From positions 1,674,001-1,738,000 of the forward strand of contig JBLDXI010000055.1 in assembly GCA_047495785.1 (NCBI GenBank): 64,000 bases of DNA, in the 5' to 3' direction. Under the pieces are notes generated by a model that made no database searches, was not told the DNA's origin, and saw nothing but the letters and a program-made list of their open reading frames with translations. Below are positions 1-64,000 of this stretch, piece by piece (position 1 is the stretch's first letter; every line of letters begins with the position of its first letter). The DNA is from Lepidodermella squamata. Lineage: Eukaryota > Animalia > Gastrotricha. The position numbers and the translations under genes are program-made.

Positions 1-3000
1 CCAATTAGCCGATACGGCTCCGGAACTTCAAGCTCTTTGGCAACTGGCTCTTACCACCAGTTTCGTATTACCAATTTATCGCGATGAAGTTATCCAAACG
101 CACGCGATTCTCCAGGCTTACTTCGATCAATTCCGTGGTTATGGCAAGAGAGTATCAGAAATCAAAGATTGGTTTATAGAAGCTCTTAAAGATGCTCCTG
201 TTTTGCATCGCGACCGACGTCGTTGCTTGAGACTAGTGCTAAAAGAAATGTTACTAGTACTAACGGACCAGCCTGGCCTGCTAGGACCGAAGAGTGGAAC
301 TGTCATGACTGCGCTAAATTGCGCCAGCTACGAGGTTGAGTGGTTGGTGAGACACAGTGTCAACGCACCGAAATCTGCGCAAAAGCAGTTGTTTCAGGCA
401 TCTACCGGCGAGGAGACGTTGCTGATGGACCGACAGCTTCCCGAACTTATCTATTACATGGAAGAACTGCGATGCCTCCTTCGCACTTATGCGCATTTAA
501 TTCAGCGATACAGTGTCGCATTTTTATTGACTTACTACGGACCTGCTTGTGCGAATTTCGCGAAACCGCTGCAGGTGATATCGGACGATGATGTCGGTGA
601 GATGACTGTTGGGCTCATCTCGACGATGCAGTCGATGAACGTGCAACAGATCGACGAGGGTAAAACGCCAGACTTGCGCCCATTCCGGCTCGACTGGTTC
701 CGCATACAGGCTTCAACTGCCTCCGTACAGGCACCTGTTCAGCTGCGGAGTCCGAACGTATTGCCCGCGGCTCGATTTCTAAACGGCGCCTCGTTCTATT
801 CAGAGTTGATTGACAACTTGGAGACAGCCATTCGCGACTCGTCGGACCTGTCGATTTACGGTGTTTATCCAGCTCAGTTGGAAGTTCAATTTTCGCAATG
901 CCTCCAGAACTCCAACCAGCTGCGATATGCCATAACTTACGCCCAGGTCGCGGCCCATTTTACAAACCGCTGCCACGCGCAGTGCCCGGACGACATTGCT
1001 GAGCTAAGCGAGCTTGGTCTCCGTATTGCCACTACTTTATTAAGGCGGATAACCGAAGAGGCGATTAGGCTGATACAGGCTCTTATCGACGAGTTGTGTA
1101 CGCTAGACGACCAATGCCTGCCAAAAACAGCCGTACCTCGAGCTCTCATTGTTCTCGGTAGTAAGATCAAACAATCTAGCAAGTCTATCGCATCAGGCTC
1201 GGAAACAATAAAGACGCCAGGGAAGTCGGCGAATGGCAATGCGATGATGGACAACAAGTTGCCCGGGTGGGAAAGTTGCCGAAGAAATCGGACAGAAACT
1301 ACAAAGTAAATTTGAGTCGAATTGCGTCGAGTTTAACTAACTTATTTTCTTTGAATATACAGATTGGACCGGCTTCACTTTGCTGTATCTGACCTGTTGA
1401 GTTCACTGAGCCACTGCCCGATCATCTCTTTCTACCAACATAAGTTTGTGCCAGTCGAGTTCTTCCAAAGTGAACTTGAACTACAGCTTCATCGATGGCT
1501 CGTTCAGTTGACGATGTTCCGCAGCGAGCGCGACGGTATGGAAATCGCCAAGCCATCAGAGCTGCTGCACTGCCTCAAGTCGCTGATCACGACAGTCGTG
1601 AGCCTCGACGCCTACATCAACGTCGACATCGTCCGCATCCTACTCGCCATTTTGCCTTGCCAGTCACAGCTCGAAAACGGCAACGTGGGTGGCATGACCA
1701 TCACTTCTAACTACATCGAGTGGTACGTCGAAGCGTTTCTACGCCGAGTTCAGGCAGGCCAGCAAATTGTCTACTCGCCTCTTCGCCGCGCCTTTGTCGG
1801 CCTGTCAGGCGGCCCGGGTAGCGGAGGCGGTGGAAATGGTATGATTGGCGACCAGAGTGGTGGCGGTGGAGCGTTAACGCCAACATTCAGCGCTGACGAA
1901 TTCGCTGATTTCAACGAGTTGAGAGCCCTAGCTGACATTATCGGCCCAATGGGTGTCGCAGCGATGAGCGATCGCATCAATCAACACATCGCCAGTCATA
2001 CTATGCAGCTTCTGGTGAGTCGAGCTTATTCAACAAAGTTTTGCCTAGTTTTAAAATTGACGTTGTAAAAAGACGATTGTGAAACAAAATCAAGCAACTC
2101 TGGAAGTGAGTTTCAGCGCAAACAATGCTTGCTTGGATTTAGATAGAACAAAATTAATCGGCATAACTAGATTTTTAATGCTCTGCTTTGTAACATTTAC
2201 ACAATTGAGATAATTGTGCTTGGATGTGTTAATTTGATTTGTTTCTTCTACAGCGGTTGATAACGGAAAACAGTTCAACCTTGGACCGGATTCGAGTCAG
2301 CTTCCGCCAACCTGGTCGGATGAAGGAGTTGTGCAAGCAACTGACAGGCCAGGAAGAGGCTGTCAATAGGTTGCGAACCATCGGCGTTTTTTACGCATTC
2401 CGACTTCTTTTACAAGATGCGCTGACTTCAGTGCTCGATCGTCGCATGCCGTATTTGATGGAAGCGATTCAGAACTTCCGAACAACCGTCCCAGGGGGAC
2501 AGGAAGCCATCGACGTCAGCGAGTTGTCGGTCGCAGCTGGCCTGAATTGTCGAATCGACGCGTCGTTGGTGAGGGCTTTGCTCGCCCATGGCGTCGATGC
2601 TTCCGAGGACAAGTACAAACTTAGTTGTTTGCTGATGGTCTACATCGCAGTTTCGCTGCCGTATCTCGCCCGAATGTCAGACGGTCCGGTCTACCGGCCG
2701 AACCTGGACGCATATCGACAAAACTCTCATTGCGCCATCATGGCTGTTGGTCTTCTCCTCGCCGCTCTCTTCAGCATTCACGGCCGGGGTAAGGAGGACA
2801 CGGAGGAACGAGCGAAGGAGTTGCTCGCCCTGTCGAGCAACGTCACGCTGCTAGCATTCCCTGATCTGCACCCGAACGATACGGCTAACCAGCTGCGTTC
2901 GCGTGACGTCACGTTGGCACTGCTGGAGCTGCTGACCTATTCTTGCGATTATCTGTCGGTGGACTTGCTCGAATCGTGCTGTCCGTATGTGCTGATTCAT

Positions 3001-3069
3001 CGGGCCCATTCCCTTCTCATTCCGCCCAGCCAACCAGGCGCAGCTGGCGGCGCAACAGCAGCTCAATGA
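1..3069 (+). CDS. NCKAP1: Nck-associated protein 1 / HEM-2 (WAVE regulatory complex subunit), 5'-truncated by the window edge; exons <1-1305, 1363-2014, 2254-3069
   Basis: Motifs HRDRRRCLRLVLKEMLLVLTDQPGLLGPK, DLRPFRLDWFR, FSADEFADFNELRALADIIGP and LLESCCPYVL match Nap1/HEM. GT-AG introns 1306-1362 and 2015-2253 join the ORF pieces in frame. Confidence 0.93.
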
Positions 3070-3526
3070 AACCCGGGTTTTAGTGCTAATTATTGCAATA
3101 AACATGGCCAATTTTTTGAACGATTTATGCATTTTTTTGAGGTGGACTATCGGGCTTCCTCTCGTATTTCTTGCACGATGACGTGGTGCTTTTATTGCTT
3201 CATTGCCTTGTATTTTGTTCTGCTACCGGCTTCTGATACGCGCAGTATTTTGTAAAACGTGCTTCTCTTTTCTCTGTCTCTCGTCTTCTTCAATGAACCA
3301 AAAATATGCGAATGAGATTTAGATTGGCTCATCATGTCTAAAATTCCGCCTTGAATTGCCGTTTGTCGTTTTTTATTTGTATCCAGTGAGCTCTTGATAA
3401 TTTAATACTAATGACGATGAAATGATACGTGAGAGTGTTTTTATACTTATGCAAGTAAAACACAAAAAGTTGTCTAAAGTTGAGGTAATTTTTAAAAGAG
3501 AGTCAAGAGGTGGTGCTGTTGAGGGT

Positions 3527-5057
3527 TCATAAGATCTTTGAGAGGGCAGCTAACACGACGCCGACGACAGTGATTGAAAAGGCCCCTCCAAGGACGAGGA
3601 AGTTGCGAAGCCCACGGACTTCTTTGAACAGGAATAGGCCCCATATGACAGAGATAACACTGGGAATGGTGCCGATGATAGGGAACGTCACAGCGCTGGA
3701 CAGCATTTCATTTGCCACAAGAAAAGCGACCTGGAGAAAACAGAGTGCAATCGATGAGTGACTTTTCAGGCGAAAACGTACCGTAGCGATACTCCACATG
3801 ATACCACAGACCATCGCTGGTAAAATGAGTTGCCGATTGAAATAAGGCTGCTTGTGTATCATTGTGTATCCAGCGAAAATAATCTGAAATAGCGCATTAA
3901 TGAAATATTTCCGATTTTCTCCATCAAACTATATTACCGTTGACATGATAAAAATTCCAGAGAAAAGAGAAAAAGCTGTAAAATGCACACAATAAATACG
4001 TTGGTAAAATTGAATAGATGTAGGTCACCATAGTCTATGCCGCTTTGCGATGCTCGGCGGCCATCGATAACAACGTGATTGCGAACGTAATCCGTGCCAA
4101 TGAACAAACCACCGTAACAGCAGCCAGAAAATAGAGCAAGTCCAATGCCTATAATTCGTCGCCATAGCTCAGGTAAATTACCGAGAAATAATTCGGCATT
4201 CTCCGAGTCAACTTTTGAAGTCACATTCGTTGGCGAGCTAGGTTTCTCCGGCGACGCCGCGTCGATTGGGGTAGCAGTAGGCGAAACTTGTCGACTGATC
4301 ACGTCAGCAAGCGATGAAGACGCGCCGGCGCTTCCGTAACTCTGATGCAATTGCATTTCTTCAGTATTTCGTCGACCGCGAAACCAGTTTGGTATTGTCG
4401 GCTTTCTTTCAGTTCGCACGAAGCCATAAGCAATAGCCCTGCACATTCAAGAATCAAAAGCTTTGTCTTTAATATGCTGGCAGAAAACTCACGAAATTAA
4501 ACACAAGCCTACTCCAATGTAGTTCATGGTGACGTTGCTAGGAATTTGCGGACAGACTTGGAAAAACCCGAATCGACCGGCAGCCCATCCGAGAAAAATG
4601 TTGGTGCAGTTCCACAAGAGCATTCCTTTAGTGGTTCAAATGATAAAAATAATACTGTATATTTTATATATTCTCACTGCCTCTTACCCAAGGCAAGACC
4701 GATCAGGTTGATAATGGGCGCAACACAACAGTTGCCAATGGCCCAGATAGCTCCGTTGACGACGACCAGCGGGTAGAATGGTGTGTATCCCCGAATCAGC
4801 TGAATCACCAGTCCCACCTGCCAAATACCAGCGCACATGATCCACTGAGAGAAGAAACCGTCGCCGGTTTTGAAGAATTTCAGTGGTACAAAGTTGCAAC
4901 CGTAAAATAAAGCTGAAATTAGTGCGGCAATGTAGCCGATGGATGTGCTCGGCTGGAACAACGCCGGTTCACCAATCACCGGCCCTGTCCAGTTTGCCGC
5001 ACATTCAATCCAACCTATAGCTTCACTCGAGCTGTAATCAGTGACATTTTCATCCAT
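3527..5057 (-). CDS. TMEM144: Transmembrane protein 144 (DMT-superfamily transporter-like), multi-exon
   Basis: FYGCNFVPLK..TGDGFFSQW, GAIWAIGN, GMLLW..GWAAGRFG and AMVCGIMWSIA..FLVANEMLSSAVTFPII, spread over about 5 short-intron exons; many hydrophobic segments. Confidence 0.88.
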
Positions 5058-6345
5058 TTTTGGTTCGACAAAAGTTATCTCTTGTTTCTGAATACTGGCT
5101 AGAAAAAATGATAGATATTATTTTTATAGCACGAAAGCGTGAAATCCGTGAATCTGTCCACATTGAATGGCTTAATTCAACAATTGAAAAATGTGTGTGC
5201 ATCTTATATGCGACATCTCGAATTCAAGTTTAAGCCGTTGCTTTTATTTTTTTTCAAAACGACGACCTGGAAACGGACTGAATACTAAATAATTAAAATT
5301 AGAATAATATCGCCACACCATGCGGTCATGAGGCTACTTGCACTTGAATTGCACTAAGATTTGGCCACCTTCACCATGCCACGCCCCAGAAAAAAATGAT
5401 GAAACATGAAATCATTCGACTGGGATTTACGTGGACGCTCTTACGTGTTGATCATTTGGAGTTGGGAGCGCCCGTGTGGTTGTAATGCCGATTTAAGAGG
5501 TTAAATTTCCAACGCAGTTAGACATAAGAAAAATGTAGCGCTCTATGATTTCGTGGAGTGTATCTTGAACTTCTGCGTCATTGAATAAGGAAAACTAGAA
5601 ATTTCATTATATTTCTTATACCAGCGATGAAATATTATTAGTACCCTAATTAATTTTTTGAAGAGAGAGGCGATTGCAGTTTACACCAAGTTTTAGTCGC
5701 CCACTGCTGCTGTGCAAATACCAGCCGATCTTGCGTATTGGCACCGCCATTTAGGCGAGTTGAATGATTCACGGCTATTCGGTGAAATGTTCATGCGCCT
5801 TGGTAAATTTAAGGCTGGAAACAAATGCAGTTTCTTATCAGAATAGGCCATTGAAGTTGTCCATTGTTTCCAATTAAAGCAGTCTTCTCTCGAGCATCTT
5901 CCCTACAAGAATCACACCTACACTTCTTCGGGTCTTGAACAGGAATTACTTTCAGCTTTCAGCCTAAAGCCATGGTGCCTTTCTCCCTCCAACCATGAGG
6001 GAGAATCCGCCCAGTGTTTAAATGACTATTTCGTGATTCATTCGCAACATGCAGTCTTATTCAACATAAATATTCATTCATTTTATGTTTATATATTTTG
6101 CTGTCCTCCTTATTGTTCAGCTGTCAATACGCTAATTCCTAAATTATGAATAAAAATACGGCATTATCAGGGGCGATATGGGTTTACGGCTGCTGTAAAG
6201 ATAGCAGGAAAAAATAGGTGATAAGGACCATAAAATAAAATTGTAGGTATCAGCAGGGCGTGTTTTAGTGCGAACTGCTTCATCCTTTGATGTTGTTGTA
6301 TGTCCTATAAATATTTGAAAAAATTACTTTAACCCAATTATATAA

Positions 6346-9300
6346 ATGGCTTGGACTTCCCGGAGTCAGTATGAGGAGTTGAAAGAGCTGGGAAGGGGCG
6401 GATTCGGTCAAGCTAAGCTGGTGAAAAAACACATCGGTGGCCAGCTCTTTGTCGTCAAAGAAGTCAACTTGGAAAAAGTAGCAGAGAGCTGCGGCGATGA
6501 TCAAAATTTTGTCGACAAAATCGTCGAGATGACGAAAATGGAGGCATGAGCACATTTTGAATCTTAAAACCACTTAGATTGAGCTCCTATTGCTTTTAGG
6601 CTGCAAATATGATGGGCCTACAGCACGATAATATCGTAAGAGTCTACGGCTATTTCGAAGGTATAAACAAGAATTTATATATTTTTTTTAATATTTCGAC
6701 ATTGAATGCGTCATTTCAAAGAGCTTTACCTTCAGTGCCGCTACTATTACGTGGTGATGGAGTACTGCGAGCTGGGTAAATTCATTAAGCTTTTTGCCTC
6801 TGATCAGTCTCAAGAGTTGTTTCAAATCAGGTGATCTAGGCAAGGCTATCCGAGATGCATCAGTTAGTAAGACGCCGTTCGAGGAAAAGCAGGTGAGGCG
6901 TTGGACGCGGCAGCTAGCTTCAGCGATAAAATTTCTGCACGACAATGAATTCGTACATCGTGATCTTAAACCAGCGGTAAAGAACAAATATATTCAAGCC
7001 CGCAAAATTAATAGCGCATTTTTCCATCAACTAGAATATTTTCCTAGCTTTGAAAAAAAGTGAGCGGGTCGTTAAACTCGGCGACTTCGGATTGGCAAAG
7101 CAAACTGATAAGTAATGAACAGCTTTTATTATTTGAAATATTTATTTATTTGTGTGTGGTATTTTAGAATTGCTCAGGCTAGAACCAGTATGACAACGAT
7201 TGGAACCGAAGCGTATGCGTCGCCAGAAGTTGCGCGAATGTGTCCTTATACAAAGAAAAGCGACGTGTGGGCCTTGGGCATCGTAGTTTACGAGCTTCTA
7301 TGCCTAAAACGACCGGTATAGCTTCAATTTAAGGTCAAATAATCGTAACGACCGGATTGTTTTTAGTTTGAAGGGAAACCTGATAGGCCAGTCACATATG
7401 AAATATTGAAGTAAGCACTGATGAAAAACTGATAATTATATCCTAAGCATGGTATTTTTTTACCTGCAGTGTGGACCCGCCACGATTACCCGTATCATAC
7501 AGCCGTCAGATGCAAAACCTTGTCGACTCTTTGCTGACAAAAGATCCTGATCAACGGCCAGGCATAGAAGCTGTTTTGGAGCACCAAGCAATAGTTCGCA
7601 TGACGAGCAGCAGCATTGATGTGGCAAAGCCATCGCGGCCGAAATCAACGCCGAACGAAGATGACAGCGCGCAAAATGCTAGTAGCAATAAACCACGGCA
7701 TTTTTCAACATCGGCTGTTACGAATCAGCCCGTTACTGTTATTGCAGCTAAATCCGCAAACACTATCGCATCGCCAAAATATGCTGCCGGGGTGTATGAA
7801 GGACCAAAAGTTCAAAAGGACACGTTACCGATTGGCTCCTCGAAACAACCGGATCCACCTACGGCAGTTGCCCTGTTAAAGCCAGCAGCGTTAGCCCCTG
7901 TCAATGAAAAAGTGACCGCAATAAACAAAGTTCCGTTGCCAGAAGCTGCCACCACAGGTAAGAGCACTACCAGTGGTGCTGTTGAGTCAGCTCAGACAAC
8001 AGCGATTCACAGGCCGGTAGGAAAACAAGACCCACCGAAGCAATCAGAGCCTACGGCAATTGCTTTGAATAAACCGTCTGTATTCACTGCCAATGATACC
8101 GCAACTGCAATTCACAACAGCCCTATAAGTGCTAATGGCTCAACGCAGCCGACAGCGATTCATAACCCTGTTGGAAATCGTCAAGACCCGCCGCGGAAGA
8201 CAGAGCCGCCTACAGCAATAGCTTTAAAGAAACCTTCTGTGGCCTCAGCCAATGACACCCCGACTGCTATTCAGAAGATCCCTATAAGTGCTACTAGTGG
8301 CTCAACGCAGCCAACAGCGGTTTATAAGCCTGTAGGAAATCGTCAAGACCCGCCGCCAAAGGCAGAGCCTCCTACGGCAATAGCGTTCAAGAAACCGTCG
8401 GCTGTCTCTGCCAACGACACCCCAACTGCTATACAGAAGATTCATATGTCAAAACCTGTGGTAGCTCAAAAACCGAAGCAGCCTTCTTCCATAGAGACTC
8501 CAACGGCTGTTGTGTTGCCTAAAAATAACACAAACTCGTCGGGCTTCGCGAGTCCTATGAAATTGACATCCCAGCGCACTGACAGGCCTAATGAGGTCAC
8601 AGCACCTTCAACGGCTCGTCCTAATGCCGGTGGTTCACCCGAAATACCCGCAGACGCAACGCTGGTTTTGCGTAAGGACAAATCATTTGCGATAAAGCCA
8701 ACCTATCGTCGTGATGTCTCCTCAACTATCGTGAGAGCTCCCCAAAATTTTTCGATAAGCCGTGGAACAATGCCTGGCGCAGGTGATATGCTCGCTACTG
8801 CGATTGCGTCTCCGCAGCAAGGCTCCGTTGTTGAGGAGGATCTTCAAACCTTAACAGCGCGAACTCAGGTTTTTCAAGACGTGGATCGACACGCAGTTGC
8901 TGTAAGCAAATCGCAACATCAGAGTTTTAAAGACCTGATTTGGGATCTAATATATTCCCAGGGTATAACAGGTAAGATTTTGACTTCAAAGCTATCCTCA
9001 TAACCTGCTCTATTAACCTGTGAAGATGACTTCGAGAAGGCTCGAGCGTTGTTTCTATGGTTGTGCGCAAAGGATTTGTCCAAGATTGATTTTGTTAAAC
9101 CAGCTCCAGATTCGCCGGAAGAAGCCTTGATGCAGTTGAAGGCAAAGACTAGCAGCTACGCAAGTGTATTCTGCCTGATGTGCGAATTCTCAAAGCTGCA
9201 GTGCCAACTCGTGAAAGGTTACGCAAAGGGCGTCAATTATAAGCTTGGTATGAAATTTACTGATGACACGGCCTTGCATACATGGTGCGCTGTCTCCATT

Positions 9301-11070
9301 GATGGCGTTTGGCGATTCGTCGATCCCGATTGGAGCTCACGGGCCATGGTGAAAGGACAGTCGGATGTTGAATACGAATTGGACGAGTTTTACTTCTTTC
9401 CACCGCCGAATCACTTTGTTTATTCACATTTGGCAAAAGATCCCAAGTGGCAATTATTGTCAAAGCCTATTAGCTTAACGGAATTCCAAAACACGCCGCG
9501 GCTAACATCGCTTTTCTTCAAGCTGAATTTCGAATTGGCATCGCCCAATTGCTTGCAGTTAAATTTACCAGCCCCGAAGGGTGAAGTTGATATTTATCTC
9601 CAGCAGTCGAAGCGAGGTCCGATCCGAGGCCTTGAATTCATCTTCAAGTTACGAAGAGAATCTGACGAGAATTCGGAAGATGTCACAGTCAACGGAAAAA
9701 GTGTTGCTCTCAATCATTGCGTTTACCACGAAATTGACTACACCTCCCGGAAAGCTCGATTCTCGATTCGCGTACCAACTGATGAAACGTACACCTTTGT
9801 GATTTATGGTCATCCTGTAGGACCTTCAGGTGAAATCAAGCCAGATGAGAAATCGTACGTATCCATGGCCTCTTGGCTTATAACTCCTTCTCGAGCCGCA
9901 AGCTCATCGTTTCGAATGCCGGTAATAAGTCCAATAGATCGATGGGGCGGTCTTTCGCCGGAGCAAGCTCAGATTCGTGGGATCGGTAATCATCCAAGTG
10001 AAGGCAAACTAAAGTCCAATGACAGTGGCATCGTAGAATTCACCATCGACAAGTTGAATCCCGAGCAGGTTATATTTTTTGCGGCAACATTGACATCGAC
10101 CGATCCGGCGCATACCACAGAAATCCTAAAGCAATGCGCCATAGTTAGGATCGTGGAGCAAAAGCAAGCTAGGTTTACTATTTCTTTACCAGGCAAGGGC
10201 GAGTTTGGACTTGAGGTTTTCGCATCGCTGCCTCCTGCTGAAACGCCTTTAACGCAGTCTTACAACGCAGAGCGCGTGACTCTTCGATCGCTTTGCTACT
10301 ATATGTTGACATGGGAAGGTGGTAAAACGTCGAAGAAAGCTGATCAAATTCTTAGGTTTCCGAACAATATCGGCTGTGCTTATCTCGGTGCTAAAAGCCA
10401 GCTCGGTGCTCTTGGCATGCGTGCCCAGAGTCACGTTGATCCGTATATAGCCGTTCAGGACTGGGAAAAGCCACTGACTATCATTTTCGACTCACCTGTA
10501 GCGGTTAACTGTTCCGCGAAATTCTCGTATTGTAAATCTGCAAATGCCACCGATGATTTCTCGCCGTGGATATTACACCAAAGCCTGCACCCGCTATCAC
10601 AGAGAAAAGAACTCTTCATATGCCGATTTCCTCGGCCTGGCATGTTCAAACTCGAATTGTTCGCAAAAGCTCATGAAACTGGGAATGCCGAAGACACTAC
10701 CATGCCTAACATTTTCAACTACCTTATCAATGCTGCGGGAACAGCGACGGGTAAAGCTGGATTGGGCCCGTTTCCTACCCAGCTTAGTGCGTCTTGGTGC
10801 GGTGGTTATCTCGAGAAACCCATGGATGGAGTTTTGAAGCGGTCTTCTTCTGGCGATCCAATTATGATTCGTCTAATGATTCAGGGAGCTTTACAAGTTT
10901 CCGCCGTTGCGAATGGCAAATGGACGAAACTGGAACTTGGAAAGGACGGTTATTGGCAGGGAGGCGTTGCCGATGCTGGTCCGAACCCTGATAATGCATC
11001 GCTGCAAATCGTTGCTAAATTCAACCCTAACTCTAACTCATTTTCAACATTGCTGGAGTACAAATTTTAG
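6346..11070 (+). CDS. NEK/NIMA-like Ser/Thr kinase fused via a P/T/A-rich repeat linker to a hillarin/KY-type transglutaminase-like core plus KY Ig-like domains; about 1,424 aa; exons 6346-6543, 6600-6660, 6722-6775, 6831-6976, 7035-7111, 7168-7315, 7367-7410, 7470-8971, 9026-11070
   Basis: Kinase motifs GRGGFG, VVKE, VMEYCELGDL, HRDLKPANIF, DFGLAK, GTEAYASPE, SDVWALG, DPDQRP. The C-terminal part has KARALFLWL, VKGYAKG, HTWCAVSIDGVWRFVDPDW, DEFYFFPPP and KWQLL. All splice phases are compatible and the exons total 4,275 nt. Confidence 0.85.
7990..8450 (+). repeat. Coding tandem repeat, about 3 copies of 159-162 nt (53-54 aa; PTAIALKKPSV..ANDTPTAIQK.PISA..GSTQPTA..KPVGNRQDPP)
   Basis: Near-identical CCTAC(G/A)GCAAT starts at 8050, 8209 and 8371. 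Confidence 0.9.
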
Positions 11071-11166
11071 TCGAAAATCGGATGACATGTAGCAATAAAG
11101 CGTAATTTCTCAGAAGCAATTATTTTTTATTTTCCTATAAAATCTCGCTTTTTATTTGGCACAACT

Positions 11167-12916
11167 TCATTCCATAGTTTCAACTTCGGTCCTGCTGCTG
11201 CTCCTCGACTTCTTGTGATATTTAGACTTAATCGCCTGAGCAGTTGACGCTAGAGCTGATTCAAACTCCTTGCGCAACGGCTCAAGGTCTTTGTCAGAGA
11301 ATTTTACGTATTTCACATTCTTCTGGCGATTCGCCCCCGTTATCAGTTCACGCCAGTGTTTACGCTCAGTAGGCGTGACGAGGCTGAACACGCTTCCAGG
11401 GCGACCAGCGCGAGCAGTACGGCCAGACCGGTGAATATAGGTTCGCGGGTGAAGCGGCAAATCATAACAAATCACTGATGCCAATTCACGACAGTCGAAG
11501 CCACGAGCGGCAGCATCAGTGCAAACAATTCTACACACAAGTAAATGAAGCATAAAAATTCCTAGAAAACTAGTATCAACTCACAAATCGAGCTTTTTCT
11601 CGGAAATCTCCGAGCTGAGCTGGCGAAGTCGTTTCGGGGTGAATCTGCCGGAAAAGCAGGCAGATCTTAGGTTGTGGGATTTATTGACCGCATTCAACAA
11701 CAAAGATAAACGCGTCGCACTCCGTGCTGAATTCGTGAACACCAGCGCTGGTTTCAGAATGTCACATCCTTCCGGTGGATTCGGTGCAAGCAACAAATTG
11801 AGCAAAACAAGGGGTTTCGAGGTATTGGAAGAACACTCGATCATATATTCAGACAAATTTGCCGGTAGTGGCGCCCCAGTCGGGGCATCCTCGTTATTCT
11901 CGCCTTTTCTAGCTAAATGAGGTTTCAGCGATGATGGCGGCTCGACGGAGAATAGCCGCGGTCTGACTAGGCACAACGGGGTCAGCCAAGTAGGATTAGC
12001 AGAAAAAGTCGCAGAAAACATGAGCCTTTGCAGCGGAAGAGCTCCGCTCGTCAATTCAGCAACTGACCATAGTTTTCCGAGGGCTATTCGGCCAACACCG
12101 GCAGCGGCTGAATGCTGCTCGATCGTTGCATTAAGCAAACTAAGCCAGCCGTGCCTGTCGTCAGTTAGCAGGCGATCACACTCGTCTAGCACCAAATAAC
12201 GCAAATTCGCAAGGTTTAAATGCGGCAACGCACTTGAAAGGCGTCCCGGGGTGCAAATCAACATTGCCACATCGTCGTCGTATGATCCAGTTGCAGAAAC
12301 TTCGGCGACTTTGACGCCTAATTTAGCTCCATATTTGGTGGCGATAGATGTTACCTGAGACGCCAGACCTCTAGTTGGAACAACAATTACAGCACCCAAC
12401 GTTTTCGACAGTAAGCGCTTTCTTAAAATCTGAAACAAAGGCAGTAGGTACGCAAGCGTTTTCCCTGAGCCAGTCGGAGCAGCGCAGCAAATGTCTTCTG
12501 GGGGTAACAGCGAAGCTTTGGCAGAGTCGATTATGGCCGGAATAACATGGCGCTGAGCTGTCATTGATAACATTGAAGCATGAAATTAAGAATTCCACAG
12601 AATGCGACCTACCAGGGAGCAAATGGGTGAAACCATCTATTTCTGTCAAGGCTTTCCTCACATCTTCTTCCAGGAATTCAACCTTCTCCAACTGAGCCAG
12701 CTCATCGACCTCTTCGGCATTTTCAATGCAAACGCCATCTCGAATCCACGAGGGCAGGCTTCGTATCACCTTTTTGCGCTTATTCAACTTCTTATCACCC
12801 AAAACTTTAAACTCCTCCGGGTCGACCACATCATCGGCGCCCTCAGTTTTGGCCCTTTTCTCAACCGGCTCTTCTTCGGGCTCACCATTTTCCACATCGT
12901 TTTCACTTTCAGACAT
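11167..12916 (-). CDS. DDX51: DEAD-box RNA helicase DDX51/Dbp6-like, 3 exons
   Basis: DICCAAPTGSGKTLAY, PTRGLA, TPGRL, LVLDECDRLL, FSATF, TDAAARGFD, YIHRSGRTARAG; the N-terminal LPSWI segment is typical of DDX51. ATG at 12916. Confidence 0.85.
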
Positions 12917-13153
12917 TTTTGTAATAATTCTAAACAGCGTTTCAGGCTTTTTCGTGATGTTAAAGTAGCTGTCAACTTCAAGTTTTAATATAACCAAATA
13001 CATTAACAACTTTAGCAGCCAGTTAGTAACCTCAAGAAAAAGATGAATCACAGCAACAAAAACTCCATACTACGTCAATGGCATGTGATGAAGGTTATAT
13101 ATTCGGAGATATGAATGTCGATAAGTGCATGCTCTTCGATCCACCGTTTATTA

Positions 13154-14045
13154 TTATCGCCCATGTCGCTGCTCCGTACGACTAAAGCGATGCAGCAAAG
13201 ATGAAAACGAGTCAGGGGCGATTTTCGATAAAGAGCTGAAGTAATAAAGGCCGTTTGACTTTTACCGACGGAAAAAAGCTGTTGTAACTTACTAAAACTC
13301 TGTAAGACGAAGTGCCCATGGCGGAAAGCCGTATGAAGAAACCGGTGAATTTCCCACGATCACCGCGACGTCTGGGCTTGAAAAATTATACGAATCTGTC
13401 AAAAACCATAATTCAATCACAAGCTAATCTGCCTGCTGAATTTACCCTTGAAATGATCCTCAATATCTTGCGGCAAAATTTTTTTATTCGATGCTGCCAT
13501 TTGAGATATCATATCGGCAAAAGCTTGGCGTCCGGAGCGTCCATCAAGGAAATGCACATTAGTAGACGTTTCAAGTCCCTTGCGTAAAGCATTCGAGCCA
13601 AAATTCGAAAAATGAAGCGAGAATTTCTCTAGTTCAGCTGAATTCGACAGCTGCTTATACAAAGATTTCACTCGTCCTGTCAATTATAAAAGCAAAAGGT
13701 AATTCCAAAACAAGTCTAGTGACTTGATATACCGTTGATGTCATAGAGACTAATGCTTGGAATACCACATATGCAGCTCCAAATGAGGAGACACGTCAGC
13801 ACGTCAATATTTATCAAGTCTTCGTCAGGGAAAATGAAAGCGATATGCATAGGAAGCTTCGAAAAACCATTTGAAATATTAGCGTCAAATCTCATCTCTC
13901 CCATTCCATTTCCTGAGCCGTACAGCGCACTTCTTTTCTTCAGCGATTGCCACCAGTAAATAGGCAGCATTATATTTTTGATCCATACGAAAATACACAG
14001 AAATAACTGTATTAGCTTGTTCAGCAGCGCTATAACAAGCTGCAT
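13154..14045 (-). CDS. NUS1: Dehydrodolichyl diphosphate synthase subunit NUS1/NgBR, 4 exons
   Basis: Hydrophobic N-terminus, KLPMHIAF, IWSCICGIPSISLYDING, PDVAVIVG..GFPPWALRLTEF and the C-terminal RxG motif (EQRHGR*). Confidence 0.88.
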
Positions 14046-15265
14046 TATTGCGAAAAGAATCTATCGAGTTGAAAAACGAACAATACATACAAATAATTTG
14101 ATAACATACGCAGACTCTAAACCCGATTACTATTATTATTACCCACTTTACCAAAACTTTTCCGCGATTAAAGAATCAATTACAAATGAGACAAGAAAAG
14201 CATAAATAACAGAATTAGGCCTACCAAGAGAGCTATTGGATAGATGAAAACACTTATTATCAGACATCAGACAGAATATCAACTGCCAGCTAAACAGGAA
14301 ATCAAAGATGTCTAAACGACTTTTCCCGATTTATTTTTAGACCAATAAATCATAAGCCGCAACTGGTTCCAGCATAATTACAACAGAATAAGACTTCGTC
14401 GAGCAAATGAAGTTAAGCAGGCAGCCGTGAGTCGTGCAATTTGAAGATAACTTGATCAGCCCTTCTCGACTCTCGACGTTCCAAGTTGCATGGATTCTAA
14501 ACGAAACGAGCTTACTTTGGGCTTGATGTACCAGCCAGAAACAATTTGAGGCTGAAAGTCTCTAATCAAAGCCACAAGCTACAACCGTTCCACTTACGAT
14601 TTCCGAAAACTGGAAACTCAGTGCTTGGTGATCGAACCCACAGCCTCTCTCCGCACCATTTTTTGCCTGCGCTCTTAGGATTTTAAGCGCCAAAAGCCAT
14701 GACACCTAATATTGAAAATATCAAATATTATTATATATTGTTTGTTTGAATTTTACTTCAACATTTATTAATAACTTATTAATTGTATATATAATAAACG
14801 TGGAAATCAATTTAACTACAATATTTTATTGGATCGAAAACAAAAAGCTGATGAGTTTGTTGAGGTAGTCTGTGTTTGGTGCCTTGTTTGTTTTGCCAAA
14901 AGCCTAACGATGTGCCTTGGGAATTCGGAAGACGATGACCAAAAGCCAAAAGCATATGTCGAAAGTCATAAGTTTCTTTGCATAAAGGCTGTTGATAGCA
15001 AGAGCTTCCGACACGGATGTAGCGCTTAGTGCGATCATAACTTGAAATGTTTTGAAATGTTATTAGGTCTGTTATTGATTTAATACGAAGCGCTCGAAAT
15101 GTAAGGTTTGATTTCATCGACGAACATCATTGCCTCACACATTTGAATTTTCCACGATCCACGATCCTTGCTGGCCAATTTTCACTGAACTATTGATTAT
15201 GAGTATGAAATGATATTTCCTATTTCTTAGTATTTATGTAACATGACAACCGAGAGCTTCTTGCG

Positions 15266-16366
15266 ATGACATCCATCGTTTTTTCCTGCGAAGATTTGGT
15301 GGAAAATGTTTTTAATTATTTGCCGGCATATCATCTGAACACCTGCCAGGCCGTGTGCCGGTTATGGAATGCTGTGGCATGTCGAGTGAAGAAAAGTCGT
15401 CACGAAAGAAAGCTACTGCATTCTATTTTTGCATTCGACAAAGGGGCTCGCCGATATTTTCCTTCAAAAGCAGAATGGGCCGCGAACAACTCAGAAGCTT
15501 GGATGAAGCGACTGGGAAAGCACTTAAGAGAATCGCCAATTGAGCCGAATTTCGTCATGGCGTTTGCTACAGAGGACTTTTTTCAGGCTGTAAATCTCGG
15601 TAGCATACTGCCTTCACTGTTGCCACAATCATGCGGCTGGATTATTATATACGTCCCTGTGGTCATAGGTTCTAACGACTCAAAAACTTATGAAATCGAA
15701 AGTGAAGTGGTTGAAGATGTAAGAAGACACAAACTGCACAAAGTTTTTAATAATCGTGCTGCTGTTAGTCTGCTGTTGTTTGCCGCTCACTCTCCTTTCA
15801 TACAAGCTCAGTTGAAGACTTGGAGCAAAGATGAGGCAGCGAATGTATTTTCATCTGCATCATCACTAGCTCTCAGAATCCTTCTTCCAACCATAAATGA
15901 TTTGCGCAGACCATTCCTCGGCCAAGTGGCAAAAGTTGATGAAAGTTGTGCGTTTGTGGGAGGCGTTGTGAGTAGACTGCAATCGGCGAAGTTTGATTTC
16001 CCGAAGAACGTTACTTACTTGGCTCTTCAGGGGGGTAAATTGCGATCTGTGTGCTTCAACTCGAACGAATTTGGTGATGGTGATCGCAATCTTTTATCCG
16101 TCGACGCTCTCAAGTTATGGCGACGCCAAAATATTGATTCGAAGATGTTATTTCCACAGGCTATTGTCGTATTCATTTGTATCGAACGCGATAGCAAATC
16201 ATTGTACGGCCGTCGACATCAGGAGTCAAGAATTATTTCGGATGCTTTCCCTAATGTACCCATTGTTGGTTCTGGATGCCATGGCGAATTTGTAAACTCA
16301 TCACCGCGGTTTAATAAATGTCTTCAGTCTGTTTCTACTGTTTTTGCAGTCATTTGCCTTTTTTAA
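15266..16366 (+). CDS. FBXO22: F-box protein with C-terminal FIST_C domain (FBXO22-like), intronless
   Basis: N-terminal F-box (DLVENVFNYLP..CQAVCRLW); C-terminal FICIERD...ESRIISDAFPNVPIVGSGCHGEF...STVFAVI matches FBXO22 FIST_C. Confidence 0.8.
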   Translation: MTSIVFSCEDLVENVFNYLPAYHLNTCQAVCRLWNAVACRVKKSRHERKLLHSIFAFDKGARRYFPSKAEWAANNSEAWMKRLGKHLRESPIEPNFVMAFATEDFFQAVNLGSILPSLLPQSCGWIIIYVPVVIGSNDSKTYEIESEVVEDVRRHKLHKVFNNRAAVSLLLFAAHSPFIQAQLKTWSKDEAANVFSSASSLALRILLPTINDLRRPFLGQVAKVDESCAFVGGVVSRLQSAKFDFPKNVTYLALQGGKLRSVCFNSNEFGDGDRNLLSVDALKLWRRQNIDSKMLFPQAIVVFICIERDSKSLYGRRHQESRIISDAFPNVPIVGSGCHGEFVNSSPRFNKCLQSVSTVFAVICLF

Positions 16367-16465
16367 TGCTCAATTTATTGTTGCGATTTTCAATTATGTC
16401 ATTTATTAAAACATTTTATTTAAAAACAACTTTCTTTCATGTTAGGGTATTTATACTGATTGCTG

Positions 16466-17146
16466 ATGTCGGACGAAATAGTCTTGAGCTACAAAGATTC
16501 GTTGTTGCGAAAATCGGATTTGGATTTGCTAAAACCCGGCGAATGGCTGAACGACGCGGTGCTGTCCTTTTGGTTCGAATATCTTGTTGGCGAAATGTAC
16601 CCGTCTGCTCAAAGCCTCGTGACTCTAGTCGGCCCTGAAGTTTGCCAGCTGCTGAAGCTGACCCCCGACTCGGAGTTTCCGAACCTTCTTTCTTCCGTTC
16701 AAATTGGTCGCTTTGTTTTACTGGCGCTGAACAATCAAACTAATCCTGATTCACCAGGCGGTTCGCACTGGAGCTTAATCGCCTATGATGCTTTATCGCC
16801 TGATAGCCCGGTCGTGCACTTGGACTCATCGCGAGGTTGCAATAGAGACGCGGCTTCGGTATTTGCTCAACGCCTCAATCGATCTTTGGAAGAACCGGAT
16901 TCAGTGCCGCAGCAAGACAACACTTCCGACTGTGCCTTGTATGTTGTTATTTTCGCAGAAATATTGTGCCGATACTTTGGCCGTGCTGCTGAAGATCCCA
17001 CTAACGAGGTTTACCTCCTTCCGCTGCCTGAAGAAGTCTTCCTCGTCACGCCTTCGTGCGCTCGCGCTAAACGACGCGAATTGACGGAATTGATAGCTAC
17101 AATGGCAAATATCCATAAATCTGGTCTGAAAAATACAATGTTGTAA
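16466..17146 (+). CDS. SENP8: NEDD8-specific protease SENP8/DEN1, intronless
   Basis: VLSYKDSLLRKSDLDLL..WLND, GGSHWSL, HLDS, QQDNTSDCALYV; H/D/C triad and oxyanion Q present. Confidence 0.95.
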   Translation: MSDEIVLSYKDSLLRKSDLDLLKPGEWLNDAVLSFWFEYLVGEMYPSAQSLVTLVGPEVCQLLKLTPDSEFPNLLSSVQIGRFVLLALNNQTNPDSPGGSHWSLIAYDALSPDSPVVHLDSSRGCNRDAASVFAQRLNRSLEEPDSVPQQDNTSDCALYVVIFAEILCRYFGRAAEDPTNEVYLLPLPEEVFLVTPSCARAKRRELTELIATMANIHKSGLKNTML

Positions 17147-17361
17147 TTGAAGCTACTTTTTATTATATGCGCCAAATAATTATATAGATACTATTTTTCG
17201 TATCACATTTGATTGTATCTGATTGATGGATATCTTTCCGCCATTTGCTCCGCTACATATTTTAGCTCTCATGAAAAATCTCAACTTATCTGGTCGTTGA
17301 ATTATTAGAAATTAAATAATGAAACTTTTTGGTACAATTGCCTGTTTTTTTTCCGATAGAG

Positions 17362-18030
17362 ATGATCAATATTGCCAATTATTTAAATGCCAAGATAAGA
17401 GGCTCATCTCTGCGATTGTTTTCAACGTGTCTTTCGGTGAAATGTGAAGCTAAGGCTTATTCACCTGCTGAGCTACTCACCTATGACAAGGACGGTTACT
17501 GTGCTGTCTATGTTGATGGCGCTTGCCTAATGAACGGGCGACGTGGGGCTGTCGGTGGCATTGGTGTATTTTTTGGCAATGCTCATCCGTGGAACGTCAG
17601 CAGTCCACTTAGAGGAAAGCGGCAAACTAGCGGTAGGGCAGAAATTCAGGCTGCCTGCGAGGCTCTTCGAATCGCTCGGCATTACAAAGTACCTCTGTTA
17701 CGAGTCTACACTGACAGCGTGTTGGTGTCTAAAGGTCTGATAAAGCATTGCGGAAATGGAAAACTGCATTGATGAAATTTCAATGATTCAGGTGCATCTG
17801 AATGGATTTTAAGATGGCGTCTATCCAACTGGACGGTGCAGTTGCAAAATTTGCCTGACTGGCATGAACTCGACGAATTACTCACCAAAAATACCGGCCT
17901 GCTCGTTGATTGGCGGCACGTACCCGGTCATTCGAAAATATATGGCAACGAACAAGCTCACTTATTAGCTTCGTTTGGCGCAAAAAAAGCTGCGGCCGAT
18001 CGGGCTGAAAAGTTATCAATGAACGTGTAG
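17362..18030 (+). CDS. RNASEH1: Ribonuclease H1-like, catalytic domain only; exons 17362-17734 and 17792-18030
   Basis: VYVDGACLMNG, GIGVFFG, QTSGRAEIQA, VYTDS, W..W...W, HVPGHS, GNEQAHLLA. Confidence 0.85.
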
Positions 18031-18267
18031 CAGATCTCCCTGTGCTTCCCTATCATGCGCCTTTTTTTGCTCACGAATGTCTGGAATCAAATCAGAACCG
18101 AAATAATATTCTTGTTGCTGTTTCAAAATTTTACTAATACAATCGACGTAAATTATCGTGTTCTCCTTCTTGAGACGATTTCAATTATTGCACTGACTTA
18201 TTGAAATCTTATATCCGGTGAATTTCGAAAATTTTCATGCGAAGTGCCGTTTTAGAGCTTTACTTGA

Positions 18268-19034
18268 ATGTTTGTGTTGGCCGAATTATCCGACGTTGTT
18301 TGCATACCGCCATTTCAATTCAAAGATGACCCCAACCAGGCCATTGTCACGATTTTGAACAGCAAACTCGCGAATAAGGTGTTACCCGATGTTGGCCTCT
18401 GCATCTGCGTGTGGCAGGTCGAGAAAGTCGGCGACCCCCACTTGTTGCCAGGCAACCCTGGCTACCAGGTGCTGGTTTCTTTCTCTGCCCTCGTGTTTCG
18501 CCCGTTCGTTGATGAAGTGCTGCTCGGCAAAGTCAAGTCGTCATCTCCTACTGAAGGCATTCAGCTGAGCGTGACGTTTTTCGACGACATTCAAGTGCCG
18601 GTCGAACAGCTGCCGAATCCGTCGAAATGGGACGAAAATCGTTTGGCATGGTACTGGGAGTACAGCGATTCACCCGAGGACGCAACACAGCGGCACAAGC
18701 TGTACATGAATGTCGGTACAACGGTGCGTTTCCGCGTGGTTGGCGAGAGATTTGTCGATAAAACGCCGAAGCCTTCGGGAACTCCTGCCGGCGACAAGAT
18801 TGCAAGATCTTCCTCGGCAAATAGTGGCGACTCGGCGCCTTACTATGGCGACCCTGACGATGAGTCGTCGAAATTACCTCCCTATTCGATTACGGTTTGT
18901 TAATTTACCTTCGAAAATCCCAATTTTCTCCAAAAAAATTCGGTAAAAGCGTTCATGTGCAATTCTCATTCATTTTACAGGCAACTTTGGTTGATTCCGG
19001 TCTTGGACCTCTTTCGTGGTGGACAGGGAACTAA
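18268..19034 (+). CDS. POLR3H: RNA polymerase III subunit RPC8/RPC25; exons 18268-18894 and 18981-19034
   Basis: MFVLAELSDVVCIPP, KLANKVLPDVGLCI, VFRPFVDEVLLGK, FFDDI; the last exon gives the conserved GLGPLSWW end. Confidence 0.95.
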
Positions 19035-19130
19035 TTGTTGCTGTTTATTTTTGTATCAATCAAAATTTGCGCAATTCATATTCAATTATTTTTCGTTGCT
19101 CGTAGATATTTTTTATGAAGTAATATACTT

Positions 19131-22100
19131 ATGGCTCGAACTACCTCGCAGAGCGCCCCTACCAGTCTTGCGGCGAATGACGAACTGATGAGCAAGAATC
19201 GGCGCACTTGCTCGATGCTGAGTCAGTTGAGTCATCGATCAGTAACAGGAAAGTGGCAGAGTAGTCATATTTTCAACTATTCGTCTGAGGACTACATCCG
19301 CTCCCATCAGCCGTTCATGGTGCCGTGGTTATCCCGCTACGCTACCCTTGACACGATATCCCAACAAAAATCGGCTGTTTTAGTCACCAAATTTTCGACG
19401 GCAAACGGATTCGTTGACCTCGTGCGAAATTTCGGTCGGTCGAGCAATACCTGGGTGCTAGGTCCCGACGGTGAAGTAGCGCAGTACCTTGAGCGGCTGT
19501 TAAAATTACGCGAGGCACTTGCGCTTTATCGCAACCGCCGTGGCTTGAACAATCCTCCAGATGTTCATATCGATCAAGAAATGATGGCGGTCATTCTTTT
19601 CTATTTCAATATCCCGGCAGTGTTGACCAATGTCATATTGACGCTAGCAGATGAGATGGAAGCGCTCGCTTTTAATGCAGAGTCGGATGAAAGCGGCGAA
19701 TCACAATCGAGTCAAAGCTCCTTACCTCGCGCTCGCAAAGTTGTCTGCCTTGCAATCGATCTTCTTAGGCGGATTTTCTCTGCCGGTGAGGTGAAGACTG
19801 ACGGCACGCGCCGCGACGAAGAACGTAAGTTGCTATTAACTCGAATTAGCCTCCTTAATTAATTCCGGCGATTACAGATTCAAGGCGATTGGTCATCGGC
19901 GAGTTGATCCAGCGAACGGTCGCGGCTGATCCGCATGTTTTGCGAGGCCTGCTATCGATTTTTCTCATACCGTCGGAAAACAAAGGCTCGCGAGTGCTTC
20001 GTTACCAGGCTGCTCGCTTGGCCGAAGATTGCCTTGTCTTCGCCGGGCCATCCACGATTGAAATCCCAAAGCGTAAATTTGCGAATGAGATTGAATCGTC
20101 TTAATAAAATAAGTTGATTATTTCAGTTTTCCATCCTCGAGCTGAATTCAGAGAAATCGTCGCAAAACTGCCAGACTCAGATCTTCCACTGCTGTGTCGT
20201 TTGATTTTGCCGGCAATATGTGAATTCGATGCATTTGGCCCGCCGCCTCATTCGCTGTCGCGTCTTCACGATTTCCGCTTAGCAAACGCAGAGCGACTAG
20301 CTGTTTTCGACTCGAATATCGCCTTCATTCTATCACTAGCAGGCGTAGAAGTGCCACCCCTGCAGCTGCGATCAGATGAGATGATAAAGCCGTCGTCGTC
20401 TGAAAATGACTCGCCCGCTGACAGCACCCGAAATTTCGTGCCGATTGACGAACCTTCGAATTTGCTCGGCAGATTGTTGGCGCTGGCTGTATCTCCTATC
20501 GTCGACAATTTCGGCCTACCTATCCTACCACGTCCTCTACACGAAAATGATGCAGTGGCGCGGCCTCAATCCGAACCGGGGGATTACTGGACCCGGTATA
20601 TTGCTGCTCGGATGATCATCAGTGGACGAAGTCGGGCAGCTGGTAGGAACCCTAGCGAGCCTCTCGATAATGACGACGATGACTTCGATTACGACGATGG
20701 CGATTTTTCGACTCACGTGCCAGGCGGACTCGCGCAGGACACTGTATTGGCTATTCGGAGCCGTATGACGATTTTCCAGTTTCTATCCCATGCCCTGGCG
20801 TCGCGGTGTCGTTCTTCGTTGCAACGATACATCGCCGCGACTGGGGTTATCCCTAAACTCGCCCCGCTCATCTTCAGCCTGCGACTCGGTGCTAATATTC
20901 CAGACATGGCGACGAATTTGTTCAATCATTCTCGACCTCCCTTCCGACCTATCGTGATTCCTCCGTCTCAGTACCCGGCGCCGAGACGTTTCGGCGGGCC
21001 GTTGTCGCCTGATCACGTGCCAGATATGCTGCTGTCAGTTGTGGTGCTGCGATTTTTGCATGCGTTGTGCGACCACTCGCCGTTTCGTCGCCAACTTCTC
21101 GGCTCACTTGATTTCGCGCAAATTGCCAAGCTCGATCCGTCCGACACTGAAGCGGAGGCTGTTGCTAAGAACCCGAAACTCGCCTCGGTCGTCGATAAAC
21201 ACGGCATTTTGACATACATATGTTTCTCGGTGGTCTACCACCGAACCCCGGCTGACCTGTGGTACTGGCTGATTCGAGTGATCGAAGCCTACCTGCGAAG
21301 TGCCTCGCCCGGTGATCAGATGCTGGTAGCTTACAGCGGTGTTCTGCAGAGAATCATCGAGCTGATCTTGGCCCCGAATGGCAACGGCGTCGAGCAGCCA
21401 ATGCGCCACCAGCCGAGTAATCTCGAGGTATTCCAGTGCTCGTTCGACCTCCTCGCTGAAATCGTGAAATTCAACGTCCGTTTGACAAATGACGCCGACT
21501 CGCTGCTGAACGGACCCGGGCAACGTTATTTCGTTCTGCGCCTCGTCTCCGAAAATCTAGTCGATGCCAACATGTTTCTACGCTCGCTGATCCTTACTCA
21601 CGCCGGCCATTTTCACCCGCACTGGTTCGTCGGCTCGCAGCCCGCTCTGACGCCGGCAGCCGACGGCGAACCGGGCGAACTGCTGAAATGGATCGGCACG
21701 TTCGATATCCGCGTGAAATACATATTCTCCCTGGTGACTTGCTTCAGCTCTGGCGTGGCATCGGTCACCCAAGACAATATCAGCTGCCTTAATACTGCTA
21801 TTTTGTGCTTACTCCTCGCTCATCGCGCGTCGTCCGAATCCAACAGCGACCAGTCGCATCCTCAGTCAGATGTAAGAGCAATTTTGAGAGGAATTCCTAG
21901 TTAACTGATATACGATTTGATTTTCAGAATTGCCGTCATGAATCTCTACCGGCTTATTTGGCAGCGTTGTCCGCTTACCGTCCAGTGGTTTCGCTACCGG
22001 CACCTGCCGCCTATAGAACTGAAAATGTGGCTGCAGCGGCGTCATGGCTCGCCTCCAGCTCGAATTCTGCTTCTGACACTGCATCTCGTCGGCGCCTGCT

Positions 22101-22350
22101 CATGGCAACGGCCAACGACGAAGCTGAGTACATTGTCGGCGTGACATGGCTGCGGCTGTTCCGTGACCTGCTCCGATTCTGGCGCACTCACTATCTGGCG
22201 AAAGATAAAGATTCTTCGTCGCTTGCCCGCAGTACGAGGATCCCGTTTGAGAAATGGCACTCCCTGGTGACGATGCTTCTCGACGACTCGCAGCCCGCCC
22301 CGCCAACCAGCATCGCCCGGTTTCTCAACGCGCCTTTTCGCGCCGAGTAG
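19131..22350 (+). CDS. TRPC4AP: TRPC4AP/TRUSS (DDB1-CUL4 substrate receptor), about 4 exons
   Basis: LRFLHALCDH, IEAYLR, QCSFDLLAEIVKFN, NLVDANMFLRSLIL, TQDNISCLNTA, FRDLLRFWRTHYLAKDKD..IPFEKW. Confidence 0.9.
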
Positions 22351-22865
22351 TGACTGACACTACTCATGAAGAGATCGCTAATTTATTCTTGTCTTTCTAT
22401 TCAGCGACTGAAAAATTCAGTTCTTCAGAAAAAATGAAGCATTTTAACTTGGCACTACCGCAAGACTAAAATTATTATCTGTCAAGTGATATATGTTGTT
22501 GTAAACGAAGATGTAATATCCGTATTTGAATTCAATAATTCATGAAAAAATGGAATTCTCAATATTTTAGTTGGACGAGCTGTTTCTAAAAACATTTTTC
22601 GACCGAGTGTACCTGTGGCGCTTACAGCGCACCCGTTTTCTGTGTTTTAAAGATTTTTGAAAATCATGTGACCGAAGTATTGAGTCATTAATAATTATTC
22701 TTACAACTACTGGATTCGCCTCCTATTAAAATCCTCTCTTTTAACTTGAAACTTGAATAATAAAGAAATTCTCGAACGTCTATAGCCGGAATGTCTTTTG
22801 ATACAAAAGTGTAAAGGGGTTCGTGATTTGAATTATGCTCATTTTATTTTCCAAATATATTTTTT

Positions 22866-24343
22866 CTACATTTTCATGAGAGCACGAAATTTTTCGAATT
22901 CTAAAAATCGCTTGTAAACATCACTTTGGCGGAACTTTTCAGACTGGAATTCTTGGAATCGCTTGAAAAGTTCCAGATCGTTGAAGAAAGAAGGATCGTC
23001 GATCGATGAACTGCTTTTGACTTCCGGATTTGCCGAGGGACTCGAACCGAGAAGATGAGCGATCGAGTCGCCAGCTGATGAGCTATTTCTGTCTTGCGAC
23101 GAAGAGCTCGCAGGCATCACCGTTTTTTCCTCGCTCGACTTGGTGCGCGGTGCCATAGAATGAAGCATTGGCAGCCTCGATACCAACAACGCGAGCACAG
23201 ATTCGGAAGGAACGCCATTGGGAAATTTCAAGGCGATAGATTTTTTGGCCGACTGATTCGTAATATGTTTCACAATGCCGGCTTCCTTCGCTGCCCATCT
23301 GACTAGGGAGTCGATGGTGTTGACACCGAGAGGTTTGTTGACGAAAAACGGCCCAACAACGCCGCCTTCGCAGTACTCGCGGAAGGCCAGGTAAAGCGAG
23401 TCGGTCGGACGGCATGCACCGGGCGGCCGCCGATTACAAAACTCTTTCCATGTTTTAATCGGGCAAAATTGATGATTTGGCTTGGCAAACACTTTCACCG
23501 CGCCCTTTTTCTTCTTAGCAATTCGTTCAGAAAAAGTCATATACTCTCGATTGCCTTCAACGCCTAGAGTGACGTCACCAAACCTATAGTGTATAAGACT
23601 GGTTAAAGGCTGGTAAACGCGAAAATTTCTTACAGAGCATCGTGATGAAGCTGTCGTCCTTTCAGTCCGAAATTGACAGTCAGTTGGATGTTCAATAAGG
23701 TAGTTAACGCTCGAGGGCTCGCAAAACCCAAGGTGCCAGCATTCAACATGGTGGCCACATCGTTATCATCCAGCGGTTCGCCAGCGTTCGGATTCGGCGT
23801 TTTCTCGGTATGTTGCGACTCTTCGCATTTCGCCTGGAGGACTTCCTTCGTCAACTTCAACGTTCTCGCAACTTCAAAACTTATTCTACCACCGGTTATC
23901 ATCATGAGGGCACCGATAACGCCGAAGTAGTGGCAGCGAATGGAAACCGGTTCAAAAGGCTCGCCGTTGCTTTTGCAGAGGCTGTTCAAAAAATGAGCCA
24001 TTTCTACGTCAAACTCGGCGATGCTTTTCGAGTCGATCGTCAGATAATCCCAACCGGCTGATTTCAAGAACCGGGCGTAATACACTGACCGCGCTTGTAT
24101 CGTCCTACTCTCGGCGTGTTTACCGACAAAATGCTGAAATTTCGCGCTCGCCTCCGCAGTTTCTTCGTTGTCAACGTCGTCGGCGTCGTAGGTTTCGTTG
24201 GCATGGTCGTAAGTCTCACTACCGTCATACTCGAAATCTGACGAAACAGACTGCACTTGAAGGTCGGAGTCGCATCTGAAGCTCTTAGCAGTGTCTTCGC
24301 CTACCGCCTCTTGATCGTAAGCCATCTTGTGTTTTTCAGCCAT
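22866..24343 (-). CDS. DUF3504 (Crypton tyrosine-recombinase-derived; ZMYM/QRICH1/KCTD1-like) protein with degenerate catalytic residues; exons 24343-23634 and 23583-22866
   Basis: KSNGEPFEPVSI, FGLKGRQLHHDALFGD, EYMTFSER, CPIKTWKEF..RRP, DSLYL, PLGVNTI, AGI..ITNQSAKKS follow the DUF3504 pattern. A 50-nt GT-AG intron keeps the frame. Confidence 0.8.
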
Positions 24344-25975
24344 ACGGTTAACAAAAATGAAACCAGATCCTAAAAGTTTCGGGAAAAACAACATTAGTGG
24401 TTGATTATACCTAGTGGTAATAGTAGCAATGAATGAAATGCAAAAGTGTTTAATAGAACGCAGCTGTAGCTAGAACTCGCATAAATGCTGCATCTGAATA
24501 AAGCAGCGGATGAACTATATATATGAAAGAGCACATAAGCATACTTATATGAACTGCTGCGTATAATATATATATCAGCTAACCAGCATTCTAAATTCTG
24601 CACGCGCCTCTCGCACGCGAAACGCAATCCCACGCGATAATAATGATGCATTTTGTTTGTGCGCACTTTCATTTTGGAGCCCTCGTCGAGTGAAAAGTGG
24701 GCTTTCACGCGTTCTTTATATACGATGCGCGTTATGGCAATTTACTTGACGCAGGCATTTGCGCTCGGTCGCGTGTGCACTCTCCTAATCTCACTCGTAT
24801 GCAGTATGCACTCTTCGCATATAACTATACGAACATATGAACTTCGTAGTCCGTATATTATTATAGCGCCGTTTCGTAGCTCGGTTATTCGTGTCGTCTT
24901 GTGTCGTATTTTAGTGTATTTTAGTTCGGCAAATTCATTATTCAATCGGTTAGACGCATCGAGGAGAAGCAAAATAGCATTAAGATTCACGTGACTAAAA
25001 ATATCATTAAAATAAAATATTAATGACGAAGTGAAAATTTCGGTTTGGCATTCGAGCGGTGCCAACTACGCCTTGAGAATAAACTAAAAGATATACTTTT
25101 GACATTTTCAGAGGTCTTTTTCGGAATAGACCGCCGCTGCTTGCTTGCAGAAGAGTTGGTTATTATAGGAACCGTCGAACTTTGAACCAAGCTATGAAAG
25201 GTAAATTTGATCCTCAGATATCAAAATTGGGATTATGACGAAAATTCATCCGTAACTTTATTTACTAATTGTTAAAACTTGATAGCATACCAATGCCCGC
25301 AGAAACTCTGCAACAGTTCAACGTGTTTTTCTGATTCGAAGCTCCTTCGCATAAGTTTTATTCCCCTACGGGTTCCCTCTTGGATTCTTCCATAGCAAAG
25401 GAAAAGTTCTGAAAAAGGACGAATATTAACGAAGTTATCGCCAATTTTCTGCGTTCCGAAATTTACAACCTTTCATTGTATAAGAAAAGCAACCTGAATC
25501 TTCACGAAAAAAGTTCCAATTCCAAGATAATTCTTTTTATCTACTCTCAGCCTTTTCGAATCGAAGCTGATGGAGGTGCCACCATGAAGCTTTGACTGAT
25601 ATCGGCTTGTATACCTGTTTGATCATCTGCTGATTCACCTGTTATATATTAGCCAGTTAAAACCTTCGAATTTAATCACGGCAGACAGCAGTAAGATCAA
25701 TGGACCGTATTTTAACCTATAAAATTTCCAGAAAACCTGTATTTTATGTTTGGCAATAAAAAAGCATTCCTGTATATTTTCGACCCTGCAAGATAGCAGA
25801 TAGTAGGCGGTTTTTGATATTCAGCACATTTTTACGAGCAGTGTAAATATTACGTACGTTCCTCTTGATAGAAACTGGCGACTTATCAACGGCTAATCTG
25901 TAGTTGTTTGATATTGCCATTCAGGAAAACCAGAAATAAACCCCGGTTAATTCATTGAATAACTTGTTTTATGAA

Positions 25976-28900
25976 ATGGTACAAATCCCTAATTTCGGAT
26001 TTCTCAAACGATACTTCAAGAATATCAACGTGGCGCAGCTCCAACTTGGATTGCTCAAAAATGGTACTTTTTAGATGCTGAAATGACGTTTTTATCAATG
26101 CCGTTTTTATTAATACAGGACGTGTTATATTGGAAAAACTTGAGTTGGCAGATGAAGTTTTTGTACGAAGTCTTTGTTCTGAAATTTTACTATTTGAAAC
26201 GACTCTTTTATTTCAGGAAAATCTCAATCTCCCATTCCGGCTGATATCTGGGGAAATAAGTAATAAATTATAGTTAACACATTGCTAATGATACATTATA
26301 AGACTTGCTCAAACAGAACGAATCGAAATCGAACTCGCTTCTTGGTACCACTTGTTTTCGTCCCCGATCAAAATAACGATTGAAGGTGTTAATTTACTAC
26401 TGGCACCATTGAAGCGCGACAGTGCGAGTGACGTGGAGAGAGAGCTTACAAAATGGCGTGCACGCAGGAACAAGCAAATATCAGCTCTTGAAGCCAAGTT
26501 GCAAAATCTAACTTCTGAGATTGCCGATTCATTGGCTGAAGGTAATCACTTATTCTCATTTCTCATTACCCAGTAGTAAAGGAAAACTTCTTCAGCCAAT
26601 GCCACCGCGATTGTCCCGAAATCCTTGAAATGGATTACTAAGATCTTCTTTGCGTGGTTGAAAAATCTTCAAATTACAATTAATGGAGTGCATATCCGTT
26701 TCGAGGACCATTACACTTTCAAAGGCTTGATGATTGCGGCTGGGTGTATGATCGAAACGGCGCGCTTGAAATCGTACATACCCGACGAATCGCACAATAA
26801 TCCGACGGATTGCCTTTTCAAGCTTATCGACTTCGAAAAGTTATGCATCTACATGGATGTTATCACTACGAAACCGGGAGAGTGGTACACAGCGCTGGAC
26901 TCGACGCTACAACGAATGACAAACGACATTTACGAGCTGACATCTCGGTACAGCGGAAAGCAATCCAAGTAATAGTTGAGCAGAGTACTGGATAGGCATT
27001 TGATTTCAATTTCTTTCGCTTTATATAGGCACTCGTTTTTGTTATGGCCAATGACAATCGCCGCCCAACTCACAGTCAATACTCGTCCTGAATTGAACGG
27101 ATATCAAGATGCTGCTGTGGACTTTCAGCTGCATTTAGATTCGCTGCCCCTTCAGATGAATCGAGCTCAGTTGCAATCTGCCGTCCAAATGGTCGACAGT
27201 TTGGCCGGGAAAACAAAAGATCGCTATTGGAAGTACAGACCGACTGAACCTTGCCGCGGCTCGGCATCAGCTCGGAAATGGTTATATGCTTTCTTTCACA
27301 TTACTTGCCTTAATCTTTTTGTTCCCCCTATGCAGGTGGCGTTATGCTGTCAACAGTGTAATGGAGCAATCTCGTGGCGGAGTAGGATTTTCGGTGGATA
27401 GGGCTCTCGCTCATATGCGGACATGTCGCAAATATCGCCAATTATACGCCAAATCCCTTTCATTGAATAACGAGACTGAAGCAAGCTCTCGTTTGATGAA
27501 ATCACTCATCGCCTTGGAAGACCAGCTAGAACCTTTTTCAATCGTGCTGCACCGCAGTCTAGCCCGGAAAGCGATCGAGCGGCGTAGAGATGAAGGTCAA
27601 AGAAATCAGACTTGGTGGTCTTGGTTATCGCCCTTCGCTAGCTTTGCCGAAGCTTCGGATAAAGAACTCGAAGCCAATTTAACCGATGAAGACAAAATCC
27701 AACTATCCGAGCAAATAGGTTCAGCCGAATTAGTTTACAACGGCAATTCACCAGTGAACATCTCCGTAACTGTCAAGTGCGAAATGTTGGAAATAGATCT
27801 GGCGAACAACCTGGTGTCTGTTGTCAGAACGAGAATCGACCGTTTGGACTTCAAACTCGCAAGTAGAAATAACAGCTCGATTCAGCTGGTGGCAAGCTGT
27901 CTGCGAGTTGGCGTTAGTGGTGTGAATGGCGCCAGTTTGCTAGAAGCGCCTATCAAACAGCTAGCGGGCGTTATATCAGCGGCGAAATTGCTCAACTTTG
28001 CGTATGATTCGAATTCTGGCAACTCTTCAGAACCGAAAATCGAAATAGAGAGTCAGCCTGTTGCCGTAATAATTCATCCTGATTCATTGAAAGAACTCCT
28101 CAATTTCTTTTCGTTCCCTGAGGTCAACACGTAAATAATATTTATATCTAAAAATTCTCCAAACTTTAAAGGCATTCATTTCAGTTTGAATGAAATGGCA
28201 GCGAATGCAGTCTATGATCTTACCGAAAAATCAGTTGGGTTCGCAGTTTCGGTGCTGCAAAGCCGCAACTTCCCAAAGATCAAAGTGAAACTGAGGGGCG
28301 GCTACCTCGTTATACCCGAGAGCGGAAACATGGACACATCTGAACGTCTACTCATAGCAGATTTCGGTTCATTTTCAATTAAATCTCGAAACAAAGAAAT
28401 CCAGTCTCCAACGTTTTCCAAATCACCGCTGTCTCGGAATGTCGATGAACTTCGAAATCATTCCTACAACAGAATGACTTTCTCAAGTGAGGCTTTGCTT
28501 TAACGGGAAAACTTTAACTTTAGATTTCACATTTCAGTTCGAAGTGTTCAGGTTTTTTTGAAAACGAACGCTGACACCTGGTGGCAACAGGATGATCCGT
28601 CTATCAGTTATCTTTTCCAACCAGTTCACCTTTTGGGCGGCATCGGCATGTGTGTTATCCAAGACCCACGTCTACCGAAAACCATCTTTGAACTGGGTCT
28701 CAACAACGAAAAGCATCCCCGCGGCTTCATCGTCGACATGAGCGGCTCCACGTTGAAGAGTGCCGTCGAGATATCCGACTCAATTTTGACGTCTATTAGG
28801 TCCGCGGAGAAAACTGACATCATGGAGTATTCATATTTGCCAGCGCAGGGAAATAGCGACGACAAAAGAGCTTTGGCTATGATGTTTTCTAAGCCAGCCC

Positions 28901-31900
28901 CTGTTGCTAAGCTGCTCGAAGTCTCGCTTAAATTCAACAGTGTTACGTTAAACTTCAAGGACTCTATCGCCACAATCCGCTTATCAGTCGACCAAATACG
29001 ATTTGACATTGAAACTGATGACCACGATACTGCTGGTACTTTCAGTATGCAATCTTTTTCCATTCAGGTACAATTAAAGATTTAAAAAAATTAACTTAAT
29101 ATCAACTTGCTCTTCAACGTAGCATCAGAGAGATAAGACAGCCATTCCGAATCTGGTTGCTTCAGGTGGCGAGAAAAGCCATTCGGAGACAAGTGATCCC
29201 TATTTGATTGTTAATTATCGAAAATGCGATCCGCGAAGTCCCCACTTTGCTAAACGAGAACTTCAACTTTCTCTGGCTATTGGCTCCTTTGCAGGAGTTC
29301 TTCATCGCGAAGCCATGGTCGATTTTATGCGTATTTACAAAGAAGTGGCTACTTTGCTACTGCCTGGTGAAACATCGCAAGTAGACCAGGCTACACCAGC
29401 TGATTTCATTCCTAGTAGACGGCTCAGCGAGCAAAGTCAGCCTTTCTTTATATTTTAATGGCAGGAAAAAATTCTTGTTCAAAGCAGGTTTCATCGGAAG
29501 CTCTCGGGTCGACACGGCTTTGACATTCGCTGCGACCGTAACCTTCAAAGAAATTAACATCGGCTTGAAAGCCGACCACATCGGTCATTTTGGTTCATTT
29601 GAGTTGCGTCACACTAAAGTGTTGCTAGATCAATCTCGCAAGGACACCGCTGTCGCAATAAATTTGAGCGAAATTAAAGGAGAATCCTCTGATGCGAGAG
29701 ACCGAAACGAGCCTTTGTTGTATTCAACATCCGGCAAGGTTATACTTCTGTTATACCGTCACAGAGATATATTTTTCAATTAAATAGGAACTTGGAAACA
29801 TTCGAATTACTGTACCTCGCAGTACAGGACGATTGAAACCTCGAGATCCGACGATTGCTGGACGTATTGCTGATTTCAAATTGTTTTTATCGCCTCGGTT
29901 CTTGCTGAACATGGCAGATTATCTTCGAGGTTTCGACTCAACGAAGTTGGCTGCGGCTGAATCGACTGCAAATAGCACAAACGCGCTCAGGTTTTCGATC
30001 CAACTCGAAATGAACGATGCTGTGCTTGTGATACCGCGTAGCACTCATTACTTTTTCCTCTTTCACCTTGGTGAAATGAAGATAACCAGAGAAACCTACG
30101 GCGGATTAACTTTACAAGCCATTGGGTTCCAACTTGATCGGATTGCTGGGCTTGACCTTAATATCCAAGACCTGATTTATTCTCTGAACGCTGAATATAA
30201 GTTCAGTTTAATTTCACCAATGGACTTCACTATTGCTCCAGCTGGCGACGAGCTTGAAGCAAGAAGTTCCAAAATTTTGCTTAAGGCTTCATCAGCAAAG
30301 GTTTGCTAATCCGCTATTCATTATTTCTCGAGCGGCCATAATGTTCTTCAGATATCTCTACGGCGAGATGACTACCTTGCGTTTTTCGACATCGCCAACC
30401 TTGCAACCTCAATTGTGTCAGCGTTCAATCCAAAAGAAGTTCTGCAACAAGTCGAGGCTACGGTACACAGCCAAATAACAACTCGAAGTTCTATCGACTC
30501 CGATCTGCGAGCTGATTCTGAAGTGTCAATTTTCATGTAATAATTATTAATTACAAAATTCGTCCGCTCATGCCCCTGAGCTGCATTTAGGTGTGACTTT
30601 GGTACCATCAACCTGCAGCTGCTCAGTGAAGATGTGGTTATTAGTCGCATTGTTGCACGTAACTTCAACGTCACCTTAAATTTGTTCGCCGATTCGAGGA
30701 AAGAAATCAAAGCTTCACTTGAAGAATGCTGCATTGAAAATGGTATCGGGCTAAAAATTTCAAGGTCAGACTGAAATCTGAAAGTTATAGGAAACTCTAT
30801 TACCCATTTCTTTTCTATTAGGAACTGGATATCCGATGATGTAATTCGACCTCCTTCAAAGGTATTATAAGCCAACCTACATTAATAACCAAAGCTGACT
30901 GAATTTAACATGCTAGTTTTTGGTCGTTCAATTTGATTGGTGCTCGGACTCCATGAAGCTGGCGCTTGATTTCGGTAACTTGGTTACTACGGCTGATCTA
31001 GCTCTGGGTAGCCAGCTACTATCGTTTTTCTCGAGCGATAAAAGAAATTCAGAAGAGAACTCGACAAGAATAGATTTCGCGCTCCGAATGGCTAAAAGTA
31101 GGCTGCTCTTCCCCAGCGATCTATCTCACCCGGTTTCATCCTCTTGCATGTCTGCTATCGAGCTTGAAATGGTTTCCAACTTCGAATTTGGCAAAGTGTT
31201 GCAATCCCATTCGATTAGCTTTCGCAATTTGGCCTTATATGCGGGATCTATCAGCGACCTATCCATTGAAACAACTGATATTGGCAATCTCTTGCGCATT
31301 ATAAAAGCTTGGCGTAGCTTAAAAATCTTGATCAACAGAGATACTAACGGTCAAACCATCGCAGTCCAAAGCAGCGACATATCGATGACCTTCACGCCCT
31401 TCGCCATCCAATCAGTCAACAATTTAATGCAAGGAATTATCCTAACCTCATCACCTTCGAAGCAAGTCTCAACAGCAGCTGGTCCCATTCGACGTATTGC
31501 TGATGAAGAGGTAGAGCTCGCGAAAATCTATCCTCTTGCAATGTTTCGCCTTGATTGCTTTGAATCTGACACTGTTGTGAAGAGTAAGCTTAAATGAATC
31601 GCCAACCCTGCCCTCTATAAGCAGTCTCTTTAGCTTCGAGGGCATCTATCGCCCATCAGCAGTATCCTCCAACCCAATGTTCTCTGTCGATATCTTGTCT
31701 AACAGTCAAGCTCAGCAAAGAAAAAACCCTCGCGCCTCTGCTTCAGCTGAGTAATTCATTATTAAGTATCTTTTTTACGTGGTACATTTTCTCTACTGCA
31801 GGGACTTCCTTGGAATCGATGTTGACGATCAACACTGATAAGGTAGATGGTAACGTTAACTTCGATTTCGAAATGGGCTACTACAACAATCGTATCCACG

Positions 31901-34900
31901 TTTGGGAGCCTTTGATCGAGCCGGTTGAGAATACATCGAAAATCCTAGCCCACCCTATGCAGCGGGTTCTCAATGCAGCCAAGCGGCACCGTAGAGCCAA
32001 ATTCATGCTGCTGTTAAGTCGCCACGTAGATTTTTCACGCAACCGCCTGACAAGTGATGTTGTCGACTATTGTGATGAGCCAGATTCGCCCCTAGTCTAC
32101 GATGTGCCGGATCCTGTGACATCAGTTTCGATGGAGAGCTCCGAGTCAATTCAACTGGTGTTGTCTAAAGTCGGCCTGGCTGTTCTGACCGAGGCTGCGA
32201 GCTGCATCGCTAAAGGCTTGAGTCCACTCCCCAACGATCAACCATCCATCGAGCCAAGCCAAATTAAAATAATCAACTCTAGCAATACGATGCATTTCGA
32301 GAGTAAAATTGATGTACGCGTGATACTTCGAGCCGAACCTGGAGTTCGATTTATCGACGTGAAATCTCGGCAGCCTGTTTTGTCGAGCGTAGGCTGCAGC
32401 CAGATCGTTTTGACACCAAACAGTGGCGTAGTTTCTGTTGCGCTAATTTCAGCGGAGAAAAGACGGCCTTCACTGTCAGGAAAGCGCGACACATGCATAT
32501 CCTACGACAACTCCAAAAGCTACCGTTTCCAACTAATTGTAAATTTTTTGCTTCCGGTCATTTTACAGTGTTAAAGCATGATATATGTATGTATTAAGGT
32601 GGATGGTTTTGAGAATGACTTTTTGGAAATTGTTGTTGCTGGGCCTTCCAGCTCGCTCCACGACTTGGGCGAGAAGCAACTACGATGCATTACTGTGAAG
32701 AATTCGGACGAATCTACTTCAGTAACAATAGCCAGTTCGATTCGTATATTCAATCATCTTTCCGAAAGTTTCACGGTCAGCAGCGTCACGATGCCTGAAT
32801 TTCCAATCTCCATAACAGCAGGTGGACAGGGTTTCATCCCATTTTCGGCTATAAATCCTCGCGCCTTGAATGAACTGCTGATAACTCCGTGCAGCGAAAA
32901 ATGGCAAGAATTTTAGAATTACTATAACGACTGTTTACCTCTTCATCTAACAGGCCCGAGATAGCTGCTCAGTCTGTGAAACTCAAACCGTATTCCGAGC
33001 GCTGCATTTTAGCGTATGCATCAGCAAAACACGAACCCGTTTACATTTCAGTTAGTTTTCGGCTCCAGCTATTAATTTTTAATTAACATGCATTTTCAAT
33101 TCAGGTTTCAACTGAAGCCCACTTTATTGTTAATAATCCACATTTGGGCCATGCGTCAGCCGATGTCCACCTTGCGAATCCTGTCGTAGTTAGAAACCTA
33201 TTGCCATACTCGCTGGTCGTTACTGAAGAAATTAGCCATGATACGGTGCCATTGACTGTGGCTCCCGGATGCCAACTAGGCCTAAATCACACCTGCTCAA
33301 ATAACGAGGCGTCAAATCTTTCATTGCAGGTTCGTTCAACTGCTCATTGCTAGTAACTCTTTTCTATCTCTCTATTTTTAGCTGCCAGCATACTCAGGCC
33401 GCTGCTGGGTAGCCTCCATCGCCGCTGTCAGTTTAAGGCCAAATGAGTCTTCCACAATAACGTTTGCCTGTCGCGAATCCCCGACGGAAAGCTTGGTAAG
33501 TGCTCAGATTCCTTATATTTCCAACCTTTCAGCCATTAACGGTTTTCTTTAGGAAATCAACGTGATTACTACGTCTGAGACAAATGGATCGCTCATTGTG
33601 TCACTGTACGCTAGCTATTGGGCTGTAAATTGCACCCAGATGCCCATCACATACAAGGTTTGCGACGTAATTGCACCTATCGATACCAATCTATTTTATG
33701 TAACTGCCTTTTTTTAGACTAAACATCGTGTGTATTCGCCGCATGATCCTAGGAGCCAGGCTCCTGTCCTGCTACATCTCGGCAACGAAACATCCCCAGA
33801 AAAGCGAAAGGTTCGTATCTATTTTGCCCTTCACAGCATTATCCACAATACTAATACCGTTTTGAAAGATTCGCATTAGAGTTGATGAGGCTTCTTGGAG
33901 TCATAAATTCCCGGTTGATGGTGTAGGTTCAGTGACCACTGTGGAATGCCTGAACACAATGGAAAGAAAGGCTGGTACCAGTCAAGCAGCTTGTTGTGCT
34001 AGCAACGCCCCGACGTCGAAATTCATCGTGGGGTTGTCTTCTGAATTCGCCAGCTTCAAACTGACCAAGATCGTCACGTTTACGCCATATTTTTTTCTCG
34101 TTAACAAATGCCCGGTAGGTACAGTAGCAGCGTCTCATAAGCTACAAAATTCAGTTTAAAATTGTATGTATAGTTTCCATTGGAATGCGAAGAAACCTGC
34201 CCGAACTCATCCGTTTATACTCTGAAGCCAAATGATGACGTAATTTTACATTCGTCGCAAATTTTGCCGAGTCCTTCATTTTTTCATTGCAGTGCATACC
34301 GTTTTGGCCTGTCGAGGTTGATCCCAAGAAGCAGCAACTAGTTTTGAAAGATCCAAGATCGATGGAACAGACCAAGCCGTTCCGTTACGGTGACAAAAAT
34401 GGTCTTTTGCTCAAGCTCGGTTCGTCAGTAAGTTGAGCCGCAATACTTGAGCGTATTAAATTTTACGGGTTGCCTTGAAGAATACTGGTGTTAACGTTAC
34501 TTTCAATGTCTTCGATGGCGCTGTGCATATAACTTTTGAGCTGTACACCGATGGTCTAGCCCCAATCCTCCTCGTCAACAATATCGAGTCTTTATCTGTA
34601 AAATATTGGCAAGGAAATAATGCTGCTGATTCCGTTTCTGAGCTTGGTCATAATGAGGTGAGCTTAATCTTGAACTCGAAGCTTGAATTCATTGTGTAAT
34701 ATGATTTAGGCTTCGTTATTCTGTTGGCCGAAACCTGATCAGAGCCCTGTGCTTAAGTGGCAGATTGACCAGTTGAGGAGGTCTGATGGCTCTCCGCTTT
34801 GTAATGAGGTAAAGCTAAGTGAATGTGAGACCGAAACCTTTCTGCTGGCTGATGGAACTGAAGCTTACTGGGTAACATTCATTGACAGGAATCAGCAGCG

Positions 34901-37062
34901 TGTGCTGCTGTTTTCTAAAAACCAATCAGCTATGAACAGGTGAGTACAAAAAGTAGTATTTTCTAACATCTGACCGCTCTCGTCTCGTATCGGATAGGAT
35001 CCTAAAATCTCAAGGTGGCCTTGAGCAGCTTTCATTTGAGCTGACCCTTGCTATTGCGTCCATTGGTATCTCTCTCGTTGACAATGATCGCCGACGAGAA
35101 GTGGCTTACATGGGCATTTCGCCGTCGAAAGCTTGGCAGTATCAAAATGCTGGCGAAGGAAGGCCAACGTGGATTCCATTCAACTCGAAACAAGAGCTTG
35201 TATTGGAGCGAGAATTCGCCAAGCTTTCTGAATTTCCCGACCCTGCAGCAGCTGAATTAATCTCTCTTGGGAAAAATATCGCGGTGAGATGGTTGCTAAA
35301 TTTTGGTACAACGGAATGCATTTTTTTCAACTTTCAGGTTGACTTGAAATCGATGAAAATGCGCAAATATCGAAAGGACATAGCGATAAGGCGGTTGTTC
35401 CAGCCTGGCATGTGGACTAAAATTGGCTACTCGAACCGCCAATTTCGCATTCATTACAAGCTGCATCAATTGCAGATTGACAACCAAAACCCAGACGCGC
35501 CTTTCCCTACAGCTCTCCACCACCCTTCTCAAGCAGCGAGACATGGCCTTGACGTCGACCGTTTTGTACCATTCATGGAAATCAGCGTGCTTCTCCAGAT
35601 GCAATCCTCCTCCCAAATGCTTGTCTACAAGTACTTCAAAGTGCTCGTGCAAGAGATGGCCGTCAAAGTTGACTTTGTTTTCCTCAGTCATCTCTACGCT
35701 TTTTTCACCCCAATTAATTTGGATAGCGCTGATTCAGCGATGCTTGCAGCCGCTGTTCAGTCTGATATCAGGCGGACTGAGTTACCGCTACAAAACTGTC
35801 ATCTTGGCCCTCAGTTCACCACAGGGTTAAAACGGCTTTTCGAGTCATTGCACGTCTCTCCCTTGAAGATTAGGCTCAGCTTCTCGCCTATCAGGAAGTA
35901 TGGCCCTGGTCCGGGTGATGAACACGCATCGCTCCTTGGCAGTTTTGGAAATGCCGCGTTGTCTTCGATTGGGCTTGTGACAGGAGAGGTCAAAGATGTC
36001 GTATTCAGGCTCGGCTATTTTGAGCGATTTTCGACATTCATGACATGGCCGCAGCTTCTCAATGCGCTCTCATGGCATTACTCGCAGCAAGCACTTAAAC
36101 AGTTCTACTCTGTGGTGATGGGCCTCGATCTTCTCGGGAATCCATCGAGTATCGCTCGAGGATTCGCTGACGGAATTGAAACTCTGTTTTACGAACCTAT
36201 AGAGGGAGCTATACAAGGCCCGGATGAGTTAGCTCGGGGAATGGTGCGCGGTTTGCGAGGGTTTTTGGGGAAAACTGTCGGAACAGTCTCCGGTGGCCTT
36301 GGTAAAGTCACCGGGACAGTGGGTCAAGCTATCGTAAAGCTGACGTTTGACAAGGAGTTTCAACATGAGCGACGGCTAGGTAGGCTTCGCAATGGTCAGT
36401 CAGCGACCCAGAACTTCGTGCAGGGAGTTACAAGCCTAGGCAGCGGCTTCAAACACGGCGCCAGTGGGCTTTTGTTGAAGCCGATTCAAGGTGCGAGGCA
36501 AGGTGGGTTTTTCGGCTTCATTAAAGGACTCGGAGTTGGAACAGTCGGCGCTGTTGTTCGACCAACAATCGGCTTGATAGATTTTACCAGCCACTCGTTC
36601 GACACGGTTCAACGAATCATGGACTCTGTTGAAGAGTGCTACCAACTACGGCCGCTGAGGCTTCTCGGAAAAGATGGGTCTATTCGGCCGTACGTTTTCG
36701 CAGACGCACAAGTTAACGCCATCCTGATCGTCGCTGCTAAAGGCCGCTTTCGAGCCGAACGATATGTAACGCATCTGCTGTTACAAGAGGATGGCAAGCG
36801 CTTGTTGGTCGCCACAGAAATTGGCCTGCACTGCTTATCGTCAGCCTCGGGCTGGTTCGACAAGTGGACACTTGAATTCAGCGGATCGTGGTCAGATATT
36901 GAGAGTGATCCTAAACTGGACGCGAACAAATCTTCGATTATTGTCAAGCTATTCGGTAGCCAAGAACTGCCGATTTCGCACGCACTAACAAATGACGATG
37001 TGGCTCTAATTCAAGAATTTATTGCAGTTTTATCACATTTGCGCCGAACAAATAACCGCTGA
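25976..37062 (+). CDS. VPS13: VPS13A/C-like bridge lipid-transfer protein, many short introns, roughly 3,000 aa
   Basis: Chorein-N (RYFKNINVAQLQLGL..GRVILEKLEL, NLQITINGVHIRFED), YYNNRIHVWEPLIEP, VAB repeats (PVVVRNLLPY, LTKIVTFTPYFFLVN), QLQIDNQ, FESLHVSPLKI, GLDLLGNP..LFYEP ATG2_C helices and a C-terminal PH-like region. Internal exon boundaries were not all resolved. Confidence 0.92.
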
Positions 37063-37595
37063 AAATAAAAACGCTTCCGCTTGGTACTATGACTTTTTAA
37101 CTCTAAAGCTAGAGCCTAAAATTGTCGTTTCGCCCAGGTGGGCGTCGCAGGCGTAAATCACAGTTTAACCTTACACAATTTGCTGTTGACCGGCTTTTAT
37201 AATAGAGTAATCAGTGATACGGTTGGGATATGTACCTTATCACTGCTCTTGAAATTTACTCCATAACACGTGTTCTTTCTACACATTATCAAGTTTTCGA
37301 GATATCGCAACCGTGTCATAGATAGTGTTGCACTTAAACCTATGAACCTAATTCCTGCCATGGTTGATAGGACCCTATTCTACGTTTTAAAAACACAAGT
37401 AGCTATAGCCCCTCTACACGACAACAATATGTCATGACTAATATGTTGTGTAAAATATAACTTGTTAATTTTACTCTCAAGCCATTCCAAACCGATGAAT
37501 GTTTTTCTTATTCTCTTGTTGGCTCAAACAAATTAACTCATTCGAAATCGTCATATTCAAATTTTTTAGGTTTCTAAAACCTCCAAAGTTTTACT

Positions 37596-40500
37596 ATGTT
37601 TGTTCGCCTGAATATTCAGTATGAAGTCAATCGAGAGCCGAAAAGTGTCAACGTAAAAGCCTCGGATCTAGTCAAAGACGTATACGCTATAGCGGGCGAA
37701 CATCTGCCAGAAGCGCAGTCGCACAAATGCGGCCTGTTTTTGCCCAACAAATTCGACGCATCGAAAGGCCTGTGGCTGGAACCCACGCGCACAATCAGCT
37801 ATTACCAAATGATCGGGCACGACTCGACGTTGCTATTCAAAAAGAAGTTCATCAACTTGGCTGTCAAGACACTAGATGGAACGTGCAAGAAAATAGAGGT
37901 TGACGAAAGCAAAGTGGTTGCCGATCTGATGCAGGAAATCTGTTCCAAGATGGGAATTGTCAATTTTGAGGAGTATTCACTTGTACGTGACGAAGAGCCA
38001 ACAATCAGCGACAAAACTGACGACGCGGCGGCGAAAGATCCGAAATTGAAACAGATTCGTAAAAAGGTGAAAACGGACGAAGCCATAGCTTGGTTGAATC
38101 ACGCGCAAACACTTCGTGAACAAGACCTTATAAACAACCTCGAATCGAAGCCGTTGATATTAAGGCGGAAATTTTTCCTGTCTGACCGCAATGTTGACAC
38201 GAGGGATCATATTCAGCTGACGCTGCTTTACGCCCAATGCGTTGACGGAATAACCAGCGGTAGATACCAAGTCACTCAAAAAGAGGCAATAATGCTGGCT
38301 GGTTTGCAACTATACATCGAGCGTGGCCCATATTTCGCAGCCTATGAGCAGGTAGATGTCGACGGTTACCTGCCGAAAGATTTCAAGAGTAAGGGACTCG
38401 AGCGCGAAATATATTCCTACTACAGCAGTTTGGGAGAGATTGCTCAAGCTGAAGCGCGGCTAAAATATGTACAGACCTGCAGGCAATTACGAACCTATGG
38501 CATAGCCCTATTTCTTGGCAAGGTAACATCATTCACCATTTATTTAATTCATTATTCGCTTATTTTAAATGATAGGAAAAAGCTGAGGGTAAAAGAAAAC
38601 TTCAGCCAGTTCTGATAGGCATCACCCGAGACGGAGTTGTGCGCATCAAACCTGACAGTCGACAGGTGCTGCAAGAGTGGCCGCTAACTACGATCAAGCA
38701 ATGGTCGACGACGAGCAAAATATTGAAACTTGACTTTGGTGAATACGGGCCGCCTTATTCTGTACAGACGCAAGAGGGTGAGCAAATTGTGCGGTTGTTA
38801 GCTGGCTACGCGGAAATCATATGGAAAAAACTTCAAGCCACTGAATTTTCACCGCCACCCGCTGAAAGTGAGCCCAGTGGGCCTAAGTTCGGTAATGTCA
38901 AAGCACAACGTGGCAAACTGGTGATGATGAGATTTGGCAAAAAGTCGGAAGATCGTCTCAACACGACGCCTTCCAGTGAAAGTGTTGATGCGTTTGATGA
39001 CGATGACGGCACGGATGACGATTTCGAGCACTCTTCAAACTCGTCCCCAAGTAGAGGCAATTTAACAGGTGTGGCATTGTTGGACGAAATCATGAAGATG
39101 TTGGCGGAAGCTTTTGAAAACCCAACGCCAGCGGGTCATACGGTAATATTTTTTTGAAAAACTTAGCTACGTTCTCCGTCGTATCAAACGCGCTTTGCAA
39201 TAATTTCAGCTATCAGCTCACAAAGCTCAATCATATTTATGCGAAATTTACTTTTTCTTAGACTGACAAAACACGGCGCAATGCGGTGTCCAACACTCGC
39301 CAGAATGTTTCCAGTCATTTATCCGCAGTCAGCCATGCCACAGCATCTATTTTGGCTGGGGCTTTAGCTGCTGCCAGCCATCCTAACGACGACAAGTTGA
39401 GTGGGGGCGTTGCAGATGCCGTCGACGGCCTCTCCAATGAATTTCCGCCCCTGTTCGACGACATTCTGGAACTACTGCAATACAGCGACGAAGATGGCCC
39501 GACTGGCAGCAATTTAATGGCAGCTGCTCGGCGACTTGCTGGTGCGTTCAAAGACATGCTGCGCGCTGCTCAATCGAGAGATGATGACGTCAGTCCTTAG
39601 TTTCAATGCAAAAATTCTATATCCGCTGAACTTATTAATTTTCCAGGCTCAGCAGAAGTTACTTTCAGCCGCAGCTAATGTTGCAGAAGCTGTTGATGCG
39701 ATGAAGGAAGTTACTGGCATCGCAAAGAACCCCGGAGATAAATCCTGCAAGGTATATTTTTGACGGAGGTCTAAAATTATCAATTCTATATGGGGTCATC
39801 TTTATAGTCAATTATTGCGACGACTGCAGAGAATGCCGGCTATAAGATTGAGTGGTTGAACGCTGCAAAAGGTGATATTACAGATGCGCCGCCCGGCAGT
39901 CATGACAGGCAGCCGGAGCCTCGCCAGCTCCCAGCCGTACCTCCTAAATCAAAGCCACTTCCCCCAACACCCCCGACGAGCCCCACGCTGACCAGCGAGG
40001 TCATTCGCAAAACGAAAATTGTCATTAAATCAGACGACCCTGAAGACTGGAAAAACCTGGCAGATATGACTGGATTGTTGATAAATGCAATCAATAACAC
40101 AATTAGCGATGAGCCGGACGCGGGCTTGAGGAAGCGATTGTTGGAAGCTGCGAAAAGGTTGACCGATGCTGCCGGTAGGATGCTTGAAGCTGCTTCTGTG
40201 GTTCCCAAGTCAGCGGAAGAAGCTGCTGAGCTTCACGAAACAGCGAGTCACATTGCTATGGAAATTCAAGCGGCCGCCACTTCGGTTGGCCCAATAAGAT
40301 CTCCGAATAGGCCTCTTTCCCAGGCTTCGACAGTTTCTGAGGATCCAAATAGAAGCCCGGTCACTTTGAAGCCCAAACCGCTGCCGCCAACTCCGCCTAG
40401 CCGCGGCCCCACTGTTAACACCGAAGTTTCGAAGAGAGCCAAAAGTTTAGTCGTCGAGATCAGCCAAAATGGATCAATCAATGGCGTTCAAGATTTAGTC

Positions 40501-42854
40501 GATGCTGCCGCATTTCTCACGCTTTGCTTGAATAGCAAATTTCAGGGAGAAAAAGAGGATGACTTAAGAAATCGTCTCCTCGACGCTGCCAAGCAATTGG
40601 CGGCGGCAACAGGGAATATGGTTTCGTTAGCTGCTAAGGTTCCACATACCCCACAGGAAGCTTCGAATCTTCGAGAATCTATACGCCAGACTGCAGAACT
40701 TATCCAAGCAATCGCCGAAAAAGCTGATAATTTCCCCATGCCCGCAAGCCCTTTAACAATCAACAACTCCTCGAAGTCTATGGGCACCACGCTTGCCGCT
40801 AATGCTGAAGCATTGCTAGCTGCAAACAATACAAATGAACTTGAAGCTTCGAATTTGGCCGATATAGCCGATCTGTTAGTTGCATTTCAATCGGCCTGTA
40901 TCGGCGACGGGGATGCGAAATCGAATAAATTACTTGATGCAGCTAGACGTTTGGCTGAGGCTGCGAGAAAAATGGTCAAAATCGGCTCGGAATCTCCAAC
41001 ATCCGATCCAGAATTGGCTAAACTGCAAGATACCATCTTGGGCTGTATTCAGACTTTAAAATCGCCTGATTCGCCCGGTGTTTCACCTTTGATTGACGCA
41101 AAAAATTCGAACATCAGCTCAACTGAGGTTCCAGGGGCTCATCAGCGCTCTAAGCCGGTGCCACCTGTACCGCCTGCCAAGTCACCCACGCTAACAAATG
41201 AAATTATTAGAAAATCGAAACTGCTAGCTACCGCCGATCAAGACAAAATAGCCGTTGGTGCGAAAGACCTCGCTAGCAATCTCGATTTACTCATCGCTGG
41301 CTTATCGGGGAAGAGCGGTCACGAACCTGACGAAGCGCGAAGAAATCGGCTCCTCGATGCTGCGAAAAAGCTTGCCGATGCCGCGAGTAAGCTTATGCAT
41401 GTTGCAGCTACCGGCCCCCAATCCTCGCAAGAATCATCCAACTACCGCGAGGTCCTCCGGTTGATAGCCGATGAGGTTCAACAAATCGTTGAAACATTTG
41501 GGCCTATACCGTTTCCGGCGGACGCAGCAGCTGCGATTGACAAGGGCAAAGTCATTCCTCCTGCAATTTCGAAGCCTAAACCTCCTCCACCGCCTCCCAA
41601 ATCAAAGCCACAAATGATAATGAAAATAGATGAGTTGACAAAATGTGACAGCCTTGACGAAGTGCCAGATAGAGCGAACGACCTGGCTCATTTGACCCGG
41701 CTTTTGATATCTACTATCAATGATAGGGCAGCGGGCGAACAAGATCAAGGCAAGAAAAGCAGCCTGCTCCTCGCTGCTCAGCAACTTGCTGATGCGGCTA
41801 GCCGAATGATTGAAGCCGCTTCAGTGGTTCCACAATCGTCGCAATCTAGCGATGCAGTGAAACAGGCTGCTGAGCAGATTCGAACCACAGCCGTAGCTAC
41901 CGGGCTTGTTCATGCCGTAGATCGTGGCGCCGAAAAAGTAGAAGTAGCTCCGCCTCGGGTTCAAACAATCGTTCAGAATCAAGTGGCAAAGCCAGCAGCA
42001 GAGCAAAGCATCGAACAGCAATTAGCAGCTGCAGCTTCGGAAATTTCGGAGGTAGAACGGCGGTTAGCGGCGTTGCAACCTGTTCGATCAGCTCAGAAAG
42101 TCGCCGAAAAATCGGGAAAAATAGTGAAGCCAACCTTGCCTGAACACGGCCAAATTATTGACGCGTGTCGTGCTATGGCCGGTGTCACTCAAGATTTAAT
42201 TCGATCGGCATCCCAAGCTCAACAAGAACTGGTCGCTCTGGGACGGGTTAGAAACTATTTATTATCGTTATATTATTTTTATTTTGGTCATAGGTGACAC
42301 TTCACTCGGGTAGGCAACACGCTTACGCTGGGGATATGAATCTGTGGTCGCAAGGTCTAGTTTCAGCGGCTAAAATGGTAGCCGAGGCCACGCATAATCT
42401 ATTCGAGTCAGCTGATCTGCTGCTGAGTGGGAAAGGCTCTAAAGAGCGCCTTCTAGCAGCAGCGCGACAAGTATCTTCGGGTACCGCGCAGCTTGTGTTA
42501 GCTTGTAGAGTAAAGGCTGATCAAAATTCAAGCTCCTATCACAAACTGCAGGCTGCAGGTCTTGCGATTAAGGGTGCCACTGAAGATTTGGTTGCAACTG
42601 TTCAGCGGCTGCTTGGTGAAACTGCAGACTCTAGCGGCAAAACTGATGTTGATGACGTCGACGAAAAATCTCGCGTTGGCGGCCTGACTCGCGTAATTAA
42701 ATTTTTATTTTCATCAAATTTAGTTTATTTTCTATTTCTATTTCAGATTATTGATATCCAAGAAGATATTATGCGGAAAGAGCGTGAACTGGAAGAAGCT
42801 CGCCGAAAGTTGGCCGAATTTAGAAAAGGACAATACGTGGCGAGCACTGATTGA
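37596..42854 (+). CDS. TLN: Atypical short talin, 1,623 aa: F0-F1-F2-F3, R1, 5x R3-like, R13 (I/LWEQ) and dimerisation helix; exons 37596-38522, 38576-39142, 39262-39588, 39647-39751, 39808-42246, 42294-42692, 42747-42854
   Basis: GLWLEP, VKTLDG, NFEEYSLV, LRRKFFLSDRNVDTRDHIQLTLLYAQ, LRTYG, EWPLTTIKQW..LDFGEY..YSVQTQEGEQI, WSQGLVSAA, ACRVKAD, QEDIMRKERELEEARRKL. Confidence 0.92.
39922..41901 (+). repeat. Five diverged ~100-aa four-helix-bundle repeats (talin R3-like), four preceded by polyproline linkers
   Basis: Recurrent LLxAAxxLAxAAxxM core at about 39988-40278, 40414-40716, 40780-41058, 41191-41490 and 41608-41901. Confidence 0.85.
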
Positions 42855-43499
42855 CACACATAGCGCGAAATTGAAATCTAAATGATCAATTAATTTCCCG
42901 TGATGAATTCTATTTTTAGTGTTGAAGCTACTATAAATAACATCATCATTGTCGATAATCGTGATTTATTTTTTACCTTACAATTTTTTTAATAAAATTC
43001 TTGAAATTAACAGCAGCCTTTTTCTAGAGAATAAGCTCGAAGTTAGGCTGTTTGTGGTGTATGTTAGCTCAGTGGGAAATTGCGACAGCGAACTGCTGCG
43101 GTTGACAGCTCATTCAAATTCAAATCACAAGATTATTCTACAAGGCACGGAAGTTTCACCTGCTTTTGACGCTAGTAATTTTTATTTTAGCCACTCACCC
43201 AATGGCTGCCGAAACTATATTCGAGTTCATGGTGGAATAAATATTTCCCAGTCGACTTTGAATTTTTACCCATTTGACTTGACAAACGATGACTTCTTTC
43301 AAGGATATGGTGCTGCGCTGTCATAAACTAGTTTGCAGTTTACATATATTCGATTCTTCATAATTAACAGACTAGTATGAATGAGACCCGTTAAGCGTTG
43401 TTTATTAGCGAGAAATGTTGGCAATGTGATTAACAGCCTTGCCTGGAGCTGCGAACACTGTTTACCTTGACGATGTTAATTTCTCCAGGTGTAGTATAG

Positions 43500-44367
43500 G
43501 TACTCGACGTGAAAATGCGGATCCATGAACGCACTTGACGATGCATGTGGTCGTCCGTTTCCGCAGCCATGTGTGTGTTAATTGGATGACTTGTTGTCGA
43601 AGAGCGAAGACGCGCCCTAATCAACGCGAGCAGCAGACACGCAATACACGCGTCGGCCAATCAGCGAGCGAGGCCGTGCGCGCATGATTGACGGCAGCGA
43701 TGCGGTTACGCCGAGGTGGTTTCGTCGCCTCGCAGCTCGAATGCTTCATTCAAACGCGCTCGGTTGCCGCATTCAACAATGATTCAAGTCGATCGGCCTT
43801 CCTGTTTAGATGCATGTCACCACTTTTTAAACACATTCCGCGCTCGCATAGGCGCCGAATAGCAACCATCCGCCAGTTACCGCCGCGCGCTCACATGCCG
43901 ACAGATTCCGCGCTCGCTCGTTCGGGTCGCAGCGATTCACCTGAGCGGCTCTCTCATTTGCATTTCGGGGCTGCACAGAGAATACACAAACACACGATGA
44001 GGCATTTCGCATGCGCGCTTGCCGCCTGCAATAAAACGCGAGTCGGCACCCACGTGCGCGATATGCTGATGTCGGCTTGCTGTCATTTGTCAACTGCTTG
44101 TTAAATATTCTCCGCTTGTTTCTTGTTTCAACAAATAGGCTCTCGTTATAATTTGTTACCTTTGACTCGGTTTTATTGCCGTCGATTTACAAGCCGAGGT
44201 GCGTCACTTCAAGTCGCTAAAAGCATTCGTCAAGTGTTACACAGTCGGCAGCGAATAACTATCAAACGAGAGCGAAGCAAAAGGTGTAGAGCGCTCGATA
44301 CTCGCCCATCATCGCACTCGTGTCATCTTCTCTTCTTGTCATTTACTATCCTATCATCCGGTCGATA
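43500..44367 (+). promoter_or_regulatory. Probable cis-regulatory/promoter region of Brachyury (CpG/GC-rich non-coding block)
   Basis: The 1.5-kb gap between talin and Brachyury has no credible ORF and is visibly CG-rich compared with the AT-rich spacers elsewhere. No individual binding site is claimed. Confidence 0.45.
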
Positions 44368-46512
44368 ATGTCAAGCGTTAGCTTACAACAGCAACAGCAG
44401 CAGCAGCACCCATCTGCTACAACTTCGTCTGCTGCGCCGCCGGCAGTCGGCGGTGTCGCTGTCAAGCGATCGCTCCAGCACTGTCAGCCTGGCGCGCCGG
44501 CATCGTGCCAGCTAGCCGACGCCGAACTGTGGCGGCGTTTCCACGAGGTCGGCAACGAGATGATTGTCACCAAAGCCGGCAGGTTCGATTGATTTCATAA
44601 CACTTTTTCTTGCATATTTGGGACATTGATTAATTATCGATTTTATATTACTCATTTCTTTATTTTTTCAGGCGCATGTTTCCGGTGATCGCCGTGTCAA
44701 TCAGCGGCCTCGACCCGGACGCGCTCTATTCGGTTTGCGTCGAATTTCATCCGGCGGATGACAATCGTTACAAGTACGTCGGCGGGCAGTGGGTGATCGC
44801 GGCCAAAAGCCAGCTGCACGACGTGCCCGTGCCGACTTACTGGCACCCGGAGATACCGAACTTTGGCGCGCATTGGATGAACAACATTGTCTCGTTCGGC
44901 AAGCTCAAGCTCACAAACAAGGACAAGCTCGATAAATCGGTAAGCTTACACGCACGCCGCTCGTTTCATCAATTATTTTAATTATTTAATTTTTGCCGCT
45001 TTTGTAACAGCAAGTTTCCCTGGTTACACTTCATCTGTACCAGCCGGTAATCCGCATCATCCGCGTCGCCGGGCAGCAAGAGCGATTTACTGTGGCTACG
45101 TTCACGTTTCCCGAAACGCGATTTATGGCGGTTACGTCGTACCAGAACGAGGATGTAAGTTATTAGCCCACGTCAAATTAGCGGCATTTTAATCGCGCGC
45201 TTTTCATTTCGCAGGTCACATCGCTCAAAGTTCGCTACAACCCGTTCGCGCAGAAAGTTTTCCAGGACATGGCGAAAGGCCGCTCTGGCGGCGGTTCGTC
45301 GACTGGCGGCAACGACGAAGATGATGTGGACGAGCCGAACATGTCGCCGGCCTCGATAGTCGAACAGACTCGCCCCAACGCTAGCTCAACAGCGAAAATG
45401 ATGAAAAGTGAGTTTTCAACCCATTCGCTATGTGCTAAATCTTAAACATTCATTTTTTTTTACTAGGTTCTAATGGCGCCGCGATCGCTACATCTTCCAC
45501 GAACGCAAGCATGGCGGCGTACGCTGCCAGAGGCCAGCAACCTCAGCAGTCTCAACAGCAGCAGCAGCAGATATCGCCGAATCAGCCGCGCCAAACAACC
45601 GCCTGCCAGCCTCACCGGCCCGTCGCGTGTCAGCCAAACCTCATCGACAGCGGAATGATGGGCATGAGTTCGGCTATGCAAGACTTCTCGACGTCGTTTT
45701 CGCGCTACGGCGCTTTTGCTCCGCCTGTTCATCAGCAGCCCATGTTCGACCAGTTTGCCACTAACCCAGCCGAATGCTTCCAGTTCTCGTCGATGTACGG
45801 CGGCAGCGGTGCTTTTTCTACTGGTTACCCGCAGTCGACCAATCAGCACGCGATGAGTCAGCCAAATTTCTCCAACTCGTCCATGCCACCAGTCACGTCA
45901 GCCAGCGCCGCCGCTGCAGCCGCTGCCTATGCTTCGTACGCCTCGTCTTCACTTCTCAGCTCGGCGCTTCCATCAGCAAATTCAGCCACCGCCTTCTGGC
46001 CTGGTTTTAACTTGTATCCAGCGCCAGCGCATACAGCAGCATCAGCCGTGTCTGTCCCTTCATTCAATGCATCTTCGGCCTTGTCAATGCTGTCCAACAA
46101 AAGCAATGAAGTAGCCTCACCTGCGACACCTTCAACTCCCTCAGGGCCGAATAGCAACCCGAACAGCGCGTCGAGCAGCGGCGGTCGGTCAAGCGGCACT
46201 GTTTCGCTGATGCGCCTCGGCGCTTCTTCCGGCAACTCTTCGTCTTCGACTACTACAACTCCGACGTTACAATCGTTGGCGAATCGCTCGTCGGTCGAGC
46301 TGTCCGGCGCGGCGTCGGCAACTTCGTCGAGCTCCGGCACCGTCAAGTCATCGCCACCCGAGTCCGGCTACTGCGGCTCACCCCCTGTTGCGGAAGATTG
46401 GGCTGCGTGCGCTTATCAGCAACTGTCGGCGCGGCCTGGCAGCAACGCCAACCCTCAAATCGTCATCAACTCCGTCACGTCATCAACGTCCTCAAGCTCA
46501 AATAACTACTAA
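44368..46512 (+). CDS. TBXT: T-box transcription factor, Brachyury subfamily (divergent); exons 44368-44582, 44672-44939, 45011-45154, 45215-45407, 45467-46512
   Basis: NEMIVTKAGRRMFPV, RYKYVGGQWV, PNFGAHWM, KLKLTNK (Brachyury-type Lys where most T-boxes have Asn), FPETRFMAVTSYQN, LKVRYNPFA; Q/S/A-rich C-terminal tail. Confidence 0.8.
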
Positions 46513-47514
46513 TTTTACTCAACATGTTCTAACCTATAATTTTATGTTGTTACCTCTTTGGTTACTGTAAATGTTGTATAATTTCATTTCATAAATTATA
46601 CAGCTGATAAGGCCTCAAATTTTATTGCCTTACTTGATGTAATCCGCCGGCTGGGGCGATCGAATCTCAATTCGCGTTTCAATGCGCATGTATATAAATC
46701 GTGTGAGAAAGGCGTGTTAGTTTGGCTTCGCGTATAATTCGCTATCTCCAGGTTCTCATTTTGTACATTTTTGGACCAGATTTCGCCTTAGAAATTTGAC
46801 TGCTGATAAAACTCGATGATCATCAATTTATTTAAAATAAAACGAGAAACTGCGAAAATAATAATGATAACTTTTGGCTTTTTCTTGTTTCATTGCGTGT
46901 TCTTCATCTGGTGAAAATGAATTGGTCTACGAAGTGATTTCGTTAGGCAGCTTGGAGGATCCGTGACCTTTCGTTGGCTCGAATAGTTATTAGTTATAAT
47001 GCGGTGAAGTTGGGCTCACTTATGAAATTATCGATGCTTGACAGCCAATAATGACAGTTTTGGCACGTGGCCGCTCGCGTGCCAGCGTATCATGTCGTGG
47101 ACACAAAAATATAAATAAATACGATGAAATAAATAAAATCCATGTGATTTTCAGTTTTCTGTTTCACTGGCAATCAATCATTTCGCTGTAATCGTCGTCG
47201 ACACGCATAACAGATAATATTTTTTTACACATTACTACTTTATCTGTCATCAGGAACAAAGAAGTCATTGCCCAGCGGCATCTGTACAGCTAAATAACTT
47301 ATTGTTGTGCTTTTATACTTGAAGCTCGTTGTAGATGTAAAATAACATTAAAATATGCTGTCTGTGTTTTCCGGCAACACAGGGAGCTAATGCGCTACCT
47401 GCAGACAACCGTCTTTTCATTGAATAAAAGATGCTGTATAATGTTTAATAACATTTTTTACTTAATTGTATCTTCTGCTCCTAGGACTCTTGAAGCATTT
47501 TACCATTCAATTAC

Positions 47515-47958
47515 ATGGCTGCTGCGACTGCAGATTTCAAGAACGTCGACCTGTTGATCGCAACCGTTGCGTCAGATCACATGGTAAACGATGCTGAAAT
47601 TTTGTGGAGATATCAGCCCTTCGACAATCCCGAGCCTGTTCGTACTAGCATTTTTGACATCGGCGATGAGGGGGTCGCTGTGGGCTCAGGCATTCTCAAG
47701 GTGGAATGCTGCGGCCTCAACATCCTCATGTACGACGTTTTGCATGTCCCTGCGCTTACACGAAACCAATTTTCGGCTAGGACCGCTACAAAGCGCGCCC
47801 ATATTTCTATCACATTCGAAAACAGAAAATGTGTTCTGAGTAAGAATACTGGCGAAAAGATAGCTACAGGTTACGAACGCGACGGCGTCGTTTGGCTTAA
47901 CTGCAAGGCCATTCTACCCAGAAGCGGAGCAAATTTTGAACCCGCGATCGAACTCTGA
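47515..47958 (+). CDS. Stand-alone Ty1/copia protease/beta-barrel (Pol_BBD)-derived protein, catalytic DSG lost
   Basis: LLIATVASDHMVND...AVGSG...DVLHVPALTRNQFS...ITFENRKC..GEKIATG.ERDGVVWL parallels copia WILDSGASxHM...VLYVPxLxxNLLS...GLYxL. Intact ATG-to-stop ORF, acceptor AG at 47483-84 and AATAAA at 48022. Confidence 0.75.
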   Translation: MAAATADFKNVDLLIATVASDHMVNDAEILWRYQPFDNPEPVRTSIFDIGDEGVAVGSGILKVECCGLNILMYDVLHVPALTRNQFSARTATKRAHISITFENRKCVLSKNTGEKIATGYERDGVVWLNCKAILPRSGANFEPAIEL

Positions 47959-48614
47959 AATCGATATTATCTCCCTATTTCAGCAGTGAAATACATTATC
48001 AGTACTTCTAATTACCGTTTCAATAAAATATTGGCTCAATAAATTTGTGAGAAGATAATTCACAACTATTCGAATTGTTCGAATTTAAATTCAACAAATG
48101 CTTTCCTGCCGAGTAAAAATATCGTAATGTTATAATTTGGTGCCTTTCAGAAGTTCTTCCGGATCTGAAGGGTAAAACACAAATTGTTCACACCTCTATT
48201 GTGTAATTTCGAATTGATTGTTTTGACACATATTGATTTATTATCCTATCGTGTTTAGTCCCTTGATTCATAATTTTGAATTTTTATAGATGAGGCTTCT
48301 ATGTGATCGCTTCCACTGAACAAAAACACGCCAAATATAACCGCATTTACGTTTACTTTATTGCATTTCTTATACCGAAAAATTTCCGCTCCTGTCTAGA
48401 TGAAACACCGGAATCATCACCGATTTCAGCAGGTCATTCCGCCAACTATTCCGTGTAGCAGAGTAACAAATTACGCAATAATAGAGCAATTTTCAAGGCG
48501 GCTTGGCCGCTATATCGCACGCACAGACATGAGAGAGAGCAAGAGAGAAGACAGGCAATCATCACATAAGGTTTCATTTCACAACTATTAGTTATTCGAA
48601 AGGCTGTTACAAGC

Positions 48615-49955
48615 TTAAAGCTCCATCGTTGCCGGGTCTTCAATTCGAGGCTGGTACTCGGCGGCTTCCATCGCCGCACCCTCCGGCGGTGGCGGCTGGT
48701 CATCACCACCCGGTGGTGGTGGCGGGGCGCGGGCTTCGTCAATAATCTGACGCAACTAATGAAAACATGGAAAACAAGTCAATTAATTACATATTTAAAA
48801 AAATCCCCCTTAAAAATAGTTTTCTATAGTGTAACGCAGGGATATCGTGGACACTTTAGGCCTTGGGTGATTTTTCAGGATGAGTTTCATCACTATAAAA
48901 TTGAAAAATACTGATACATTCGTTATTTTCTTCAACATTTAACCCAACTTTCAAGGGAAAAATTGCCAAACTCAAGACGCCATGGAAGATGCATATAATG
49001 AGCGTACTATCTTACCCGATGCAAAAGGTTAACAAAAGCACTTTGTCAAAAACCATGTGAAAACGGAAAAATCACTACATTTAGCGCGAAAATAACCCAA
49101 CCAACATAAAATTATATATCAGGTGTTTTAAGCAAAACCTGAGCTTCGAAAAACATGGTTTTTCTAAAGTTACCTCTCGTTACAGTATCGGTTTTAGAAT
49201 TTTTGAGAAGGATATCCCTTTGCATTTACGTTACCCATGAAAGTGAATTAGAAACTCACATAAGCTTCAACTTCGTCGTCGTTGAGGATCTTGAAGTCCT
49301 GGCCCTTGCCAACGACTGCAATCGAGCAGTTTTTGCGGCTCAGGTCAGTGTCCTGGGGCAGGGTGTCGCGGAGGGCGCGCAGACCGTGCAGCACCAGCTC
49401 GTCGAGCGTGCTGCTCAGAAACGTGTCCAGGTGCTTCTCCAGGTAGGTGCGCGCCGACTGCGACCGGGCGCCGATGGCCATCGCCTTGCACGAGTAGTAG
49501 TTGGCCGACGGGCACGTCTGCAGGATGTGCGGGCCCTGTTCGTCGTAGCCGGCGACCAGCAAGCCGACACCGTAAGGCCGGCGGCCGTAGCGGCTGGTCG
49601 GCACCTGCGACTTGGCGGCGACCTGGCCGACGAGGCGCGACACGGGGATGGGCCGGTTGTACGACCACCGCGAGTTCAGGCACTCGTTGCGCATGAATTT
49701 CGACAGCAGACGGGCATCTACCGTCAGGCCAGCGATCGACACGCCGACGTGGTCGTCGAGCTGCAGAATTTTCTTCTGGTGGTCCGACAGCTCGCTTTGC
49801 GCGCGTTTCAGCGCCAACAGCACGGCATGCGTCTTGCTCTTGATGCCGACGGTGGCGGAGCCTTGCTTCACTGCCTCCATGGCATACTCGATCTGATGCA
49901 GACGGCCTTGCGGGCTCCACACAGACACATCGTGGTCGTATTGGTTACGGAACAT
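48615..49955 (-). CDS. PSMA1: Proteasome subunit alpha type-1 (alpha6); exons 49955-49260 and 48755-48615
   Basis: [56 protein letters not shown]; exon 2 gives an acidic/Pro tail ending PATMEL*. Confidence 0.97.
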
Positions 49956-50202
49956 CACAGAATAAAATATCGACCTATTAATCAAACATAATTTTTTCAT
50001 ATTTCGAGGCTTTTTTCCAATCCGATCGATCACTCAGGCAATATAACAAAGTACAATATATACGCATTTGATATTAATAGCAAAAATACAAGCAAGCTGG
50101 ATATCATCGATTGCAAGAAAGAGCGGATATCAAGATGAAAACCTTACGAAATTGTTTCCAATTTTCGTAACTTTCATTCTTGATGCCAATTAAATACAAA
50201 TT

Positions 50203-50838
50203 CTAGGTGGCTTTCAGTTTTTCGAGGCGTTCCAGCAGGTCTTCACTGTCATTATCCGCCGACGCGGCTGCAGGCTGTTTCGAAGCTGCCGCCATAGGGG
50301 CAGTGGGAAGTTTGGCGTTGAGGTCGATGCCGATTTCATCGAGGACTTGCTTGACCACGGCGTCCTCCGCCTCTTCGTCGCCGTCATCGAGCACCGACTC
50401 GAGCATATCGTCGAGCATTTCTTCCTTCATATCGGCCATTGTCATCGCCTCGCCGAACGAGCGCACCATCGCGGCAGTTTTCGCCGGGTCCATTGCCGCG
50501 TTAACCTTGTGCATGGTTTTTGTTGTCTCGCCCAAAGTTGTCGCCATTTTCTGAGTCGAATATGCCAACTTCGCACTGGTTGCCACCGTGCCTACCTTCG
50601 TGCTCATCTGCACCGTTCGCACGTGCTGTTTCCGAACTTGGACGAGCTGTTTTGCATAAACCGCACAAAGATCCTTCTTGCCCTCTTTCGCAGCTTTCTT
50701 TATTTGAGCCTCAAGTTGCTTCTCAAGCCGTTGCAGTTCATTGGCATCTTTATCCATGTCACGCTGGGCTTTCTTGGTAGACCGTTCCGTATCTCGAACA
50801 GCCTGCTTCGGATCTGTTTTCTGGCCGAAACCGAACAT
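50203..50838 (-). CDS. CHMP2B: ESCRT-III subunit CHMP2B, intronless
   Basis: Snf7 fold: LEKQLEAQIKKAAKEG..YAKQLVQVRKQ, VVKQVLDEIGI, and a C-terminal MIM1-like EDLLERLEKL. Confidence 0.9.
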   Translation of the reverse strand: MFGFGQKTDPKQAVRDTERSTKKAQRDMDKDANELQRLEKQLEAQIKKAAKEGKKDLCAVYAKQLVQVRKQHVRTVQMSTKVGTVATSAKLAYSTQKMATTLGETTKTMHKVNAAMDPAKTAAMVRSFGEAMTMADMKEEMLDDMLESVLDDGDEEAEDAVVKQVLDEIGIDLNAKLPTAPMAAASKQPAAASADNDSEDLLERLEKLKAT

Positions 50839-50995
50839 TTTTAAGGTGGTCTAAAATGCGATAAGTAGGAAATTAATTAATATCACGTTGTGTTATTTTA
50901 TATATTTCACGAAGACCCAAAACGGATAATTTATCGTCAGTTTAGAACGCTGAGACGCAAAAATTTCTCAATATTATAGAAAATTGTTCTTGGTG

Positions 50996-52100
50996 TCAAA
51001 TCCTGTACTGGTAGAAGTCGCACATGATTCGAGTTAGGTTGACGTTGAATGGCGTGGCGATTATGACGAACAGCGCCATTCCACTTAATGGAATGAGTAG
51101 CATCCGGGTGTTCCGCAAAAACGGAATGGCGTTGTAGCCAAGAAACGTGATGTAGATGTAGTACGAGACGGCGACGAACCACAGCAAATTAGAAACAACA
51201 GCAGAAGCAATATACTCCGTCCGGATAACTGAAATTGGCATTGGTTCTCTCAAACCCGGCTCAGAAATGATTTTTGAAGGACTTACATGATAGGAAAAAT
51301 AGCTGGAGAAAATGAAGGACCAAGAGCAGCGGAAACAGCGCATTGAGATGAATGTCGAAGGCATAGCCCCATTCGACGACTAGGTGCCGACTTTCGGCGG
51401 GTCGCAGCCACTGGTTGCAAACGAATCGTAGCAACGTAGCAATTACACATCCGACGCCAATCGCATCAATGAAAACGACCCAGAGAATGAATTCAAGGAA
51501 GCCGACGAAAGATAAACCCAAACCAATAGCAAACCCAATTGAAGACACTGCCGTGCGAAAAAATAATTGTAAAAAACAGCTGAAATTTCTTAATTCGGCT
51601 TACAGCAGAGGAAGGCTGAAAGAAGGACGAGAAATGCAGGATCATCACGGGCCCACTGATTTTTTGTTTCTGAAATGAATTAAAACCAGGATAAATAGGA
51701 CATGGTTTCCAGCATAAAACAGCATACGCTTTCGATAGCTGAAATTGCGGTATACTTTCTGAGGAGCAATGATCAGATAGGCCATTTGCCACGCCGCATA
51801 CTCAAAATCCATGTGTTGATAGCGAAACAAGCGCCTGATATATGTGAAGAATTTCGAGCTGGCATCACCTGGTGCACTGCCTGTACCAATATTCCGCCAT
51901 GAATTTTTGTTGAAAAACGAACTCAAAGCCGCCAGCCCACCCTGTTGACCGGTAGTAGTTGAGTTTTCGAAGGAAAACCGGGTTCGAGATTCCACTCGCA
52001 TTGGCGGGCTTTCAATTCCACTGCCAGAGTATGGCTGCCCTCGTCGCTGACCATACGACGTTGGAGTGTCGGATATGGTTACACCAATCGAGTCAGACAT
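50996..52100 (-). CDS. UNC50: Protein unc-50 homolog (Golgi membrane trafficking), about 4 exons
   Basis: RRLFRYQHMDFEYAAWQM, APQKVYRNF, NQWARDDPAFL, VEWGYAFDIHLNALFP, YYIYITFLGYNAIPFL. Confidence 0.93.
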
Positions 52101-52363
52101 AAATTATTCGAAAAATATCTAGACAAAGAATCTGGAGTTTATTTTCAAATCATTATAATTTAAAATTGTTGATCGTCGATAAGTCGAATGTATAAAAAGC
52201 AGAACAAAGAGAGAATTGCGTAGATGGAAGTAAAACGCTCACTGGAATCGATTTCTGAGACAAGAAATTCACAACCGCGCGTAAAAAACACAACCTTTCA
52301 GGATTGACATGGTTAGCAAAAACAAAAAATTACAAAACAGCGAAATGGTTATCAGAAAAAAGC

Positions 52364-54683
52364 TCATTTCATGGCAACTGCATAGTAACCTTGCTCTTCC
52401 GCCATTCGGCGTTGTCTCTTGCGGAAGCGCACAAGAGCTATCACCAAAATGCCGATGGCGATCAGAGCAAGGAAAAGAAAAGCACCTAAAACACTGGTCG
52501 CTGCCTGGTACTGGTACAAAGCGATTGGAACTGCATAGGTAGTAGTGACGAAAGGAATCCATTCGACCAACTGCGGGAAGTAGGCGTTCCAAAAGCCGTA
52601 ATGATTCGTCTTGTACTGGTAGACATGATGCGGCCATTCGAACAGCCAAGCCGAAGCGACACGTGACAAATTATAAGGATACCAAGTGAAATTCCAAGTA
52701 GGCCAAGGTTGTTGATTGAGCAGCAATATCGGTGTCGACTGATCATTTGTGGCAAAATTCACCCACGCCGTCATGATGTAGTCGCTAAAGTTGGCGTCTT
52801 TCGGATTATCCCACTGGTAAGCGCTCAGATCAACGAAGAACAAATCAGCTATGGTTCGATTCATCATCGGAAAGCCGAAAACGTAAGGCAACTCGCCACC
52901 ATGAGGCACGCCCATCCACGGAGGCAGAGGCGAAAATTTTGATCGGTAATCAAAAACATAATTGTAGACTTGCCGCGCGGCAGCAGACTGGCCATTAACT
53001 TGAGACTTCAGCAAGGCATCCATTCCAGTACCAAAATAGAAATCCGTGAAAACGTGGATAAGATTCTCGAGTTGAGCGGTGCGATTGTCCGGGTTTGACC
53101 AGTACGTGTACTCGAACTGAATCGAGTTGAGCAATTGTTTGAAGTTGTAGTGGTATGTGCGCGTTTTTGAAACGAATTCGTTGTACACCACCTTGGTAAA
53201 AGTTTCTGTGGTAATATCAATGCCAGTGATATCAGATGAATCTGGAAAGTAGAACAGATTATATGAAAAACCAATCCTGCGAATGAAAAACATACAATTT
53301 TTCAGATAAAATGCGCCCTCGGTTCTTGTCATTCCGCATAAGATCGGAATCTCTTTCCGCATTCCACTTGCACGATAGTTTGCTGGCAAATCATCAAGAA
53401 CGTCTGATTGTTGGTGAACAGTAACAGCCCAAGGTCCAGACCAAGCTCCCCACTGAATATAATTAATACAATCACAGTCAGTAGCTAAAACAATGGCAAG
53501 CTAATGATTTTACCTTCTTTGAAACAGCAAGACCCGCGTTAGCGATATCAAGATCTTTGCGAGCAAATCGTAGACATTCCATCAATTCACTCTGACGATA
53601 ATAAGGACATCCTAAGCGATATCCCAATTCAGATGCATATTCGTGAGGCCTGAATTCTTCAGAAACATAGGACCATATTGCAGTGTCAGCGCCAGACATC
53701 AGAATAGCTTTTTTAAATAGGTCTGAAAGATTCAATGGAAAAAAATCAAAATTAATCGCATCAATCGGAAAGAACTACATACTTCGGCCTCGGGTCAACG
53801 GAGATACCAAAAGGAAGCCGATCAGTGACGCTCCCGAATCATGACCCATTACAGTAACTTTGGAGTAATCTCCTCTGAACTGCTGTATGTTTTCTTGAAT
53901 CCATTCCAGAGCCCTGACAACATCTTTGAAGCCATAATTCCCGACGGCATAGCTGTTTTCCGTGGTTAAAAATCCAAGTGGCCCAAGACGGTAGTTAACA
54001 GTAATGACCATCACGCCATACTGGGCTAAAATGAAACCAGGCCATTGCTGAGCTGCGCCACTATTGAAGTCGCCATTTTCTCCGCCGTGGATGTAAACGA
54101 TGATAGGATAGAGGAAATTTGGTTGATTTTTGTATATCGTCATCTATGAAGTGCATAACAAGAATTAATATTACTAGGAAAATTCGCCATAATGTAAACA
54201 TACGTTAGGCACAAATATGTTGAGATACAGGCAGTCCTCAGATATGTTCATGTAATTCATGTAACCTTTGAACGAGCGTTTGACCCACGTGGGATCTTGA
54301 GGGCAGATTGGACGATAGAGAGATGCATTGTAGCGACCAAGCTTGTTGAACGGATCATCTTTAACCCACGGTTCGGGAGCCATAGGATCACGAAACCTCA
54401 GGGCACCTATCGGGGGTTTCGCATAAGGTATACCGAGGAAGCAATTCATTTCATTGATAACTCGCTCTGCTTGGTCTTTCTTGATGTATCTTGTGTCGTA
54501 CCATTTTTCATATGGAACAGCAAAACCTCGAACTGGCCCATATTGAGTGTCTATGATCCGTTCGAATCGATCGTCGACGCGATAATTGGGCGGCAAGCCG
54601 AATATGTTGCTGAATTGGCCAGAGGAAGGCTCAAAGAAGTACAGAATGGACAAGATAATCAAGCCACATATCTTTAAAACCAT
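52364..54683 (-). CDS. Type-B carboxylesterase-family, neuroligin-like single-pass membrane protein (non-catalytic), about 5 exons
   Basis: Signal peptide, FLGIPYAKPPIGALRF, SEDCLYLNIFVP, YIHGG, NYRLGPLGF, GHDSG in place of GxSxG, TRTEG, GVPHGGEL; C-terminal TM followed by RFRKRQRR. Confidence 0.85.
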
Positions 54684-55386
54684 GGCACTAAAGTAAAACG
54701 GTGAAATGTTAAAAAAATGTAGGCATCTAAGCACATATGAATGCAAAGAATCTCAGAGGCTGTTTGCAATCATTTCGGTTGACAACCACCACGCGAGACC
54801 ACTGATAACTACGTCAAAGTGCTCAGTGATGATAGTGAATCATCGGTGAATCTTGAGATACGAGAATGAGCTCGGGCTAAAAATTGATGAATTATAACCG
54901 TCTACCTTGCGCTTTGATTGGAAAAATCGATCTAGAGTGAATGTAGGTAGATACACCTACCACCTGCTGCCTGCTACCTGCTCAGCAGGAATAGGTTCGG
55001 TTTATAAACGCGTTTTGCTAGTGCTAGAGAGGCGATGATGCTCGAACTTCCCGAAATGAAGGCGCCGCCGATCATCGCAGAAAAGATTCGTTTGGGACCG
55101 CCCTTCTTTGAATAATATTTTTTCACACTTTTTAAATTTAGTTTTTCAGAACGTTTTCATATACATTTATCATTATTAATTGTAAACATATTTTTTATAG
55201 GCAACGCGTGCTTGACGCTCCAAAACATCGGCCCTAAAGGTATCTGGAAGCTACCGAAAACCGTCAGTGGCTGATGAGTAAATCCTTTTACCCTATGTGT
55301 TTTCCTTTTATTTGAATTAATTTCTCTAACGCTTCTGCTGCTACCTACATACCTATTACCACTGTCAGCCTGCGGCCTTTGAAAGT

Positions 55387-55499
55387 TGACGGGGAACTCC
55401 CCGTGGTTACTGCCCTCGCCTTGTGGCAAGTAACACAGTCTAAACGGAACGATCTGAACGGATCGAAGACGCCCCACGGCAACGGGGAGTTATCCGTCA
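55387..55499 (+). ncRNA. Unidentified structured element (18-nt closing stem enclosing three hairpins)
   Basis: TGACGGGGAACTCCCCGT pairs with ACGGGGAGTTATCCGTCA; inner stems GTTACTGCC/GGCAAGTAAC, GTCT..CGATC/GATCG..AGAC and GCC/GGC. Transcription is not shown. Confidence 0.4.
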
Positions 55500-56193
55500 T
55501 TGCTCCAATAAATTGTGACTTGAATTTTTTATCATGTCCGATGTCTTCCGATTTTCAGGGACCCCAGAGAATGCGCACTTGTTGAATTATGTTTGTTTAG
55601 AATACCGTACGCCTATAGATTAAAGAAGACGGACGGCGCAAAAGCGATCTATTCGATAATTGGCCAAATAATAGTTGGCGCTACTTTTACATCTCTTTTT
55701 CGCTCTCATCCATCGCTGGTTCCTGGTTCTAAGTTTATAGCTTGAATTGCGATGGATCTTTGGACGCATTTTCTCAAGCTTTCAGTGACTGAGCGTTGAA
55801 CAGGAAAAGCAATTAAACTGATTGCGAGTAAGAGGCGTGGGCCTTAGTAGGTTACTTATCTCCCACCATTCGATTTTCCCTTCAAGTTTTACTCGTATTA
55901 AAATTTGATAATTTGATCGTCAGCGTGGCATATTGCTCCCAGCCTCCCAGGAAATGAAATTCTTTCAGTCCCCAGTCGTTTCTATTTTATTTATCTTTTC
56001 CTCCTCAAGTCAAGACGTTTAATATTTCATAGCTTAATGCACATTTAAGTACCGTTAACTGCAGCTTAGAACGAGTATTTTGCCAAAGTGAACCCAGCTC
56101 ATATTTTCAGCCATAAAAACTGAGTGATGTCTTCAGCTAGAATTTTAATCAAATTGCTCAACTGATGAATATTTAAATTGATGCTTAGTTTTC

Positions 56194-59100
56194 ATGGCGA
56201 ATGACTTTGGATACGATGACGATTTTTTTGACGATGATAACCAGTGGAAGCCATATGGATCCTCATCAAACGCTAATAATGCCCATGTTAACAACGGTGG
56301 CGGAGGCGTCAATAGCAATGACATAGGGTCTAGTAACCGACCTACCAGTCGCGACAAAAATGGCCGGTCTCAAGCTGACAGGCGGTCAGTAAAGAGCAAA
56401 ACTGATTCGCTTCGAAGCGGCTCAAAGCCCTTCGCTAGAGCTACCAAAGCGGCACCTGCTCCTGCGCCTGCCATTGCCAAAGCTCCCACCAAGAAAGTCG
56501 AGACAGAATCCTCAGAGGGTGAAGAGGAGGAAGAAGAGGTTAGCATTGCCTTTTTGCGGTGTTTTTCTTCAAGGACTTTTCTTAACAGGAGGAAGAGGAG
56601 GAAGGGAAGAAATATGCATCAATGCCCAAGTCGAATGGAGCAAATCATAACGGAGTAAAGAAAGAGACGGAAAAATCCGGAACAAAAAACGGAAGACTGA
56701 ACACCCAGATCTCTTATGCGCCTTCAAACTATGAATACGAAGACACTTTTGTTGACGAATCTGTCGTCGGGCATACTCAGTCAGAGCAAGGTAAGGCGCT
56801 ATGATAGTACTAAATCCTCGTTCAAGACAATTTGGACACAGGTCACGCTAAGAAAACAGTGAACTTTCCAAGTAATCTAAGTATAGTCCTCTAGTCATTT
56901 TTTGTTCCTTTTAAGTTGATTCTCCAAAAGTGAAAGCATGCTTCTCTCTCAAATAGTCCCCAGCGGTGTTTTCCATATTTTACGCATTTCCATTAATTTT
57001 AGAGCACCGAAGGAGTCAAATTGCCAAGAATAAGCTGCTCATCCGGAAGCCAAAGCTCCGATCTAAAGGAGATCAAACCGCCTCAACAGAATCCAGTACT
57101 GTTCAAAGGCTCTTATCTGCCAAAAACACCAAGGTTCGTGCTTCGGTTAAAGAGCTCATTAAAGTAGTCAACTTTTTAAATTTTGATTAGATGCACGAAT
57201 ATGTCAATCGGATTCACGAGCTGGAAAATGCGCTGCAGCAAGTCCATCATGAAAATAAACTATTGCAAAGGCTGCAAAAGATCCAAGAGAAAGAAATTAC
57301 TCACTTTCAACATGACCAAGAAGAAATACCTCGACTTATGCAACAACATTCGGCTGAAATGAAGGCTGTCAAAATGATGCTTGATAAAGCTAGGCAGAAG
57401 CATCAAAAGACATGGAAGCGGTTGCTCGAAGTCGAAAATTTACTTCGAGAAGAAAAGCAACGCTCTGAACATCTGCAGCAAATCGTTGACAGTAGAGATT
57501 TGAAGGAAAGATATGACTTGGACCGCAAATTGAGCCAAGCTCAAGAAAGCATCGAGACCAAAGAGAAACGAATTATTGTTAGTTCTTATTTAGCTAATTT
57601 ATAATTGCTTATGCTGAAAAATATTTTTTTTCACAGGAGTTGGAAGCTCACGTTGCACGATTGGAGAAGAACTATTCCAGGCAATTTGGAGCTGAGAAAA
57701 CTAAAGTAAAAGAACTGCAGCTGCTTGTTGAGGATCTGCAGAATCGAAATACCAAGTTGGAATTTTCGCTAAAAGAAAAAGAAAAAGAGCTTTCCATCCG
57801 TGATATTTACCGGCAACGCGCGATTCAAGAGCCCAGAACGCAGCTAGTTCCGGTTGGTGCTGCCGCCTCAACTGCCTCTTCCCCCGGTTTTACTGGGTCC
57901 ACCGGAAACCTCGCGGGCGCCTCGAATCCGCGAAAGCCGCACCCTCCACCGCCTCGTAGGCTACCTCCAACTGAAAATGGGCAAAATTCATCTCGCAAGG
58001 CCACGAAACCTCCGAAGCCACGACCGGCCGTAGCACCTCCTTCAGATGAACAGCACTTCGAACCCCAACAAAACAATCAACCTGCGCCTGAACTTGGCAA
58101 CAGGGGTTTTTTCATCACTCAAATTGAGATGGAAATGGCTGCCAGGGCGCAGGTCAACCAAAGTCTGAACGTCGAATCGGCAGTTGCTGCCTATTCGCCT
58201 CGTGACCCTGCTACCGGGCGGAAAGCCGCAGCTAACAATGACACGCCGAGGGGGAGCGAGCAACGACGTCGCGAGCAAGAGGCCGATATGGACCGGCAAC
58301 TGGCCGCAGAACGGGCGCTGCAGCAAGAAATTCTGCGGAAAGCTGAACAGGAAAAGCAGGAAGCCGATAGAAGGGCTCGCGAGGAGGAAATTAAGCGGTT
58401 AGGCGATATTATGCTTGTTATCCACTTATAATTAACCTTGTTTTTTTCTCTTTTCCAGGCGGCAGCAATTGATGGCCGAGGCAGAAGCGAATCGCTCCCG
58501 TCAAAAGCAAAAAGAGGATGAAGAAAAAAGGCGATTGGAGGAATCGAGTCGCCATAAATCTGAAGCCGAACGTGAAGAACAACGTCGCCGAGAGTAAGTT
58601 TTATTTGTTTGTTTGAAATAATGCGTAAGTAAACACGGCGCATTGCAGAGCGGAAGCCAACGATCGAACCTTGCGCGCTGCTCTTGAGGCTCAGCGGCAG
58701 CAAAGAGCTGACCAGGAGCGGCGGGAAAAACGCGATTGGCAAGGTAAAGCTTGTTTATTCAATTATTCTCAAATATTCTAGCAATTTCTTTGTCGTAGAC
58801 GCGGAGGAGAAGCGTATAAAAGAGCAGGTTTTGGCGAAAACTAATGCTCGAAAGCTTGATTGGCTCAGTCCATCGCCTGACGAAGATGAACCAGCAACTA
58901 ATGACCTTTTAAGCTTTGGAGGCGGAACAAAGCGGAACGGCAATGCGGCTCCTGCTCGTAAGCGCCTCGACCTGCTGTTCAGCGACGATGAAGACGATGG
59001 CGGATTCGGGTCGTCAAAGAATCGAAACGGGCAGAAAAAAGCGCCTGTGGTAAGTTGACGAAAGATTTTATTCATCTCAGTGCAAATATTGACTTCAGGC

Positions 59101-59410
59101 TGTTGAAAAGTTGCACAACGGTCTTCCAACTCATGACGCGAATAAAACTAACGGCAACGGCGGCCGGCCGCGTGCAGGTGCTGGATCAATGGCGCCGTTT
59201 ATGCTGGGTGACACGCGCGACGTCGATGGCGATTTCCTGTTTGCGCCGGCCGGCAACAACAATAGCAACAAAACGAATGGCTATCAGCCGAATCGTGCAG
59301 GTGTCAACAACAAGCCGGCCAATAACAGAACAGGGGGCGGTGGATTTCAACAAACGCACTTGTTTGGCGTCGAATCGCCTGATCCGATTTCCGATTTCGG
59401 GGTTTTATAA
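56194..59410 (+). CDS. LCA5: Lebercilin (LCA5)-like ciliary coiled-coil protein, multi-exon
   Basis: VQRLLSAKNTK/MHEYVNRIHELENALQQVHHENKLLQRLQKIQEKEI..EEIPRLMQQHSAEM and LKEKEKELSIRDIY match the lebercilin domain. Confidence 0.82.
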
Positions 59411-60893
59411 CCTGTTTTCAGAGATAGGTAGATGTTTCCTTTGTTGTCAAATCGGTCTATCCTAGATGTTGTTGGGAAGTTGATGCTGTAACCCTGAAAT
59501 TTTGCTACTAAGATCTTCGCTGCTGCTATTTTTCGATAAATGTTTGCGTGTTGTTGTTTTTGACTCGTGTGCCAAGAAAATTAAATTTTTTTCTTTTAAC
59601 TGTGATTTCGTCACCCTGCATATTATTATGAAACTTGAACTTTTTTACGGGACATCGTTGTTATTGAATGCATCAAAAGATGTGTAAATCCTTCATTAAT
59701 ATAATATTATTATTTATTGTCGCATTGTTCTGCTACGATTCATCAAAAGTATTAAACATTTGTCAAACAGGTTTTGGGTTGCATTCATGTCTTTTATCCA
59801 GTCATATGGCTACTATATTGATGCGAAGATACGAGAAATATCGCCCTAATTATATTTTTCGCTTTAGTCTAATTTAGCTCGCGTTTTCTATCGGCTGAAG
59901 CAGAGTGACTTGCTTGTCTCAGCGATTGATTTCATCGGAAACCGCGCACGATTTTAATCTTCTCAAAGCTTTTACTTTGCATTTATTATGCGTAAAATCA
60001 TCCGTAAAACGAGTTGTGTTGTTGCTTGCTCTTCTTTACTCATGTCTTATTCATATTATTATCAAAATGGCGGGGATTTTAAACCAGAATTTGCGTACCT
60101 GTATGACTTGATGGAATGTAAAGATGAAGTATTTATTGTGGGAAATGATGAATTACATCGACTATTTACATAATTTCATAACATAAAACATGAAATGATA
60201 TCGTTATGAATTTATTAGCAAAAGATTTCGAAAATAAAAAATGCTGAATTATCACTTGTCTTTGGTTGAGAATTGTGGGGGAAACCGAGCCGAACAGTTC
60301 AAGCTTCCTTTATCAACCGCTTTATTACACGGGTTTGAGGGGGCGATTACGGAACTCATTCGGTTTGGTCTTCCGATGAGTTGAATTACCTGAATCGGCA
60401 TGGTGAATGTATACTGTCTTCTATAAAATTAGACTCATAAAAAGAGCAGTTTTGACATTAGAATATATCGAATTTCGTTCAGCAGGGGCGAGGGGCGGAG
60501 GTGGTTGATGCGTGCCGATTACGTTTGGCTGAATAAAATGATCGTGTTATAACCATCGAATTTTATCGTTCGATTATATCCACGCAATATACACGGATTT
60601 CTTCTGGGAATTCAGGTGCGTATTTTTGGCTCGAAAACTCTCTTGCGTTACCGAGCCATTCGTTGCACTTATCTCGCTAATTTCCATACAAAAGTTTGTT
60701 TCTTCATATATTTCGCATCAATACAATAGATATAAACCCCCAACTTCTGGCATTAGGGTATGCCGGCATTATTCAACTTCCGTAAACGTAGTGAAGCGTA
60801 AAAAAGTGCGGAGGCTTTCATTCGTCTTACATTTTATCGTATTTTTAAAATTGTAGACCGGCAGCTGTCCGTTTAAACGCAAAAATAAGGCAG

Positions 60894-61773
60894 ATGCTGA
60901 AAGTAACCGCCCGCAAGGCCTCGGTTGGGCTGCTCTCTGCCGCCTTACTACTGACCTGCGTAGATTTGTTGCCAGTTGAACCACCTACGACTAGTTCAAT
61001 TGCTGTCCCTAGTGTCGCGCCAGATGATTCGCCACCCGATGATCTATCGGATGATTCGATCCCCGAAGAGGAGGATATCTTCGAAGACTCCGAAGATACT
61101 AGCTTGCGCAGAAGGCGTGACGCAAGCTTTTTGTTCTACAGACCACGTAGGTTCATCTCTAACCCGTCGGTTCTGCGAAGCGTGGTTCGCCTTCAGCCAC
61201 CAAAAACATACGATTCAAGGCAACAATCAAATGTTTTGCCAGGTCAAAGTCTTGCCGTGATAGAATCGAATCCTATGGAGAACCCGTTCTTCCGCATTCA
61301 CGAGGCAGCTGCCTCACCTGTTGGTGACGAGGAGTACTACCGTCGCCAATTTGACAATGGTAAAACTGCCAATGCGAAATATATTGAAAAAGTCTAACGT
61401 TCATCCTCTGTCTTGTTATTTACACCAGGTGAAACGGATGGGGAAGAATATAAACCAAAGGTGAGTACAATTAGCAGTTGAATTTCCGAAACAATGCTCA
61501 TTTTCTCTTTTTGGTAGGGCGACATTTTCGACGATGAATCATTCGCGCGAACCAGTAAATTCCCCTTTCCGGAATCGCAATATCCTGGTAAATAGCTCAG
61601 TGATTTTCTGTCACATTATTATTTGTGCTTCTTCGCTGTACCCTTGTGCGCTTACCATTCCATTCTCAAAGACAATTAACCGAAATTTGTTATTTTTTTC
61701 AGAATCTGACAGCCGGGAGCGAATAGTCGGCTTCGTGGAAACTATCGAAGATTACATTCCAGATGCTGATTAA
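60894..61773 (+). CDS. Orphan secreted precursor (~210 aa) with signal peptide, acidic pro-region and furin-type sites; exons 60894-61359, 61429-61460, 61518-61587, 61703-61773
   Basis: Hydrophobic N-terminus (VGLLSAALLLTCVDLL), D/E-rich block, then RRRR and RPRR; GT-AG introns join the pieces in frame. Confidence 0.6.
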
Positions 61774-62243
61774 ATCTTCACGATTCATAAATTTAAATGT
61801 ATGCGCGATATCTTTTTATTTTCGTCATTTGTCGGCAAAAGCGAAAAAGGCAACATTTTTTGACACACCACAATCTTTATTTAAAAAGTTTTTCTACTTT
61901 TCAAAGTTCAACGTGAATAATTGATCTTCAGTTTTTTTTCCAAAATTCGGTATAAAGCAATAAATTAATACGTTTTCGCAAGTGGTTCCAAAGCTTTTTA
62001 TAGTTGATTGCTATCGGTTTCGATAGCGTGACAACATATAGATTAAAATCGTCGATCAAATGGCATACTTGACACGTGATAATGAAAAGCAAGCCACACC
62101 AAGCATGCCCAATTTTTCGGAATACAAAAATATATAAATATGCACAATCAAGCTTAAATGGAATAAGATTGGCGCTCATCGTGACGTTTCTGAGCTGCTA
62201 AAATAATTTGAAATTCAAAAATATGCTAATTTATACTAATAAT

Positions 62244-63846
62244 TCAACAATGGCCACATCGACAGTGGCAATTTTTCGCTGCATAGCTGGTTACAGGTCG
62301 CTGATGCGTGTGATGGTAGTTGTTGCTCATGTAACGTGGTTTCGGGGCATGGCGCTGCTCCCACTCGGTCACAGCTCGGTCCTGCGAAACATAGTCCGTC
62401 TTCACAGTTTTGTTGACGCCGTATTGGTTCTTATTGGTAGGCCTAAAAAATTGCAAGGTTGCGTACATGAAACAACGATCAGCAAGTATTTTCTTACATC
62501 CATCGAGTTGGTGGACGCCATTGTCGAAGAAGAACGTTGAGAGGCGTCTGAGTAGTCGACTCAGATCTGTGAACATTCTCTACACGGCACGGGCTGTAAG
62601 ATCGTTGATCTGTCGATAAAACGTTAATAAAAGAAAATGAACAAAGATTTTGTAGCTTGACATACTTAAAATAATGCGACTGTGTTCCGTTATTTGGTCA
62701 GCCACCTTACGGCTGAGAGGGTCATTTTCTATGATGGGTACTTCGTAACACTCGCCGTACTGTTCATCGCATATGAGTTGTGAAGCTCGCGGCATATTGC
62801 TGGCACTTCGCGATCGCCTCAGGCCGATCATTCTAGGCGATGAGGGCGGCGAACGCGGCCGACTTGGAAGAGGAGGCATCGGTCGGTGTTGCTTTGGCGG
62901 CAAGATGACTGGAGCTGGGCGACCGGAGACCCACGGCGGCGGTAGCTGCTGGTACCACCATTTCCACCACCACGGCCAATTCGAATACAGCTTCTTGTAA
63001 TAATTGCTGCAAAAATACGGGTTGTTGTGGCCGACGGGAGAACACCCACCGTCGCCGCACGTCGGCCAGCCGTTACACTCGGCGAAGCAGTCGCCCTCGT
63101 GGTTACATCTTATGACCGTTTCCGGGCAATGCTTGTCGTTGCACAGCGATTGGCGGGCTTCGAACGGCAGTTTCAGCTCGAAAACAACCCGGTCGTAGAG
63201 ACTAGCCGGGATCCAGATAGCGGCGCCCGGTTGCAACCGTTCTGTCGGCCCGTCGAAGTAATTGACCAATAAATCTGTTGTTTGCATGTGGCAATTGCCA
63301 CCTCGCTGTTCCGAACCTTGCAAAACGGTAGCTGGGGCATAGCGACCATCGCCGACAAAGCTGAGAACATTGTCGCCCGGAACTATCGGGTGCCGGAATG
63401 CCTCCGCGAAAGAAATGATGTCGAAGACCCAGACTTCTTGTAAATTGGAACTACGAGCTCGGCCGCGGCTGCCCTGGTCGAAGAGGACGAGGAAGCGATC
63501 GCGAGAGATTTCCTGTTTCACTGTCGCCAAATGGTAATAGCCATCCTCAACACGACGAGCCAGAACTTTACGAATCATTAAATTATTTATCAGTCCAATA
63601 TTTTCAATTTTTCAACTCACCAGTTTTGCCGATTAGAGGATTTGTACAGCAGTTGGTTTCGTCAGGCAAGGGAATGTGAGTACACGGTGCGGCGAAGGGC
63701 CCGACTGGGCGGGGGTGAGGGCCGGGTGGGTGTGGCACCGGGTGACACTGATCTGCGGTGTCATAATGCCGCCACCAATAAGGATCGTACCAACTCAGCC
63801 ATGGCAATGCACCGGGCAGAGCAGCTCCAGCTTGGCAAAAGGCCAT
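62244..63846 (-). CDS. DUF4537 (C11orf16/VWA3B C-terminal-like) protein, 3 exons
   Basis: GKTVLARRVEDGYYHLATV, PIVPGDNVL..RYAPATVLQGSE, LLVNYFDG..AIWIPASLYDRVV. Confidence 0.72.
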
Positions 63847-64000
63847 ATTATTGTGAAATAAAAACCTAATAGAAATCGAAATAATTTTATATAAACCGAA
63901 ATTGCAAGGCGAATCAACGGCAAGCATTCAAAAGTAGAATAACAATCAGCAATATCATTTCTAAAGGAAAATATTCTCAGCAGTATTGAGGCACCGAGTT

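Follow-up and report, generated by a model that had tools for sequence, protein, structure and literature searches.

The window, i.e., the whole stretch of DNA analysed (64,000 nucleotides), carries a talin gene of seven exons on the forward strand at 37596-42854, which encodes a protein of 1,623 aa, here called mini-talin. Talins connect integrins at the cell surface with actin. All exons are in phase 0, the introns are of the GT-AG type and 47-119 nt in length, and the reading frame of 4,872 nt is open throughout. No additional rod exons were found, the introns being too short to hide any. The 5' neighbour is a VPS13-like ORF ending at 37062. The features of the talin gene are as follows.

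37562..37569 (+): unpaired acceptor-like ttttttag, 26 nt upstream of the ATG; possibly a spliced-leader trans-splice site
37596..38522 (+): exon 1; head domains F0, F1 (its loop short) and F2; FERM_f0, RA_2/FERM_N and FERM_M
38576..39142 (+): exon 2; F3 (PTB-like), the acidic/Ser-rich head-rod linker and, by eye, the first R1 helix
39262..39588 (+): exon 3; R1 helices 2-4, including (by eye) a VBS1-like helix; Talin_middle at 2e-13
39647..39751 (+): exon 4; last R1 helix
39808..42246 (+): exon 5; 2,439 nt, 813 aa; possible R2 remnant, five units of linker plus R3-type bundle, and the start of R13
42004..42246 (+): first part of R13 (I/LWEQ, actin-binding site 3), encoded by the last stretch of exon 5; aligns with residues 13-82 of talin-1 2JSW
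42294..42692 (+): exon 6; R13 / I/LWEQ core; I_LWEQ at 6.3e-33
42747..42854 (+): exon 7; dimerisation helix and stop codon; I_LWEQ positions 122-150
42991..42996 (+): AATAAA, likely the poly(A) signal; RNA-like coverage ends in the bin 42816-43012

Domain layout and integrity of the gene

The atypical FERM head of talins (F0, F1, F2 and a PTB-like F3) is present, the Pfam matches being FERM_f0 (5.2e-11), RA_2/FERM_N, FERM_M (2e-18) and the IRS-type PTB domain (1.5e-18). It is followed by a five-helix R1, marked by Pfam Talin_middle, and, at the C-terminus, by R13 and the dimerisation helix, with I_LWEQ scoring 114 bits over exons 6-7. The layout proposed in a first-pass annotation (FERM head, R1, five bundles, R13 and dimerisation helix, 1,623 aa in total) is confirmed by the gene model and by Pfam, and the peptides quoted there are present. 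The same annotation had regarded R2 and R4-R12 as lost; this holds for R4-R12, but R2 is not wholly absent, as the first ~20 residues of exon 5 weakly resemble a remnant of the last R2 helix. Mini-talin is a talin by its head and tail and not by a canonical rod: in place of R1-R13 in fixed order there are only R1, five R3-type bundles and R13.

The gene is intact, transcribed and under purifying selection. RNA-like contigs cover only 37694-43012 at this locus, with coverage stopping near 43012, and run through exon 5 without breaks. They show the GT..AG joints 42245>42293 (intron 5) and 42692>42747 (intron 6) directly, and a loose end at 39589 that continues into exon 4 supports intron 3; with 15 of the 32 read joints listed, introns 1, 2 and 4 rest on the sequence and on conservation in the paralogue. 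All six intron positions, including the one after exon 2, recur in the other talin of the genome (on C19; see below). Regarding a relative diverged by ~3% (X2), the listed coding changes were 27 synonymous and 12 non-synonymous; X2 is an independent, co-linear assembly in which indels are confined to introns and flank.

Exon 5, searched exhaustively against 1.84 billion representatives, yielded four matches only, and the head exon, in a word-indexed search of proteins, none at E <= 1e-20. Related loci were not found in two JGI metagenome scans (one with exon 5, one with the head alignment), and an ESM Atlas look-up of the head returned only generic talin and kindlin clusters. It is barely credible that mini-talin is a decaying duplicate or the product of a wrong gene model or assembly: no orthologue of the head exon or of the five-repeat exon was found in the large protein collections searched, and the introns are only partly seen directly in reads, but the long frame is open, its canonical splice sites are all common to the paralogue, the RNA-like contigs are spliced, synonymous changes outnumber non-synonymous ones, the X2 assembly is co-linear with indels outside the exons only, and the units (21-41% pairwise identity) are too diverged for a mis-assembled repeat.

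The five units of exon 5

Five tandem helical units of ~105-125 aa each make up most of the rod, all of them within the single exon 5, in line with the earlier claim of five copies in one 2.4-kb exon.

39928..40299 (+): unit 1, aa 683-806; KPLPPTPP linker and four-helix bundle; 2L7A at E 1.2e-5, Talin_VBS2 at 2.4e-7
40357..40740 (+): unit 2, aa 826-953; KPLPPTPP linker and bundle; 2L7A at E 5.8e-3, leave-one-out profile 94 bits
40762..41079 (+): unit 3, aa 961-1066; most divergent, without proline motif; 2L7A at E 0.023, leave-one-out profile 41.5 bits (E 7e-15)
41140..41511 (+): unit 4, aa 1087-1210; KPVPPVPP linker and bundle; 2L7A at E 0.018
41563..41934 (+): unit 5, aa 1228-1351; KPKPPPPPP linker and bundle; 2L7A at E 9.2e-5, Talin_VBS2 at 1.4e-6

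Each bundle is preceded by a flexible linker, and in four of the five units this is a proline-rich linker of the pattern KPxPPxPP. Units 1 and 4 match each other in BLASTP at E 2e-14, and in a leave-one-out comparison the profile made from the other four units finds each unit at 41.5-111 bits. The R3 domain of talin-1 (2L7A) is the top match of every unit among 177,635 PDB sequences, and the five-unit profile scores 47.3 bits (E 2.3e-11) on 2L7A. On full-length talin-1 this profile scores 36.7 bits at residues 804-905 (R3) and at most 7.2 bits on the other rod domains; in the C19 paralogue it matches R3 and R3' (a second R3 copy) only. Pfam Talin_VBS2 (PF25177) matches five stretches of exon 5 (E 2.2e-17) and is the best talin family for all five units, in a near-tie with other talin families for units 3 and 4; scanned singly, units 2-4 fall under its gathering score.

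These comparisons support a rod of five R3-type bundles whose sequences appear closer to R3 than to any other rod domain. The first-pass annotation had likewise assigned the repeats to R3, and the PDB matches (5/5), the profile on talin-1 and the four-helix fold of unit 1 agree with it. A compressed R2-R12, in which the units would be remnants of different canonical rod domains and not one domain copied, is highly improbable. Talin rod helices do have a generic LLxAAKxLAxA motif in common, and for units 3 and 4 the Talin_middle or IBS2B scores nearly equal those of Talin_VBS2; however, R3 is the top PDB match in each case, the joint profile falls only on R3 in talin-1 and on R3/R3' in the paralogue, and the units recognise one another at 41-111 bits and form a single clade with R3'. 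A mapping of the units to different rod domains was not found.

The confident fold model covers unit 1 only (AF2, pLDDT 85) and consists of four helices at 21-34, 38-61, 65-90 and 96-120. Foldseek with this model ranked 2L7A first, and VIA-align gave Z 12.4-12.5 on residues 790-908 of full-length talin; FAT-type four-helix bundles score tied (Z 11.6-13.5), and the fold comparison does not separate R3 from FAT-like bundles. Single-sequence AlphaFold of the whole of exon 5 is poor (pLDDT 47.6) and usable only for the pattern of four helices per unit and the low-confidence linkers.

Helix 3 keeps the VBS2 spacing L..AA..L(A/T)..(A/T)..(M/L)(hydrophobic) in all five units, with Ala at position 19 in four of them and Gly in unit 3. 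No other part of a unit is conserved as strongly as this VBS2-type helix, in which L, L, A, A and L are invariant, and the five-unit profile matches the crystallised VBS2 peptide 1U6H_B at 7e-4. The threonine belt T809, T833, T867 and T901 is what makes R3 the weakest bundle (PMC8009661). The equivalent residues are T,T,A,I in units 1 and 5, A,A,T,I in unit 2, A,A,A,L in unit 3 and S,L,A,V in unit 4, so that each unit retains 0-2 of the four threonines and has I, L or V in place of T901. The belt is thus kept only in part. The core of the units is more hydrophobic than that of vertebrate R3; the bundles of mini-talin may be more stable than vertebrate R3, and a role of the units as low-force switches appears doubtful.

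The second talin and the descent of the units

The sole other talin of the genome (G000:C19:1346278-1355170; 2,130-aa model) has the non-canonical order R1-R2-R3-R1'-R2'-R3'-R7R8-R13. Two further I/LWEQ loci on C9 were rejected as talins, being HIP1/HIP1R-like. Neither a canonical 13-bundle talin nor R4-R6 and R9-R12 were found anywhere in the genome. Mini-talin had at first been described as the paralogue of a canonical talin, which is wrong in context: the genome is without one, and the C19 gene is non-canonical too.

Exon 1 of mini-talin is 69% identical to the head exon of the C19 talin; for the head the identity is 70% and for the R13-DD portion 59%. The C19 R1 shares 45% identity with exon 3, and R1' 32%. 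In a repeat phylogeny, the five units form one clade with R3' of the C19 talin (86/93), unit 5 being a close counterpart of R3'; unit 1 is 46% identical to R3'. The proline motif also precedes R3' in the C19 paralogue and in the paralogue's orthologue. The units and R3', the second, proline-linked copy of R3 in the C19 talin, are thus shown to have a common origin.

A VPS13 paralogue does not adjoin the C19 talin, and hence nothing points to duplication as a co-linear block. Mini-talin would derive from a C19-like ancestor: the exon for R2 helices 1-3 would have been lost, R3-R1'-R2' and R7R8 would have been deleted, and an old tandem amplification of the Pro-R3' unit would have taken place within one exon.

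Proposed function and comparison with known talins

Overall, we consider it probable that the locus encodes an intact dimeric integrin-actin talin with five R3-type bundles of R3' origin, whose rod would recruit vinculin. The conserved head and R13-DD would make the protein a dimeric integrin-to-actin linker. The R9 autoinhibitory partner, IBS2 (R11), ABS2 (R4-R8) and the R7/R8 docking sites are all absent, which would leave a rod that is a chain of five similar bundles. Because each VBS2-like helix matches talin VBS2 at the consensus positions, each bundle, once pulled open, should expose vinculin-binding helices, and we infer a force-gated recruitment of vinculin by the five units. Constitutive openness of mini-talin may be supposed on one ground only, the absence of R9. 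The KPxPPxPP linkers conform to the pattern of class I SH3 ligands and may provide further docking of adaptors. The genome contains a vinculin gene (at C20), its D1 split over several exons with the first helix partly in an upstream exon. With an engineered talin without R4-R12, talin-null cells still polarise and migrate (PMC5472591).

Mini-talin might instead be a scaffold and not a force sensor, its folded bundles docking RIAM/LD-type helical ligands and its KPxPPxPP motifs recruiting SH3, EVH1 or profilin-type partners, with unfolding and vinculin of minor importance. FAT domains, which bind LD motifs, are among the best structural matches of unit 1 (Z up to 13.5), the proline motif has been retained in front of four units and of R3' in both the paralogue and its orthologue, the hydrophobic core described above would suit such a role, and vertebrate R3 in its folded state binds RIAM (10.1101/2021.04.27.441571). 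We regard a scaffold as unlikely, however, in view of the VBS2-type helix as the most conserved part of each unit and of the position of the rod, flanked by the head that binds integrin and the tail that binds actin, where it is placed to bear load.

The field regards the rod as 13 mechanical switches in a fixed series, all of them believed to be universally required (PMC6032930), and a natural five-R3 talin is an exception to the reported rule of an invariant talin layout. The first-pass annotation knew of no such architecture, and a published description was not found in the literature either; the KPxPPxPP linkers, the grouping with R3' and the non-canonical second talin are new. There is about an even chance that a whole animal lineage gave up the canonical 13-bundle talin, this genome having only two remodelled talins (one with five Pro-linked R3 bundles, the other with duplicated R1-R2-R3 plus R7R8). 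If so, an animal could be built without R4-R6 and R9-R12, among them the site of R9 autoinhibition and the second site for integrin, and the R3-type bundle would be the module that evolution multiplies, as it has done independently at least once more, in the lineage of P0002 (see below). Mini-talin, whose genome has no canonical talin, amounts to an experiment of nature in deletion and amplification. It bears on which rod domains are expendable in an animal, on whether autoinhibition through R9 and IBS2 are obligatory, on how adhesion is tuned by the length of the rod and by its number of vinculin-binding switches, and on what a force-gated bundle gains from a proline-rich linker. For single-molecule work, the units offer five natural variants of R3 that have diverged from one another and differ by degrees in how much of the threonine belt they keep.

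Canonical talin (vertebrate talin-1/2) is reported to have one fixed 18-domain layout and is about 2,541 aa long. Mini-talin has in common with it the F0-F3 head, R1 with a VBS1-like helix, an R3-type bundle with a VBS2-like helix, the R13 I/LWEQ domain and the dimerisation helix, but it is shorter (1,623 aa), is without R4-R12, retains R2 as a possible remnant at most, and has R3 five times with proline-rich linkers between. The engineered talin-1 deltaR4-12 'mini-talin' (Rahikainen et al. 2017, PMC5472591) likewise consists of head, N-terminal rod and R13-DD, without R9 autoinhibition and ABS2; it keeps R1-R2-R3 once each with native short linkers, whereas the natural protein has R1 and five R3-type units with long proline-rich linkers. 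A tandem amplification of an R3-containing module is also seen in the metagenomic talin fragment P0002 (Logan contig L011), with four units that each match Talin_VBS2. The P0002 unit is ~219 aa long (R3-like plus a PF08913 'VBS' bundle) and without a proline-rich linker, its copies form a separate clade in the repeat tree (100/99), and the fragment, unlike mini-talin, retains R2 and an IBS2B-type domain. The C19 talin, in turn, has R2, R3, R1', R2' and R7R8, from which mini-talin is free, and contains the same Pro-rich plus R3' unit, but as a single copy, which mini-talin has multiplied.

Gene model, transcription and neighbourhood

The five-unit talin gene consists of seven open segments at window 37596-42854 (+), joined by GT-AG introns of 47-119 nt that are all in phase 0. 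Its spliced product is 1,623 aa long, the length reported in the first-pass annotation, and contains all peptides quoted there. Because the introns are so short, there is no room in the gene for hidden extra rod exons.

Exons of the five-unit talin gene (window positions, strand, assignment)
37596-38522, +, exon 1: Pfam FERM_f0, RA_2/FERM_N, FERM_M
38576-39142, +, exon 2: Pfam IRS-type PTB (F3)
39262-39588, +, exon 3: Pfam Talin_middle (R1)
39647-39751, +, exon 4: open segment, GT-AG joined
39808-42246, +, exon 5: Pfam Talin_VBS2, five stretches, E 2.2e-17
42294-42692, +, exon 6: Pfam I_LWEQ, 114 bits
42747-42854, +, exon 7: Pfam I_LWEQ, C-terminal helix

Contigs of run X1 are RNA-like, with zero depth before 37694 and after ~43012, and cover exon 5 along its whole length. 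Two of their GT..AG joints (42245>42293 and 42692>42747) agree exactly with introns 5 and 6, and a loose end at 39589 continues into exon 4; the joint evidence comprises 15 of 32 joints listed, among which introns 1, 2 and 4 are not directly seen. All six introns have positions common to the genome's other talin (C19 talin, named after its contig). Run X2 provides an independent assembly, ~3% diverged and co-linear with the window. As indels are confined to introns and flank, and 27 of the 39 coding differences listed are synonymous (12 non-synonymous), the gene is, judged from these substitutions, under purifying selection.

A VPS13-like ORF upstream ends at 37062, and an AATAAA lies downstream at 42991. 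An unpaired acceptor-like ttttttag (37562-37569), 26 nt 5' of the talin ATG, may be a spliced-leader trans-splice site. A paralogue of the VPS13-like C-terminal ORF (35101-37062), sharing 44% identity with it, lies on this contig 216 kb downstream (C55:1927059-1928825); two 65-aa fragments elsewhere in the assembly (G000:C2:223384-223578 and C2:229236-229430), 89% identical to it and with one stop codon each, are probably pseudogene pieces. An ORF downstream of the talin (44320-44592) contains both a T-box-like motif (VGNEMIVTKAGR) and a poly-Q stretch, and probably forms exon 1 of a T-box transcription factor gene.

The five units and their relation to R3

The FERM head, R1, five units and I/LWEQ described in the first-pass annotation are all assigned by Pfam, and the units (39928-41934) all lie inside exon 5, as it had claimed; its observation is confirmed.

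Units within exon 5 (window positions, strand, residues)
39928-40299, +, unit 1: aa 683-806
40357-40740, +, unit 2: aa 826-953
40762-41079, +, unit 3: aa 961-1066
41140-41511, +, unit 4: aa 1087-1210
41563-41934, +, unit 5: aa 1228-1351

The units can be aligned along ~120 columns, in which L, L, L, L, A, A, L, A and P are invariant. Their pairwise identity, only 21-41%, is too low for repeat mis-assembly to be a concern. Units 1 and 4 match each other with a BLASTP E of 2e-14. Unit 3 is divergent, with weak pairwise matches (E 0.03), and scores 41.5 bits (E 7e-15) with a profile built from the other four; the remaining units reach 73-111 bits in this leave-one-out test. Units 1, 2, 4 and 5 open with a conserved KPxPPxPP segment (KPLPPTPP twice, KPVPPVPP, KPKPPPPPP) followed by (S/G/K)P(T/Q), a putative SH3 ligand in that the motif fits the +xxPxxP class I pattern; linkers between units are also rich in Ser/Thr-Pro sites.

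Among 177,635 distinct PDB sequences, the best match of every single unit was talin-1 R3 (2L7A; E 1.2e-5, 5.8e-3, 0.023, 0.018 and 9.2e-5 for units 1-5). The joint five-unit profile covered all four helices of 2L7A (47.3 bits, E 2.3e-11), matched the crystallised VBS2 peptide 1U6H_B (7e-4) and, on full-length talin-1 (6R9T), scored 36.7 bits at 804-905, no other rod domain exceeding 7.2 bits; on the C19 talin it matched only R3 (35 bits) and R3', its second R3 copy (126 bits). Talin_VBS2 was the top-scoring Pfam talin family for all five units; scanned singly, units 2-4 fell under the gathering score, and in units 3-4 it was near-tied with Talin_middle or IBS2B.

The AlphaFold comparison proposed in the first pass, run with AlphaFold2, gave, from a 14-row family alignment, a model of unit 1 (pLDDT 85) with four helices (21-34, 38-61, 65-90, 96-120). 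2L7A ranked first in Foldseek against the PDB (E 4.5e-3, TM 0.65), and in VIA-align the model fell on full-length talin cryo-EM chains at residues 790-908 (Z 12.4-12.5). Since FAT-type four-helix bundles tie with this match or slightly exceed it (Z up to 13.5), the fold by itself does not separate R3 from them; the sequence tests do. A structure model of the whole of exon 5 was unreliable. That the units might map to different rod domains is not supported by the sequence tests, which point to R3, as the first reading of each repeat had it.

The second talin and the origin of the units

The genome (121 Mb, 151 contigs) holds two talin genes only. Two tandem I/LWEQ genes with long coiled coils (G000:C9:2177761-2184279; L008, L009) were rejected as talins, being HIP1/HIP1R-like. 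The C19 talin (G000:C19:1346278-1355170; loci L006, L007), modelled as 2,130 aa, has the order head-R1-R2-R3-R1'-R2'-Pro-rich linker-R3'-R7R8-R13-DD, its R7R8 segment matching talin-1 1357-1653 (E 2e-18). In this model it too is non-canonical, R4-R6 and R9-R12 being missing, so the five-unit gene is not a paralogue beside a canonical talin, and the proposed search for one found none. In six-frame searches of the assembly, Talin_R4 and IBS2B had no match outside C19 and PF08913 and PF21865 had zero matches (the search method's control genomes were prokaryotic); because of these negative searches the organism appears to be without R4-R6 and R9-R12 altogether.

Maximum-likelihood analysis places the five units in a cluster with R3' of C19 and R3' of P0001, a C19 talin orthologue fragment (locus L010) on an ENA metagenome contig (support 86/93), and first R3 copies are separate from this cluster (96/90). 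R1 of the five-unit talin is 45% identical to C19 R1 and 32% to R1'. R2, given as missing in the first-pass annotation, may survive as a remnant: the opening residues of exon 5 (SIIATTAENAGYKIEWLN) show a weak match to the beginning of the C19 exon for the last R2 helix. The likely history would begin with a C19-like ancestor in which the small exon carrying R2 helices 1-3 was lost, R7R8 and the stretch from R2 helix 4 through R2' were deleted, and the Pro-R3' unit underwent an old tandem amplification. The proline-rich linkers and the R3' origin are absent from the first-pass annotation, whose architectural reading is otherwise supported.

Predicted function and comparison with known talins

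The head and R13-DD are 70% and 59% identical to those of the C19 talin. Given these conserved ends, the straightforward reading is a dimeric integrin-to-actin linker, in which head and R13-DD would make the link. The F3-R9 contact is the known talin autoinhibition contact; it could not operate here because R9 is absent, and other regulation is possible. VBS2 spacing is kept in helix 3 of every unit (LLEAAKRLTDAAGRMLEAA, LLDAAKQLAAATGNMVSLA, LLDAARRLAEAARKMVKIG, LLDAAKKLADAASKLMHVA, LLLAAQQLADAASRMIEAA; talin-1, LLSAAKILADATAKMVEAA), and the genome contains a vinculin gene (G000:C20:2431945-2435611; L013, L014, L016) in which D1 can be recognised. For these two reasons we favour a rod that would be a chain of force-gated bundles with putative vinculin-binding helices. 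A vinculin/alpha-catenin family gene (C21:1358314-1360654) and a D1-like ORF of 545 aa (C13:2388955-2389614) were also observed.

In vertebrate R3 the core is destabilised by a belt of four threonines, and with Ile or Val in their place the bundle becomes more stable and its VBSs are hidden (PMC8009661; PMC5472591). The equivalent residues in units 1-5 are T,T,A,I / A,A,T,I / A,A,A,L / S,L,A,V / T,T,A,I: at most two threonines per unit are kept, none in unit 3 and a Ser instead in unit 4, Ala is frequent at other positions, and the fourth is hydrophobic throughout. As the belt is only partly kept, the claim that the units are low-force switches is weaker than that of a vinculin-binding chain. 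The main rival is a scaffold, whose folded bundles and proline motifs would serve as docking sites. The mechanical and regulatory reading is plausible, and the protein is of real interest to talin mechanobiology.

Gough & Goult 2018 described talin length and the 18-domain arrangement as unvarying across all available sequences, with a single talin gene in invertebrates (PMC6032930); the five-unit talin and its genome depart from both statements. No published account of such a talin was found in full-text literature on talin in rotifers and on talin rod-domain evolution or architecture, which is not proof of absence, and apart from the near-identical runs X1 and X2 the searches gave no orthologue. 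Among 1.84 billion representative proteins, exon 5 had four matches only: P0001 (C19-type), P0003 (an R3 fragment), P0004 (an R13 fragment) and P0002 (L011:824-5786, Logan contig of SRR18067259), a talin from an AT-rich organism with the order R1, R2, four tandem ~219-aa units, IBS2B and I/LWEQ. Each P0002 unit combines an R3-like Talin_VBS2 with a PF08913 'VBS' bundle, and P0002 is a second case, independent of the first, in which a module containing R3 was amplified. The nearest functional analogue of the five-unit talin is engineered talin-1 deltaR4-12 (aa 1-913 + 2296-2541), which accumulates weakly in adhesions and with which talin-null fibroblasts polarise and migrate at normal rate (PMC5472591).
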